Counted from the stretch's first letter, positions 1 to 64,000 are shown. The stretch: DNA of 64,000 nt from Actinobacillus sp. (GCA_020026115.1 JAHHQY010000003.1:4919-68918); one strand, 5' to 3'. A program made the numbers and translations. The notes: a model not told the origin generated them from the sequence alone.

Positions 1-412
1 CTTTGCTTATTATGTTTTATTCCCTGTGGTGTTTGCCTTTTTAACGACAACCAGCCCGCAAGGCGTGTCCATTGCCACAGATATTAGTAGCTATTTGGAT
101 TTTGTATTAACCATCTTTTTAGCTTTTGGGGTTTGTTTTGAAGTGCCGGTGGCGATTATTTTATTAGTTTGGGCGGGCATTACCACACCTAATGATTTAC
201 GCCAAAAACGTCCTTACATTATTGTAGGTGCTTTTTTTGTCGGTATGTTATTAACACCGCCTGACGCGATTTCGCAAACCTTATTAGCCGTGCCGATGTG
301 GTTGTTATTTGAAATTGGTGTTGTGGTTTCTTCTTTATATCAAGCAAAAGATGAAGAAGAAAACACACAAGAAAAGGCCACAACGCCCGTTGAAAAAACA
401 CCAAAATCTTAA
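1..412 (+). CDS. tatC: Sec-independent translocase TatC, C-terminal part (5' end lies outside the window)
   Basis: The frame is open from the window edge. The translation (..[52 protein letters not shown]..) matches the conserved C-terminal TM region of TatC. Confidence 0.9.
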
Positions 413-425
413 GTTGGAGAGAAAT

Positions 426-830
426 ATGCAAAATCAAGTTTTTTTTGAACAACAAATTGTACAAGAAAATCGCGCTTATATGATTACCATGTATCTTTGC
501 TTTTTCTTAGGCTTAACCCTTATGCCAGGATTAGCCACCATAGTGGGCTTGGTTATGGCTTACGCAAAACGCAAAGCCGTTTGGGGAACATTTTATTTTG
601 ATCATTGCCGTTGGTTAATTCGTACCTTTTGGATATCTTTTATCTTAGGCCTGCTAACGTATTGCGTCACTTTTTTTGTGGCCTTTATTCCGTTCTTTGG
701 CGTTTTTTTATTACCCGTCTTTTATATCATTATTGTTTTAATTCCGCTTTGGTATTTAGTACGCCTTATTTATGGCTTTATTAAATTATTAGATAACCAA
801 AAGGTTAATCCTCTTACATATTGGTTTTAA
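426..830 (+). CDS. small polytopic inner-membrane protein, function unknown
   Basis: ATG at 426 follows GGAGAG. The 134-aa product has 3-4 hydrophobic helices. The longer ORF from 309 overlaps tatC and is rejected. Confidence 0.55.
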   Translation: MQNQVFFEQQIVQENRAYMITMYLCFFLGLTLMPGLATIVGLVMAYAKRKAVWGTFYFDHCRWLIRTFWISFILGLLTYCVTFFVAFIPFFGVFLLPVFYIIIVLIPLWYLVRLIYGFIKLLDNQKVNPLTYWF

Positions 831-836
831 GCGAAG

Positions 837-866
837 AATGCGCAAAGTTTTGCGCATTTTTTATTT
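837..866 (+). terminator. rho-independent terminator
   Basis: AATGCGCA-aagttt-TGCGCATT followed by a T-run. Confidence 0.7.
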
Positions 867-880
867 TACGAGGACATTTT

Positions 881-1927
881 ATGCCACTTTTTAAAACACC
901 GCCTAAATCGCTTTGTATTTTACGTCTTTCCGCTATTGGCGATGTGTGCCACGTATTAGCCGTGGTTGAACAAATTCAAGCCTATTGGCCTGAAACAAAA
1001 ATAACTTGGATTATTGGCAAAACAGAGCGTCAGCTTTTTACTTATGTGCCGAATATTGAGTTTATTGAATACGATAAAAAAACGGGCTTAAAAGGAATTT
1101 TCGCCCTATGGAAAAAACTTAAAGATCGCCATTTTGATGCTTTGTTAAATATGCAAACGGCTTTGCGAGCTTCAGTACTTTCCTTAGGCATTCCTGCGAA
1201 ATATAAAATAGGCTTTGGCGCAAAAAGAACTCGTGAAGGGCAAAAATGGGTGGTGAATGAACGTATTCAAGACCCTGAAAATCCGCATGTATTAGCCGGT
1301 TTTTTTGCCTTTGCCGAAAAATTAGGTGTACCGCTGAGCGCGCCAAGTTGGCATTTACATTTGCCCGCTCAAACATCAGCTAAGATGGCGGAATTTATTT
1401 CCAAAGAGCAAGAAACCTTAATTATTAGTCCTTGTTCGAGCAAAGTGGAAAAAGATTGGCTTGCAGAAAATTATGCACAAATCGCCAATATCGCTCATAA
1501 GCAAAATAAACAGGTGATTTTATGTGCTTCGCCTGCACCACGCGAGATGCGAATGGTCGCGGAAATTATGGCGCAATGCGATTTTACCCCGCTGAATTTA
1601 GCGGGTAAAACAAGTTTACTTGAGTTATCCGCTTTAATTCAGCAAGCGGATTTAGTCCTAGCCCCAGATAGTGGACCTGCGCATATTGCAACGGCTGTTG
1701 GTACGCCAGTTATTGGGCTTTATGCTTACCACAATCCCAAACGGACAGGCCCTTCGCAAAATTTAGCCAACGTGGTATCCGTATATGATGAATGTTTATA
1801 TGAAGAAACCGGTAAAAAAGCCTGCGACTTACCTTGGGCAACGAAATTAAAAGGCGAGCGATTGATGGCAAAAATTACGGTGGCCGATGTGCTTGAAAAA
1901 ATGCGTGAAATAGGTTTTTTAGCTTAA
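881..1927 (+). CDS. glycosyltransferase family 9 (LPS heptosyltransferase-like) protein
   Basis: The N-terminal LCILRLSAIGDVCH motif and the C-terminal DSGPAHIA motif are typical of ADP-heptose:LPS heptosyltransferase-family enzymes. The ATG at 881 lies after a terminator hairpin. Confidence 0.75.
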   Translation: MPLFKTPPKSLCILRLSAIGDVCHVLAVVEQIQAYWPETKITWIIGKTERQLFTYVPNIEFIEYDKKTGLKGIFALWKKLKDRHFDALLNMQTALRASVLSLGIPAKYKIGFGAKRTREGQKWVVNERIQDPENPHVLAGFFAFAEKLGVPLSAPSWHLHLPAQTSAKMAEFISKEQETLIISPCSSKVEKDWLAENYAQIANIAHKQNKQVILCASPAPREMRMVAEIMAQCDFTPLNLAGKTSLLELSALIQQADLVLAPDSGPAHIATAVGTPVIGLYAYHNPKRTGPSQNLANVVSVYDECLYEETGKKACDLPWATKLKGERLMAKITVADVLEKMREIGFLA

Positions 1928-1950
1928 AACAACCTTAATAAACAGCTAAA

Positions 1951-1978
1951 GAAAAAGGACGCTTGGCGTCCTTTTTTA
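1951..1978. terminator. bidirectional terminator between the GT9 gene and the MscS-family gene
   Basis: AGGACGC-ttg-GCGTCCT flanked by A5 and T6. Confidence 0.75.
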
Positions 1979-1986
1979 TTTCAGCA

Positions 1987-3162
1987 TTATTTTAAGAAAT
2001 TATCGGGTAATTCACTGTCTTGTTCTCTTGGATTTTGTGTCACATAAAGCTGACGAGTAGGGAAGGCAAAATCCGCCCCATGAGATTTCACAATATCTCG
2101 AATAAGAAGTAAGATTTTTTGTTTAATTTCATAGAAATCCACCCAAACTGTGGTTTTCGTAAAGGTGTAAATCATAATATCAAGGGAAGAGTCCGCAAAT
2201 TGGTCAAAAGCCACAATAATCGTTTTGTGCGTATCAATATCAGGGTGATTATGAAGCATTTTTTTAATATCGGCGACAACCGCATCCACTTTATCTAAAT
2301 CATCATAGCGCAGGCCAATATGCTCATAAATACGGCGGTTAAACATACGGCTTGGGTTTTCTACGGCAATATTCACAAAGGTGGAATTTGGCACATATAA
2401 AGGACGTTGATCGAAAGTACGAATACGCGTCATACGCCAACCAATATCTTCCACCGTTCCTTCAATTTTACGATCGGGCGAGCGAATCCAATCGCCCACA
2501 TGGAAAGGTTTATCAATAAAGACCATAAAGGCGCCGAAGAAGTTCGCCAGTAAGTCACGAGCGGCAAAACCGATGGCAATCCCCCCGATTCCCCCAAAGG
2601 CTAACACCCCAGAAATAGAGAAACCGAAATTTTGCATGACAACTAAAATTAAGGTGATGATAATGGATAAACGTAATAAACGCGCCACCGCCATAACCGT
2701 TGCGCTATCCGCTTTATTTTTACCTTTTTTCGGCGTGGAAGCGATCATATTGGTTTCAATCGCTTTAATTAAACGTAATAAAAACCAGCCAAAAGAAAGA
2801 ATAATCCCTAAACGCCAACCCATTAACAAAGCGCTATTCCAGTTTTTCGCGTTGTATTGAGCCATAATTTGTAAGGCCCATAAAAAACCGCTGTAATTGA
2901 TAAAATAACGCAGAGGTTTGCGTAGCACATTAACAACCGTTTCATCAAAAACCGTATCTGTGCGGTTTACGACATTTAATAAAAAGCGATTAATGGTAAT
3001 TTTAAGGATTAAATTTACGGTTAAGGTTAAAAATACCACAATAAAAAGCAACATCACCCAAGCAAATTCTTGCGGAATGAGTTGTTTAAAAGACACGACA
3101 TTCATTAAAACGCCGTTCATGGAATCAATATGTTCCATCGTTTGGTCAGGGAAGGTTTTCAT
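1987..3162 (-). CDS. mechanosensitive ion channel, MscS family
   Basis: 391 aa with N-terminal TM helices and an MscS beta-domain signature (GDWI..IEGTVEDIGWRMTRIRTFD..PLYVPNS). Confidence 0.85.
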   Translation of the reverse strand: MKTFPDQTMEHIDSMNGVLMNVVSFKQLIPQEFAWVMLLFIVVFLTLTVNLILKITINRFLLNVVNRTDTVFDETVVNVLRKPLRYFINYSGFLWALQIMAQYNAKNWNSALLMGWRLGIILSFGWFLLRLIKAIETNMIASTPKKGKNKADSATVMAVARLLRLSIIITLILVVMQNFGFSISGVLAFGGIGGIAIGFAARDLLANFFGAFMVFIDKPFHVGDWIRSPDRKIEGTVEDIGWRMTRIRTFDQRPLYVPNSTFVNIAVENPSRMFNRRIYEHIGLRYDDLDKVDAVVADIKKMLHNHPDIDTHKTIIVAFDQFADSSLDIMIYTFTKTTVWVDFYEIKQKILLLIRDIVKSHGADFAFPTRQLYVTQNPREQDSELPDNFLK

Positions 3163-3255
3163 CGTTAAAAGGACGTCCTATAAAATAAAAATTAAAAACG
3201 CAGGTATTCTGCCATAAAAGTGGTAGGGGATAAATAAAAGCGCGGAAAAAAACAC

Positions 3256-3297
3256 CTCGCGCCGAAAAATAGCCAAAGTTTTTTTTTTCGGCGCGAG
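3256..3297. repeat. YTCGCRCCGAAAA motif, inverted pair (hairpin)
   Basis: CTCGCGCCGAAAAA-tagccaaag-T10CGGCGCGAG, between the hpt 3' end and the 5' end of the MscS-family gene. Confidence 0.9.
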
Positions 3298-3326
3298 AGG
3301 AAAACTAAAAAAGGAAAAAAGGGAAA

Positions 3327-3866
3327 TTATTCCTCAATGATGACTTTAGCGATGTAATCTAAATTACGATAATATTGAGCATAATCAATACCATAGCCAA
3401 CAACAAACTCATCAGGAATAGCAAAACCTACCCATTCCACCGGCACTTCAACTTCACGGCGAGCCGGTTTATCGAGTAAAGTACAAATATGCAAAGATGC
3501 AGGATCGCGTAAATTTAAAATTTCGCGAATTTTTTGTAGCGTGTAGCCTGTGTCGATAATATCTTCCACAATCAAAACGTGACGACCACGAATATCGCCG
3601 TCTAAATCTTTTTTGATGCGCACATCATGGCTCGATTCCATTGCATCGCCATAGCTAGAAGCGGTCATAAAATCCACTTCTAAAGGCAGGTTAATAGCAC
3701 GGACTAAATCCGCCATAAACATAAAAGAGCCACGCAGTAAACCAATAACAACTAAGTCTTTAGCGTTTTGTTGTTGATAAAAAGTGGTAATTTGTTCACC
3801 AAGTTCTTGAATACGTTGGTGGACATCTTGTTGGGAGATTAAGGTTGCGAGATGATGTTTTTTCAT
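3327..3866 (-). CDS. hpt: hypoxanthine phosphoribosyltransferase
   Basis: 179 aa with the PRPP-binding loop [14 protein letters not shown] and overall Hpt-like sequence. Confidence 0.9.
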
Positions 3867-3901
3867 GGTTTGCCTCTAAGATTAGAAAACGCCGTATTCT
3901 A

Positions 3902-3942
3902 ACAAAAAAAAAGCCGAAGTTTAATTTAACTTCGGCTTTTTA
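3902..3942 (-). terminator. terminator downstream of pmbA
   Basis: 13-bp perfect palindrome AAGCCGAAGTTAA/TTAACTTCGGCTT flanked by A9 (a T9 tail on the minus strand). Confidence 0.75.
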
Positions 3943-4107
3943 CTTAATGAATTTTACTATTTTTACTTTAAACTTCTCTACTTAACTTACTTGGAGTATT
4001 GAAAACGCAGAATTTAGCATTTAAAACATTCTAAACAAGAAGTGATTGCATATTAAAGGCTATAAATCTTTTTGTCAATAGGAATTATTATCATTTTAAT
4101 TAAAAAA

Positions 4108-5463
4108 TTAATTCCCAGAAACCTTCATAGATTCAATCAGTAAAGAACCCGTTTGGATATTAGAACGCGTTTCCACATCATCACCAATCGCAACAATTTT
4201 TTGTAGCATTTCAGGTAAACTGCCCGCAATGGTAATTTCAGCCACAGGGAATTGGATTTCGCCATTTTCTACCCAAAAACCGCTGGCACCGCGCGAATAA
4301 TCGCCCGTCACTAAATTAACGCCTTGCCCCATTAAATCTGTGACCAATAAACCGCGTCCCATTTGTTTTAAAAGCGCATTTAAACCGCCTTTTAAGTTGG
4401 CTTTGACTTGCCAATTATGGATACCGCCGGCATGTCCTGTGGTTTGCATGCCCATTTTTTTCGCGCTGTAATTGGTCAGCAAGTAGGTTTGTAATTCCCC
4501 TTGTTCAACAATAAAACGCGTTTGGGTGCGCACACCTTCACTATCAAAAGGTGAAGAGGCTAAGCCTTCTAATAAATGCGGGCGTTCTTGAATTTCAAAC
4601 CAACGCGGTAACACTTGTTTGCCAAGGCTATCTAATAAAAAGCTCGCTTTGCGATATAAACTGCCCCCGCTAATCGCTGAAGCAAAATGCCCAATAATGC
4701 CCGTGGCAACGTCATTTAAGAAAACCACAGGCACAGTTTGCGATTGAATTTTTTGCGGATTTAAATGGGATAAAGTTTTGCGTGCGCAATTTTCCCCAAG
4801 CCATTTTGTTGAGTTTAAATCTGAAAAACGGCGCGAAAGGGTATATTCATAATCCTGTTCTAAGGCGTCATTTTCCTGGGCAATCATCGCACAAGAAAGG
4901 GAATAGCGACTTGAAAGATAGCTTTGTAGCATACCTTCGCTATTACCATAAACGCGAACACCAGAATGAGCATTAAAACTTGCCCCATTACTATTTACGA
5001 TACGACGATCAAAATCTAAGGCGAACTTTTCCGCTTCTTGCGTTAATTGAATCGCCGTATCAACATCAATATCCGCTTCATGGTAAAGCTGTAAATCAGG
5101 CGCATCAAAGGCCATTAACGCTTTATCCGCAAGCCCAGCACAAGGGTCAGGCGAGGTGTATTTCGCAATGGCGATAGCAGAATCGACGGTTTTTTTAATG
5201 GCTTCAGGGCTTAAATCTGAGGTTGAGGCATTGCCTTTTTGTTGCCCTAAATAAACGGAAATACCTAAAGCGCCATCGTTATTAAATTCAATATTTTCAA
5301 CTTCTTGTAAGCGTGAAGAAACGCAAAGTCCACTGACTTTTGTAACGGAAACTTCAGCACTTGCACCTTGTTGTTGAGCTTGTTCAAGCGCCAAACTTAC
5401 CGCTTCGCGTAAAAGGCTTTCTTGTTGTTTGAGAATTTTGCTTGGATTTTCTTGCTGTTGCAT
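4108..5463 (-). CDS. pmbA: metalloprotease PmbA (TldE)
   Basis: 451 aa with full-length similarity to the PmbA/TldD family. It is divergent from yjgA, as in enterics. Confidence 0.9.
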
Positions 5464-5570
5464 GGGAGGTCCTTTCTAAAAAATTTGCTGTATTCTAGCT
5501 TATTTTCGATAACCCAGCTAATTCTGTGATAGAATGCGCCGTTTTTATGATTAGAACTTAAGAGGTGAGT

Positions 5571-6098
5571 ATGGCGAAAGGTAAAAAATTAGACTGGTGG
5601 GACGAAGAAAACGCAGAAGAAATTATTTATGTTAGTAAAAGTGAAATTAAACGTGACGCAGAAGAGTTGAAAAAAGTAGGCGAAAAGTTAGTGAACTTGA
5701 ACGCAAATAATTTAGCGAAAATGCCTTTAGATGAAAATGTGCGCGAAACCATTGAACTTGCGCAACGCTTACAAAGAGAAGCTCGTCGTCGTCAGTTGCA
5801 ATATCTGGGTAAATTATTGCGTAATTTAGATGTTGAGCCTATTTTAGATGCGTTAGCAAAAGTGGAAAATACCCATCAACAACAGCAAGCGATGTTGCAT
5901 AAAATTGAACGTCAACGTGATGATTTAATTGAAAAAGGCGATGCTGAATTAAGTAAATTATTAACGGATTATCCCACTTTGGATCGTCAACGCTTACGCG
6001 CGTTAATTCGCGGAGCAAAAAAAGAAGTTGAACAAAAAAAATATGGCAAAAATTATCGTGAAATTTATGCCATGTTAAAAGACGCGATGCTTGTTTAA
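5571..6098 (+). CDS. darP: ribosome-associated protein YjgA/DarP (DUF615)
   Basis: ATG at 5571 lies 6 nt after AAGAGG. The product is charged and helical with the YjgA-like motif EIIYVSKSEIKRD..LQYLGKLLR. Confidence 0.8.
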   Translation: MAKGKKLDWWDEENAEEIIYVSKSEIKRDAEELKKVGEKLVNLNANNLAKMPLDENVRETIELAQRLQREARRRQLQYLGKLLRNLDVEPILDALAKVENTHQQQQAMLHKIERQRDDLIEKGDAELSKLLTDYPTLDRQRLRALIRGAKKEVEQKKYGKNYREIYAMLKDAMLV

Positions 6099-6106
6099 AA
6101 CATCCT

Positions 6107-6141
6107 TCGCACCGAAAAAAAGGCTTATTTTTCGGTGCGAG
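6107..6141. repeat. motif inverted pair (hairpin)
   Basis: TCGCACCGAAAAAAA-ggcttat-TTTTTCGGTGCGAG, between convergent yjgA and rnhA. Confidence 0.9.
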
Positions 6142-6143
6142 TC

Positions 6144-6608
6144 TTAAGGCTTGTAACCGATATCTTCTAAAGTCGGGGCGATTGCGCCATCTTTAGCGAG
6201 TTGATCGCAAAGTTCATTTTCTCTATGGCCACTATGTCCCTTCACCCAATGCCAACTTATTTGATGGCGCGCGCAAGCGCTGTCGAGTCTTAACCATAAA
6301 TCCTTGTTTTTAACTGCATTTCCTTGGCTATTTTTCCAGTTTTTTTGCTTCCAACTTTTAATCCATAAGGTGATGCCCTTTTTCATATATTGGCTATCGC
6401 TGTATAAATTCACCTTACAAGGCTCTTTTAAACATTCTAAGGCCTTGATAACGGCGAGTAATTCCATACGATTGTTAGTCGTAAGATAATACCCCTCGGA
6501 AAGGGTCTTTTCGTGTTGCTTAAAACGCAACAAAACGCCTAAGCCACCAGGCCCAGGATTACCAAGGCAAGAGCCATCGGTGAAGATGTCGATATTTTTT
6601 AAATCCAT
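6144..6608 (-). CDS. rnhA: ribonuclease HI
   Basis: 154 aa with the motifs [15 protein letters not shown] and [18 protein letters not shown]. It is divergent from dnaQ, as in E. coli. Confidence 0.92.
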
Positions 6609-6680
6609 AAATAAAAGGTTGCTGATAAGTAAAAATAAAAGCGATAATACCGAAAATTTGACTTAAGATTAAGGGAAAAA

Positions 6681-7460
6681 ATGAATACGCAAGAAAATAG
6701 ACAGCGTCAAGTGGTGTTAGATACAGAAACCACAGGGATGAATAAATTTGGGGAACATTATAAAGACCACTGCATTATTGAAATTGGTGCGGTTGAATTA
6801 GTGAATCGCCGACGTACAGGACGCGAGTTACATTTTTATGTCAAACCTGACCGCAGTGTCGATCCTGAAGCACAAAAAGTGCATGGCATTAGCGATGAAG
6901 ATTTAGTCGATAAACCAAGTTTTCCTGAAATCGCACAAGAATTTATTGATTTTATTAAAGGCGCGGAATTAGTGATTCATAATGCGCCTTTCGATGTGGG
7001 ATTTATGGATTATGAATTTCGCAAACATCAACTCGGCGTGCAAACAGCGGATATTTGTAGCGTTTTAGATACCTTAGTGTTAGCGCGCTCTTTGTATCCC
7101 GGTAAAAGAAATTCCTTAGATGCACTTTGTAACCGTTTAAATATTGATAATAGTAAACGAACATTGCATGGGGCATTGCTCGATGCGGAAATTTTAGCCG
7201 ATGTTTACTTAGCTATGACGGGCGGACAAACTAATTTGTTCGACGAAGTGGAAGACAATGGGTTAACTAAGCAAGAAAAGAATCAAACAACACAAGCGAA
7301 AAGTTTAAAAAACAAGCAGTTAACTCAAAGTCCTGTGATTTTAGCTAACGCAGAAGAAGAAATTGCGCACCAAAATTTTTTGCAAATTATAAATAAAAAA
7401 AGTAAAAATCAGTGCATTTGGCTGTTAGATGAAGCAAAAATTATACAAGATGAGCATTGA
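6681..7460 (+). CDS. dnaQ: DNA polymerase III epsilon subunit (proofreading exonuclease)
   Basis: Exo motifs are present (VLDTETTG, HNAPFDVGF, HGALLDAEILADVY), followed by a QTNLF clamp-binding-like motif. Confidence 0.92.
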   Translation: MNTQENRQRQVVLDTETTGMNKFGEHYKDHCIIEIGAVELVNRRRTGRELHFYVKPDRSVDPEAQKVHGISDEDLVDKPSFPEIAQEFIDFIKGAELVIHNAPFDVGFMDYEFRKHQLGVQTADICSVLDTLVLARSLYPGKRNSLDALCNRLNIDNSKRTLHGALLDAEILADVYLAMTGGQTNLFDEVEDNGLTKQEKNQTTQAKSLKNKQLTQSPVILANAEEEIAHQNFLQIINKKSKNQCIWLLDEAKIIQDEH

Positions 7461-7494
7461 TTGAGCAGTCGTGCAATGGGGCGAAAATTTTCTC

Positions 7495-7523
7495 TTGACG
7501 TTTTTAGCAAAGGTCTTTATTAT
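7495..7523 (+). promoter_or_regulatory. candidate sigma-70 promoter for the tRNA-Asp pair
   Basis: TTGACG (7495-7500), a 17-nt spacer, then TATTAT (7518-7523). A GC-rich discriminator (CGCCTC) follows, about 10 nt before the first tRNA. Confidence 0.55.
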
Positions 7524-7539
7524 TCGCCTCACGTTTTGC

Positions 7540-7616
7540 GGAGTGGTAGTTCAGCTGGTTAGAATACCTGCCTGTCACGCAGGGGGTCGCGGGTTCGAGT
7601 CCCGTCCATTCCGCCA
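7540..7616 (+). tRNA. tRNA-Asp (anticodon GTC), copy 1
   Basis: 77 nt, GGAGTGGTAGTTCAGCTGGTTAGAATACCTGCCTGTCACGCAGGGGGTCGCGGGTTCGAGTCCCGTCCATTCCGCCA. It folds as a cloverleaf, is near-identical to E. coli tRNA-Asp, and encodes its CCA end. Confidence 0.95.
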
Positions 7617-7628
7617 ACCTTTCTTCAC

Positions 7629-7705
7629 GGAGCGGTAGTTCAGCTGGTTAGAATACCTGCCTGTCACGCAGGGGGTCGCGGGTTCGAATCCCGTCCGTTC
7701 CGCCA
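7629..7705 (+). tRNA. tRNA-Asp (anticodon GTC), copy 2
   Basis: 77-nt tandem copy 12 nt after copy 1. It differs at acceptor pair 5:68 (C-G versus T-A) and at one T-loop purine. Confidence 0.95.
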
Positions 7706-7790
7706 CTTTTCCTTCATAAATTTTCCTTTTTTTTTTATTTCATTTTTTTTCTTTTTATATTATTAGTCTTTTTTATTATCTCGAGCCAAG

Positions 7791-7803
7791 TTTTCGGTGC
7801 GAG
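7791..7803 (-). repeat. motif, single copy
   Basis: TTTTCGGTGCGAG on the plus strand, intergenic after the tRNA-Asp pair. A decayed partner (CTCGAGCC) lies just upstream. Confidence 0.85.
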
Positions 7804-7892
7804 AGATTTTTTTTTTTGCAATTCTCTTGCCAAAAAACGGTGTAAAACTTACTATATAGCGGTTTTTGACGCTACGATCGTAAGGAGAAATT

Positions 7893-8921
7893 ATGCCGTC
7901 TAAATTTTTAAAAAGAACAAGTGCCTTATTACTTTCTCTTGCTTTTGCAACAACAGTGCAGGCACAAAGCAATCCAGATTTAGTTGCCGCCAAAGTGGGC
8001 AATATTGAACCTCAAAAAGTACAAAAAGTTTTAAGTGCCGGCAAGGTTTCAGATGTGCTGTTAATTTCCTTAGCACCTGAAAAATTATTAGGTTTTTCGA
8101 AAGGCTTAAAACCAGATACTTTAGCTTATCTTCCTGAAAATCTTCAAAAACTTCCAACCACAGGTAAATTAGCCGGTCGTGATTCAACAGCGTCATTAGA
8201 AAAAGTGATGGCTTTAAAACCGGATTTAATTCTTGATGTTGGAACTGTGAGCAAAGTTTATGTTGAAACGGCAGAACGCGTTCATCAACAAACGAATATT
8301 CCATTTTTATTAATCGACGGTGATTTTGCCGACAGCGCCCAACAAATTCGCACCGTGGCAAAATATCTTGGCAATGAAAGCAAAGGTACAAAATTAGCGT
8401 CCTACGCTGAAACCGTTTTAAACTTAACCCACAATGCTTTAAAAGAGGGCGAGGTGTCACCAAGCGTTTATTTTGCTCGTGGCAACGATGGTTTAGAAAC
8501 AGGTTTAGCCAATTCCATTCACAGTGAAGTATTAAATTGGGTCGGATTGAAAAATGTTGCGGATATGAAAGCACAAAAATCTACCGCTCGCGTTTCTATG
8601 GAACAATTATTCACATGGCAACCCGATTACATTATCACGCAAGATAAAAACGCTTATGATACGATGCTTAGCTCACCAGTTTGGCAACAATTAAACGCAG
8701 TGAAAAATCATCACGTTTATTTAGTACCAAGTGAGCCATTTGGTTGGTTAGGTCAACCGCCAAGCGTTAACCGTTTATTAGGCGCTTTATGGTTAACTCA
8801 TACCTTAGCACCACAAAAATTAGACGCGAAACTCTATAGTCAATGGGTGAAAAGTTACTTTACGCTCTTTTATGGCAAAGAATTAAGTGCAGAAATGGCG
8901 GAAAAATTCCATTTACAATAA
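7893..8921 (+). CDS. periplasmic substrate-binding protein of a type II (BtuCD/FecCD-like) ABC importer
   Basis: It has a signal peptide (..LAFATTVQA/QS), a cluster-A binding-protein layout, and is the first gene of a tightly packed four-gene operon. The arrangement resembles H. influenzae MolA-MolB-MolC as I recall it. Confidence 0.75.
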   Translation: MPSKFLKRTSALLLSLAFATTVQAQSNPDLVAAKVGNIEPQKVQKVLSAGKVSDVLLISLAPEKLLGFSKGLKPDTLAYLPENLQKLPTTGKLAGRDSTASLEKVMALKPDLILDVGTVSKVYVETAERVHQQTNIPFLLIDGDFADSAQQIRTVAKYLGNESKGTKLASYAETVLNLTHNALKEGEVSPSVYFARGNDGLETGLANSIHSEVLNWVGLKNVADMKAQKSTARVSMEQLFTWQPDYIITQDKNAYDTMLSSPVWQQLNAVKNHHVYLVPSEPFGWLGQPPSVNRLLGALWLTHTLAPQKLDAKLYSQWVKSYFTLFYGKELSAEMAEKFHLQ

Positions 8922-8922
8922 A

Positions 8923-9927
8923 ATGATCAAGTCGTTTTTTTTACGGGGGTGGCGTTGGACGCTACCCCCGATTTTCTTATGTATGGTTGCGCTTTTGGCT
9001 TGTTTAACAGGGCAATATCCTTTAACTCTGGCGCAAGTCTGGCAAGGTTTATCTCAGCAAAGTACAGACATAGTGCATACGGTTTTATGGAATGTGCGCT
9101 TTCCTCGCGTAGCAACGGCTATTTTAGTGGGTTCTGCCTTGTCTATGGCTGGGGCAACCTATCAAGGGATGTTTAAAAATCCTTTGGTTTCGCCCGATAT
9201 TTTAGGTGTTACAGCAGGTGCAGGCTTAGGTGCCGTTTGGATGATATATTTAAATGGTAGCTTGTTTGAGGTGCAAATTGTTGCGTTTTTAGGTGGTTTA
9301 GGCGCTGTAAGCGTGGTGTATCTTGTTTCGCGCATTGCTCATTACCATTCGCCAATATTAGCCTTAGTTTTAGCGGGCATTGCGATTTCCTCTTTATTAA
9401 AAGCGGGCATTTCCCTTTTGAAAGTCTTAGCCGATGCTGACAGCCAATTAACAAGTATGACTTTTTGGCTTTTAGGCAGTTTAAATATGGCGACCTTTGC
9501 CGATTTAGCCTTTGTTTTACCTTTGTTGTTGTTAAGTTCTATCCCCTTAATTTTATTGCGTTGGCGTATGAATTTACTCGCTTTGCAGGAAGAAGAAGCG
9601 CAAGCCTTAGGCTTAAATACGCAACGTTTACGCTTAGTTTTCATTCTTTCTGCCACTTTAATGACCTCAACGGTGGTTTCTATTACAGGAATTATCGGCT
9701 GGGTTGGCTTAATTGTTCCCCATATGGCGCGTTTATGGTTAGGCGCACAAGGCGCTGATTTTCGCCGTTTATTACCGATGAGCCTTTTTTTCGGCGCAAG
9801 TTTCTTATTATTAGCCGATACCGTATCGCGCACGGCGTTTATTATTGAAATTCCTTTAGGCATTATTACCGCTTTAGTTGGCGTGCCGTTCTTTTTAGGT
9901 TTATTAGTTTTCGGAGGGAAAAAATGA
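8923..9927 (+). CDS. ABC importer permease, FecCD family
   Basis: ATG at 8923 lies 1 nt after the upstream stop. It is a polytopic FecCD/BtuC-like membrane protein (..GIIGWVGLIVPHMAR..). Confidence 0.85.
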   Translation: MIKSFFLRGWRWTLPPIFLCMVALLACLTGQYPLTLAQVWQGLSQQSTDIVHTVLWNVRFPRVATAILVGSALSMAGATYQGMFKNPLVSPDILGVTAGAGLGAVWMIYLNGSLFEVQIVAFLGGLGAVSVVYLVSRIAHYHSPILALVLAGIAISSLLKAGISLLKVLADADSQLTSMTFWLLGSLNMATFADLAFVLPLLLLSSIPLILLRWRMNLLALQEEEAQALGLNTQRLRLVFILSATLMTSTVVSITGIIGWVGLIVPHMARLWLGAQGADFRRLLPMSLFFGASFLLLADTVSRTAFIIEIPLGIITALVGVPFFLGLLVFGGKK

Positions 9928-10679
9928 GCTTAATGGAATTGCAAAACCTAAGCGTAGGCTATGGAAAAAGGGAAATTTTGCAGAATATTTCTTTAAGTTT
10001 TGCCGAGCAAGAAATTGTGTGCTTATTGGGGGCTAATGGTTGCGGGAAAACCACTTTATTAAAAACCATCTTAGGGTTACTCGCGCCGAAAAAAGGGCAG
10101 ATTTTATTTCAACAAAGCCCTTTTATGCAAAGGTCAAAAAAAGAAAGGGCGCAGTTAATTGGCTATGTTCCGCAAGCGCAACATATTTTTTCTTTTAGTG
10201 TGTTAGATGTGGTGCTAATGGGGCGTAATGCGCGTTTAGCTTGGTATCAAACGCCCACAAAGCAAGATAAAGAAATTGCAGAAAAAGCCCTAGAAATGTT
10301 AGGCATCGCTCATTTAAGCACTCGTCAGTTTGACCAAATTAGTGGCGGTGAACGCCAAATGGCCCTCATTGCGCGCGCATTGACGCAACAGCCTAAAATG
10401 TTGATTATGGACGAACCAACCTCAAATTTAGATTTCGGTAATCAATTACGCGTGCTAGAAACCATTCGCCAACTAAAAAGCCAAACGGGATTAAGCATTA
10501 TTATGACCACTCATCAGCCAGAACATAGTTGGCATGTGGCTGAACGGAATATTTTATTTTTTCAAGGCCAAGTTTTTACTCAAGGCACACCGAAAGAAAC
10601 CTTGAGTGCGGAAAATTTAGCCAAGATTTATCAGTTAACACCCGAAGTGGTGGCGCAACATTTTATGCTAAAGGAGTAA
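9924..10679 (+). CDS. ABC importer ATP-binding protein
   Basis: Walker A GANGCGKTT, signature ISGGERQ and Walker B LIMDEPTSNLD are present. The start overlaps the permease stop by 4 nt. Confidence 0.9.
   Translation: MSLMELQNLSVGYGKREILQNISLSFAEQEIVCLLGANGCGKTTLLKTILGLLAPKKGQILFQQSPFMQRSKKERAQLIGYVPQAQHIFSFSVLDVVLMGRNARLAWYQTPTKQDKEIAEKALEMLGIAHLSTRQFDQISGGERQMALIARALTQQPKMLIMDEPTSNLDFGNQLRVLETIRQLKSQTGLSIIMTTHQPEHSWHVAERNILFFQGQVFTQGTPKETLSAENLAKIYQLTPEVVAQHFMLKE
10080..10094 (+). repeat. motif copy inside a CDS (ABC ATPase)
   Basis: CTCGCGCCGAAAAAA, read as CTC GCG CCG AAA AAA = L-A-P-K-K. Confidence 0.85.
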
Positions 10680-10682
10680 GTT

Positions 10683-11492
10683 ATGGAGATTAAAACTTGG
10701 TGGGATATTGATTTTGCGAAACTTTATCGCCAGCATTTTCAATTATCCGCAAGACAAGCTAAAAAGCCTGAAGATTGGCAGAAAAAAGCAGAAAAAATGC
10801 AACATTCAAGCTACGATTTAAATACGGATTATGTGCATGAATTTATTCGCCGTATGGATTTAAACCAAGTAGAGAGCCTGTTGGATATTGGTTGTGGCGG
10901 TGGGGCGATAAGTTTGGCCTTAGCGAACAAAATTCCGCACGTTTTTGCCATGGATTATTGTCAAGGTATGTTAGATTTAGTCGAAGATCGTGCGCAAAAG
11001 TTCGGCATTAAAAATATACAAACCTTACGCCATGCTTGGGAAGAGGATTGGGATAATTTACCTAGTTGCGATGTGCTGGTGTCATCTCGTTCTTCTATGG
11101 TGGCGGATTTAAACGATGCCATTGATAAACTTAATGCAAAAGCGAAAAAAGCCGTTTATATGACGATGATTGTAGAAAAAGATTTTATTGCGCGCGATAT
11201 TTTACAAGCCATTGGGCGTGATTTAGTGGGTTTTCCGAATTATTTGTATGCTGTGAATTTATTAGCGCAAAAAGGCTATTACGCAAAAGTGGATTTTATT
11301 GAAGCAAGCGGTTGTTTAACGAAGCCGGCACCTTTAACTTTAGAGCAATTTTTGCAATCGGTGCGTTGGTCCATTGGGGAATTAAATGCAGAAGAAACGC
11401 AAAAATTAAAGGCCTATTTTAACGCACATCCAGGTTTAACCAGTGCTTATTCAGGGTTTAAAAAATGGGCCTTTATAAGTTGGCAAAAATAA
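10683..11492 (+). CDS. class I SAM-dependent methyltransferase, substrate unknown
   Basis: Motif I LLDIGCGGGAISLALA is present. The start lies 3 nt after the ATPase stop, so it is probably co-transcribed with the transporter. Confidence 0.7.
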   Translation: MEIKTWWDIDFAKLYRQHFQLSARQAKKPEDWQKKAEKMQHSSYDLNTDYVHEFIRRMDLNQVESLLDIGCGGGAISLALANKIPHVFAMDYCQGMLDLVEDRAQKFGIKNIQTLRHAWEEDWDNLPSCDVLVSSRSSMVADLNDAIDKLNAKAKKAVYMTMIVEKDFIARDILQAIGRDLVGFPNYLYAVNLLAQKGYYAKVDFIEASGCLTKPAPLTLEQFLQSVRWSIGELNAEETQKLKAYFNAHPGLTSAYSGFKKWAFISWQK

Positions 11493-11498
11493 ATTCCA

Positions 11499-11514
11499 CT
11501 CGCACCGAAAAAAA
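11499..11514 (+). repeat. motif, single copy
   Basis: CTCGCACCGAAAAAAA, between the methyltransferase gene and the yggU 3' end. Confidence 0.85.
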
Positions 11515-11523
11515 GTTTTGCTT

Positions 11524-11811
11524 TTAAGCTAATAGTTTAGCGACTTCTTCAGGAATGATTTTCGGCGCGAGAATGCGTAATTGTTTATGGCGACTGAGTT
11601 CGCCTTTTTCTAATAACACATCTCGTTTTGGCACTTTAAAAGATTTACTTAAAAATTTAATTAAATGCGCATTGGCTTTTCCGTCAATAGGCGGGGCGGT
11701 GATGGTGATTTTTAACTCGTTATTATGCAAGCCAACAAATTGGTCTTTGCTGGCTTTAGGTTGCAAAATAATGCGTAATTGTAAATCGTCTTGTTTTTGC
11801 TGAACAGGCAT
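11524..11811 (-). CDS. yggU: YggU family protein (DUF167)
   Basis: 95 aa with the motif ..[22 protein letters not shown].. typical of YggU. It lies downstream of yggT, as in enterics. Confidence 0.8.
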
Positions 11812-11835
11812 AAAAAGTAATTAAAAGAGAATAAC

Positions 11836-12390
11836 TTAAGCAATATACCAAAAAGGTAAATATTGCATGAACACTTGGTTTAAAAATAAAAGACCAAAGG
11901 CTAAAACCATAGGCGAAAAATCCAACATACCAGTATGAGGTAAAATGCGACGAATTGGGTTAAGCAAAGGTTCAGAAAGTTGATACAAAATGATTTGTAA
12001 CGAGTTATCCGAACGATTAAACCAACTTAAAATCGCGCCGAAAAAAAGGATATATAAAATCGTTTCACCCCAAATGCTGGCAATATGCAAAAGACCAACC
12101 CAAGCATAAAGTAAAATATTATTCCCATCAAAAGCGAAACTTAATAAAGGCAGTTTTAGAAAACCTAAGAGAAAAACCACCAAAAGTGCAGGCAAGTTAA
12201 TGCGACGCACTGTTGGTAAGAAGCGACTGAGCGGTTTAATAACGGGGTTTGTCCATTTCGCTAAGGCTTGAGAAAGGGGTAAGTAGAAATCCACTTGGCA
12301 ATATTGAAACCACATTCTTAAAATAAAAATGACACTCAATGCGCCAATAAGCGTATTAAATAAAAATTGCATTGCTTGCATTATAACCAT
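11836..12390 (-). CDS. yggT: YggT family membrane protein
   Basis: About 180-aa polytopic protein with YggT-like repeats (..[23 protein letters not shown]..). Which start is used among the Met codons near 12390-12372 is uncertain. Confidence 0.8.
12033..12047 (+). repeat. motif copy inside a CDS (yggT, antisense to the gene)
   Basis: TCGCGCCGAAAAAAA. On the coding strand it reads TTC GGC GCG A = F-G-A (..LFFGAIL..). Confidence 0.85.
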
Positions 12391-13331
12391 CCTTTACGTT
12401 TGAAATACCAATAGGGGGCGAAAGCGGCTAAGGCCATCAATAATAAGGCGAGCGGGTAGCCGTATTTAAAATGTAATTCGGGCATAAAATTAAAGTTCAT
12501 TCCGTAGTTTGAGGCAACCAATGTTGGTGGCAGGAAAATAACCGAAACCACAGAGAAAATTTTAATAATGCGGTTTTGTTCGATATTGATAAAGCCCATA
12601 GCCGCTTGCAGTAAGAAGTTAACTTTTTGGAAAAGAGATTCATTATGCGGTTGTAAGGATTCAATATCGCGTAAAATTTCACGCGCTTGTTCTAACTGTG
12701 TTGCGGGTAATCGTGTTTTGCGTACTAAAAAACTTAAAGCGCGTTGCGTATCCATTAAACATAAGCGTACTTTAGAGCTGGTATCTTCTTGTTCTGTAAT
12801 GGTTGAAAGGGCTTGGTCAAATTCTTCGCCTTGTTTACCTTCTAAAATAATGTGGCTTAATTTTTCCAAATCCGCATAGACATTTTCAATCACATCCGCT
12901 AATTGCTCAATTTTGGTTTCTAATAAATCTAATAACACTTCATAAGCATTACATTCGCCTAAACGTTGATTGCGCGAACGCATACGGTATAAACGAAAAG
13001 CGGGCAGTTCACGATCACGCAAAGTAAATAAACGGCCATCACGCAAAGTAAAGGCGACGCTGGCTAAATCGGCGTAATCATGTTCATCTTCACAATAAAA
13101 AAAGGAGTGTAAGTGTAAACCGTCTTCATCTTCAAAAAAACGGGCTGAAGCTTCGATATCTTCCAATTCTAAAAAACTGGCGAGACTTTGTTTTAGACCG
13201 TCACGTAAAAGTTGACGTTCTTCACGGCTCGGGGCGATAAGGTCGATCCAAATAGCGTGATTTAAATCTTGAACGGTGGTTTCATCGATTCTCACCAAAC
13301 GCGAATTTTCAAGGGCAAAAGCATTGATCAT
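12381..13331 (-). CDS. corA: magnesium/cobalt transporter CorA
   Basis: 316 aa from ATG 13331 ([12 protein letters not shown]..). The C-terminal YGMNF motif is followed by two TM helices. The longer ORF to 13418 is not supported by the usual CorA length. Confidence 0.9.
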
Positions 13332-13685
13332 ATTGTTGTCTCTTGTTGGAAGTAATAAAACAAGTGGAACAGCAAATATATTTGCCACAAGGTGGCGAAA
13401 TTTGGGAATATTTTCCAAGATACCAAAAATGGCAGGTGAAACTTACCAGCATTTATCTCGCCGATAAGTTAAGGGCGAGAAATTAAAAATATCGGTATCG
13501 ACTGTGACTGTCCAACGGGCTTATCCTTATATTGCTTAAAACGGCAAAATGTTACGCTTGAACGGCTTTAGCGTCAAGGTTTTAGGGGAAAATCTTTTTT
13601 ATTAAAGGCGTTTTTTTAGGTTGCAGAAAAAGAAATACATTATAAAATACTACCCACTATAAGTTATTTATTTTGAGGGGTAGAA

Positions 13686-13967
13686 ATGACATACCTTAAA
13701 AAAATGGTAACGAAAGCAGGGAAAAAAGAAAAGTTGGTGCGTTTTTCTCATTTAGATACAGAAATTAAAATGGTAAAAGTGTTTAAAAATAAGAAAAATG
13801 CCCAAGAAATGTTGCGCGAAATTGAACGTGAAGTGCATTTAGTTGAGCAGGAACCTTGCCAAATGGCTTACCATTTATTAGAAACGGAAAAAAGTTGTAT
13901 TTTAAAAGTCAACATCCATTTTCATAGCGAAGCAGAAGCCGCCTTATTTCAGTTGGCCTTTCCATAA
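13686..13967 (+). CDS. yfcZ: YfcZ/DUF406 family protein
   Basis: 93 aa. The C-terminal half VEQEPCQ....L.VNIHFHSEAEAALFQLAF parallels E. coli YfcZ (SEPCKI...DIDFTFACEAEMLIFQLGL). GAGGGG lies before the ATG. Confidence 0.7.
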   Translation: MTYLKKMVTKAGKKEKLVRFSHLDTEIKMVKVFKNKKNAQEMLREIEREVHLVEQEPCQMAYHLLETEKSCILKVNIHFHSEAEAALFQLAFP

Positions 13968-13996
13968 AAAAAGCGAGTTCAAGAACTCGCTTTTTT
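13966..13996. terminator. bidirectional terminator between yfcZ and yggL
   Basis: AGCGAGTTC-aa-GAACTCGCT flanked by A6 and T6. Confidence 0.8.
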
Positions 13997-14005
13997 GTGC
14001 TAAGT

Positions 14006-14341
14006 TTATTTAGACGGGTAAGCCCACCAAATATCAAATAATTCGCTTACTTCGATTTGTTGTAAGTTATTTTGTTCTAACCAGTTTTTCACTAATTCAC
14101 GGTGGTTTTCTTCACATTTGCCCACTTTTTCTAAGCAAACTAAACCTTCCCAAAATAAATAACCACTGCCTTCGTAAGCTAAACCATTTGCTTGAATCAC
14201 TTCACGGATAAAGCGATCAACGGTGACATCAATTTGATCGATTGGGGTATTTTCTGCAAATTGCCATTTTACTAAGAAACCAAGTTCTTGGAATTCAGCA
14301 AGATGCATTTTTTTACGTTGTCTTCTGTTACGAGTCGTCAT
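14006..14341 (-). CDS. yggL: ribosome-associated protein YggL (DUF469)
   Basis: 111 aa, RRQRKKMHL.EFQELGF... is typical of YggL. It lies downstream of trmB, as in E. coli. Confidence 0.8.
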   Translation of the reverse strand: MTTRNRRQRKKMHLAEFQELGFLVKWQFAENTPIDQIDVTVDRFIREVIQANGLAYEGSGYLFWEGLVCLEKVGKCEENHRELVKNWLEQNNLQQIEVSELFDIWWAYPSK

Positions 14342-14393
14342 TTTTTTACTCCTTATAAATAACGTGATAATTCGGCGTTACCCTACAGGAAAT

Positions 14394-15143
14394 TTAAATT
14401 TTTGTAAAATATAAATCCCAAACGCCATGACCTAAACGTTTACCACGTTCTTCAAATTTGGTTAATGGACGAAAATCAGGGCGCGGAATAAAATCATTGC
14501 TCAGCGAGGTATTTTGTAAACCACTTTCTTGCTGTAATACCTCTAACATATGTTCAGCATAATTTTCCCAATCGGTAGCAAAATGCACAAAAGCACCTTG
14601 TGTTAATTTAGGTAAAATTAAGTTTAAAAAAGCCGGCTGAACAATACGGCGTTTATGATGACGAGCTTTGTGCCAAGGGTCTGGGAAAAACAGTTGTAAA
14701 CCAGCAAGAGAATGATCAGGGATACAATGTTGTAAAATTTCCACGGCATCATGGCAAATAACGCGTAAATTTTTCACGTTATTTTCTATGGCATTTGCAA
14801 TACAAGCGCCCACGCCAGGGGTATGTACTTCAATACCGATATAGTTTTTATCAGGGTTTGCCAGAGCCATTTCCACTAAGGATTTCCCCATTCCAAAACC
14901 AATTTCTAAAATGACAGGGTTATTATTTCCGAAGATTTCGGCAAAATTAAAGAAAGATTTTTGAAAATTTAACCCTAAGGTCGCCCAATTTTCATTCATC
15001 ATGGTACGTTGATAATCGCTAAAACGTCCAGTGCGTAAAGTAAAACTGCGTACTTTGCGTTTGTAACGACCATCTTCCGTTAATTCGACAGTTTCTACTG
15101 TTTTGCGTTTTTGGTCAGCCAAAGTTGTTTGATTGTCTTGCAT
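14394..15143 (-). CDS. trmB: tRNA (guanine46-N7)-methyltransferase
   Basis: The sequence is close to E. coli TrmB throughout ([38 protein letters not shown]). The ATG at 15143 is preferred over the TTG at 15158. Confidence 0.9.
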
Positions 15144-15218
15144 AAAATTATTTCTCAAAATAAAAGGACGAAATTATAAGGGCTTGGCATAAAAAAGCAA
15201 CGCTAATATAAAAGTCCT

Positions 15219-15233
15219 TCGCGCCGAAAAAAA
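15219..15233 (+). repeat. motif, single copy
   Basis: TCGCGCCGAAAAAAA, in the divergent trmB/phosphomutase intergenic region. Confidence 0.85.
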
Positions 15234-15286
15234 GGGAAAAGGACGGATTTTTTAAAAGAGAAGGGAAGGGGAATTATTGCGTGTTT

Positions 15287-15302
15287 TGTGATATGTATCA
15301 CA
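15287..15302. promoter_or_regulatory. CRP binding site, perfect core TGTGA-N6-TCACA
   Basis: tttTGTGAtatgtaTCACAttt. The centre is about 62 nt upstream of the TSS predicted from TATAAT at 15345-15350 (class I geometry) for the phosphosugar mutase gene. Confidence 0.7.
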
Positions 15303-15443
15303 TTTTATTTGAAAAATACCCCATACAAACGCCCTGCAATAAGCTATAATTGAGCGCATCATTTACTTGATTTTAGCGCAGTTTGTTTTGTGCAAGCTGT
15401 ATTCATCTGGAGTTTTTTAGTATAAAAAAAAGAGGACCAAAAT

Positions 15444-17069
15444 ATGACAGATATTCTTAAAATCGCCAACCGCTGGTTAGAACAAGATCCAGACGCAGAA
15501 ACTCGTGCGGAATTAAAAGAACTTATCGAAAAACAAGATTTCGACGAATTAAATGCGCGTTTTAATGGACGTTTACAATTTGGTACAGCGGGATTACGTG
15601 GACGCTTACAAGCAGGTTCTATGGGGATGAACCGCGTATTAGTGGCGCAAGCAGCAGCAGGTTTAGCGCGTTTCTTATTAGCGCGTGAAGAAAAACCAAC
15701 GATCGTAATTGGTTACGACGGTCGTAAAAATTCTTTACGTTTTGCTCAAGATACCGCAGAAATCATGCAAGCGGCGGGAATTGATGCACAACTTATGCCA
15801 AGTTTACGTCCAACCCCAGTACTTGCTTTCGCCGTTCGTCGCTTAAAAGCAAGCGCAGGTGTTATGGTCACCGCAAGCCATAACCCACCAGAAGATAATG
15901 GTTATAAAGTTTATTTAGGTGGCGAAGATGATGGCGCGCAAATTATTTCACCAAACGATAAATTGATCGCAGAACAAATCCAATGGGTTGCCGACAACCA
16001 AATGGTGAATGAAATTCCACGCGACAGCAATTATAAAATGATCGATCAAAGCGTGATTGATGAATTCGTTGCACGCACAGCCGCTTTAGCAACAGCACCA
16101 ATTAGTGACGTAAAATATGTTTATACGGCAATGCACGGTGTAGGTAAAGAAACCTTATTAGAAGTGTTAGAAAAAGCAGGTTTACCAAAACCAACTTTAG
16201 TTGCAGAACAATGCGAACCAGACGGCACATTCCCAACTGTTGCTTTCCCTAACCCTGAAGAAAAAGGTGCTTTAGATTTAGCGATTGCCAAAGCAAAAGA
16301 AGTTGGCGCAGAATTTATCGTGGCTAATGACCCAGATGCTGACCGTTTAGCGGTAGCAGTACCTGATGAAAATGGCAACTGGGCAACCTTACATGGTAAC
16401 CAAGTGGGTTTATATTTCGGTTGGTTCATCGCTCGTGAAGCACAAAAAGCAGGTAAAAAAGGCGTGTTAGCTTGTTCTTTAGTTTCTAGCCCATTATTAG
16501 GCAATGTGGCAAAAGAATGTGGCATGGAACACCAAGAAACCTTAACCGGCTTTAAATACATCGGCCGTATTCCAGGTTTAATTTTTGGTTTTGAAGAAGC
16601 CTTAGGTTATTTAGTTAACCCTGAAAATGCGCACGATAAAGACGGTATCTCTGCCATCACTTGTTTCTTAAACTTAATGAACACCTTAAAAGCAGAAGGC
16701 AAAACCTTCGCACAATATCGTCAAGAATTTACAGACGTATTTGGGGCAGCTTACAGTGATCAATTAAGCTTACGCGTAGAAGATTTAGGTCGCATTAAAC
16801 GTATTCAACAAGCTGTGCGTGATAATCCATTTAAAGAAATTGGTGGCATTGCTGTTGAACAATTTATCGATCACTTACAAACTGAAAAACAAAACGATAT
16901 TTTAGTGTTCCATTTAGCTGGCGGACAACGCGTTATTTTACGTCCATCTGGTACAGAACCTAAATTAAAAATGTATTTAGATACAAACGGTAAAACTTTT
17001 GCTCAAGCGCAAGAAATTTGCCAAACAATGAAACAAGATTTACAAGCATTCGCTGACAAAATCGCATAA
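15444..17069 (+). CDS. alpha-D-phosphohexomutase family protein (phosphoglucomutase/phosphomannomutase-like)
   Basis: 541 aa with the active-site loop TASHNPPEDNGYKVY, a metal loop ANDPDADR and a C-terminal RPSGTEP motif. Confidence 0.85.
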   Translation: MTDILKIANRWLEQDPDAETRAELKELIEKQDFDELNARFNGRLQFGTAGLRGRLQAGSMGMNRVLVAQAAAGLARFLLAREEKPTIVIGYDGRKNSLRFAQDTAEIMQAAGIDAQLMPSLRPTPVLAFAVRRLKASAGVMVTASHNPPEDNGYKVYLGGEDDGAQIISPNDKLIAEQIQWVADNQMVNEIPRDSNYKMIDQSVIDEFVARTAALATAPISDVKYVYTAMHGVGKETLLEVLEKAGLPKPTLVAEQCEPDGTFPTVAFPNPEEKGALDLAIAKAKEVGAEFIVANDPDADRLAVAVPDENGNWATLHGNQVGLYFGWFIAREAQKAGKKGVLACSLVSSPLLGNVAKECGMEHQETLTGFKYIGRIPGLIFGFEEALGYLVNPENAHDKDGISAITCFLNLMNTLKAEGKTFAQYRQEFTDVFGAAYSDQLSLRVEDLGRIKRIQQAVRDNPFKEIGGIAVEQFIDHLQTEKQNDILVFHLAGGQRVILRPSGTEPKLKMYLDTNGKTFAQAQEICQTMKQDLQAFADKIA

Positions 17070-17092
17070 TTTCATTTTAAATTAAAGTGTAG

Positions 17093-17129
17093 CTCGCACC
17101 GAAAATTGATTTCCTTTTTTCGGCGCGAG
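17093..17129. repeat. motif inverted pair (hairpin)
   Basis: CTCGCACCGAAAA-ttgatttcc-TTTTTTCGGCGCGAG followed by T8, after the phosphomutase gene. Confidence 0.9.
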
Positions 17130-17177
17130 TTTTTTTTGTGAAAAAAATTTTTTATCACAGTCAAAGCAAGCAAAATT

Positions 17178-17186
17178 TGCTATAAT
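17178..17186 (+). promoter_or_regulatory. candidate extended -10 promoter element (TGcTATAAT) upstream of tpiA
   Basis: TGCTATAAT at 17178-17186, about 40 nt upstream of the tpiA ATG. Confidence 0.45.
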
Positions 17187-17224
17187 CGCTATTATTTTTT
17201 ATCAATTACAATGGAGAACATAAA

Positions 17225-17992
17225 ATGGCACGTCGTCCTTTAGTTATGGGAAACTGGAAATTAAACGGTTCCAAAGACTTTACAAAAAACTTAATCAATG
17301 ATTTAAAAGCAGAATTAGCCGGTGTTGAAGGTTGTGATGTTGCAATCGCACCACCTGTTATGTATTTAGCTGAAGCGGAAAGCGCATTACAAGACAGCAA
17401 TATTTTCCTTGGCGCACAAAACGTGGATATTAACGTTCAAGGCGCTTATACCGGTGATATTTCAGCTGAAATGTTAAAAGATTTCGGTGCGAAATACATT
17501 ATTATTGGCCACTCTGAACGTCGTACTTACCACAAAGAAAGCAATGCCTTTATTGCGAAAAAATTCGCAGCCTTAAAAAATTTCGGTTTAATTCCTGTTC
17601 TTTGTATCGGTGAAACAGAAGCGGAAAATGAAGCAGGCAAAACTGAAGAAGTGTGTGCTGAACAAATTGATGCAATTTTAGATACACTTGGCGTTGAAGC
17701 TTTCAATGGCGCAGTGATTGCTTATGAACCAATTTGGGCAATCGGCACCGGTAAATCAGCGACTCCAGCACAAGCTCAAGCGGTACACAAATTCATTCGT
17801 GACCACATTGCAAAACAAGATGCAGCGGTTGCAGAACAAGTCATTTTACAATACGGCGGTAGCGTAAACGATAAAAATGCAGCGGAATTATTCGCTCAGC
17901 CAGATATTGATGGCGCATTAGTTGGTGGCGCATCGCTTAAAGCACCGGCTTTCGCAGTTATTGTTAAAGCAGCAGAAAAAGCGAAAAACTAA
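17225..17992 (+). CDS. tpiA: triosephosphate isomerase
   Basis: 255 aa with the motifs [16 protein letters not shown] and [11 protein letters not shown]. Confidence 0.95.
17482..17492 (-). repeat. motif core copy inside a CDS (tpiA)
   Basis: TTTCGGTGCGA, read as TTC GGT GCG A = F-G-A (..KDFGAKY..). Confidence 0.7.
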
Positions 17993-18015
17993 TTTTTCTT
18001 TTTAAGTTAAATCAA

Positions 18016-18042
18016 AACGCCAATGAACTTGGCGTTTTTTTT
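18016..18042 (+). terminator. tpiA terminator
   Basis: AACGCCAA-tgaac-TTGGCGTT followed by T8. Confidence 0.8.
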
Positions 18043-18136
18043 CTGCCAAAAATTCGGCGCGTATAAAAAAATCCCCGCTTGCGCGAGGATTTTTAGTGTT
18101 TACTTATTGTTATTTAAGCGAGTTGCTTTTTATGAA

Positions 18137-19345
18137 TTAGTGTAACCAAGTGACCACAGCTAAGAACATTTTTAACGCGACGCTGTTTAGTAAGTCGATA
18201 AAGAAAGCACCAACCATAGGAACGATTAAAAATGCTTTATGGCTTGGACCGAAGTGATCGGTTACAGATTGCATATTAGCAACCGCAGTTGGTGTTGCAC
18301 CTAAACCGAAACCACAGTGACCAGCACTTAAAACTACCGCATCATAATCTTTACCCATTGAACGGTAAGTGATGAAAATTGCGTAAGCTGCCATGGTTAC
18401 AACTTGTAAAAGTAGGATGACTAAGATTGGCAGAGCAAGACCGGCTAATTGCCAAAGTTTTAAGCTCATTAATGCCACAGCAAGGAAAATAGATAAGCCA
18501 ACAGAACCAAGAAGATCGATAGAAGAGTCAGCAACTTGGAATTTACCTAAGTGTGTTAAACTGTTACGGATTAAAACACCAGTAAATAAACACCATACAA
18601 AAGTTGGTAATTGGAAAGCCGTGCCTTTAGCAAGCGTATCAACCGTTTGACCGATCCATAAACAAAGCGACAACATTGCGATAGTTTCAATCACAGAGCG
18701 CGCATTGACTTTACGGCGTAATTCTGGTTTTTCAAAAATTTCTTCTACATCGTCAAGATCATTATCTTCAACAATTCCATGGCGATGCATACGTTTTAAT
18801 AAGTAGCTCGCAACAGGACCGCCAATGACGCCACCAGAAACAAGACCGAAGGTTGCACAAGCCATAGCTAATTCTAAGCCACCTTCAATGTGGAAGTTTT
18901 GCACTAAGGTATCTGCCCATGCTGCGCCTGTACCGTGACCACCGGTTAAGGTCATAGAACCTGCGATTAAGCCGTAAGCTGGGTCTAAGCCTAAAGCTAA
19001 AGCAGAACCCACAGCAACGGAGTTTTGTAAAATAATTAAACCAAAGGCAGCAAATAAGAAGATAACTAAAGGTTTACCACCTTTAATTAAACGAGCAAAG
19101 TTTGCACTTAAACCGATAGAGCTAAAGAAAACTAACATCATGGCACGTTGTAAATCTGTGTCAAAATGGAAACTTAAGCCCCAAACGTAATGCACTGCGG
19201 TCAAAATTAAAGCAACGACAAAACCGCCAGCAACAGGCTCAGGAATGTTGTATTGATTTAATAAAGGAATGCGTTTTACGAGAAAATAACCGAGCAATAA
19301 CACCAAACAGGCGAGTGCTACAGTTTGATAAGTATCAAAAGTCAT
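18137..19345 (-). CDS. gltS: sodium/glutamate symporter
   Basis: About 402-aa polytopic protein with GltS-like sequence. The ATG at 19345 is preceded by AGGAG; the ORF extension to 19390 is unlikely. Confidence 0.85.
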   Translation of the reverse strand: MTFDTYQTVALACLVLLLGYFLVKRIPLLNQYNIPEPVAGGFVVALILTAVHYVWGLSFHFDTDLQRAMMLVFFSSIGLSANFARLIKGGKPLVIFLFAAFGLIILQNSVAVGSALALGLDPAYGLIAGSMTLTGGHGTGAAWADTLVQNFHIEGGLELAMACATFGLVSGGVIGGPVASYLLKRMHRHGIVEDNDLDDVEEIFEKPELRRKVNARSVIETIAMLSLCLWIGQTVDTLAKGTAFQLPTFVWCLFTGVLIRNSLTHLGKFQVADSSIDLLGSVGLSIFLAVALMSLKLWQLAGLALPILVILLLQVVTMAAYAIFITYRSMGKDYDAVVLSAGHCGFGLGATPTAVANMQSVTDHFGPSHKAFLIVPMVGAFFIDLLNSVALKMFLAVVTWLH

Positions 19346-19821
19346 GTTTACTCCTTTCTTTGTTATAGTTATAAGAATATCAACGAGCACTTAAGCCAAA
19401 ATGAGTATTCTTAATCCCTTAGAATTTGAGAAGAATTTAGACTATCACAGAAAAAAAAAATTGCCTACATAAAAATGCAGTAAAAACGCATAAAAAATTA
19501 GCAACTTTTTTCCGCTAAAAAAATTTCATCTTTTACCTTGGCAACCGATTGCTTTTTTTTAGTGAGATTTTTGAAAAATCCTCTTTTTTTGTTCGCTCAA
19601 AAGGAAAAGGTTAAGCTGATGATATAACGTATAAAAAATAACATTTTCTGGTTTGTTTTTAAGGCAATAACCGAGAGTTTTTAGCAGAAAAGAGAGGGGA
19701 GTGAGTGAAAAGAATTAGTTATGAAAAAAGAATAAAGAAAGAAAAAATCCGTTAAAAAAAGGAAATTTTTTGAGTTCCATCTTTCAAACTGTTTTATTTT
19801 TAAGCTAAAGAGAACAGAAAA

Positions 19822-19837
19822 TGAGATCGGCGTCAAA
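19822..19837. promoter_or_regulatory. possible CRP site upstream of nupC (degenerate)
   Basis: TGAGA-tcggcg-TCAAA (8/10). The centre is about 60 nt upstream of the TSS implied by TATAAT at 19877-19882. Confidence 0.3.
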
Positions 19838-19924
19838 GTTTTGCAGATAAAAATCAAAAATTTATTTGAAACACAGTATAATTCAGCCGTTCATTTTTTT
19901 ATTTATTGGAGTAAGGAAAACGCT

Positions 19925-21175
19925 ATGGGTTCAATAATTAGTATTCTTGGCATATTCATCCTAATGGGGATTGCCTATTTATTTTCAACAAACCGTAAAG
20001 CGATTAAACCTCGCGCAGTATTTGGTGCTTTAGGTATCCAAATTGGTATTGGTGCATTCATTCTTTATGTACCTGCAGGTCGCGACATTTTAAGAGCTTG
20101 TGCAGACGGCGTAAGTGCTGTTATTGCTTATGGTCGAGATGGTATTGTCTTCTTATTTGGTGATCAATTAACCAATGGTGGCGGTCCTGTTGGCTTCGTA
20201 TTTGCTATTAACGTACTTTGCATTATCATTTTCTTCTCTGCCTTAATTTCTGTTCTTTACTACTTAGGCATTATGCAATTCTTCATCAAAATCATTGGTG
20301 GTGGTTTACAAAAAGCATTAGGTACTTCTAAAGCGGAATCTATGTCTGCAGCTGCGAATATCTTCGTAGGTCAAACAGAAGCACCTTTAGTGGTTAAACC
20401 ATTTATTGCAAAAATGACTGAATCTGAATTATTTGCCATCATGGTTGGGGGCTTAGCGTCAATCGCAGGTTCTGTAATGGCAGGTTACGCATCAATGGGT
20501 GTGCCTTTAACTTACTTAATCGCTGCATCTTTCATGGCTGCGCCAGCAGGTTTATTATTCGCGAAAATCATCGTACCTCAAACTGAACAATTCAACGATG
20601 ATATGTCTGTTGTAGACGAAGACAAACCTTCTAACGTATTAGATGCTGCAGCAGGCGGTGCGTCAGCAGGTATGCACTTAGCGTTAAACGTTGGTGCAAT
20701 GTTAGTTGCTTTCATCGCATTAATCGCTTTAATTAACGGTATCTTAGGTGGTATCGGTGGTTTATTTAACTATCCAGAATTAAACTTAAATACAATCTTC
20801 GGTCTGTTATTCCGTCCATTAGCATGGATTATCGGTGTGCCATGGGAAGATGCGGGTATCGCAGGTCAAATGATCGGTACAAAATTAGCGATTAACGAAT
20901 TCGTTGCTTACTCTGAATTTGCAAACTACTTATTACCAGATGCTGCAGTTCAATTAAGTGATAAAACAAAAGCTGTAATTACCTTCGCACTTTGTGGTTT
21001 CGCTAACTTCAGCTCTATTGCGGTATTAATCGGTGGTTTAGGTGCATTAGCCCCAACACGCCGTAGCGACATCGCACGCTTAGGTTTACATGCAGTGCTT
21101 GCAGGGTCATTAGCTAACTTAATGAGCGCAACAATTGCAGGCTTCTTTATCGGATTAAGTGGCGCTGTGTTATAA
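19925..21175 (+). CDS. nupC: nucleoside permease NupC family
   Basis: ATG at 19925 follows GGAGTAAGGA. It is a concentrative nucleoside transporter-like membrane protein and is followed by deoB and deoD. Confidence 0.88.
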
Positions 21176-21215
21176 TCCAGCCCATTATCAGATAAAATAA
21201 TATCGCACTTATTTA

Positions 21216-21243
21216 CACACCACGGGTCTAAACTCGTGGTGTG
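21216..21243 (+). terminator. stem-loop between nupC and deoB (weak terminator or attenuator)
   Basis: CACACCACG-ggtctaaact-CGTGGTGTG with no strong T tail. Confidence 0.4.
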
Positions 21244-21286
21244 CTTGCTTAAAGGCTAGGAAAACGGTTGCGATAAAGGAGTAAAC

Positions 21287-22519
21287 ATGAAACGCGTCTT
21301 TGTAATGATGTTAGATTCTTTTGGAATTGGCGCAAGTCCCGATGCGGGAAAATTTGGCGATGAAGGTGCCAACACCTTAGGACATATTGCGCAAGCTTGC
21401 GCCGAAAAAAAGGCTGAAAGTAGCTCGCGACAAGGTGAACTAAAATTACCTTATTTTGAACGTTTAGGTTTAGGACTCGCCGCTGAAAAAGCTTGCGGTG
21501 AATTACCAAAAGGATTTAATCCAAACCCGAATTTAATTGGCGGTTATGCTTATGCCCAAGAAATTTCTTCAGGCAAAGACAGTCAATCAGGCCATTGGGA
21601 AATGACGGGAGTGCCGGTTTTATTTAATTGGGGGTTATTTCCCGATAAAACACAAAGTTTTCCGCCAGAATTATTGGAACGCATTGTCGAAAAAGCACAT
21701 TTACCAGGATTTTTAGGTAATTGTCACGCATCTGGCACGGAAATTTTACAAGAATTAGGCGAAGAGCATATTCAAACGGGCAAACCTATTTTTTATACAT
21801 CGGCAGATTCAGTTTTTCAAATTGCCTGCCATGAAGAAAGTTTTGGTTTAGATAAATTATATGAACTTTGCCAAATCGCGCGTGATGAATTAGCGGATTA
21901 TAATATTGGGCGTGTTATTGCACGGCCGTTTGTTGGGGAAGTGGGACATTTTGTGCGGACAGAAAATCGGCGCGATTATGCCCTTGAACCGCCAGCGAAA
22001 ACCGTATTACAAAAATTAGTGGAAGAAAAGCAAGGGGAAGTGGTTGCCGTTGGAAAAATTGCAGATATTTTTGCAAACATTGGTATTACGCAAAAAATAA
22101 GAGCCAATGGTAGCTTAGCGGATTTGTTGGATAAAACCCTAAGTGAAATGCAAAAAGCAGGCGACAATACACTGGTTTTTACTAATTTTGTTAATTTAGA
22201 TTCAGATTTTGGACATCGACGTAATGTGGCAGGTTATGCCGAAGCATTAGAATATTTTGACAGTCGTATTCCAGAATTATTAAAATTGGTGACTGATGAA
22301 GATTTGTTAATTTTTACGGCAGATCACGGTTGTGATCCCACTTTGGAAGGTAGCGATCACACGCGAGAATTTGTCCCGATTTTAATGTACGGTGCTAGCG
22401 TACCGAAAAGTTTCTTAGGAAAGGCCGATACCATTGCTAGTGTTGGTCAAACAATCGCAGACTATTTCGGACTTTCCGAAATGGACTATGGTAAATCTCT
22501 CATTCAATTTAAACAATAA
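21287..22519 (+). CDS. deoB: phosphopentomutase
   Basis: 410 aa starting [15 protein letters not shown], with ..ADHGCDPT.., typical of DeoB. Confidence 0.92.
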
Positions 22520-22529
22520 GGAAACAATT

Positions 22530-23246
22530 ATGACTCCACATATTAACGCGCCAGAAGGCGCATTTGCAGATGTTGTTTTAATGCCAGGTGACCCACTACG
22601 TGCAAAATACATTGCAGAAACCTTTTTAGAAGACGTCAAAGAAGTGACCAACGTGCGTAATATGCTCGGATTTACTGGTTTTTACAAAGGTCGTCGCATT
22701 TCTGTTATGGGACACGGTATGGGGATTCCATCTTGCTCGATTTATGCAACTGAACTAGTAAAAGATTACGGTGTTAAGAAAATTATTCGTGTAGGTTCTT
22801 GCGGTGCTGTGCGTAAAGATGTGAAACTTCGCGATGTTGTAATTGGTATGGGGGCATGTACGGATTCTAAAGTAAACCGTATTCGCTTTAAAGATCACGA
22901 TTACGCAGCCATTGCAGACTATGATATGACTGCAGCTGCAGTTGAAGCCGCAAAACGTCATGGCGTAAAAGCACGTGTAGGTAACATTTTCTCAGCAGAT
23001 TTATTCTATACACCAGATGCAGAAATGTTTGATGTGATGGAAAAATACGGTGTGTTAGGGGTTGAAATGGAAGCTGCGGGTATTTACGCAGTAGCAGCAG
23101 AATTTGGCGCGAAAGCACTTTGTATCTGCACCGTTTCTGACCACATTCGTACAGGCGAACAAACAACTTCAGAAGAACGTCAAACAACCTTCAATGATAT
23201 GATTGAAATTGCGTTAGAATCTGTATTAATTGGTGATGAAGCATAA
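22530..23246 (+). CDS. deoD: purine nucleoside phosphorylase
   Basis: 238 aa from ATG 22530 ([30 protein letters not shown]..), closely matching DeoD. Confidence 0.93.
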
Positions 23247-23271
23247 TTTTTGCTTTTAAATCAAAACGTTA

Positions 23272-23315
23272 CTCGCGCCGAAAAATTGTTTTATGTGATG
23301 ATTTTTCGGCGCGAG
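23272..23315. repeat. motif inverted pair (hairpin)
   Basis: CTCGCGCCGAAAAA-16 nt-TTTTTCGGCGCGAG, after deoD. Confidence 0.9.
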
Positions 23316-23409
23316 TTTATTTTTTGCGAAAAGAGAAAAAACCTTTCTAAAAAAATCAGTCCGAAAAAGGAAAGAACTTCGGGAAAAATTGGGAGAAATG
23401 GCGAAATTA

Positions 23410-23418
23410 TGCTATAAT
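23410..23418 (+). promoter_or_regulatory. candidate extended -10 promoter element (TGcTATAAT) upstream of gyrA
   Basis: TGCTATAAT at 23410-23418, about 35 nt upstream of the gyrA ATG. Confidence 0.45.
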
Positions 23419-23453
23419 TCTGCTAATTTTTATTTCAAATTAGGAATTTGTAA

Positions 23454-26099
23454 ATGTCTGATTTTTCTACAAATATTACGCCAGTAAGCATTGAGGAAGA
23501 ACTTAAGTCTTCTTATCTTGATTACGCGATGTCCGTTATTGTCGGGCGTGCGTTGCCTGATGTGCGCGATGGGTTAAAACCTGTACACCGTCGTGTGCTT
23601 TTCTCTATGAGCCAAAGCGGTATTGCTTTTAATAAACCTTATGTGAAATCGGCTCGTGTGGTCGGTGACGTGATTGGTAAATATCACCCTCATGGCGATG
23701 CTGCCGTTTACGACACAATTGTGCGTATGGCACAACCTTTCTCTTTACGTTATATGTTGGTTGACGGGCAAGGTAACTTTGGTTCCATTGATGGCGACTC
23801 ACCTGCGGCGATGCGTTATACCGAAGTGCGTATGCAAAAAATCACACAAGAATTACTAACGGATTTAGATAAAGAAACCGTTGATTTTTCGCCAAACTAT
23901 GACGGTAAAGAAATGATTCCTGATGTGTTACCAACACGTATTCCTGCTTTATTAGTGAATGGTTCATCAGGGATTGCCGTGGGTATGGCAACGAATATTC
24001 CCCCGCATAATTTAGGTGAAGTATTAGATGGATGTTTAGCTTATGTAGATAACGAAAATATTACCATTGATGAATTAATGCAATATATTCCAGGCCCTGA
24101 CTTCCCAACTTCCGCCTTAATCAATGGTCGCAAAGGTATTGAAGAAGCCTACAAAACAGGTAAAGGTAAAATTTATGTACGCGCTAAAGCGGAAATTGAA
24201 ACCAATGCCAAAGGTCGCGAAACCATCGTTATTACAGAAATTCCTTATCAAGTGAATAAAGCACGTTTATTAGAAAAAATTGCAGAATTAGTGCGTGAGA
24301 AAAAAATTGAAGGAATTAGTAGCTGTTTAGACGTATCCAGTGACAGTATTCGTATTGAAATTGAAGTGAAACGTGATGCCGTCGGCGAGGTGGTATTAAA
24401 TAATCTTTATGCTTTAACGCAAATGCAGGTCACTTTTGGTATCAATATGGTCGCTTTAGATCATGGTCAACCAAAATTATTGAATTTAAAAGAAATTATT
24501 TCAGCTTTCGTGACTCATCGTCGAGAAGTTATTACGCGTCGTAGTGTGTATGAATTACGCAAAGCACGCGAAAGAGCGCATATTTTAGAAGGTTTGGCGA
24601 TTGCTTTAGCGAATATTGACCCTGTGATTCATTTAATCCGCGCGTCCAAAACCGCAGACGAAGCTCGTGAAGCTTTATTGTCACGCCCTTGGGATTTAGG
24701 CAATGTGAGCGCGATGTTAGCAGAAGCGGGTGTCGACGCTTCTCGTCCAGATGGTTTAGGCAAAGAATTTGGTATTCATGATGGCAAATATTATTTATCC
24801 GATGAACAAGCTCGCGCCATTTTAGATTTACGCTTACAGCGTTTAACGGGCTTAGAATATGATAAAATTGTTAGCGAATACAAAGAGTTGCTAGTTGAAA
24901 TTGCAGAGTTGTTGCATATTTTAACAAGCTCTGTGCGCTTAAAAGAAGTGTTACGCGAAGAATTAGAAGTCGTAAAAGAAAACTTCAATGACGCCCGCCG
25001 TACAGAAATTACCAGTGCATCTGGGGATATCAATTTAGAAGATTTAATTGCACCAGAAGATGTTGTCGTGACGCTTTCTCATGAAGGCTATGTGAAATAT
25101 CAACCTTTAGCGGATTACGAAGCGCAACGCCGAGGCGGTAAAGGTAAATCCGCTACTAAAATGAAAGATGAAGATTTCATTGAACGTTTATTAGTCGCGA
25201 ATACTCATGACAGTATTTTATGTTTCTCAAGTCGTGGTCGTACTTACGCTCTTAAAGTGTATCAATTACCGCAAGCAAGCCGTGGCGCTCGTGGTCGGCC
25301 AATTGTGAATATTTTACCGCTGGAAGAAAATGAACGCATTACCGCTATTTTACCAGTTTCTAATTTTGACGGTGAACAATACATCTTTATGGCAACAGCC
25401 GGTGGCGTTGTGAAAAAAGTTGCCTTAAGTGCCTTTAGTAAAATTCGTGCTAATGGCTTAATCGCCTTAAATTTACGCGATGAAGATGAGTTAGTTGGCG
25501 TGGACATTACCAATGGCGATAACGAGATTATGCTCTTTACAGCCCAAGGTCGTTGTGCAAGATTCCATGAAAGTCAAATTCGCGCTATGGGACGTACTGC
25601 AACAGGTGTTCGCGGGGTGAAATTAGCCTTAGCTGAAGAAATCGATGAAACAGACATTGAAGATTTGAGCGAAGATGAACAAGAAAGCTTAGATCTCAAT
25701 ATTGATAAAGTTGTTTCATTGGTGGTACCAAAAGGTAATGGGGCAATTCTCACCGTGACAGAAAATGGTTATGGTAAACGTACAGAATTAGCCGAATATC
25801 CTGCGAAATCACGAAATACGAAAGGCGTAATTGCAATTAAAACCAGCGAACGTAATGGTAAAGTTGTTGCCGCAACGCAAGTAGATGAATGTGATCAAAT
25901 TATGCTTATTACCAATGCAGGAACATTAGTTCGTACTCGCGTAAGTGAAGTCAGCATCATTGGCCGAAACGCTCAAGGCGTACGTTTAATTCGCACAGTA
26001 TCTGACGAATTAGTCGTTAGCGTGGAACGTATTTGTGATAGCGATGATGATGAAGCAGAAGCGGAAGACGCAACAGCTTTAGAAAATTGCGCTGAATAA
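23454..26099 (+). CDS. gyrA: DNA gyrase subunit A
   Basis: 881 aa with an N-terminus colinear with E. coli GyrA (..[25 protein letters not shown]..). The QRDR reads [20 protein letters not shown]. It also has GyrA-box/beta-pinwheel repeats and an acidic tail. Confidence 0.97.
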
Positions 26100-26108
26100 A
26101 TTAACTTT

Positions 26109-26140
26109 TACCGCACTATTTTTTAGTGTGGTATTTTTTT
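26109..26140 (+). terminator. gyrA terminator built from a degenerate Hin-type USS inverted pair
   Basis: TACCGCACTA-ttttt-TAGTGTGGTA followed by T7. The arms match ACCGCACTT/AAGTGCGGT at 8/9 and 7/9. Confidence 0.75.
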
Positions 26141-26149
26141 GGATTAAAA

Positions 26150-26503
26150 ATGGAAAAAAATTTACTTTCTTTACATTTATTATGTGCTTTTATCAGTTTA
26201 TTGCTGTTAATTATTCGTGGCAGAATGCAATATAAAGGCAAAAATTGGCGTAAAAATTTATTATTGCGCAAAATGCCTTTGTTTTCAGATTGCGGATTAC
26301 TTGTCACAGGCGTGGCTTTAATTTTCCTCACAAAGGTTGGTTTTAGTTGGTGGATTTTAGTCAAACTAGGCTTAGTTGTAGAATATATTTTATTTTCAAG
26401 AAAATATTTCGAGCAAAATACCTCTGACGCCAAAAGCAATAATCGCTATCTTTTAGCCTTATTGTGTTTATCCAGTGCGGTATTATTAAGCTATTACCAT
26501 TAA
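26150..26503 (+). CDS. SirB2-like small membrane protein
   Basis: About 117 aa with four hydrophobic segments and a SirB-family-like N-terminus (LLSLHLLCAFISLLLLIIRG). The choice of start between 26126 and 26150 is uncertain. Confidence 0.5.
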   Translation: MEKNLLSLHLLCAFISLLLLIIRGRMQYKGKNWRKNLLLRKMPLFSDCGLLVTGVALIFLTKVGFSWWILVKLGLVVEYILFSRKYFEQNTSDAKSNNRYLLALLCLSSAVLLSYYH

Positions 26504-26515
26504 AAATATTAAAAA

Positions 26516-26542
26516 AGCGAACTTTTAAGGTTCGCTTTTTTT
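26516..26542 (+). terminator. terminator after the sirB-like gene
   Basis: AGCGAAC-ttttaag-GTTCGCT followed by T6. Confidence 0.75.
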
Positions 26543-26544
26543 AT

Positions 26545-26560
26545 CTCGCGCCGAAAAAAA
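26545..26560 (+). repeat. motif, single copy
   Basis: CTCGCGCCGAAAAAAA, between the terminator of the sirB-like gene and the comE stop. Confidence 0.85.
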
Positions 26561-26565
26561 GGCGC

Positions 26566-27729
26566 TTATTTTTTCTGAGAAGGGGTTAAATGACGATGGA
26601 ATAAATCTTGCGCGCGCTGATTTTCAGGCCGGCCTAACAGATTATTTTCCTGCGGATAAATAATGCGAGGGGTAACAAAAATAATCAGCTCACGCTTTTG
26701 ATGACGTTCACCTTCTTTACGGAACAAATATTTAATGAGTGGCACATCGCCTAAAAAAGGGACTTTTTGCACATAGTTGGTCACAGTGTCATGAAAAATC
26801 CCACCTAAAACAATGGTTTCACCGTTATGAGCTAAAACTTGCGTATCAATTTCTTGTTTTTCGATGGCAACAAATTCATTTTTACCAATTTTTGCTTGTT
26901 CTCCTGGCGTATTTTGCGTAATTTTTAAATCCATTAAAATTTTATTATTTTTAGCAATTTGTGGCGTCACTTCTAAACTTAAAACCGCATCTTTAAATTG
27001 CACTTCTTGCGTGTCATTTTTACCCGTCACGACATAAGGCAATTCCGTCCCTTGTTCAATTTTTGCTTGGCGTTTGTTGGTCGTCATCAGTTTTGGGCTG
27101 GCAATAATTTCAACGGAATTTTCTTTTTCTAGGGCAGAAAGTTCTAAATCTAATAAACGCCCATTAATTGTCGCAAGCTGTAAAGTCATCGCGCCCGCAG
27201 GGTTTGCGGTACCTAAATTGACGTTTAAATTATTGGCAAGCATATTAGGAAAATTACTTTCTAACATGCCATTAAAGCCGTGACTTGGGCTTAAGGAATT
27301 CGGTTTCATTGCGGGCGATTTATCAAATAAGCCCCAACGAACCCCCATTTCTTGCAAGCTTAAATCATTCATGGTCACAATGCGTGCTTCAATAACAATT
27401 TGCGGTAGGGCTTTATCTAAATTTTGCACGAGTTTTTGTACTTTTTTAAAATCTTCAAGATGACCTTGCAACATCAGTTGATTACTACGCTCGTCCGCAG
27501 AAAGCATATTAGCGGGTAATAAATCTTTTAATTTTTCAACTAAATCAGTGGCTTTAGCATGATGTACTTGCAAGCTGTAAAGATTTTTTAATGGGCTGTT
27601 TTCGTTTCCATTTTCTTCCGTAATAACTTGATCGAGCATATTTTTTGCTTGTGAAAAAAAAGGGTTGCTGTCACGAGCAAAGGTCGCAGTAGTTAAAAAA
27701 AATACACAAAATAAACAAAAATAACGCAT
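26566..27729 (-). CDS. comE: competence/type IV pilus secretin ComE (PilQ family), short form
   Basis: Signal peptide MRYFCLFCVFFLTTATFA. There is a single NolW/N1-like module (..ADERSNQLMLQGHLEDFKKVQKLVQNLDKALPQIVIEARIV), then the secretin core (..LGDVPLIKYLFR..RELIIFVTPRII). It is the last gene of the com operon. Confidence 0.88.
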   Translation of the reverse strand: MRYFCLFCVFFLTTATFARDSNPFFSQAKNMLDQVITEENGNENSPLKNLYSLQVHHAKATDLVEKLKDLLPANMLSADERSNQLMLQGHLEDFKKVQKLVQNLDKALPQIVIEARIVTMNDLSLQEMGVRWGLFDKSPAMKPNSLSPSHGFNGMLESNFPNMLANNLNVNLGTANPAGAMTLQLATINGRLLDLELSALEKENSVEIIASPKLMTTNKRQAKIEQGTELPYVVTGKNDTQEVQFKDAVLSLEVTPQIAKNNKILMDLKITQNTPGEQAKIGKNEFVAIEKQEIDTQVLAHNGETIVLGGIFHDTVTNYVQKVPFLGDVPLIKYLFRKEGERHQKRELIIFVTPRIIYPQENNLLGRPENQRAQDLFHRHLTPSQKK

Positions 27730-27733
27730 AAAG

Positions 27734-28288
27734 TTAGGACTCCTTTGCGGGGGCTAATTGAGAAAGATCCAGTTGCCAAACACTTTCAGCCCATAAAAAT
27801 TGCTGATTTTCCTTGTTTTCGCTGTCTTTTTCTAACTGCAAAGAAACTAAGGATAAAGGCGGATATTGGCGTAAAAGTTGATGAAAAAATTGATATAAAG
27901 CGTTAAAACTGCCCTGCATATTAAGATGCAACACCGGTTTTTCTCCCATGCGCCATTGCAAAGGGTGAAGATGTAATTGCGAGGATTGTTGTTGCAAAAT
28001 ATATTGATCAATCGGCATAAGTTGACGCGCTAAAGCGGGGGTTAATTCTTGCGCAAGTTGCTTTTGTTTTAGCTCTTGCAAGCCTTGCTTGACCTGTTTG
28101 AGCGCAAGTTCCGTTTGCTGTTGTTGTTCTTTAAGGGCCAAGCGCTTTTCCTTTAATTCCTGGCCTTGCCAAAGGGGATAGACAAGTAAAAGGAAGGCAA
28201 AAAGCACAAAAAGCGCCAGTTTTTGCCAACAAGGATATTGTGCAAAGGGCAGTAATACGGGCGTGATTTTAATAAGCCATTTGTTCAT
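27734..28288 (-). CDS. comC: competence protein ComC (PilO-like)
   Basis: 184 aa with an N-terminal TM helix, a Q/K-rich coiled coil and a C-terminal PilO-like fold (..LNMQGSFNALYQFFHQLL..). It overlaps the comB stop by 4 nt. Confidence 0.75.
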   Translation of the reverse strand: MNKWLIKITPVLLPFAQYPCWQKLALFVLFAFLLLVYPLWQGQELKEKRLALKEQQQQTELALKQVKQGLQELKQKQLAQELTPALARQLMPIDQYILQQQSSQLHLHPLQWRMGEKPVLHLNMQGSFNALYQFFHQLLRQYPPLSLVSLQLEKDSENKENQQFLWAESVWQLDLSQLAPAKES

Positions 28289-28806
28289 GGCGTGTCCTTT
28301 TGTAACGTAAGTAAAAATTCAAAAAAAATCCGCGATTTTTCAGTTTGAAAAGCCGTTAATTTTAATGCGTCAATATTTCGGGCTTGGCGTAAAAACTTTT
28401 CGAGAGCGTTAAATTCTTCAGTTTGTATTGCAAAGCCCGTTAAGCGTAAACTGTGGTGATTTAGTACACATTGTTCTAATTCCCCTTGGCTTAAAGGTAA
28501 TGTTGGAAGCAGAGTTAAAAGCGCTAAACTTTTTTCATTATCCAAGGCTTGTAGAGGCGTATTTTCAAGAAGATTTTCTCGCCCTTGCTTAAGGTTATGT
28601 TTCAGTTCATGTAAGAACCGTTGCTTCTCTTCTAAGCGTTGTGTTTGTTGGGTAACCTCTTGATTTATTTCGTTATTATCCCAAAGCAAAGAAAAAACAG
28701 CCAAGCAAACACAAAAGAGAAAAAACGTGCTTTGATATAAAAAAGAACGAACCAAGCTAAGACGCAGATGTTCTCGCCAAGGAAATAAATTCATAGATTT
28801 CCACAT
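28285..28806 (-). CDS. comB: competence protein ComB (PilN-like)
   Basis: It has the NLFPWREHLR motif typical of PilN, followed by a TM helix. The start could be 28806 or 28794. Confidence 0.78.
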   Translation of the reverse strand: MWKSMNLFPWREHLRLSLVRSFLYQSTFFLFCVCLAVFSLLWDNNEINQEVTQQTQRLEEKQRFLHELKHNLKQGRENLLENTPLQALDNEKSLALLTLLPTLPLSQGELEQCVLNHHSLRLTGFAIQTEEFNALEKFLRQARNIDALKLTAFQTEKSRIFFEFLLTLQKDTP

Positions 28807-28809
28807 AAG

Positions 28810-29637
28810 CTACTCAAAATTTTCTATTGGTGTTTCCCATAAAGCGCAGCCTAAAGCCATAAGGGAAAAGGGTTGTGAAACATCTTGCCAATGAACGGGC
28901 ATTTGCGCTAAAGCTGGGCTGTCTTTTTCACCGAAAAATAAAACTTTTTCTGCTTTGATGTCATATTTTTCGCAAAACTCTTGATAAAGACTTAAAGCGT
29001 CGCCTTGATTTTTTTGTAAAATTAAGCATTTCATGGGTTGTTCAAGAAAAGCCAGTGCGAAATCTTGAGTTTGGTATAAACAAAGCACGTTATATAAATG
29101 TGGCGAACGTTCTTCTTTCGGTAAAAGATAGGCAAAAGCATAATGCAAAACATTGCTGGCACAATCTAATACATCGAGTTTAAAGGGCTGAAAACTTGCG
29201 CGATATTCACGGGCAAGAGATTTCACGATAGCAAAAAGATCAATGCGAATGCCTTTATTATGAGGTAAATCGGCCATAATAAAATCAAACCACACATCAT
29301 CTAAGGGAACGGGTAAATCATTTTTTAACGCCAACATACATTGCATTTCCGCCTCTCTTGCTTGAGTTGTGGGCGGAAAAATTAAAGTTCGATGTAATAA
29401 CTTATGCGGTAAAATTGCGGTAATAAATTTAAGTTTAGGCGTTTTTTTTATTTTTAAACTAGAACAAATAGCACGTTGTAATTCCGCCAAACTAGGGTTG
29501 AAACTGCTATAAAAATGGCATTGTTCGCTTGGGTCTAGCCAGGCAAAATGCCAGTGCATTTTTTCACTCGCACCGAAAATTTGTGGCATTTTCCAAACAC
29601 CAATTTGTAAGGTCGGCTTTTTATGTATACTTAACAT
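28810..29637 (-). CDS. comA: competence protein ComA (PilM-like)
   Basis: 275 aa, first gene of the operon and divergent from mrcA, exactly as comA and ponA are in H. influenzae. Confidence 0.75.
   Translation of the reverse strand: MLSIHKKPTLQIGVWKMPQIFGASEKMHWHFAWLDPSEQCHFYSSFNPSLAELQRAICSSLKIKKTPKLKFITAILPHKLLHRTLIFPPTTQAREAEMQCMLALKNDLPVPLDDVWFDFIMADLPHNKGIRIDLFAIVKSLAREYRASFQPFKLDVLDCASNVLHYAFAYLLPKEERSPHLYNVLCLYQTQDFALAFLEQPMKCLILQKNQGDALSLYQEFCEKYDIKAEKVLFFGEKDSPALAQMPVHWQDVSQPFSLMALGCALWETPIENFE
29567..29579 (+). repeat. motif copy inside a CDS (comA, antisense to the gene)
   Basis: CTCGCACCGAAAA. On the coding strand it reads TTC GGT GCG AGT = F-G-A-S (..PQIFGASEK..). Confidence 0.85.
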
Positions 29638-29786
29638 CCTTTAAACTCCCTATCTTGATATGAAAAAAAAGCTAATTTGGTTAAAAAGTCATTTCCCCCT
29701 TTAGATTTAGGCTGTGAAACTTTATACTTAGGCGCTGATTTTGAAGAATTTGATATTTACTGCACGACACAAGAGAGAAATTTACG

Positions 29787-32432
29787 ATGCGGATCGCAAA
29801 ACTGATTTTAAGTAGCGTATTAACGCTCATATTCCTAGGTAGCATAGCGGGAGCCATTCTTTTTTATGAAATAAAAAAAGATTTGCCCGATGTTGAAAGT
29901 TTAAAAACGGTGGAATTAAAGCAACCTATGCAAATTTTTACCGCCGATCATCAATTAATTGGTGAAATTGGCGAACAACGCCGTATTCCCGTGCCTTTGG
30001 AAGATATTCCTAAAGGTTTAATTGACGCGCTTATTGCAACGGAAGATAGCCGTTTTTATGAGCATTTTGGTTTAGACCCCGTGGGGATTATGCGCGCTCT
30101 TAGCGTGGCTATTGCTCAAGGTGGGGCAAGACAAGGGGCGAGTACCATTACTCAGCAAGTGGCGCGAAATTTCTTTTTAACGCGAGAAAAAACCTTAATT
30201 CGTAAAGTGAAAGAAGCTATTTTAGCGATAGAAATTGAGCAACATTTAACAAAAGATGAAATTTTAAATTTATATTTAAATAAAATTTATTTAGGAAATC
30301 GTGCATACGGGGTAGCCGCAGCCGCTCAAACTTATTTTGGTAAGAAATTAAATCAACTGACTTTATCTGAAATGGCGGTGATAGCCGGTTTACCTAAAGC
30401 ACCTTCCACTTTAAACCCAGTTTATTCGGTAAAACGTGCAGAAGAACGCCGTAATGTGGTGTTGGGTCGAATGCTAGAAATGAATTTTATTGATAAAGCC
30501 CAGTACGAACAGGCGAAAGCTGAGCCGATTATGTCTCATTATCATGGCGTGAAACTGGCTTTCCACGCTGATTATGTCAGCGAAATGGTACGCCAAGAAA
30601 TGGTGAAACAATTCGGTGAAGAAGAGGCCTATACAAAAGGTTATAAAGTTTATACGACCATTTTATCGAAGGATCAAAAAGCGGCACAAAACGCCGTTCG
30701 CGAAAATTTAATTGCTTATGATATGCGCCATGGTTATCGCAAACCGGCTTATTTATGGAAAGAAAATGAAACGCCATGGAGCGAAAATAAAATTCAAAAT
30801 TATTTAAAAGGTCTATACAATGCCACCCCATTTGTTCCTGCGGGCGTTTTAGCAAAACAGGCGGATGAGAGCTTGTTATTGTTATTAGCCAATGGCGAAA
30901 AAGTGACGCTAAATAAATCCGCTCAAGCTTGGGCGAAAAAGCATAAGCCTCAAGTGGGCGATTTAATTTGGATTCGTCAAGTAAAAGGCAATTGGCAATT
31001 AGGACAAATACCTGAGGCGAATTCTGCGTTAGTGTCATTAAATAGTGATGATGGGGCTATTGAAGCTTTAGTTGGTGGTTTTAGTTTTTCACAAAGTAAA
31101 TTTAACCGCGCAACCCAAGCTTTAGTGCAAGTCGGCTCGGTGATTAAGCCCTTTATTTATGCGGCAGCCTTTGATCGTGGTTTAACCTTGGCGACGTTAT
31201 TGCAAGACAGCCCATTGATTTTAAAACAAGAAGGGCAAGCAGACTGGCGTCCGCTTAACTCGCCAAATCGCTTTGATGGCCCAATGCGTATTCGTAAAGG
31301 ATTAGGGCTGTCTAAAAATATGATTGCAATTCGTACGATAAAAATGGCGGGCATTCCTTTTACAGGGGAATTTTTGCAACGCTTTGGTTTTAAACCTAAT
31401 CAATATTTTGCCAGTGCGTCTTTAGCTTTAGGTACGGCTTCTTTTACGCCTTTAGAGTTGGCGCGCGCTTATGCCGTCTTGGATAATGGAGGTTTTTTAA
31501 TTGATCCTTATTTAATTGCCAAAATTGAAGATAATAACGGCAATGAAATTTTTAGCGCTCAACCAAAATTAGCTTGTCCAACGTGCGATAACATTCCCGT
31601 TATTTATGATGAAACGCAAAAAATTGATGCATTACAAGAAGATACTGCAAATAGCGAGATTATCGATGACGAAGGCGTGCAAGCTGGAAATGCCATTCAA
31701 GACTTAAATGATGGGCAAGATATTAAAGATATTACGCCTGTTGATGACGAAATGGTCGAGCAAGGTGCTTTACGAACCTTGCAGTTACAAGGCTTGAAAG
31801 CGTTAGATCCTTATTCCGCGAATTTTATGCAAGAAGCACAAGCAAAAAATAAAGCAGAGCTTCAAAAAGCGCAAGAAGAAGCAAGTCAATATGCCCCACG
31901 CGTTTTAGATGGCGGGGTTGCTTTCCTATTGCGTAGTGCATTAAATACAGCAATATATGGGGAAACGGGGCAAAATTGGTTAGGAACAAGCTGGCGTATT
32001 CGTCAAAGCATTAAACGCAGTGATTTAGCGGGTAAAACGGGAACAACCAACCAAAACAAAGTTGCTTGGTATGCAGGATTTGGTGCTAATATTACCACTG
32101 CAATTTATATTGGTTTTGATAATAATGCTCGCAATTTAGGACGTGGCGAATACGGCGCAAGTGCAGCGATGCCAGCTTGGGTTGAGTATATGAAAACGGC
32201 CTTAAAAGATGTGCCAGAACGTCAACTACCTTTGCCAAGTAATATTATTACACGTCAAATCGATCCTGAGTCAGGGCTTCTTGCCTCACCAGGAGAAAAA
32301 GGGTTACGCGAATACTTTATTAAAGGAACAGAACCTAAACGTATTTTTGTACCGCAAAATCGAGGTTATTTACCTTCAATGAGTACAGAGCCTGATACAA
32401 GCAATTCTTTGCAACAAGAAGAATTATTTTAA
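29787..32432 (+). CDS. mrcA: penicillin-binding protein 1A (bifunctional glycosyltransferase/transpeptidase)
   Basis: 881 aa with GT51 motifs (EDSRFYEH, GASTITQQ), transpeptidase motifs SVIKP and KTGTT, and an acidic insertion near residues 600-650. Confidence 0.93.
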   Translation: MRIAKLILSSVLTLIFLGSIAGAILFYEIKKDLPDVESLKTVELKQPMQIFTADHQLIGEIGEQRRIPVPLEDIPKGLIDALIATEDSRFYEHFGLDPVGIMRALSVAIAQGGARQGASTITQQVARNFFLTREKTLIRKVKEAILAIEIEQHLTKDEILNLYLNKIYLGNRAYGVAAAAQTYFGKKLNQLTLSEMAVIAGLPKAPSTLNPVYSVKRAEERRNVVLGRMLEMNFIDKAQYEQAKAEPIMSHYHGVKLAFHADYVSEMVRQEMVKQFGEEEAYTKGYKVYTTILSKDQKAAQNAVRENLIAYDMRHGYRKPAYLWKENETPWSENKIQNYLKGLYNATPFVPAGVLAKQADESLLLLLANGEKVTLNKSAQAWAKKHKPQVGDLIWIRQVKGNWQLGQIPEANSALVSLNSDDGAIEALVGGFSFSQSKFNRATQALVQVGSVIKPFIYAAAFDRGLTLATLLQDSPLILKQEGQADWRPLNSPNRFDGPMRIRKGLGLSKNMIAIRTIKMAGIPFTGEFLQRFGFKPNQYFASASLALGTASFTPLELARAYAVLDNGGFLIDPYLIAKIEDNNGNEIFSAQPKLACPTCDNIPVIYDETQKIDALQEDTANSEIIDDEGVQAGNAIQDLNDGQDIKDITPVDDEMVEQGALRTLQLQGLKALDPYSANFMQEAQAKNKAELQKAQEEASQYAPRVLDGGVAFLLRSALNTAIYGETGQNWLGTSWRIRQSIKRSDLAGKTGTTNQNKVAWYAGFGANITTAIYIGFDNNARNLGRGEYGASAAMPAWVEYMKTALKDVPERQLPLPSNIITRQIDPESGLLASPGEKGLREYFIKGTEPKRIFVPQNRGYLPSMSTEPDTSNSLQQEELF

Positions 32433-32439
32433 ACACCTC

Positions 32440-32468
32440 GCACCGCTTTAGCGGTGCCTTTATTTTTT
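32440..32468 (+). terminator. mrcA terminator
   Basis: GCACCGC-ttta-GCGGTGC followed by CTTTATTTTTT. The 5' arm overlaps a partial CTCGCACCG motif. Confidence 0.65.
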
Positions 32469-32483
32469 AACAAAAGGAAACTT

Positions 32484-33329
32484 ATGCTAAGTTATCGCCA
32501 CAGTTTTCACGCAGGCAATCATGCCGACGTGCTAAAACATATTGTTTTAATGTTAACCATTGAAAGTTTACAGCAAAAAGAAAAAGGCTTTTATTATTTA
32601 GATACGCACGCAGGCGTGGGCTTATATCGTTTAATGAGTGCAGAAGCGCAAAAAAATGCTGAATTTGATACAGGTATTGGGAAACTTTGGGATCGCCAAG
32701 ATTTACCGAAAGATGTGCAAAAATATGTAGATATGATTAAAAAAATTAATCATAACAAACCGCAATTACGTGAATATGCAGGTTCACCGCTTATCGCTGC
32801 AGAAATGTTAAGAGCGCAAGATCGTGCATTATTAACAGAATTGCACCCAAGCGATTACCCATTATTACGTCAAAATTTTCGTCATTACAAAAATGTCACC
32901 ACGAAACGAGATAATGGTTTTCAGCAAGTAAAAGCCACCTTACCGCCGAAAGAGCGTCGAGGCTTAGTGTTAATTGATCCGCCATATGAACTTAAAGAAG
33001 ATTATCAGTTGGTGGTAAAAGCCATTGAAGAAGGGTATAAACGTTTCGCAACGGGCGTTTACGCGATTTGGTATCCTGTGGTGCGCCGTTCTTATATTAA
33101 ACATATGGTGAAAGCCTTAGAAGAAACCGGCATTCGCAAAATTTTACAAATCGAATTAGCGGTTCGTCCCGATACCGACCAACGCGGTATGACAGCAAGC
33201 GGAATGATTGTCATCAATCCACCTTGGCAGTTAGAAAAACAAATGAAAGATATTTTACCTTACTTAAATAAAACCTTAACGCCAGAAGGCACAGGAAGCT
33301 GGAAAGTCAGTTGGATTACGCCAGAGTAA
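32484..33329 (+). CDS. rlmJ: 23S rRNA (adenine2030-N6)-methyltransferase
   Basis: ATG at 32484, MLSYRHSFHAGNHADVLKH... and ..LIDPPYE.. are hallmarks of RlmJ (YhiR). Confidence 0.88.
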   Translation: MLSYRHSFHAGNHADVLKHIVLMLTIESLQQKEKGFYYLDTHAGVGLYRLMSAEAQKNAEFDTGIGKLWDRQDLPKDVQKYVDMIKKINHNKPQLREYAGSPLIAAEMLRAQDRALLTELHPSDYPLLRQNFRHYKNVTTKRDNGFQQVKATLPPKERRGLVLIDPPYELKEDYQLVVKAIEEGYKRFATGVYAIWYPVVRRSYIKHMVKALEETGIRKILQIELAVRPDTDQRGMTASGMIVINPPWQLEKQMKDILPYLNKTLTPEGTGSWKVSWITPE

Positions 33330-33353
33330 GAAAGTATTTAAAGGGAAACGGTT

Positions 33354-33368
33354 TCGCACCGAAAAAAA
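33354..33368 (+). repeat. motif, single copy
   Basis: TCGCACCGAAAAAAA, just upstream of an independent rlmJ terminator. Confidence 0.85.
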
Positions 33369-33380
33369 GCCCTCACTTAA

Positions 33381-33406
33381 GGACGCAAGTCTTGCGTCCG
33401 TTTTTT
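33381..33406 (+). terminator. rlmJ terminator
   Basis: GGACGCAAG-t-CTTGCGTCC followed by T6. Confidence 0.75.
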
Positions 33407-33459
33407 CCTAATAAATCTCGTCTATTTAAAATCAACGAATTGAATTTTAGAGCATTAAA

Positions 33460-34773
33460 ATGAGTATTTTTACATCAATTATTATTATCGGATTACTTAT
33501 TTCCATTAGTGCGGTTATTTCATCGGCGGAAATCTCTTTAGCCGGCGCCCGTAAAATGAAATTACAAGCCTTGGCAAATGAAGGTAATGAACGCGCAAAA
33601 GAAGTTTTAGCCTTGCAATCATCACCAGGGCGATTTATTACGGTGGTGCAAATTGGCTTAAATATGGTGGCGATTTTAGCCGGGGTGATTGGTGAAAGCA
33701 CCTTAACGCCTTTTTTTGAACAACTATTTACGCCTTATATGAGCGCTAAAATGGCGCAAAATTGTGGCAGTTGGCTTTCCTTTATTTTAGTGACCACCAG
33801 TTTTATTTTGCTGGCGGATTTAATTCCTAAACGCATTGCCATGAGTTACCCTGAGCCAACCTCTTTGCGTACTGTGCGTATTATGCAAGTGAGCATTTTT
33901 TTATTAAAACCTATCGTGTGGGTTTTAGATAGTATTGCAAATGGCTTTTTTAAACTTTTCCATATTTCAACGGTACGCGAAGAAAATTTAACTTCAGAAG
34001 ATATTGTTGCATTAGTAGGCGCAGGCGCAAAAGCGGGGGTGGTGAAAGAGCAAGAACAATATTTAATTGAAAATATTTTCGATATGCAAGAGCGCACGGT
34101 CACCTCGTCAATGACAACCCGTGAAAGTATTGTGTTTTTAGAACGCCATTTTACGCGCGAACAAGTCATTACAACCATTAAAAACAATCCCCATCCGAAA
34201 GTGCTGATTTGCGATCAAAATGTGGATAACATTTTAGGTTATGTGGATACGCACAATTTATTGACCTATTATTTGCAATCGGAAGATACCTCACTGGTCG
34301 ATCCTACGTTATTGCGTAAAGTTTTATTTATTCCTGACACGCTTTCTTTATATGAAGTGTTAGAAATTTTTAAATCGGCAGGGGATGATTTTGCCGTGAT
34401 TGTGAATGAATATGCTTTGGTTGTGGGCATTATTACCTTAAAAGATGTAATGAATATTGTGATGGGGGAATTGGTTTCCAACGAAGAAGAGCAGATCGTA
34501 CGCCGTAATGAAAACTCTTGGTTAATTGATGGTGCAACGCCACTTGAAGATGTGATGCGCGCTTTAGATATTGATAGTTTCCCACATCATGAAAATTATG
34601 AAACCATTGCGGGCTTTATGATGTATAGCCTTCGCAAAATACCAAAGAAAACGGATTTCGTTTTATATGACCGTTATAAATTTGAAATTATCGATACGGA
34701 TAATTTTAAAATTGATCAATTGATGGTGTCTTTGCGTGAAGATGTTTTAGAGCCAAATAAACCAAACCAATAA
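33460..34773 (+). CDS. CNNM/HlyC-CorC family membrane protein (DUF21-CBS pair-CorC_HlyC)
   Basis: 437 aa with an N-terminal DUF21 TM region, a tandem CBS region and a C-terminal transporter-associated domain. Confidence 0.85.
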   Translation: MSIFTSIIIIGLLISISAVISSAEISLAGARKMKLQALANEGNERAKEVLALQSSPGRFITVVQIGLNMVAILAGVIGESTLTPFFEQLFTPYMSAKMAQNCGSWLSFILVTTSFILLADLIPKRIAMSYPEPTSLRTVRIMQVSIFLLKPIVWVLDSIANGFFKLFHISTVREENLTSEDIVALVGAGAKAGVVKEQEQYLIENIFDMQERTVTSSMTTRESIVFLERHFTREQVITTIKNNPHPKVLICDQNVDNILGYVDTHNLLTYYLQSEDTSLVDPTLLRKVLFIPDTLSLYEVLEIFKSAGDDFAVIVNEYALVVGIITLKDVMNIVMGELVSNEEEQIVRRNENSWLIDGATPLEDVMRALDIDSFPHHENYETIAGFMMYSLRKIPKKTDFVLYDRYKFEIIDTDNFKIDQLMVSLREDVLEPNKPNQ

Positions 34774-34787
34774 GAGATAAAAAGTCA

Positions 34788-34822
34788 CTCGCGCTGAAAA
34801 AAAGTCAAATTTTCGGTGCGAG
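34788..34822. repeat. motif inverted pair (hairpin), upstream flank of maeB
   Basis: CTCGCGCTGAAAAAAA-gtcaaa-TTTTCGGTGCGAG (one arm has CTG in place of CCG). Confidence 0.88.
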
Positions 34823-34853
34823 TGATTTTTTTTTGTTAAATGAAAGAAAAAAA

Positions 34854-34869
34854 TGTGCTTAATATCACA
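34854..34869. promoter_or_regulatory. CRP binding site upstream of maeB
   Basis: aaaTGTGCttaataTCACAttt (9/10). The centre is about 41.5 nt upstream of the TSS implied by TATAAT at 34891-34896 (class II geometry). Confidence 0.6.
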
Positions 34870-34939
34870 TTTTTTTCTTTATGTATTCACTATAATGCCG
34901 AAACGTATTTGTTAAAAGAAGAACAAAGAGGATGTCAAA

Positions 34940-37201
34940 ATGGATAAAAAATTACGTCAAGCGGCATTAGATTTTCATGAATTTCCTGTTCCAGGAAAAA
35001 TTGCCGTCACACCAACCAAACCTTTAGCTACACAACGTGATTTAGCTTTAGCATACTCGCCAGGTGTTGCAGAACCATGTTTAGCCATTCAAAAAAATCC
35101 TTTAGATGCCTATAAATATACTGCAAAAGGTAATTTAGTTGCGGTAATTTCTAACGGTACCGCCGTGTTAGGTTTAGGAAATATTGGCGCACTGGCAGGT
35201 AAACCTGTTATGGAAGGTAAAGGCGTATTATTTAAAAAATTCGCAGGCATCGATGTTTTCGATTTAGAAGTCAACCAATTAGACCCAGATAAATTTATTG
35301 ACGTGGTCAGTGCGCTAGAACCAACATTTGGTGGCATTAACTTAGAAGATATTAAAGCGCCAGAATGTTTTTATATTGAGAAAAAACTTCGCGAAAAAAT
35401 GAATATTCCAGTGTTCCATGATGACCAACATGGGACAGCAATTATTTCCGCAGCGGCTGTTTTAAACGGTTTGCGCATTGTGAATAAAGATATTAGCCAA
35501 GTAAAACTCGTTGCCTCAGGCGCAGGTGCGGCAGCCATTGCTTGCTTAAATTTATTAGTTTCTTTAGGTATGACTCGAGAAAATATCACAGTGTGCGATA
35601 CAAAAGGGGTAATTTATAAAGGCCGTGATGAAAAAATGCCTGAAAGCAAAGCCCTTTATGCCATTGATGATAATGGCAATCGTAGTTTAGCCGATGCCAT
35701 TGATGGGGCGGATATTTTCCTTGGCTGTTCAGTTGCCGGTGCTTTAACGCAAGATATGGTAAAAAGCATGGCACGCGACCCATTAATTTTAGCTTTGGCA
35801 AATCCAGAGCCTGAAATTTTACCGCCTTTAGCGAAAGAAGTGCGTCCTGATGCCATTGTTTGTACAGGACGTTCAGATTTCCCTAACCAAGTGAATAACG
35901 TACTTTGTTTCCCATTTATTTTCCGTGGCGCATTAGATGTAAGCGCAAGCACCATTAACGAAGAAATGAAACAAGCGGCGGTTCATGCTATTGCAGATTT
36001 AGCTTTAGCGGAACAAACAGAAGAAACAAGTTCGGCTTATGGCGATGAAAATCCAAAATTTGGCCCAGAATATATTATTCCGCGTCCATTTGACCCACGT
36101 TTAATTGTGAAAATTGCACCAGCAGTTGCGCAAGCGGCCATGGATACTGGGGTTGCAAAACGTCCAATTGAAGATATGAATGAATACATTGAACGCTTAA
36201 CGCAGTTTGTGTATCAAACCAATCTCTTTATGAAACCGGTCTTTACAAAAGCGAAAGAAGTGAAAAAACGCGTGATTTTAACCGATGGTGAAGAACGCCG
36301 TATTTTACATGCCGTGCAAGAATGCGCGACCTTAGAAATTGCAATGCCTGTTTTATTAGGACGTACTAGAATTATTTTAGATAAAATTCAACAGCTTGGC
36401 CTACAAATCGAAGAAGGCAAAGATTTTGAAATTATTGATATTGAAAATAACCCATACTTTGAAGAATGCTGGCAAGGTTATTATAAAAAATTAAACCGTA
36501 GCGGTATGACCGTGTCTGGGGCAAAACGTAAAATGATGCAAAATCCAACGGCCTTAGGTACACAATTACTTGAATTGGGCAAAGCTGACGCGATGTTGTG
36601 CGGGTTAGTTGGGCCATTTGGGTCACATTTATCCGCAATTGAAGAAATTAACGGTAAAGCCAATAATATTATGGCAACGCTTAATGGGGTGATTTCGCCT
36701 AATCAAAACCTCTTTATTGCCGATAGTTTTGTTAACGAAAATCCAACGGCACAAGAAATTGCCGATATTGCGATTATGTCCGCCCATGAATTGCAGAATT
36801 TTGGTATTGAACCACAAATTGCTTTGGTTTCTCATTCTAATTTCGGCACCATTAAAGACGCCAATGCACGAAAAATGCGCGAAGCATTACAATTAGTGCG
36901 TGAGCAAGCGCCAGATTTAATTATTGATGGGGAAATGCATTGTGACGTGGCTTTACAACCAGACATTCGCAAAGAAATTATGCCAGATAGCCCGTTAAAA
37001 GGTTCGGCAAATTTATTGATTATGCCAACAATGCAATCTGCTCGCATTAGCCTTAACTTACTTCAAGGTATCGCAGCAGGTTCAACAGTTGGGCCAGTTT
37101 TGATGGGAACGAAAAAATCGGCTCATATTTTAACGCCAGTATCTTCTGTTCGTCGCATTATCAATATGATTGCTATTGCCGCGGCAAAAGCGCAAGATTA
37201 G
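34940..37201 (+). CDS. maeB: NADP-dependent malic enzyme with C-terminal phosphotransacetylase-like domain
   Basis: 753 aa with an N-terminal malic enzyme domain (..YSPGVAEPC.., ..GAGAAAIAC..) and a long PTA-like C-terminal domain, the MaeB architecture. Confidence 0.92.
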
Positions 37202-37229
37202 TTTTCACTGCGCCTTAGTTGAAAAAAAG

Positions 37230-37264
37230 CTCGCGCCGAAAAAAAGTCAACTTTTCGGTGCGAG
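37230..37264. repeat. motif inverted pair (hairpin), downstream flank of maeB
   Basis: CTCGCGCCGAAAAAAA-gtcaac-TTTTCGGTGCGAG. It is about 38/40 identical to the pair at 34788-34822, loop included. Confidence 0.9.
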
Positions 37265-37272
37265 CTTTATTT

Positions 37273-39156
37273 TTATGAGCGATTTTGTTCTTCAAACAAG
37301 AAACCACCGCTTTGATGTTGCCATAATTTCGCGTAAAGTCCGCCTTTTGCCAATAATTCTTGGTGCGAACCTTGCTCAATAATACAACCCTGATCTAAGA
37401 CAATTAAACGATCCATCGCCGCAATCGTAGAAAGACGATGAGCAATCGCAATAACGGTTTTGTTTTCCATCATTTTATCCAAGTTTTCTTGAATAGCGAT
37501 TTCTACTTCTGAGTCTAAGGCGCTGGTGGCTTCATCGAGAATTAAAATCGGCGCATCTTTTAACATGACACGAGCAATGGCAATACGTTGACGTTGTCCG
37601 CCAGAAAGTTTTACCCCTCGTTCGCCCACATGAGCATCAAAACCTCGGCGACCTTTGGCATCAGTTAAACTTGGGATAAAGTCTGAAGCCTTCGCTTTTT
37701 CTGCCGCTAAAAGAATTTCCGCTTCGCTGGCATTTGGGCGACCATACATAATATTTTCGCGCACACTGCGATGTAAAAGTGAGGTATCTTGTGTCACTAA
37801 ACCAATCTCAGCGCGTAAACTTTCTTGCGTAACGGCATTAATATTTTGCCCATCAATACAAATTGTGCCAGATTGAGGTTCGTAAAAACGCAATAATAAA
37901 TTAACAATGGTTGATTTTCCCGCACCAGAGCGACCAATTAAACCAACTTTTTCCCCCGCTTTAATATGTAAATTAAAATCTTTTAAAAGCGGTTTGTTGT
38001 CATAAGCAAAATGAACATGTTCAAAACAAATATCGCCATCTTTTACCACTAAGCCTTTTGCATTGGCTTTATCGACAATGTTATGGGGTTTTGAAAGGGT
38101 ATTCATACCATCGTTAACCGTACCGATATTTTCAAATAAACGAGCCGATTCCCACATAATCCAACGAGAAAGGCTATTTACGCGTAAAGTCATCGCAATG
38201 GCCGTAGCAATAGCCCCGACGGCCAGAAACCCTTTGCCCCAAAGCCACACACTTAAACAAGCCGTATTTAAAATTAAAAGCACATTATTGGCGTAAGTTA
38301 AGCTATCTAAAAAAGTCGCAAGACGCATTTGTTTATGAACGGTTTGCATAAATTCTTGCATAGAGCGTTTGGCATAATCCGCTTCTCTTGAGGCATGAGA
38401 GAATAATTTTACCGTGGCGATATTCGCATAAGCGTCCGTAACACGGCCGGTCATTAAAGAACGCGCATTGGCTTGTTCTTGTGAAGTTTTAGAAAAGCGC
38501 GGAATAATGACATATAAAATGCTCACAAAAAGCACAATCCATAAAATAAAAGGCACTAAAAGCCAACTGTCTAAAGAAACTAAAATCACCCCTGAAGTAA
38601 TAAAATACACAGAAATGTAAACCATAATATTGGCGATAGTTAAAACACTGTCGCGCACCGCCAGCGCCGTTTGCATCACTTTGGCAGAAACGCGTCCTGC
38701 AAATTCATCTTGATAAAAACTTAAACTTTGCCCAAGCATTAAACGGTGGAAATTCCAACGTAAACGCATAGGGAAAACCCCTTGTAAGGTTTCAAGGCGT
38801 GTGGTGGTAGAGAAGAACGACCAAAAAACGCTCACCACAAGTACCCCTGCCATGGCCCATAATAAAGTGCCTTTTTCTTGCCATAATTGTGTTGGCGTAA
38901 AGGTTCCCATCCAATCAATTAACACGCCCATAAATTGGAATAAAAGCGCTTCAATAATACTGGTTCCCATAGAAAGAAAAGCCAACAACAAAATCCAACC
39001 TTTCATACCATCTAAACTCGACCAAATAAAGGCAAAAAGTCCGTTATTAGGCGTTTGCGGGGCTTTTTCAGGGTAGGGATTTATGCGGTTTTCAAACCAG
39101 CTAAAAATGCGATCAAAAAGATTCAATCCTTCTCTCCTTATTTTCTCATGATTCAA
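37273..39156 (-). CDS. ABC exporter, fused transmembrane and ATP-binding domains
   Basis: Six-TM exporter domain, then Walker A GRSGAGKST, signature LSGGQRQR and Walker B ILILDEATSALD. The start is uncertain: TTG at 39156, or TTG at 39126, which follows AAGGAGAGAAGGA. Confidence 0.85.
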   Translation of the reverse strand: MNHEKIRREGLNLFDRIFSWFENRINPYPEKAPQTPNNGLFAFIWSSLDGMKGWILLLAFLSMGTSIIEALLFQFMGVLIDWMGTFTPTQLWQEKGTLLWAMAGVLVVSVFWSFFSTTTRLETLQGVFPMRLRWNFHRLMLGQSLSFYQDEFAGRVSAKVMQTALAVRDSVLTIANIMVYISVYFITSGVILVSLDSWLLVPFILWIVLFVSILYVIIPRFSKTSQEQANARSLMTGRVTDAYANIATVKLFSHASREADYAKRSMQEFMQTVHKQMRLATFLDSLTYANNVLLILNTACLSVWLWGKGFLAVGAIATAIAMTLRVNSLSRWIMWESARLFENIGTVNDGMNTLSKPHNIVDKANAKGLVVKDGDICFEHVHFAYDNKPLLKDFNLHIKAGEKVGLIGRSGAGKSTIVNLLLRFYEPQSGTICIDGQNINAVTQESLRAEIGLVTQDTSLLHRSVRENIMYGRPNASEAEILLAAEKAKASDFIPSLTDAKGRRGFDAHVGERGVKLSGGQRQRIAIARVMLKDAPILILDEATSALDSEVEIAIQENLDKMMENKTVIAIAHRLSTIAAMDRLIVLDQGCIIEQGSHQELLAKGGLYAKLWQHQSGGFLFEEQNRS

Positions 39157-39330
39157 TTTTTACAAAGCTCGGCATTATAGCAGATTGACAAAAGAATGTT
39201 TAAAAGCGAAGTATTGAGAGAGGTGGCGTGCAAAATGGTTTTTTTATTGGCTTTTTAGTAAAAATCTTGTATCTTGCATCAACTTAAAACAAAATCTCTT
39301 TTAATTCTCAACTTCATTTAAGGAGCAAGC

Positions 39331-39702
39331 ATGAAAGCTTTGTATATTTTATTAGGATTTCTTTCTTTAGCTCTTGGTATTTTGGGCATAGCACTTCCTG
39401 TTTTGCCTACCGTGCCATTTTTACTATTAACCTTATTTTTCTTTGCCAAAGGCTCCGAACGTTTACATAATTGGTTTCTTAGCACAAACATCTACAAAAA
39501 ACATTTAAAAACCTTTCAAGAGCAAGGCGCTTTAAGTAAAAAATCTAAAATTTGGATTTTAAGTTTAGCTACGGTTATGCTTGTTGCCGGATTTATTTTC
39601 ACGCCAGTTGTTTGGGCGAAAGCCTTAATTGTTGTTATGTTATTGCTTAAATATTGGTATTTCTTCTTTAAAATCAAAACAGTGGAAACAAGAGTTGCTT
39701 AA
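39331..39702 (+). CDS. ybaN: YbaN family inner-membrane protein (DUF454)
   Basis: 123 aa, ..LGILGIALPVLPTVPFLLL..FFAKGS.R...W.. is typical of YbaN. Confidence 0.8.
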   Translation: MKALYILLGFLSLALGILGIALPVLPTVPFLLLTLFFFAKGSERLHNWFLSTNIYKKHLKTFQEQGALSKKSKIWILSLATVMLVAGFIFTPVVWAKALIVVMLLLKYWYFFFKIKTVETRVA

Positions 39703-39704
39703 AG

Positions 39705-40208
39705 ATGAGTGAATTAACGGACGAAAATTTATTTAAACAAGCTATGCAAGGGGTTAAGCCTTTTGCACAAAATCATTATGTCCCACCACGCAAAGAAAAA
39801 GTCAAAAAACAATATTTGCGTGACGTGCGCGAAACAGAAGATGCCTTATTTTTCTTTTCCGATGAATACGAACCCTTATTAAACGATGAGGAAAAAGTAA
39901 AATATTTACGCGCGGGCGAAGATAGCCATTTATTAAAACAATTGCGTCGTGGGGATTTTTCACCGCAAATTTTTTTAGATTTACACGGCTTAACGCAAAA
40001 AGATGCAAAATTAGAACTCGCCAGCTTGTTATTAGCTTGCGAACGTGAACATTTATATTGCGCAAGCATTATGACAGGCTACGGCACTTTCACATTAAAG
40101 CGTCAAATTCCACGTTGGTTGGTTCAACATCCTAAAGTACGTGCCTTGCATCAAGCCCCCAAAGAATGGGGTGGCGATGCAGCCATTTTGGTTTTATTAG
40201 ACGACTAA
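39705..40208 (+). CDS. smrB: Smr-domain endonuclease SmrB
   Basis: 167 aa with a C-terminal Smr domain (LDLHGLTQKDAKLEL....TGYG..LKRQIPRWL). Confidence 0.75.
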   Translation: MSELTDENLFKQAMQGVKPFAQNHYVPPRKEKVKKQYLRDVRETEDALFFFSDEYEPLLNDEEKVKYLRAGEDSHLLKQLRRGDFSPQIFLDLHGLTQKDAKLELASLLLACEREHLYCASIMTGYGTFTLKRQIPRWLVQHPKVRALHQAPKEWGGDAAILVLLDD

Positions 40209-40211
40209 ATC

Positions 40212-40238
40212 AGATCGCCTTAAGGCGATCTTTTTTTT
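40212..40238 (+). terminator. smrB terminator
   Basis: AGATCGCC-ttaa-GGCGATCT followed by T8, which runs directly into a motif copy. Confidence 0.8.
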
Positions 40239-40247
40239 CGGCGCGAG
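40235..40247 (-). repeat. motif, single copy
   Basis: TTTTCGGCGCGAG, abutting the smrB terminator T-run. Confidence 0.85.
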
Positions 40248-40313
40248 TGAGTGTTTAAAAAGAGCGAGAAAAGTTTAGGAAAAAATTTAACAAAAGCTCA
40301 AGAAAGGAAGACC

Positions 40314-40889
40314 TTAGTTTTCCTTTTTTTCTACATCAGCAAGCGTATTAAAATTTTCAAAAGCTTGCCCATCATGAAACTTAACGGCCAGCGCATGATT
40401 TTCTTGCATAAATTTTAATAAACGCCGTTCGCCTTGAGCGAGAAATTGCGCTAATTTCGGCGCGAGAGACCTGTGCATTAAACAAAAAGTAGGGTGAGCG
40501 CGAACCTCATCGCAAGCATAAGCTAAAAGAGCGTTCTTTTCTTGGCATGCTTGAAAAAGACGTTGAGCTAAATTTAAAGGTAAGAAAGGGCCGTCACAAG
40601 GCACAAAAAGCACAAAAGGTAGCAGGCTTTGCTCTAAACCGCTTAACATTCCGCTTAAAGGCCCTTGAAAGCCTTTTAACTCATCACAAAACACGGGAAA
40701 ACCAAAAGCTTGATAGCGTTCTAAATTGCGATTAGCGTTAATAGCAAGGCGAGCCACTTGCGGGCGTAAACGTTCAGCACAATGTAAACATAAAGGTTTC
40801 TGTTTAAATAAAATCAATCCCTTATCTTCCCCTTGCATACGTCGAGCTAATCCGCCGGCTAAAATCACGCCTTGAATTTTATTTTCCAT
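40314..40889 (-). CDS. mobA: molybdenum cofactor guanylyltransferase
   Basis: 191 aa with the N-terminal motif GVILAGGLARRMQGEDKGL and overall MobA-like sequence. Confidence 0.88.
   Translation of the reverse strand: MENKIQGVILAGGLARRMQGEDKGLILFKQKPLCLHCAERLRPQVARLAINANRNLERYQAFGFPVFCDELKGFQGPLSGMLSGLEQSLLPFVLFVPCDGPFLPLNLAQRLFQACQEKNALLAYACDEVRAHPTFCLMHRSLAPKLAQFLAQGERRLLKFMQENHALAVKFHDGQAFENFNTLADVEKKEN
40455..40466 (-). repeat. motif copy inside a CDS (mobA)
   Basis: TTTCGGCGCGAG on the plus strand. On the mobA coding strand it reads CTC GCG CCG AAA = L-A-P-K (..SLAPKL..). Confidence 0.8.
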
Positions 40890-40950
40890 TTAATTTTTAC
40901 TCCAATTCCAGTATGATGTCGAATCTGCGTTAAATCATAAGGAAAAGCCT

Positions 40951-41217
40951 ATGAAATGTCATCGTTTAAATGAAGTATTAGAACTTTTGCAACCCTATTG
41001 GCAACAAAATCCCGAATTAAACTTAATGGAAATTTTACAAAAGATTGCTCAAGAAAGCGGGTTTGAGAAGCCCTTATCTCAACTTTCAGACGAAGTGATT
41101 ATTTATCACTTAAAAATGTATGGGAAAGAGAAAGATGCGCCAATTCCAGGCCTGCAAAAAGATTATGAAGAAGATTTTAAAAGTGCCTTGCTAAAAGCAC
41201 GCGGTATTATTAAATAA
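40951..41217 (+). CDS. yihD: YihD family protein (DUF1040)
   Basis: 88 aa, [18 protein letters not shown]...LNLMEILQK. It lies between mobA and dsbA, as in enterics. Confidence 0.8.
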
Positions 41218-41228
41218 AAGGAAAAATT

Positions 41229-41840
41229 ATGAAAAAATTATTATTTGTTTTAGCCAGTTTCTTGGCGTTTCATCAAGCTCAAGCTCAAACCTACGAAACT
41301 TTAGACAGAAGTCCTTCGGCAAAACCAGAAGTGTTGGAATTTTTCTCTTTTTATTGCCCACATTGTTATGATTTTCAATATGTTTATAAAATCCCAGAAA
41401 AAATTGAAGAATCTTTACCAAAAGGCGTTGAATTTAAGCAATATCATGTGTCTTTTTCAGGGCCACGAGGTGCATTCTTAACGCGTGTTTGGGCTTTAGC
41501 GAATGTATTAGGCGTGCAGGATAAAGTTCGCGAGCCATTATTTGATGTTGTGCGTAAAGCGGCTAAGGCGCGTGATGCGCAAGCACCAACCTTAGAAGAT
41601 GTACAGGCGATTTTTCTGAATGCGGGCGTTACTCAAGAAGAATTTAATGCAATAAACAGTTTTGCGGTGAGCGCGATGTTTAATAAACAAGAAAAATTAG
41701 CGGAAATTTTAAATGTACAAGGCGTTCCAGATTTTTATGTCAATGAGAAATATCGCTTAAATCCAGAAGGTATGCCAAGAACGCCGACAGGTTTTGTAAA
41801 TGGTTATGTAGAAACTGTAAAGGATTTATTGCAAAAATAG
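41229..41840 (+). CDS. dsbA: thiol:disulfide oxidoreductase DsbA
   Basis: It has a signal peptide, the FFSFYCPHCY active site (CPHC) and GVPDFYVN. Confidence 0.92.
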   Translation: MKKLLFVLASFLAFHQAQAQTYETLDRSPSAKPEVLEFFSFYCPHCYDFQYVYKIPEKIEESLPKGVEFKQYHVSFSGPRGAFLTRVWALANVLGVQDKVREPLFDVVRKAAKARDAQAPTLEDVQAIFLNAGVTQEEFNAINSFAVSAMFNKQEKLAEILNVQGVPDFYVNEKYRLNPEGMPRTPTGFVNGYVETVKDLLQK

Positions 41841-41894
41841 CAAAAAACTGTTTTAATGCGTCCCCGCATTTTTTTATAACACATCGAGGAAGAT

Positions 41895-42221
41895 ATGGCT
41901 GAAAGTTTTAGCGTTACTCGTCGTTATTTCGACGATAAAAATTATCCACGTGGTTTCGCTCGTCACGGCGACTACACCATCAAAGAAGCTCAAGTTTTAG
42001 AACAGTTAGGTCAAGCATTTCGTGCTTTAGATTTAGGTGAAAGAGAGCCTGTTACAGAAGAAGAAAAATCTTTCGTAGCATTCTGTCGTGGTGAACATCC
42101 TGCAGAAACCTTCTTTGAAAAAGTATGGAAAAAATATTGTTCCAATATTTCAACTGCGAAACGTGTTTACACCCTTTCAGGTGTTGTTGCTGATAACGTA
42201 GATGAATTTGCTGGCGAATAA
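41895..42221 (+). CDS. maoP: macrodomain Ori protein MaoP (YifE, DUF413)
   Basis: 108 aa, ..[24 protein letters not shown].. resembles YifE. Confidence 0.7.
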
Positions 42222-42245
42222 ACGCAAGCAGGAAAACGGAAAAAT

Positions 42246-42269
42246 GCCCCTTTATGGGGCGTTTTTTTT
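42246..42269 (+). terminator. maoP terminator
   Basis: GCCCC-tttat-GGGGC followed by G and T8. Confidence 0.7.
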
Positions 42270-42284
42270 GCCTGTCATTTAGGT

Positions 42285-42298
42285 CTCGCACCGAAAAA
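42285..42298 (+). repeat. motif, single copy
   Basis: CTCGCACCGAAAAA, 16 nt after the independent maoP terminator. Confidence 0.85.
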
Positions 42299-42375
42299 TG
42301 GTCAGAAAGGGAAGCGTAGACATAAAAAAAGTGCCACATTAGTGGCACTTAACTTATTTGAAATCTTTATAAAAA

Positions 42376-44688
42376 TTAAAGAGATTCAGTGAATGTACGA
42401 GTAATAACATCACGTTGTTGTTCAGCGGTTAAGCTGTTAAAACGTACTGCGTAACCTGAAACACGAATGGTTAATTGTGGATATTTTTCAGGGTGTTCAA
42501 TCGCGTCTAATAAAGTTTCGCGGTTTAATACGTTAACGTTTAAGTGCTGACCACCTTCAACATTTGCTTCGTGGTGGAAGTAACCATCCATTAAGCCTGC
42601 TAAGTTGCGTTTTTGCGCGTCCATATCTTTACCAAGTGCGTTAGGAACGATAGAGAAAGTATAAGAAATACCATCTTTCGCAAAAGCAAATGGAAGTTTA
42701 GCCACAGAAGTTAAAGATGCAACCGCACCTTTTTGGTCACGACCGTGCATTGGGTTTGCGCCAGGTCCAAATGGTGCGCCTGCTGGACGACCGTCTGGAG
42801 TATTACCTGTTTTTTTACCATAAACAACGTTAGAAGTAATGGTTAATACAGATTGTGTTGGAGTTGCGTTGCGGTAAGTAGGGTGTTTTTTCACTTTGTT
42901 CATGAAACGCTCTACTAAGTCACAAGCGATAGCATCAACACGTTCGTCATTGTTACCGAATTGTGGATATTCGCCTTCGATTTCGAAGTCTAATGCCATA
43001 TTTTCAGCGATAACGTTGCCATCTTTATCTTTAATGTCGCCACGAATTGGTTTCACTTTCGCGTATTTGATAGCCGCTAAAGAGTCCGCTGCAACAGAAA
43101 GTCCTGCGATACCACAAGCCATTGTGCGGTAAACGTCACGATCGTGAAGTGCCATTAATGCAGCTTCATAAGCGTATTTGTCATGCATAAAGTGGATGCA
43201 GTTTAGAGCAGTCACATATTGTGTTGCTAACCAATCCATTAATTTATCCATGCTTTCCATTACGGTATCGAAATCTAAAACTTCATCTAAAAGAGGTTCA
43301 GCTTTAGGACCGATTTGCATACCAGATTTTTCGTCACGACCACCGTTGATTGCGTAAAGCATTGTTTTCGCTAAGTTTGCACGCGCGCCGAAGAATTGCA
43401 TTTGTTTACCAACAACCATTGGGCTTACACAACAAGCAATTGCGTAGTCATCGTTGTTAAAGTCTGGACGCATTAAATCATCATTTTCGTATTGAACAGA
43501 TGAGGTATCGATAGAAACTTTAGCACAGAATTTTTTGAATGCTTCAGGTAATTTTTCAGACCAAAGAATGGTTAAGTTTGGTTCTGGAGAAGGACCCATA
43601 GTGTAAAGGGTATTTAACATACGGAAGCTGTTTTTGGTAACTAAAGTACGACCATCAACACCCATACCACCGATAGATTCAGTTGCCCAAATTGGGTCGC
43701 CTGAGAATAATTGATCGTATTCAGGAGTACGTAAGAAACGAACCATACGTAATTTCATTACTAAATGATCCATTAATTCTTGTGCTTCTTTTTCAGTTAA
43801 TGTGCCTTCTTTTAAGTCGCGTTCGATATAAATATCTAAGAAAGTTGAAGTACGACCGAAAGACATTGCCGCGCCGTTTTGAGATTTAACTGCAGCTAAA
43901 TAACCAAAGTAAGTCCATTGGATTGCTTCACGTGCATTTTGTGCAGGACGAGAAATATCGCAACCGTAGTATGCAGCCATTTCTTTCATTTGGCCTAATG
44001 CGCGGTGTTGTTCTGCAATTTCTTCACGTAATTGAATGGTGGCTTGTAAGTCTTCGCCAGCTTCTAATCTTGCTTGTAAAGATTTGAATTGAGCGAATTT
44101 ATCTTTCATTAAGTAGTCGATACCGTAAAGAGCGATACGACGGTAGTCACCGATAATACGACCACGACCGTAAGCATCAGGAAGACCTGTGATTACGCCA
44201 GATTTACGGCAACGTAAAATATCTGGGGTGTAAACATCGAATACACCTTGGTTGTGAGTTTTACGGTAATCAGTGAAGATTTGTTCAACTTCAGGTTTTA
44301 ATTCACGACCATAAACGTCGCAAGAACTTTTCACCATACGGATACCACCGAATGGCATAATTGCACGTTTTAAAGGCGCGTCTGTTTGTAAACCAACGAT
44401 TTTTTCTAACGCTTGGTCAATGTAACCTGCTTTGTGAGAGGTGATAGTTGACGGAGTATTTGGGTCGATGTCGAAAGGTTCGTGGGTGCTGTTTTCCACT
44501 TTGATTTTTTCCATAACATCATTCCAAAGCGTGGTAGTCGCTTCAGTTGCATCCGCTAAGAAAGATTCATCACCTTCATACGGAGTGTAGTTTTTTTGGA
44601 TAAAATCACGAACGTTGACTTCATTTTGCCAATCGCCGCCTTTAAAGCCTGACCAAGCTTCAATTTGTTGTTCTGTTAATTGAGTCAT
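42376..44688 (-). CDS. pflB: pyruvate formate-lyase (formate C-acetyltransferase)
   Basis: 770 aa with the C-terminal glycyl radical motif [11 protein letters not shown] and the active-site motif ACCVSPM. Confidence 0.97.
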
Positions 44689-44717
44689 TGATTTTTCCTA
44701 ACTTTAATTTAAAAAAC

Positions 44718-44748
44718 TGCGTAGGAAAGAGAACATCTTTCCTACGCA
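44718..44748 (-). other. 12-bp stem-loop between focA and pflB (attenuator or processing candidate)
   Basis: TGCGTAGGAAAG-agaacat-CTTTCCTACGCA. On the transcribed (minus) strand it is followed by a T6 run. Confidence 0.45.
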
Positions 44749-44755
44749 AACGAAA

Positions 44756-45607
44756 CTAATGTGCGTGTGGTTTACTTGTAAAATATTGCACTAAAGCAAT
44801 ACAGAAACCGCCACCGATAAGATTACCTAAGGTAACAGGGATTAAATTTTTAAACACAAAATTTGCGATGGTTAAATCAGCAAACTGGCTTGGCTCAATC
44901 CCGATACTTTGCCAAAATTCAACGGCACCAAAGTGTGAAACGATAATGCCCATGGGAATCATAAACATATTGGCAACGCTATGTTCAAAGCCTGAGCCGA
45001 CAAACATACCAATAGGTAAAATCATAATTAAAACTTTATCTGTTAAGGTTTTGCCCGCGTAGCCCATCCAAACTGCGGCGCACACCATAATGTTACAAAG
45101 CATACCTAAACAAAAAGCTTCAAGCCAAGTATGGTGAATTTTATGTTGTGCGGTTTTCAAAATGGTTAAACCCCATTGGCCATGGTCTGCCATAATTTGA
45201 CCTGCGAACCAAATTAAGGTCACGATAAAGATCGCGCCGAAAAAATTACCGCAATAAACAACAAACCAGTTGCGTAACATTTGCCAGGTTGTAATTTTTC
45301 CCGTTACGCGTGCAACAATGGTCATACTTGAAGAGGTAAAGAGTTCTGTCCCCATGACCACAACCATAATTAAGCCTAAGGCGAAAACCATACCGCCGAC
45401 TAATTTAGTTAAGCCCCAAGAAGCATCCGGTGCGATACCGGTTTGCGTTGTGGTATAAAACACGAACGCTAAAGCAATAAATGCGCCAGAAGAAATGGCA
45501 GAAAGAAATGAAAGAAATTGGTTTTTTTTCGCTTTATAGGCCCCAGCATCTTCCCCTAGTGCCGCCATTTGGGTTGGCGATAACATAAATTCGATTACTT
45601 TTTCCAT
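44756..45607 (-). CDS. focA: formate channel FocA
   Basis: Formate/nitrite transporter family, ..AGAYKAKKN....FYTTTQTG.. parallels E. coli FocA. The start is probably ATG 45607 or 45586 rather than 45643. Confidence 0.9.
   Translation of the reverse strand: MEKVIEFMLSPTQMAALGEDAGAYKAKKNQFLSFLSAISSGAFIALAFVFYTTTQTGIAPDASWGLTKLVGGMVFALGLIMVVVMGTELFTSSSMTIVARVTGKITTWQMLRNWFVVYCGNFFGAIFIVTLIWFAGQIMADHGQWGLTILKTAQHKIHHTWLEAFCLGMLCNIMVCAAVWMGYAGKTLTDKVLIMILPIGMFVGSGFEHSVANMFMIPMGIIVSHFGAVEFWQSIGIEPSQFADLTIANFVFKNLIPVTLGNLIGGGFCIALVQYFTSKPHAH
45232..45245 (+). repeat. motif copy inside a CDS (focA, antisense to the gene)
   Basis: TCGCGCCGAAAAAA. On the coding strand it reads TTC GGC GCG ATC = F-G-A-I (..GNFFGAIF..). 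Confidence 0.85.
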
Positions 45608-45799
45608 AAAATATTCATCGTCCTTGATAAAAATAACGCGCATATTTTAAGTTATCTCAAGGTATTTTCAACCTTAAATACAAAATAAATCGGAAATAAG
45701 CAGGAATAAAAAAAGATTTTAGGTGATTGCGCTAATTTGCACACAAACAAATAACAAATTAGTAACAAGTTTTACAACTATGTTAAGAATAAAACTTAA

Positions 45800-45813
45800 C
45801 TCGCGCCGAAAAA
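45800..45813 (+). repeat. motif, single copy
   Basis: CTCGCGCCGAAAAA, in the divergent focA/prfB intergenic region. Confidence 0.85.
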
Positions 45814-45930
45814 GTGATTTTTGGTTTAAAAAAAATTCCTTGGGTAAGTGCAGAAAGTTGTCGGTAAATAACTACACAAAAGGTGGAAAATAGCCTATAA
45901 TTTGGCATTTTCATTTTGACGGAATTAAGT

Positions 45931-47029
45931 ATGTTTGAAATAAATCCATTAAAAAATCAATTAGCGGATCTAAAAGAACGCACGCAGTCCATTCGGGGGT
46001 ATCTTTGACTTCGACAGTAAAGTTGAACGTTTAGAAGAAGTCAATGCCGAATTAGAACAACCTGATGTGTGGAATGATCCTGCTCGCGCGCAAGCTTTAG
46101 GAAAAGAGCGTGCAACCTTAGATGAAATGGTGAAAACAATTCGCCAGTTAGAGCAAGGTTGTGAAGATGTGGAAGGCTTATTGGAATTAGCCTTAGAAGC
46201 AGAAGATGAAGCGACCTTTCAAGAAGCCCAAGCGGAAGCTGAGGAACTCGAAAAACAATTAGCGAAGTTAGAATTTCGTCGTATGTTTAGCGGTGAAAAC
46301 GACCCTAACGATTGCTATTTAGACTTACAAGCAGGCTCAGGTGGTACCGAAGCGCAAGATTGGACAGAAATGTTATTGCGCATGTATTTACGTTGGGCGG
46401 AAAGCAAAGGCTTTAAAACGGAATTAATCGAAGCCTCTGATGGTGATGTGGCGGGCGTTAAGTCAGCGACGGTAAAAATTTCGGGTGAATATGCTTACGG
46501 TTGGTTGCGAACTGAAACAGGAATTCATCGCTTAGTGCGTAAATCCCCTTTTGATTCAAACAATCGACGCCACACCTCTTTTAGTGCGGCTTTTGTGTAT
46601 CCAGAGATTAACGATAATATTGAAATTGATATTAATCCTGCCGATTTACGCATTGATGTATATCGTGCTTCAGGGGCGGGTGGTCAGCACATCAATAAAA
46701 CCGAAAGTGCGGTGCGAATTACGCATTTACCTACAAATATCGTGGTGCAATGTCAAAATGACCGCTCACAACATAAAAATAAAGATCAAGCCATGAAACA
46801 ATTGCGTGCCAAATTATATGAGCACGAAATGCAAAAGAAAAATGCTGAAAAACAAGCGATGGAAGATTCGAAGTCCGATATTGGTTGGGGCAGTCAAATT
46901 CGCTCTTATGTGCTTGATGATGCACGAATTAAAGATTTACGAACCGGCGTGGAAAATCGCAATACCCAAGCGGTGCTCGATGGTGCGCTCGATCCCTTTA
47001 TTGAAGCGAGCTTAAAAGCTGGGCTTTAA
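45931..47029 (+). CDS. prfB: peptide chain release factor 2, requires a programmed +1 frameshift (join 45931..46005, 46007..47029)
   Basis: Frame 0 runs ATG 45931 ... CTT TGA (46003-46008). The +1 frame continues GAC TTC... into the long ORF carrying SPF and GGQ ([12 protein letters not shown]). The total of 365 aa equals E. coli RF2. Confidence 0.95.
45994..46009 (+). promoter_or_regulatory. prfB +1 frameshift site with internal Shine-Dalgarno-like element
   Basis: CGGGGGTATCTTTGAC: GGGGG at 45995-45999, then the slippery CTT followed by in-frame TGA C, the same layout as the E. coli prfB recoding site. Confidence 0.92.
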
Positions 47030-47058
47030 TGCACATTCTCATTAATTAAGGAATAACT

Positions 47059-48561
47059 ATGTCAGAACAAAATACAGAATTAGATTTTCACGGTGAAATG
47101 GCAGTACGTCGTGAAAAATTACAAAAATTACGCGAAAAAGGCGTGGCCTTTCCAAATACTTTCCGTCGCGACGCGTTAGCACAAGATTTACATACAAAAT
47201 TTGATGCAAAAGATGCGGAAGAATTAAAAGCGGAAGAAATTGAAGTTGCCGTAGCAGGACGTATTATGACGCGCCGTACTATGGGTAAAGCGACGTTCAT
47301 TACTTTACAAGATATGTCAGGCCGTATTCAGCTTTATGTGGCAAAAAATAATTTAGCAGAAGGCGTGTATGCTGAAGAAGTAAGCCAATGGGATTTAGGT
47401 GATATCGTTGGTGTGAAAGGTGTGCTTTTCAAAACGAAAACAGGCGAATTAACCGTACGCACAAGCGAAGTGCAATTATTAACAAAAGCCTTACGCCCAT
47501 TACCAGATAAATTCCATGGTTTAGCTGATCAAGAAACACGCTATCGTCAACGTTATTTAGATTTAATTTCTAACGAAGAATCACGTCGTACTTTTGTGAT
47601 TCGTTCAAAAGTTATTGCAGGTATGCGCGACTACTTCATTAGCAAAGGCTTTATTGAAGTTGAAACCCCAATGTTACATGTTATCCCAGGTGGGGCAGCA
47701 GCGCGTCCATTTGTGACCCATCACAATGCATTAGATATTGATATGTATTTACGTATCGCACCAGAACTTTACTTAAAACGTTTAGTTGTAGGTGGTTTTG
47801 AACGTGTATTTGAATTAAACCGTAACTTCCGTAACGAAGGGGTTTCTGTTCGTCATAACCCTGAATTTACGATGATTGAATACTATCAAGCTTATGCGGA
47901 TTATCATGATTTAATGGATAACACCGAAGAATTATTACGTAAATTAGCCTTAGATATTTTAGGTACAACCATTGTTCCTTATGGCGAATATGAATTTGAT
48001 TTCGGTAAACCATTTGAACGTATTACCATGCACGATGCTATTGTTAAATACGGTAACGGTATTGCCAAAGAAGATTTATATGACATCGCAAAAGCCAGCG
48101 CAATTTGTGAAAAATTAGGTATTGAAGTGCAAAAATCATGGGGTTTAGGCTCTATCGTTAATGCTATTTTTGAAGAAGTGGCTGAAGCACATTTAATTCA
48201 ACCAACTTTCTTAATGGCACATCCTGCAGAAATTTCACCATTAGCTCGTCGTAATGATGAAAATCCAGATGTGACAGATCGCTTTGAATTATTCATTGGC
48301 GGTCGTGAAATTGGTAATGGTTTCTCAGAATTAAACGACGCAGAAGACCAAGCTGCACGATTTGACGCCCAAGTTGCGGCAAAAGAAGCCGGCGATGATG
48401 AAGCGATGTTTAAAGATGACGATTTCGTGACAGCATTAGAACATGGTTTACCGCCAACAGCGGGTGAAGGTTTAGGTATTGACCGTTTAGCGATGCTTTT
48501 TGCTAATGCGCCATCAATTCGTGATGTGATTTTATTCCCAGCAATGAAACACAAAGCTTAA
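47059..48561 (+). CDS. lysS: lysyl-tRNA synthetase (class II)
   Basis: 500 aa with class II motifs (..[20 protein letters not shown].., ..[11 protein letters not shown]..). It lies immediately downstream of prfB, as in E. coli. Confidence 0.96.
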
Positions 48562-48577
48562 TTCCTTTCTTTTTAAT

Positions 48578-48612
48578 GGCTTAGTTTTACGGCTAAGCCT
48601 TTTTTCTTTTTT
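48578..48612 (+). terminator. lysS terminator
   Basis: GGCTTAG-ttttacgg-CTAAGCC followed by TTTTTTCTTTTTT, ending 6 nt before the aroG-like ATG. Confidence 0.7.
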
Positions 48613-48618
48613 AATACG

Positions 48619-49689
48619 ATGAAACAGCACAGTTTAAAAGATGACAGCCGAGTTGGGAAAATTGAGCAAGTTTTACCGCCCATTGCTTTGCTGGAAAAAT
48701 TTCCGCTAACAGAAATTGCCTCAGCGACAGTACAAAAAACGCGTCAACAAGCCAGCGCTATTATTCAAGGCAAATCCGATCGCTTATTAGTGGTTATTGG
48801 TCCTTGTTCTATTCACGATCCAAAATCCGCTTTAGAGTATGCAGAACGCTTAAAAACGATGCGTCAAAAATTCGGCGCGGAGCTTGAAATTATTATGCGC
48901 GTTTATTTTGAAAAACCGCGTACAACCGTAGGTTGGAAAGGCTTAATTAACGATCCTTATTTGAATAATTCCTATGCTTTAAATGATGGATTGCAAATTG
49001 CCCGTAAATTATTAACGCAAATTAATGATTTAGGCGTGCCAACGGCGGGGGAATTTTTGGATATGATCACCCCACAATATTTGGCGGACTTAATGAGCTG
49101 GGGCGCTATTGGCGCGCGAACCACTGAATCCCAAGTGCATCGCGAATTAGCCTCAGGCTTACCTTGCCCCGTCGGCTTTAAAAATGCCACAAATGGCAGT
49201 GTTAAAATTGCATTAGATGCCATTCGCGCGGCGAAATCGCCTCATTCCTTTTTATCGGTGACGAAATTTGGACATTCAGCGATTGTGTCCACCAAAGGGA
49301 ACGAAGATTGCCACATTATTTTACGCGGTGGCGAAAATGGCACGAATTATGATGAGGTTTCCATCGCTCAAGTGAGTGAACAAATTCGCACAATGGGAAA
49401 TGTTGCTCATGTGATGGTTGATTTTAGTCACGCCAATAGCCAAAAAGATTTTAAAAAGCAACTCGTGGTTTGCGCCGATGTATGCGCACAAATTGCTCAA
49501 GGCTCGCGCCGAATTTTTGGCGTGATGGTTGAAAGCCATTTAAATGAAGGGCGTCAGGATTTAAATTTAACTCAGCCTTTATGTTATGGCCAAAGTATTA
49601 CAGACGCTTGTTTAGGCTGGGAAGATAGCGCGCAATTATTAGCAAATTTAGCGCAAGCGGTAAAAGCGCGCCGAGGAAATTTCGCTTAA
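48619..49689 (+). CDS. aroG: 3-deoxy-7-phosphoheptulonate (DAHP) synthase, class I
   Basis: 356 aa colinear with E. coli AroG/AroF (..LPPIALLEKFP.., LLVVIGPCSIHDP, KPRTTVGWKGL). The isoenzyme assignment is uncertain. Confidence 0.85.
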   Translation: MKQHSLKDDSRVGKIEQVLPPIALLEKFPLTEIASATVQKTRQQASAIIQGKSDRLLVVIGPCSIHDPKSALEYAERLKTMRQKFGAELEIIMRVYFEKPRTTVGWKGLINDPYLNNSYALNDGLQIARKLLTQINDLGVPTAGEFLDMITPQYLADLMSWGAIGARTTESQVHRELASGLPCPVGFKNATNGSVKIALDAIRAAKSPHSFLSVTKFGHSAIVSTKGNEDCHIILRGGENGTNYDEVSIAQVSEQIRTMGNVAHVMVDFSHANSQKDFKKQLVVCADVCAQIAQGSRRIFGVMVESHLNEGRQDLNLTQPLCYGQSITDACLGWEDSAQLLANLAQAVKARRGNFA

Positions 49690-49713
49690 AATTGATTATC
49701 CCTTGATAAAAAA

Positions 49714-49756
49714 AGCACTCGCACCGAAAATAAGACGTTGGTTAGAGTGCTTTTTT
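49714..49756 (+). terminator. possible terminator after the DAHP synthase gene (long loop holding a motif copy)
   Basis: AGCACTC-24 nt-GAGTGCT followed by T6. Confidence 0.4.
49718..49730 (+). repeat. motif, single copy
   Basis: CTCGCACCGAAAA, after the DAHP synthase gene. Confidence 0.85.
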
Positions 49757-49804
49757 GTTGAAAAAATCAGCAAACACAAAGTGACAAAAGATTATTTTTT
49801 ATTC

Positions 49805-49820
49805 TGTGATCTTTATCACG
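49805..49820. promoter_or_regulatory. CRP binding site upstream of manX
   Basis: tcTGTGAtctttaTCACGat (9/10). The centre is about 41.5 nt upstream of the TSS implied by TATAAT at 49842-49847. Confidence 0.6.
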
Positions 49821-49967
49821 ATAGTACGGAGTGGATTTTATTATAATATGTTCGTTTCTAATAGGTTATTACCTAAAATGAAGTGCTAAGATTCATTTTT
49901 TATCTGCATTTTCTTTTATTCTGAGAAGTTGTGGATTTTTTTTATCACTTAAAGTTAAGGAGTCGAT

Positions 49968-50942
49968 ATGACTATCGGGATCATCATTGCAACCCACGGT
50001 TGTGCAGCAGAAGAGTTGCGCAAGACCACAGAAATGCTCATAGGTGAGCAAGAGAACGTTGCTACAATTGATTTTGTCCCAGGTGAAAATGCCGAAACCA
50101 TTATGGGCAAATATCAAGAAAAATTAAGTGGCGAACTTTCTTGTTGCGACACCATTTTATTTTTAGTGGATACTTGGGGCGGCAGTCCTTTTAATGCTGC
50201 AAACCGTATTGCGGAAGGCAAAGATAATATGGATATTGTAACTGGTGTGAATGTGCCAATGTTGGTGGAAACCTTTATGGGCCGAGATGATGAGCCAAGT
50301 TTACAAGAATTAGTCGAAATTGCCCTTGAAACAGGTCGCATGGGCGTGCGAGCTTTAAAATTTGAGGAAGTAAAAACTGTCGCAAAAGAGGTTGCAGAGC
50401 CTGTACAACAAGTTGCACCACAAGCGGTGGCTTCCCAAAAAGAAGGCAATTTAGTGGTCGGTTTAGCGCGTATTGATGACCGTTTAATCCATGGACAAGT
50501 GGCTACGCGTTGGACAAAAGAAAGTAAAGTGAAACGCATCGTGGTGGTGAATGATGAAGTGGCTAAAGATAGCGTACGCACGGCCATGTTAAAATCCGTT
50601 GCGCCACCAGGGGTGACCGCTCATGTGGTGAATACCGACAAAATGATTCGCGTTTGGGAAAACCCAGAATATGCAGACGAACGAATGATGTTGCTTTTCA
50701 CAAATCCAACCGATGTATTGAAATTACTTAAAGCTGGCGTAAATATGAAATCCATCAATATTGGTGGTATGGCATATAAAGACGGCAAAAAAATGATTAC
50801 AAGTGCAGTATCCGTGGATCAAAAAGATATCGATGCGTTCAAAGAAATTGATGCTATGGGCATTGAATTAGATGTGCGTAAAGTATCAAACGATACACGT
50901 CAATATATGATGGATTTACTCAAAAAAAATAACCTAATTTAA
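49968..50942 (+). CDS. manX: PTS mannose-family EIIAB component
   Basis: 324 aa with an N-terminal EIIA domain (IGIIIATHG), an Ala/Pro/Gln linker and an EIIB domain (ARIDDRLIHGQV). Confidence 0.92.
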   Translation: MTIGIIIATHGCAAEELRKTTEMLIGEQENVATIDFVPGENAETIMGKYQEKLSGELSCCDTILFLVDTWGGSPFNAANRIAEGKDNMDIVTGVNVPMLVETFMGRDDEPSLQELVEIALETGRMGVRALKFEEVKTVAKEVAEPVQQVAPQAVASQKEGNLVVGLARIDDRLIHGQVATRWTKESKVKRIVVVNDEVAKDSVRTAMLKSVAPPGVTAHVVNTDKMIRVWENPEYADERMMLLFTNPTDVLKLLKAGVNMKSINIGGMAYKDGKKMITSAVSVDQKDIDAFKEIDAMGIELDVRKVSNDTRQYMMDLLKKNNLI

Positions 50943-50952
50943 GGAAATCATT

Positions 50953-51756
50953 ATGGAAATTACAACTTTACAAATCGTTCTCGTCTTCCTTGTTTCCTGT
51001 ATTTCAGGGATGGGGTCTATTCTTGATGAATGGCAAACGCACCGCCCATTAATCGCATGTACCTTAATTGGTTTAGTTTTAGGTGATATGACAACAGGGA
51101 TTATCATCGGCGGTACGCTTGAACTTTTAGCTTTAGGTTGGATGAATATCGGGGCCGCTTTAGCGCCTGATGCCGCTTTAGCTTCAATCGTGTCAACAAT
51201 TTTAGTTATTGTAGGTAATGAACCTATTACAACAGGTATTGCAATTGCTATTCCATTAGCTGCAGCAGGACAAGTATTAACTTATATCGTGCGTGCCATT
51301 ACGGTGGGTTTCCAACATGCAGCAGACCGCTCAGTGCGTGATGGTAATTTAACTTGGTTAAGTTGGGTGCATTGTACCGCACTTCTTTTACAAGCTATGC
51401 GTATTGCTATTCCAGCCTTAGTTGTTGTTTTAACCGCAGGTACAGATACGGTACAAGCAATGTTACACGCAATTCCACCAGTGGTAAGTGATGGCTTGCG
51501 TATTGCAGGGGGCATTATCGCTGTTGTGGGTTATGCAATGGTGATCAATATGATGCGTGCTGGCCACTTAATGCCGTTCTTCTATGCAGGTTTCGTTATT
51601 GCAGCTTATACAGAATTTAACTTAGTAGCACTTGGTGTACTAGGTGGGGTTATGGCCATTCTTTATATCCAACTTCATCCTAAATACAACAAAAGCCAAC
51701 AAGTCGTACAAGTTGTAGCGAATGGTAACAATGATTTAGACAACAGATTAGATTAA
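50953..51756 (+). CDS. manY: PTS mannose-family EIIC component
   Basis: 267-aa polytopic protein in the ManY position with ManY-like sequence. Confidence 0.9.
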   Translation: MEITTLQIVLVFLVSCISGMGSILDEWQTHRPLIACTLIGLVLGDMTTGIIIGGTLELLALGWMNIGAALAPDAALASIVSTILVIVGNEPITTGIAIAIPLAAAGQVLTYIVRAITVGFQHAADRSVRDGNLTWLSWVHCTALLLQAMRIAIPALVVVLTAGTDTVQAMLHAIPPVVSDGLRIAGGIIAVVGYAMVINMMRAGHLMPFFYAGFVIAAYTEFNLVALGVLGGVMAILYIQLHPKYNKSQQVVQVVANGNNDLDNRLD

Positions 51757-51769
51757 TGGAGAGATGATC

Positions 51770-52606
51770 ATGACAACTGAAATGAAAAAAGTAACTAAAG
51801 GCGACTTAAATCGTGTCGTGCTTCGCTCTAACCTTTTCCAAGGTTCTTGGAACTTTGAACGTATGCAAGCGTTGGGTTGGATGTTCTCCATGGTTCCTGT
51901 GATTAAACGTTTATATCCGGATCCAAACTCACAAGAACGTAAAGACGCGATTAAACGTCACTTAGAATTCTTTAATACACAACCCTTTATGGCCGCGCCT
52001 GTTTTAGGTGTAACCATCGCGATGGAAGAAGAACGTGCCAACGGTAAAGATATCGATGACGGTGCGATCAACGGTATTAAAGTGGGTATGATGGGGCCGT
52101 TAGCTGGGGTAGGTGACCCAATTTTCTGGGGAACAGCCCGTCCTGTATTTGCTGCGCTCGGTGCAGGTTTAGCATTAAGCGGTAGTATTTTAGGTCCATT
52201 ACTCTTCTTTATTTTGTTCAATGCAGTACGTCTTGCAACACGTTACTATGGCGTAACATATGGTTACCATAAAGGCTTGGATGTTGTACAAGATATGTCA
52301 GGCGGTTTATTACAAAAACTGACTGAAGGGGCGTCCATTCTCGGCTTGTTTATTATGGGGGCGTTAGTCCAAAAATGGACAAGTGTGAATGTGCCGTTGG
52401 TGGTCTCAGAAATTGCAAAACAAGATGGCACAATTGAAGTCACCACAGTACAAAATATTTTAGATAGTTTAATGCCAGGTTTATTACCACTTTGCTTTAC
52501 TTTTGCATGTATGTGGTTGTTACGAAACCGTGTGAATGCACTTTGGATTATCATCGGCATTTTCGCCGTGGGTATTTTCGGTGCGGCAACAGGTATTTTG
52601 GCTTAA
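51770..52606 (+). CDS. manZ: PTS mannose-family EIID component
   Basis: It is close to E. coli ManZ (RSNLFQGSWNFERMQALG, GDPIFWGT). The ATG at 51770 lies 6 nt after GGAGAG. Confidence 0.92.
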   Translation: MTTEMKKVTKGDLNRVVLRSNLFQGSWNFERMQALGWMFSMVPVIKRLYPDPNSQERKDAIKRHLEFFNTQPFMAAPVLGVTIAMEEERANGKDIDDGAINGIKVGMMGPLAGVGDPIFWGTARPVFAALGAGLALSGSILGPLLFFILFNAVRLATRYYGVTYGYHKGLDVVQDMSGGLLQKLTEGASILGLFIMGALVQKWTSVNVPLVVSEIAKQDGTIEVTTVQNILDSLMPGLLPLCFTFACMWLLRNRVNALWIIIGIFAVGIFGAATGILA

Positions 52607-52620
52607 TTTCAATAAGTTTA

Positions 52621-52638
52621 CGCCCTCTTCGGAGGGCG
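52621..52638 (+). terminator. stable UUCG-tetraloop hairpin between manZ and yobD
   Basis: CGCCCTC-ttcg-GAGGGCG, with only a weak T tail (CTTTCGTTT) before the yobD ATG. Confidence 0.45.
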
Positions 52639-52647
52639 CTTTCGTTT

Positions 52648-53112
52648 ATGATGATAAATATAATTTTACTCGCCAGTATTGGCGTTTTTTTACTTTATGC
52701 CCTATACGATCAATGGGGAATGAATCGCCTTAAGGGTAAAACCTTATTAAAAATTACGGTGCAAAAACGCACCAAAATGGACGCGCTCATTTTTATCGTG
52801 TTAATGGGGATTTTAATCTATCAAAACCAAGGGCAAATTCCGATTGTCACATTGTATTTATTGGCTTTTGCTATTTTATTAAGTTTGTATATGGCGTTTT
52901 TCCGCAAAGCGTTTATTTATTTCAAGCAAGAAGGCGTATTTTTTGATAATTTTTTTGTGGATTATCGCAAAATTGCGCACTTGAATTTAACTCAAGATCA
53001 TTTTTTAGTTATGGATTTAACAAATGGAAAACGCTTAAGTGCAAAATTGGCAGAAAAGGAAGACGAAAAACGTATTTTCGCTTTTTTTAATCACTCAAAG
53101 GAAAAGAAATAA
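52648..53112 (+). CDS. yobD: YobD family membrane protein (UPF0266/DUF986)
   Basis: 154 aa from ATG 52648, ..YDQWGMNRLKGKTLL.. parallels E. coli YobD, which also follows manZ. The longer ORF from 52492 overlaps manZ and is rejected. Confidence 0.75.
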   Translation: MMINIILLASIGVFLLYALYDQWGMNRLKGKTLLKITVQKRTKMDALIFIVLMGILIYQNQGQIPIVTLYLLAFAILLSLYMAFFRKAFIYFKQEGVFFDNFFVDYRKIAHLNLTQDHFLVMDLTNGKRLSAKLAEKEDEKRIFAFFNHSKEKK

Positions 53113-54317
53113 TGCAAAAAATTTACTTATTACAAGGCCATACTCAGCCTTATGCTTGGGGTGGTTCAAAATATTTAGCTCAACTTTTAGGGCAAGACAA
53201 TCCTAAAAATCAGCCTCGCGCCGAATATTGGTTAGGAAGCCATCGTGCTTTGCCTTCGGAAGTACAAACGGAAAAAGGTTTTGTTGCCTTAAATGAATTT
53301 TTACTTGAAAATCCTCAAGCCTTAGGGGAGAAAAGTCGCCAACAATTTGCGGATAACCTTCCGTTTTTATTAAAAATTCTCGATGTGGCTCAACCACTTT
53401 CTATTCAATTACATCCAACCAAAGCACAAGCAGAACAAGGTTTTGCGCAAGAAGAATTAGCACAAATTCCCTTAACGGCAAAAAATCGCACTTATAAAGA
53501 TAATAACCATAAACCAGAAATGATGTTGGCCTTATCGGATTTTTGGCTGTTACATGGCTTTAAAAAGAAAGCGGATATTTTAGCCACCTTAAAAGCGCGT
53601 CCTTCTTTGCATTCTTTAGCGAAATTATTAACGGAAAAAAGTTTACATGATTTTTACGCCGAGGTAATGCAAGCAGATCAAGTACAATTAAGCGCTTGGT
53701 TGCTTCCTATTTTAGCGAGCCAACAAGCAGGATTTTTAGCGGGTAAATTAGCCTTAGATAATCCAGATTATTGGCTTTTTTACACCATTAACGCCATGCA
53801 AATTCCGCTGGATAAATTAGATGCAGGTTTATTGTGTTTTTATTTATTTAATTTAGTGCATTTAAAGCCAGGAGAGGCTATTTTCCAAGGCGCAGGCGTG
53901 CCACATGCTTATTTGCGTGGGCAAAATATTGAACTTATGGCAGGTTCGGATAACGTTATTCGTGGCGGATTAACACCTAAGTATGTGAATATTCCAGCTT
54001 TATTAGAGATTGTTGATTGCACGGAAATTACGCCAAATATTTTACCACCTGCGAAAGATGCGGAAGGTATTTTCCCGTTTGCGCACTTTGTACCAGATTT
54101 CGCTTTAAGTCAGATGAATTTTAAAGCAAAAAGCCATTTTGCTTTGCAAGCAGAAAATGCGCAAATTTTATTAGTGATGGAAGGAGAAATAACTCTGAGG
54201 GCAGAAAATGAGTGTTTAACCTTAAAGCAAGGGGAAAGCGCGTTTATTACCGCCAAAACCGCCTATGAAATAGATGGAAATCGCTCAGGATTTGCTATTC
54301 TTGCCACATTACCTTAA
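53112..54317 (+). CDS. manA: mannose-6-phosphate isomerase, class I
   Basis: 401 aa with the motifs YAWGG, LPFLLKILDVAQPLSIQLHP and GVPHAY. The ATG overlaps the yobD stop by 1 nt. Confidence 0.9.
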   Translation: MQKIYLLQGHTQPYAWGGSKYLAQLLGQDNPKNQPRAEYWLGSHRALPSEVQTEKGFVALNEFLLENPQALGEKSRQQFADNLPFLLKILDVAQPLSIQLHPTKAQAEQGFAQEELAQIPLTAKNRTYKDNNHKPEMMLALSDFWLLHGFKKKADILATLKARPSLHSLAKLLTEKSLHDFYAEVMQADQVQLSAWLLPILASQQAGFLAGKLALDNPDYWLFYTINAMQIPLDKLDAGLLCFYLFNLVHLKPGEAIFQGAGVPHAYLRGQNIELMAGSDNVIRGGLTPKYVNIPALLEIVDCTEITPNILPPAKDAEGIFPFAHFVPDFALSQMNFKAKSHFALQAENAQILLVMEGEITLRAENECLTLKQGESAFITAKTAYEIDGNRSGFAILATLP

Positions 54318-54321
54318 AGCT

Positions 54322-54362
54322 TCGCGCCGAAAATTTGAATTTTTTGCAAATTTTCGGCGCGC
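54322..54362. repeat. motif inverted pair (hairpin)
   Basis: TCGCGCCGAAAA-17 nt-TTTTCGGCGCGC, between manA and prfA. Confidence 0.85.
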
Positions 54363-54430
54363 TTGCTATCTCTCATCTTGGATTTCCGCTAAAATAAGCA
54401 AATTTTGTGCCGAATAATTTAAGGAAAACA

Positions 54431-55505
54431 ATGAAAGCATCGATTATTACCAAATTAGAAAGTTTAAAAGAGCGTCACGAAGAGCTTGAAGCCTTATTAG
54501 GGGACGTTTCTGTTATTAGTGATCAAGATAAATTTCGTGCTTATTCAAAAGAATATGCACAATTAGAAGACGTGGTGAAATGTTTTGCCCGTTGGAGCCA
54601 ATTACAAGAGGATTTAGAAGGCGCGAAAATGTTGCTGGAAGATCCTTCAATGAAAGAAATGGCAGAAGAAGAAATTCAAATGTGTGAAGAAGAAATCACA
54701 CGAATCGAAGAGGAATTACAAATTCTTCTGTTACCAAAAGATCCAAATGATGAATATAACGCTTATTTAGAAATTCGCGCAGGAACAGGTGGCGATGAAG
54801 CAGGAATTTTCGCCGGCGATTTATTCCGTATGTACAGCCGTTATGCTGAAAGCAAACGCTGGCGCGTAGAAATGTTAAGTGCCAACGAAAGCGAACAAGG
54901 CGGATATAAAGAAGTTATCGTCAAAATTAGCGGAGATAACGTCTATGGCCAATTAAAATTTGAATCAGGCGGTCATCGCGTACAACGTGTACCAAAAACG
55001 GAATCTCAAGGTCGTATTCACACTTCCGCTTGTACCGTTGCGGTTATGCCGGAATTACCAGAAAGTGAATTGCCAGAAATTAATCCATCGGATTTACGAA
55101 TTGATACTTACCGCTCATCAGGTGCAGGTGGTCAGCACGTTAATACAACAGATTCTGCGGTGCGTATTACCCATATCCCAACGGGGATTGTTGTAGAATG
55201 TCAAGATGAACGTTCACAGCATAAAAATAAAGCCAAAGCGATGTCTGTTTTAGCTTCTCGTATTGTTCAAGCAGAAGAGCAAAAACGTGAGCAGGAACAA
55301 TCAGATACGCGCCGAAATTTATTAGGCTCAGGGGATCGTTCCGACAAAATTCGCACCTACAACTATCCGCAAGGACGTGTAACGGATCATCGAATTAACT
55401 TAACCCTTTATCGTTTAGATGAAATTATGAATGGTAAAATTGAAGAGTTAATTCAGCCAATCATTACCGAATACCAAGCAGATCAATTAGCCGCACTATC
55501 GGAAA

Positions 55506-55513
<8 letters not shown>
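54431..55513 (+). CDS. prfA: peptide chain release factor 1
   Basis: ATG at 54431 follows AAGGA. The PxT-type recognition region and GGQ ([21 protein letters not shown]) are present. Confidence 0.96.
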
Positions 55514-57234
<1,721 letters not shown>

Positions 57235-57250
57235 GGAAAAATCAATGAAA

Positions 57251-57277
57251 AGCCTGAATTTTTCAGGCTTTTTTTTA
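57251..57277 (+). terminator. kdsA terminator
   Basis: AGCCTGAA-ttt-TTCAGGCT followed by T8. Confidence 0.8.
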
Positions 57278-57291
57278 TAGAAATAAAAAAA

Positions 57292-57315
57292 CTCGCACCG
57301 AAATTTCGGCGCGAG
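57292..57315. repeat. motif inverted pair, back to back
   Basis: CTCGCACCGAAATTTCGGCGCGAG, between the kdsA terminator and the aspA 3' end. Confidence 0.9.
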
Positions 57316-57342
57316 TTTAATTTTAATTTAAAGCAAAGGGTC

Positions 57343-58758
57343 TTATTTATTTAATTTTGCTTTGTAAGTTGGGTTCATTAAGTTTTCCACAGAAAGAATA
57401 TCATCTAATTCTTGTTCGGTTAAAAGACCCATTTCTAAAACAACTTCACGTACGCCTTTACCGGTTTCTGCGCAAGTTTTACCAATGATGTCGCCGTTGT
57501 GGTGACCGATAAATGGATTTAAGTAAGTAACGATACCGATTGAATTTAACACATAGTTACGGCAAATATTTTCGTTTACGGTAATGCCATCGATACATTT
57601 ATCGCGTAAGTTTACACAAGCGTTACCTAAAATGCTTAAGCTTTCAAACATAGCTTGTCCGATAACCGGTTCCATAACGTTTAATTGTAATTGACCTGCT
57701 TCAGCGGCCATAGTAACTGTGGTGTCGTTACCGATAACTTTAAAGCAAACTTGGTTGACAACTTCAGGAATTACAGGGTTTACTTTAGCCGGCATAATTG
57801 AAGAGCCAGCTTGTAATTCTGGTAAGTTGATTTCATTTAAGCCAGCGCGAGGACCAGAAGAAAGTAAACGTAAGTCATTACAAACTTTAGAAAGTTTCAC
57901 CGCTGTGCGTTTTAATGCGCTGTGCATCATAACGTAAGCACCGCAATCAGAAGTCGCTTCAATTAAGTTTTCAGCTAATTTGCAAGGGAAACCAGTAATT
58001 TCAGCTAAATATTTAACGGCTAATTCAGAATAACCTGCAGGCGCATTTAAGCCCGTACCGATAGCTGTTGCCCCTAAGTTAACTTCAAGTAAATATTCCG
58101 CAATGCGATTTAAGTTACGAACTTCTTCGTCTAAAAGAACAGAGAATGCTTTAAATTCTTGACCAACAGTCATTGGCACCGCATCTTGTAATTGAGTGCG
58201 TCCCATTTTTAAAACTTTAGCAAATTCTTCTGCTTTTGCATCGAAACCAACTTTTAAGTATTGGATTTTTTCAATTAATTGAAGAACGCTCATATAAACC
58301 GCTAAACGGAAACCAGTAGGGTAGGCGTCATTGGTAGATTGGCTTGCGTTAACGTGGTCGCAAGGGTCGATATATTGATATTCCCCTTTTTTGTGGCCTA
58401 AAATTTCTAAGGCAAGGTTAGCGACAACTTCATTGGCATTCATATTAACGGAAGTTCCTGCGCCACCTTGGAAAACGTCGGTTGGGAATTGATCTAAACA
58501 TTTGCCTGTATTTAAGATTTCATCACAAGCTTTGACAATTGCGTCGGCCACATTTTGTGGAATGGCGCCTAATTCACCATTTGCTAATGCCGCAGCTTTT
58601 TTTTCCATTACCATGCCACGAACAAAAGCCGGTACATCAGAAATTTTCACATCAGAAATGTTGAAATTTTCTTTTGCACGTAAAGTATGAATGCCCCAAT
58701 AAGCATCAGCCGGTACTTCACGTTTGCCTAGTAAATCTTCTTCAATACGCATGTTCAT
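57343..58758 (-). CDS. aspA: aspartate ammonia-lyase
   Basis: Colinear with E. coli AspA, including the [11 protein letters not shown] signature. The start is ATG 58758 or 58752 (GTG at 58761 is also open). Confidence 0.95.
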
Positions 58759-58884
58759 CACTATGTCCTTTGTTAATTGTGTTTAAATCGCCGCTTGTAC
58801 TTCAAAGCGAACCAAAAAAAAGAATGGCTTGAAAGGCTGTTCTTTCGTTGTGCGGGCATTATAAAAAACTCACTTATAAAAAAA

Positions 58885-58900
58885 CGTGATCAAGATCACT
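58885..58900. promoter_or_regulatory. CRP binding site upstream of aspA
   Basis: aaCGTGAtcaagaTCACTtt (8/10, GTGA/TCAC cores intact). The centre is about 41.5 nt upstream of the TSS implied by a minus-strand TATAAT at 58863-58858. Confidence 0.55.
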
Positions 58901-58959
58901 TTTTTTACCTTATTTCACAAGGATTTATTTAATTTTTGTTATTAGATTTTTTAATGCAT

Positions 58960-58974
58960 TCGCACCGAAAAAAA
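58960..58974 (+). repeat. motif, single copy
   Basis: TCGCACCGAAAAAAA, in the divergent aspA/groES intergenic region, just upstream of the sigma-32 promoter. Confidence 0.85.
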
Positions 58975-59000
58975 GGAAGGATTTTTTTTCAAACTTTATG

Positions 59001-59028
59001 CTTGAAAGTGCAGAAAACCGCCCCATAT
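59001..59028 (+). promoter_or_regulatory. sigma-32 (heat-shock) promoter of groES-groEL
   Basis: CTTGAAA (59001-59007), a 13-nt spacer, then CCCCATAT (59021-59028). This matches the sigma-32 consensus CTTGAAA-N13/14-CCCCATnT. Confidence 0.8.
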
Positions 59029-59070
59029 TTGCCTTCATTATTTTTATGAACAAACAAAAGGAAAGAGAAA

Positions 59071-61027
<1,957 letters not shown>

Positions 61028-61057
61028 TTCTCAACGCCTTGCTTTAAGCAATCCAAG

Positions 61058-61092
61058 AAGTGCGGTTATTTTTAAAATAATCGCACTTTTTT
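61058..61092 (+). terminator. groEL terminator containing a perfect Hin-type USS core
   Basis: AAGTGCGGTTATTTT-t-AAAATAATCGCACTT followed by T-rich sequence. The 5' arm carries AAGTGCGGT at 61058-61066. Confidence 0.8.
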
Positions 61093-61164
61093 GTTGCGCG
61101 CTATCTTGGCATTGCTATAATGTTCGGCTAATTTTTCTACGTATTACTTCAGTTAAGGTTTGTT

Positions 61165-61797
61165 ATGGATTTTTCAATTTACCTACAATATTTCGTGAGT
61201 TTAATCGCCTTGGTTAACCCCATTGGCGTTATTCCTATTTTTTATTCAATGACACAAGATTTCCCTAAAGAAGAGCAAGATCGCATGGTGTTCATTACCT
61301 GTTTTTCTTTAGTTACTATGTTGTTAGTCAGCTTTTTCTTTGGCAACTTCATCTTAAATTCATTTAGTATTTCCATTGATTCATTCCGTATCGCAGGCGG
61401 TATCGTGGTGGCAATTATTGCCTTAACCATGATTAACGGGAAAATCGGTGAAAATAAAATGAATAAAGAAGAAAAAGATGTTAATGTCGAAAGCTATACA
61501 AATCTTGCAATCGTACCTTTAGCGATGCCTTTAATGGCAGGCCCTGGTGCATTGAGTGCCTCTATTGTGTTTGGTATTAACTCTCATACTTTTGAAAGCT
61601 ATGCCTATTCTTCACTAACCATTATTTTATTTGGTTTAGGTTGTTACTTATTATTACGCTATTCAAAACCATTGATGAAACGCTTAGGTCGTACAGGCGT
61701 TAACGTGGTAACGCGTATTATGGGTTTAATCCTATTATCTCTTGGTGTTGAAATGATCGTGACCGCTTTACGCAACTTCGGCATCATCGCCCAATAA
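61165..61797 (+). CDS. MarC family (UPF0056) membrane protein
   Basis: 210-aa polytopic protein with N-terminal ..ALVNPIG.IPIF.. and ..PLAMPLMAGPGA.. motifs typical of MarC/YhgN. Confidence 0.8.
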   Translation: MDFSIYLQYFVSLIALVNPIGVIPIFYSMTQDFPKEEQDRMVFITCFSLVTMLLVSFFFGNFILNSFSISIDSFRIAGGIVVAIIALTMINGKIGENKMNKEEKDVNVESYTNLAIVPLAMPLMAGPGALSASIVFGINSHTFESYAYSSLTIILFGLGCYLLLRYSKPLMKRLGRTGVNVVTRIMGLILLSLGVEMIVTALRNFGIIAQ

Positions 61798-61800
61798 TCA

Positions 61801-61814
61801 CTCGCACCGAAAAA
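61801..61814 (+). repeat. motif, single copy at the core/lic-island boundary
   Basis: CTCGCACCGAAAAA, 3 nt after the stop of the marC-family gene. No further copy occurs in the remaining 2.2 kb. Confidence 0.85.
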
Positions 61815-61833
61815 TTGCTATAAAATAAAAGAA

Positions 61834-61874
61834 AGCAAAATTATAACTAATTGATTTTGCTTTTTTTTTTTTTT
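61834..61874 (+). terminator. terminator after the marC-family gene with an unusually long T14 tail
   Basis: AGCAAAAT-12 nt-ATTTTGCT, then T14 (61861-61874). Confidence 0.55.
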
Positions 61875-61958
61875 AATTTTTTTATAAAAACTAAAGTTGG
61901 AAAAGAAAGTTGTTAACGTGTATAATGTGGCGGTTTTTTGTTTTTATAAAGTATCGCT

Positions 61959-62864
61959 ATGAAAGAATTAAAAAAAATTATCAGTGAAAAATTAAAGATA
62001 GATTTATCAAAAGTCGAAAGTGTTAATTTTTTAGGTGGAATGACAAATCAAAACTATTTAGCCAAGGTTATTGATACAACTTCTCAAGTACAGGAATATG
62101 TATTAAGAGTACCTGGTGCTATGACACAATCTTTAATTTCGAGAAAAAATGAAGCATCAAATAGCAAAATTACATCAGATTATAAATTTAACGTTGAAAC
62201 CTGTTATTTTGACGCTAAAACAGGTATTAAAATTACTAAATATTTAAAAGATAGTAAAACATTAGATCATGAAAGCATTAAAAATACTGAAGTGATTATT
62301 GATGTGGCTAATAATTTGAAAAAATTACATTCTTCAGATATTAAATTTGAAAATGAATTTAATGTTTTTACAAAATATGATGATTATTTGTCATTATTAA
62401 AAGAGAAAGATAAATTTTTTAAATATCATACCCAAATGGATGAAATTTTATTGTTTTGGGAAAAAGTAAGAGAATACTTTGAATATAATAAGCCAAAACT
62501 ATCACCTTGTCATAATGATTTAGTACCTGAAAATATCTTATTTAAAGAAAGATATTATTTCATTGATTGGGAATATTCAGGAATGAATGATTTATATTTT
62601 GATCTTGCTGCATTTTTGCTTGAATCTAGAATTGAGATCAAATATGAAACTTTATTTTTAAAAAGTTATTTTGATAAAGAGAATATTAGCGAAGAGAAAA
62701 ATATTGTTCGTTTATATCAATTTACACAAGATTTATTATGGACTCTGTGGACAGTTATTAAAGAAGAAAATAATGAGTTTTTTGAAGGGTACGGAGAAAA
62801 ACGAATAACAAGCGCCATTAGAATTATGAATGAATTAAAAGTAAATGGTTTTTTTAATGAATAA
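61959..62864 (+). CDS. licA: choline kinase LicA-like (phosphotransferase family)
   Basis: 301 aa with GGMTNQNYL, the catalytic HNDLVPENILF and IDWEYSGMND. It is the first gene of an AT-rich licA-licB-licC cluster. Confidence 0.8.
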   Translation: MKELKKIISEKLKIDLSKVESVNFLGGMTNQNYLAKVIDTTSQVQEYVLRVPGAMTQSLISRKNEASNSKITSDYKFNVETCYFDAKTGIKITKYLKDSKTLDHESIKNTEVIIDVANNLKKLHSSDIKFENEFNVFTKYDDYLSLLKEKDKFFKYHTQMDEILLFWEKVREYFEYNKPKLSPCHNDLVPENILFKERYYFIDWEYSGMNDLYFDLAAFLLESRIEIKYETLFLKSYFDKENISEEKNIVRLYQFTQDLLWTLWTVIKEENNEFFEGYGEKRITSAIRIMNELKVNGFFNE

Positions 62865-63780
62865 TTATAAAGGCATTATAGCAGGCTTAGTGTCAGGTTT
62901 ACTTTGGGGAATTACAGGGATTTTATATGCAAAATTAAATATAAATTACCCTGTTACAACGGTAATTTCTGTTATTTTAAGTTTGTTATTTTTAGTTGAA
63001 CTCATAAGTGGTGCTTTAGTTGGCTCATCTATAGTTGTTTTATATAAAAGAAACATATTAAAAGAGTTAAACCGAAAAACAATATTATTAGCGATGTTAC
63101 TTGGCGTCATTGGCGGGCCGGTCGGAATGCTTTGTTATTTACAAGCAATATCATTAATTGGGGTAGGTTATGCTGCACCAATTTCGTCTATATATCCAGT
63201 ATTTGGTGCTTTATTATCATTATTTTTCTTAAAAGAAAAAATGACAAAATATGCGATTTTAGGCGGTCTTTTAACACTAGGTTCAACTTTTTTATTATCA
63301 CTCGATATACATGATGGGACATTTTCGCTTATAGGTTTAAGTTTAGCATTGATTTGTGCTTTAAGTTGGGGCAGTGAAATAGTTCTATCTTCTTATGTTA
63401 TGAAAATTATGGGTAACTTAACAGCTTCAAAATATGCCTATTTTTTAAGACAGGTAGGGGCGGCGAGTGGCTATTTTATTTTATTAGTATTTTTAAAAGT
63501 AAATATTTTTGAACTATCAAACAATTTTAAAGATATAACATTTGATTTATTTTTATTATTTATTGTTTTGTCTTCAATGTTTTCTTATATGCTCTATTAT
63601 TTTGCTATTGATAAACTAAAGCCAATAAAAGCAATGATGTTAAATATTACTTATGGCGTTTGGATTGTTATATTTGGTATTTTATTGGGAGATAATTCAT
63701 TTGAAGTATCTAAATTTTTATTGGTTTGTGGAATATTAATTGGTTCCATTATTGTATTAAAGTCTAAAAAGGAAATATAA
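62857..63780 (+). CDS. licB: choline permease LicB-like (EamA/DMT family)
   Basis: About 307-aa, 10-TM DMT-type protein. The ATG at 62857 overlaps the licA stop by 8 nt. Confidence 0.7.
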   Translation: MNNYKGIIAGLVSGLLWGITGILYAKLNINYPVTTVISVILSLLFLVELISGALVGSSIVVLYKRNILKELNRKTILLAMLLGVIGGPVGMLCYLQAISLIGVGYAAPISSIYPVFGALLSLFFLKEKMTKYAILGGLLTLGSTFLLSLDIHDGTFSLIGLSLALICALSWGSEIVLSSYVMKIMGNLTASKYAYFLRQVGAASGYFILLVFLKVNIFELSNNFKDITFDLFLLFIVLSSMFSYMLYYFAIDKLKPIKAMMLNITYGVWIVIFGILLGDNSFEVSKFLLVCGILIGSIIVLKSKKEI

Positions 63781-63781
63781 C

Positions 63782-64000
63782 GTGAAAGCAATTATTTTAG
63801 CAGCAGGATTAGGTAGTCGTTTTAAAGAAATAACAAAAACAACGCATAAAGCATTATTACCAATTCAAGGTGAACCTAATTTAGAACGAACAATTAAATT
63901 TTTAAAAGAAGCAAATGTTCAAGATATTTATATTGTAACAGGTCATCTTAAGCAAAGTTTTGAATATCTCATAGATAAATATCAGGTAAATTTAATCTTT
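63782..64000 (+). CDS. licC: CTP:phosphocholine cytidylyltransferase LicC-like, N-terminal part (runs off the window)
   Basis: Manual translation from GTG 63782 gives VKAIILAAGLGSRFKEITKTTHKALLPIQGEPNLERTIKFLKEANVQDIYIVTGHLKQSFEYL..., which has the nucleotidyltransferase G-loop and is close to pneumococcal LicC as I recall it. Confidence 0.75.
   Translation, partial: MKAIILAAGLGSRFKEITKTTHKALLPIQGEPNLERTIKFLKEANVQDIYIVTGHLKQSFEYLIDKYQVNLIF

Follow-up and report, generated by a model that had tools for sequence, protein, structure and literature searches.

A short ComE secretin with a ComD-type N-terminus in a four-gene Pasteurellaceae competence operon

The window, a 64,000 nucleotide stretch of Actinobacillus sp. 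DNA, carries four competence genes on the minus strand: comA (PilM-like, 275 aa, 28810-29637), comB (PilN-like, 173 aa, 28285-28806), comC (PilO-like, 184 aa, 27734-28288) and comE (a short secretin, 387 aa, 26566-27729). The genes are closely packed, with a 3 nt gap between comA and comB, a 4 nt overlap between comB and comC and a 4 nt gap between comC and comE, and the operon is divergent from mrcA (29787-32432). These ORF coordinates match exactly an earlier reading of the same DNA made from the sequence alone (the sequence-only reading), which had described four tightly coupled genes divergent from mrcA. Downstream of comE the window carries a SirB-like gene and gyrA, not comF. Orthology of ComA, ComB and ComC was shown by blastp to the Haemophilus locus because Pfam and NCBIfam matches were weak or irrelevant (for ComA, weak matches to Pfam PilM_2 and TIGR01175). 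ComA matched Haemophilus ComA at 2e-36 over residues 19-272, ComB matched Haemophilus ComB over its whole length at 2e-22, and ComC matched Haemophilus ComC at 9e-16, with the alignment extending to residue 174 of 184 (177 of 181 in the Haemophilus protein). The three proteins are colinear full-length orthologues of the Haemophilus proteins, encoded by three co-oriented genes upstream of the secretin. In relatives, a weak PF05137 PilN match was detected in the comB orthologue of locus L002 and PF27480 ComC_C was present in the comC orthologues. The window ComC has no additional domain, and a ComC::ComD fusion was rejected as ComC matches its Haemophilus counterpart in length and aligns colinearly with it. 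The comE ATG follows the comC stop after just 4 nt and has an AAGGAG ribosome-binding site in front of it. The identical structure was found in eight independent assemblies (NCBI, ENA and Logan), leaving practically no credence for an artefact in which comD is concealed by a wrongly called start or an assembly collapse.

The region upstream of comA was searched for the TGCGA-N6-TCGCA-like pattern of the Pasteurellaceae Sxy/CRP-S competence regulon. A CRP-S-type site, TGCGATCCGCATCGTA (29783-29798, minus strand), was found overlapping the mrcA start codon, and Haemophilus locus L006 has the identical sequence ahead of its comA. Relatives carry TGTGATCCGCATCGTA or near variants, and the overlap with the mrcA start codon may contribute to this conservation. 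A putative -10 hexamer, TATAAA (29721-29726, minus strand), was proposed from the conservation of the surrounding TAAGTATAAAG, which is found upstream of comA in the window and in L001, L002, L004, L006, L087 and L090. The sequence-only reading had also reported a strong uptake-sequence-like signature, and this was borne out by 24 observed copies of CGCGCCGAA in the window against 0.84 expected, a 29-fold over-representation. One copy of this motif, cTCGCGCCGAAAAA (26547-26555, plus strand), lies just 3' of the comE stop.

ComE begins with a signal peptide (residues 1-19, MRYFCLFCVFFLTTATFA followed by R; 27673-27729, minus strand, as are all ComE features given here) that was modelled by AlphaFold2 as a helix at residues 3-16, aligned with ComD signal peptides using hhalign and is proposed to be comD-derived. 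It is followed by NPF at residues 22-24 (27658-27666), an instance of the (D/N)PF motif that marks the N-terminal segment of ComD/PilP, and by a disordered linker from NPF to N1 (residues 25-49, 27583-27657) whose sequence varies between relatives and which must hold the deletion junction if ComE is a fusion. A single N1/N3-type ring-building domain spans residues ~50-120 (27370-27582). Pfam Secretin_N (PF03958) matched residues 53-110 with E 3.4e-10, the AlphaFold2 model has a beta-alpha-beta-beta-alpha fold with pLDDT ~80, and the domain aligns to N3 of V. cholerae PilQ 6w6m from residue 257. The secretin domain covers residues ~184-357 (26659-27180), with PF00263 Secretin matching residues 199-357 at E 2.2e-49 and AlphaFold2 strands at 184-357. 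Against longer family profiles ComE matched TIGR02515 PilQ at 325.6 bits (cut-off 284.35) from profile position 87 only, HofQ NF010083 at 302.9 (cut-off 554, E 3e-90) from position 113 only and HofQ NF007851 at 235 (cut-off 598) from position 107 only. The order of signal peptide, about 30 residues and a single N1 domain described earlier was reproduced by AlphaFold2, which gave a disordered stretch at residues 16-46 (pLDDT <50), one N1 domain and then the barrel.

No comD was found by tblastn across the 64 kb window. A ComD/PilP profile and an N0 profile were built from related loci and were both sensitive on control loci, with the ComD profile positive in 79/81 (E 2e-46 to 2e-11) and the N0 profile positive in 81/81; the two control loci with no ComD match have cut-off flanks. 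In the six-frame translation of the window neither profile gave a significant match (best E 1.9 for ComD/PilP and 0.58 for N0). The ComD profile gave a best E of 0.47 over the window and L001-L005 and nothing significant over L087-L094. Co-distribution was perfect in this sample, with comD/pilP and N0 in all 79 control loci with readable flanks, and both missing from all short-secretin loci (the window, L001-L005 and L087-L094). ComE aligned to Haemophilus ComE solely from Haemophilus residue 133 on, and in the alignment with long secretins a block of ~70 residues corresponding to N0 was missing. The N-terminus of ComE was given no N0 fold by AlphaFold2, so profile, alignment and model all agree with the earlier claim that ComE has no N0, and the 4 nt comC-comE gap together with the tblastn and profile searches of the 64 kb likewise uphold the claim that the operon has no comD. 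These searches covered the 64 kb of the window and, for relatives, 7-13 kb at each locus, which would leave room for a relocated comD, with a free-standing PilP encoded outside the window contacting the secretin via N1 or another partner. We regard this as quite improbable. N0, the known docking site, is gone, relocation would be unusual as comD/pilP lies directly upstream of the secretin in 79/79 readable control loci, and the same loss recurs in independent lineages along with a gained ComD-type N-terminus, as described below.

The same four genes adjoin mrcA in eight assemblies: the window, L001 (A. delphinicola), L090, L002, L004, L087, L088 and L089. ComE is 367-393 aa long across these assemblies, which differ by 35-50% at the protein level with all four genes intact. 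Trees were single-protein neighbor-joining (NJ) trees, and on PBP1A the seven clade members with mrcA in the locus were monophyletic in 97-98 of 100 bootstraps; judged by these trees, the short-ComE assemblies are one deep Pasteurellaceae clade. Both comD and N0 are present in the outgroups and in every other Pasteurellaceae member sampled, so the short state is derived.

Pasteurellaceae ComD consists of a signal peptide leading directly into DPF, and every short ComE likewise leads from its signal peptide into (D/N)PF. The motif was present in 9/9 short ComE proteins of the clade, 3-6 residues past the predicted cleavage site with variable flanks, as NPF in the window and DPF in its clade relatives. 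An xPF ahead of the β-domain was found in 78/78 PilP/ComD proteins. The element in common is short, comprising a signal peptide and a motif of 3-4 residues. When the short-ComE N-termini were compared to the ComD alignment using hhalign they matched at 91% probability (P 1.1e-6) with DPF placed on DPF, while signal-peptide-only controls gave P 2.4e-4 and 1e-3. A mature-only comparison scored 19.3 versus a column-shuffle null of 7.0±1.5, a score reached by 0/200 shuffles, but this test is partly circular because it is anchored on the motif, and more weight was placed on the unanchored tests. Using an HMM of the ComD N-terminus, the top 6 matches among 450 ORFs were all short ComE (best E 3e-5), and the two strongest non-ComD matches in 3421 control ORFs had E 0.007 and 0.34. 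As a single query the A. delphinicola ComE N-terminus matched A. indolicus ComD with E 0.0097 and ComD made up 7 of its 10 top matches, and the window N-terminus gave weak ComD matches (E 1.5, 3 of the top 10). The case for this ComD-likeness is built on the profiles and on recurrence across groups.

Short secretins outside the window clade were found to share the arrangement. A signal peptide and [DN]PF were detected in Gallibacterium anatis, GCA_002754915, P0133, P0130, P0132, P0150, P0234, P0141 and Vibrio sp. RC27. In the four readable loci among these other short secretins, pilM, pilN and pilO accompany the secretin, and both pilP and N0 are missing; the architecture without pilP was seen in G. 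anatis, a further lineage of Pasteurellaceae, Vibrio sp. RC27 and an uncultured gammaproteobacterium. In locus L093 the 272 nt separating pilO from the secretin gene were considered as a pilP remnant and rejected, as they contain an inverted-repeat element but no frame resembling PilP. Overall, [DN]PF preceded N1 in 9/10 short groups versus 0/29 long secretins (Fisher 4.7e-8) and 0/81 control secretins; the short secretin of V. breoganii had no clear motif. Every short group was nearer to a long-form secretin than to another short group. G. anatis secretin had a closeness of 0.55 to the long form and 0.50 or less to the window clade, and on the PBP1A tree Gallibacterium joined the window clade in 0/100 bootstraps and grouped with the long-form Spirabiliibacterium and Testudinibacter. 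On these comparisons the short architecture is of independent origin outside the window clade. A single horizontally spread family of short secretins was rejected, as each is nearer to its local long form and the host PBP1A trees disagree with it. G. anatis is naturally transformable according to PMC10269479, which cites Kristensen et al. 2012. A competent relative with a short ComE alongside comD had been named as a case that would count against the sequence-only reading; G. anatis has the short ComE and comD is absent there.

The sequence-only reading held that ComD and N0 were lost together and that the platform is now either uncoupled from the secretin or bridged by another protein. The joint disappearance is upheld by the perfect co-distribution. 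Simple loss is not, given the retained ComD-type N-terminus, and the second part of the reading is likewise unsupported, as ComE keeps a ComD-type signal peptide and DPF. A true co-loss, with no fusion and a coincidental (D/N)PF, and with the secretin uncoupled from ComA/B/C or held by an unrelated protein, would fit the absence of a ComD β-domain and of N0 from the window and every short-secretin locus, the weakly ComD-like window N-terminus taken by itself and the V. breoganii secretin. However, the motif keeps its place 3-6 residues past the cleavage site in 9/9 clade members despite variable flanks, it occurs in 9/10 independent short groups versus none of the 29 and 81 long secretins, and both the ComD N-terminal HMM and hhalign pick out short ComE. 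Coincidence would need repeating in every lineage, and we consider co-loss unlikely. The reading of partners lost together and now uncoupled is probably wrong. From the signal peptide, the DPF motif, the hhalign and HMM results and the distribution of [DN]PF, ComD instead seems to have been truncated and fused onto ComE rather than lost.

Alternatively, the operon could be the relic of a decaying competence system that, having lost an essential component, is heading to pseudogenisation. Pasteurellaceae lineages often lose competence (PMC1626085), and the canonical Hin and Apl uptake sequences were not enriched in this clade. Against this, the four genes are intact in eight assemblies, and dN/dS between L001 and L090 was 0.14 for comA, 0.23 for comB, 0.21 for comC and 0.085 for comE (0.09-0.23 overall), a pattern by which the operon is maintained under purifying selection and not decaying. 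The CRP-S-type promoter is kept, the window shows strong enrichment of an uptake-like motif of its own, and transformable G. anatis shares the architecture. We judge decay very improbable.

We consider it likely that a single in-frame deletion fused the N-terminal peptide of ComD to ComE, giving a working four-gene module that keeps the link between platform and secretin. The operon would then be a functional four-gene version of the Pasteurellaceae comABCDE module (DNA uptake, type IV pilus alignment, secretin); that it works is argued from G. anatis, which has the same short ComE without comD. In the ancestor of the clade one deletion would have started in the flexible linker of comD (pilP) and ended in the linker that follows N0 in comE (pilQ/hofQ), 'one deletion' being a parsimony argument as the junction is not locatable in the variable linker. 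It would have removed the HR-like ComD β-sandwich (PF04351) and the ComE N0, globular domains known to bind each other, and retained from comD the start, the signal peptide and the (D/N)PF peptide, joined through ~25 disordered residues to N1. From the fusion of the comD start to ComE it would follow that each secretin subunit carries the ComD N-terminal peptide covalently, with the 1:1 stoichiometry preserved. This mechanism agrees with published work, as the N-terminal segment of PilP, where the conserved xPF lies, is reported to bind PilN/PilO (PMC5805733, PMC11525922). A published AlphaFold-Multimer prediction for P. aeruginosa, however, places the PilN/PilO contact of PilP in a short α-helix close to its lipidated N-terminus (PMC11525922), and Pasteurellaceae ComD has neither the lipobox nor the PilP helix, which weighs against this explanation. 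We infer that the (D/N)PF peptide docks on ComB/ComC (PilN/PilO), and that the fusion would in this way keep the secretin connected to the inner-membrane platform. The remaining ~25-residue tether, much shorter than the original linker, β-domain, N0 and second linker, may alter the geometry of the machine.

The contact between PilP and N0 of PilQ, with its T2SS twin GspC-HR:GspD-N0, is viewed as defining the platform-secretin link. No description of a short secretin with a ComD-type N-terminus was found in the literature searched. We give an even chance to the broader proposal that secretins with a PilP peptide are an unrecognised recurrent class in which a covalent link replaces the interface between the PilP β-domain and PilQ N0, and that this class, which would support transformation in G. 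anatis, has at least three origins in Pasteurellaceae and others in Vibrionaceae and further Gammaproteobacteria. If true, the PilP:N0 interface would be merely a connector and the (R/x)(D/N)PF peptide the minimal element coupling the secretin to PilN/PilO. More speculatively, loss of N0 in the window clade and in Gallibacterium would accompany non-canonical uptake-sequence repertoires. The short secretins look like a natural deletion experiment, repeated across lineages and compatible with transformation, and suggest that both globular partners are dispensable provided the PilP N-terminal peptide remains on the secretin. This would single out the universally conserved xPF motif for study and offer a minimal system for testing secretin-platform coupling, for which G. 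anatis genetics already exist. It would also correct gene-content surveys, as an absent comD here would not mean a missing competence component. The clade also shows that Pasteurellaceae vary more in their competence machinery and uptake-sequence repertoire than the literature's current two-dialect picture allows.

Among known systems, the operon is close in layout to comABCDE(F) of H. influenzae and H. parainfluenzae, which has the same gene order divergent from mrcA/ponA, orthologous ComA, ComB and ComC, an identical CRP-S-type site and a ComE with 55% identity over the stretch between N1 and the C-terminus. Unlike Haemophilus, the window has no separate comD and no comF after comE, and its ComE is ~70 N0 residues short with a ComD-type start. 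It shares with PilMNOP-PilQ of P. aeruginosa and M. xanthus the logic of a PilM/N/O platform in the inner membrane coupled to a secretin in the outer membrane, but both PilP-C:N0 partners are deleted with a peptide bond proposed to replace their non-covalent interface, and AMIN domains, the lipobox and the PilP helix are absent. HofQ of Aggregatibacter actinomycetemcomitans and E. coli is the closest NCBIfam relative after PilQ and has a common core of N1 and secretin domains, whereas the window ComE has no N0. The N0-N1 region of HofQ is reported to bind DNA. Cyanobacterial pilMNOQ operons have no obvious separate pilP, and divergent PilP homologues were proposed later (PMC7690835); in contrast, in the window the PilP N-terminal motif sits on the secretin, which has lost N0. 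The architecture is shared by PilQ/HofQ of G. anatis (378-380 aa), publicly annotated as plain PilQ with the architecture unremarked, which has comA-comB-comC upstream, a signal peptide followed by DPFF and neither comD nor N0, and which differs from the window ComE in its independent origin.

The com operon of the window was read on the minus strand as four ORFs, comA (28810-29637, 275 aa), comB (28285-28806, 173 aa), comC (27734-28288, 184 aa) and comE (26566-27729, 387 aa), at the positions proposed in the sequence-only reading, and is divergent from mrcA (29787-32432). A gap of 3 nt parts comA from comB, comB and comC overlap by 4 nt, and another 4 nt lie between the comC stop and the comE ATG, leaving no space for an additional gene. 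This ATG is preceded by an AAGGAG ribosome-binding site. The Haemophilus reference locus (L006) carries comA, comB, comC, comD (127 aa, PF04351 PilP), comE (460 aa) and comF. Window ComA, ComB and ComC are colinear with these counterparts and window ComE could be aligned to Haemophilus ComE from residue 133 only. Neither comD nor comF was found by tblastn of the whole 64-kb window. Downstream of comE, where Haemophilus has comF, the window instead has a SirB2-like membrane protein (26126-26503, plus strand) and gyrA (23454-26099, plus strand), an arrangement common to the window, L001, L004, L089 and L090.

The domain content of ComE was assessed with profiles, alignment and structure prediction. 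Pfam matches were Secretin_N at 53-110 and Secretin at 199-357. ComE passed the TIGR02515 PilQ cut-off but matched the profile only from position 87, and matched the HofQ model only from position 113. Six-frame ORFs of 86 fetched loci were then searched iteratively to build a ComD/PilP profile and a profile of N0, the domain on which PilP/ComD docks. In the control loci, which span Pasteurellaceae, Plesiomonas, Aeromonas, Pseudoalteromonas, Psychromonas and others, N0 was detected in 81 of 81 and PilP, immediately ahead of the secretin gene, in 79 of 81, the remaining two being cut short in their flanks; neither profile matched in the window or the comparison loci L001-L005 (best E 0.47 and 0.58). 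Haemophilus ComE has an N-terminal block of ~70 residues that neither the window protein nor its 8 closest relatives have (alignment A1). AlphaFold2 predicted residues 16-46 of ComE as disordered, followed by a single N1 domain (~50-120, pLDDT ~80) and the barrel, and by sequence ComE aligned to V. cholerae PilQ (6w6m) from residue 257, its last N domain. Modelling and alignment, both suggested by the sequence-only reading, agreed on one N1 domain and no N0 block, and together with the tblastn and profile searches confirmed its claim that comD is missing and ComE lacks N0. A pilP copy located elsewhere in these genomes, beyond the loci read, is an unlikely alternative. ComE shares the secretin domain, the N1 domain and a TIGR02515 score above cut-off with the PilQ/ComE secretin family and fails on N0 and the HofQ equivalog cut-offs; on these features we assign the locus to that family. 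Judged in the same way ComE falls outside the PilP family, though bearing the PilP N-terminal motif, because it has no β-domain.

This motif was evident when N-termini were compared. In Pasteurellaceae ComD, DPF stands right behind the signal peptide; the Haemophilus-Pasteurella group reads QDPFD and the Actinobacillus-Glaesserella group ADPFY, NPFY or EPFY. PilP outside Pasteurellaceae has a lipobox, ~45 residues and then R(S/N/D)PF, and xPF lies ahead of the β-domain in 78 of 78 PilP/ComD ORFs. All short ComE proteins begin with a signal peptide, with (D/N)PF 3-6 residues later, reading RDSNPFFSQ in the window and DPFY, DPFF, DPFQ or DPFN in its relatives; in long ComE, N0 begins directly after the signal peptide. 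Aligning short-ComE N-termini to the ComD alignment with hhalign placed DPF on DPF with 91% probability (P 1.1e-6), as compared to P 2.4e-4 and 1e-3 for signal-peptide-only controls. With signal peptides removed the score was 19.3 versus 7.0±1.5 in 200 column shuffles, in a test anchored on the motif. A ComD N-terminal HMM trained exclusively on long-form species ranked short ComE as the top 6 among 450 ORFs of 8 short loci (E 3e-5 to 0.19), and in a set of 3421 control ORFs the two best matches other than ComD scored E 0.007 and 0.34. The A. delphinicola ComE N-terminus alone retrieved A. indolicus ComD at E 0.0097, and for the N-termini of the short secretins P0133, P0209 and P0150, ComD made up 7, 9 and 10 of the top 10 matches among 3421 ORFs of which ~2% are ComD. 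The similarity pointing to a ComD-ComE fusion is a short stretch.

Among the closest homologues of ComE (53-65% identity, 367-393 aa) is that of Actinobacillus delphinicola, and the four-gene operon adjoins mrcA in 8 independent assemblies (window, L001, L090, L002, L004, L087, L088 and L089). The 7 clade members with mrcA in the fetched locus were monophyletic in a neighbor-joining tree built from residues 1-600 of a single protein, PBP1A (97 and 98/100 bootstraps), apart from other sampled Pasteurellaceae. This separate branching agrees with a 2026 taxonomic study in which A. delphinicola was the most isolated species of Pasteurellaceae (PMC13076348). As pilP and N0 are present in all outgroups, the short ComE state is derived. 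Between L001 (A. delphinicola) and L090 of the same group, dN/dS was 0.14 for comA, 0.23 for comB, 0.21 for comC and 0.085 for comE, with dS near saturation. Upstream of window comA the CRP-S-type site TGCGATCCGCATCGTA is identical to that of the Haemophilus locus and is followed by the conserved string TAAGTATAAAG, which holds a putative -10 hexamer; the sites of clade relatives are near-identical to that of the window. From dN/dS, the clade-wide operon and the upstream site, the four com genes look functional and regulated like competence genes. The dS of the four com genes (1.6-1.8, L001 versus L090) was 2-4 times that of flanking mrcA (0.82) and gyrA (0.47), which could come from codon bias or recombination.

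When 1.84 billion representative proteins were scanned in full with HMMER, the top 150 matches included additional short secretins, and nearly all of these carried a signal peptide and [DN]PF: Gallibacterium anatis PilQ (P0131, LDPFF), P0133 (GDPFY), P0209 of GCA_002754915.1 (ADPFY), P0130 and P0132 (NNPF), P0150 (RDPFF), P0234 and P0141 (RDPF) and P0148 of Vibrio sp. RC27 (SNPF). The sole exception was Vibrio breoganii. P0137 and its cluster (V. breoganii, V. superstes and V. comitans; 378 aa) are short PilQ proteins without N0/AMIN domains whose N-terminus, SLASEPQWFSS, has no clear [DN]PF motif. The N-terminus of P0275, a short 375-aa PilQ-type secretin from a Gammaproteobacteria MAG, is formed by a transmembrane helix and coiled-coil-like segment (KLSQLKNQNNELKSKIEVMDSSLKLLK) in place of the signal peptide and DPF; P0275 could represent another type of fusion between platform and secretin. 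Four loci were readable, of G. anatis type (L091), Vibrio RC27 (L092), a JGI metagenome contig (L093) and GCA_002754915 (L094); all had pilM, pilN, pilO and the secretin, and neither PilP nor N0 was found in these four. The 272-nt pilO-secretin spacer of L093 was considered as a pilP remnant and rejected; this spacer (1388-1659) contains a long imperfect inverted repeat (REP-like element).

Over N1 and the secretin region, every short group was nearer a long-form secretin than any other short group (window 0.59 vs 0.48; P0133 0.63 vs 0.51; V. breoganii 0.67 vs 0.60). In the PBP1A tree Gallibacterium grouped with Spirabiliibacterium and Testudinibacter, both long form, and with the window clade in 0/100 bootstraps. 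GCA_002754915 joined the Actinobacillus-type clade (63/100) and has Apl-type uptake sequences. The long-form affinities and this single-protein tree indicate several origins of the short architecture, at least three within Pasteurellaceae, with further recurrence outside it. Of 10 independent short groups, 9 had [DN]PF ahead of N1, versus 0 of 29 long secretins (Fisher P 4.7e-8), whose pre-N1 regions are three times longer than the short ones, and 0 of 81 control-locus secretins. Simple co-loss of comD and N0, as the sequence-only reading had proposed, would be expected to leave secretins lacking this motif. A PilP motif on the secretin each time argues against pilP and N0 losses unconnected to fusion.

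The N-terminal segment of PilP is reported to bind PilN/PilO, and the PilP C-terminal β-domain binds PilQ N0 through an interface resembling GspC-HR:GspD-N0 (PMC5805733, PMC11525922). The pilP and pilQ genes are adjacent and co-oriented, with flexible linkers in both. The short ComE probably arose by a single deletion from the pilP linker to the pilQ linker. It would take out exactly the two mutually binding domains, a peptide bond would replace the contact between them with the 1:1 stoichiometry unchanged, and the retained (D/N)PF peptide would still dock on ComB/ComC. In P. aeruginosa an AlphaFold-Multimer model has PilP binding PilN/PilO via a short helix near its lipidated N-terminus (PMC11525922). 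Since Pasteurellaceae ComD is without this helix, binding of the xPF motif itself to ComB/ComC is putative. G. anatis, which has the same layout, is naturally transformable according to Kristensen et al. 2012, as cited in PMC10269479, suggesting that such a machine can work. A short ComE alongside comD in a competent relative had been raised as a counter-case; the short form does occur in transformable G. anatis, but without comD.

The uptake-sequence-like signature reported earlier for the window held up on counting. The motif cTCGCGCCGAAAAA (core CGCGCCGAA) occurs 24 times in the 64-kb window versus 0.84 expected, in both orientations (for example at 3258, 3287, 10082, 23274, 23305, 26547, 54323 and 54353), with ~10 copies within ORFs and several as close inverted pairs directly 3' of genes. 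Neither of the two canonical sequences, Hin-USS (3 copies) and Apl-USS (1 copy), which a 2025 paper gives as the sole known Pasteurellaceae types (PMC12616744), was enriched in the window; of the control loci, Haemophilus L006 had 13 Hin-USS over 13 kb and A. indolicus L053 had 5 Apl-USS over 11 kb. cTCGCGCCGAAAAA is thus a possible new type of uptake signal sequence. None of the three motifs was found in the clade relatives L001, L090 and L002, and no Hin- or Apl-USS in 13 kb of L091. The GC-rich word ACGCCCCGA(TTT) was over-represented in L001 and L090 (5 and 4 copies in 13 kb) and AAAATGGCGC in L002 (5-6 copies in 12.9 kb). Such word counts suggest lineage-specific uptake-sequence dialects.

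Elsewhere in the window, two tandem tRNA-Asp(GTC) genes lie at 7540-7705 with 12 nt between them. The low-GC end (61959-63780; GC 26.5% in 62001-64000) encodes a choline/thiamine-kinase-family protein (301 aa) and then an EamA-type transporter (311 aa), a pair that resembles licA-licB in the phosphorylcholine (lic1) locus.

Cyanobacterial systems formerly thought to be PilP-less are a different case from the short-ComE loci. Full-text literature searches on secretins without N0, PilP-PilQ fusions and pilP absence found no description of the short-ComE architecture. A 2023 Avibacterium survey scored ComA-D simply as "absent" by homology, an example of how such variants get overlooked.
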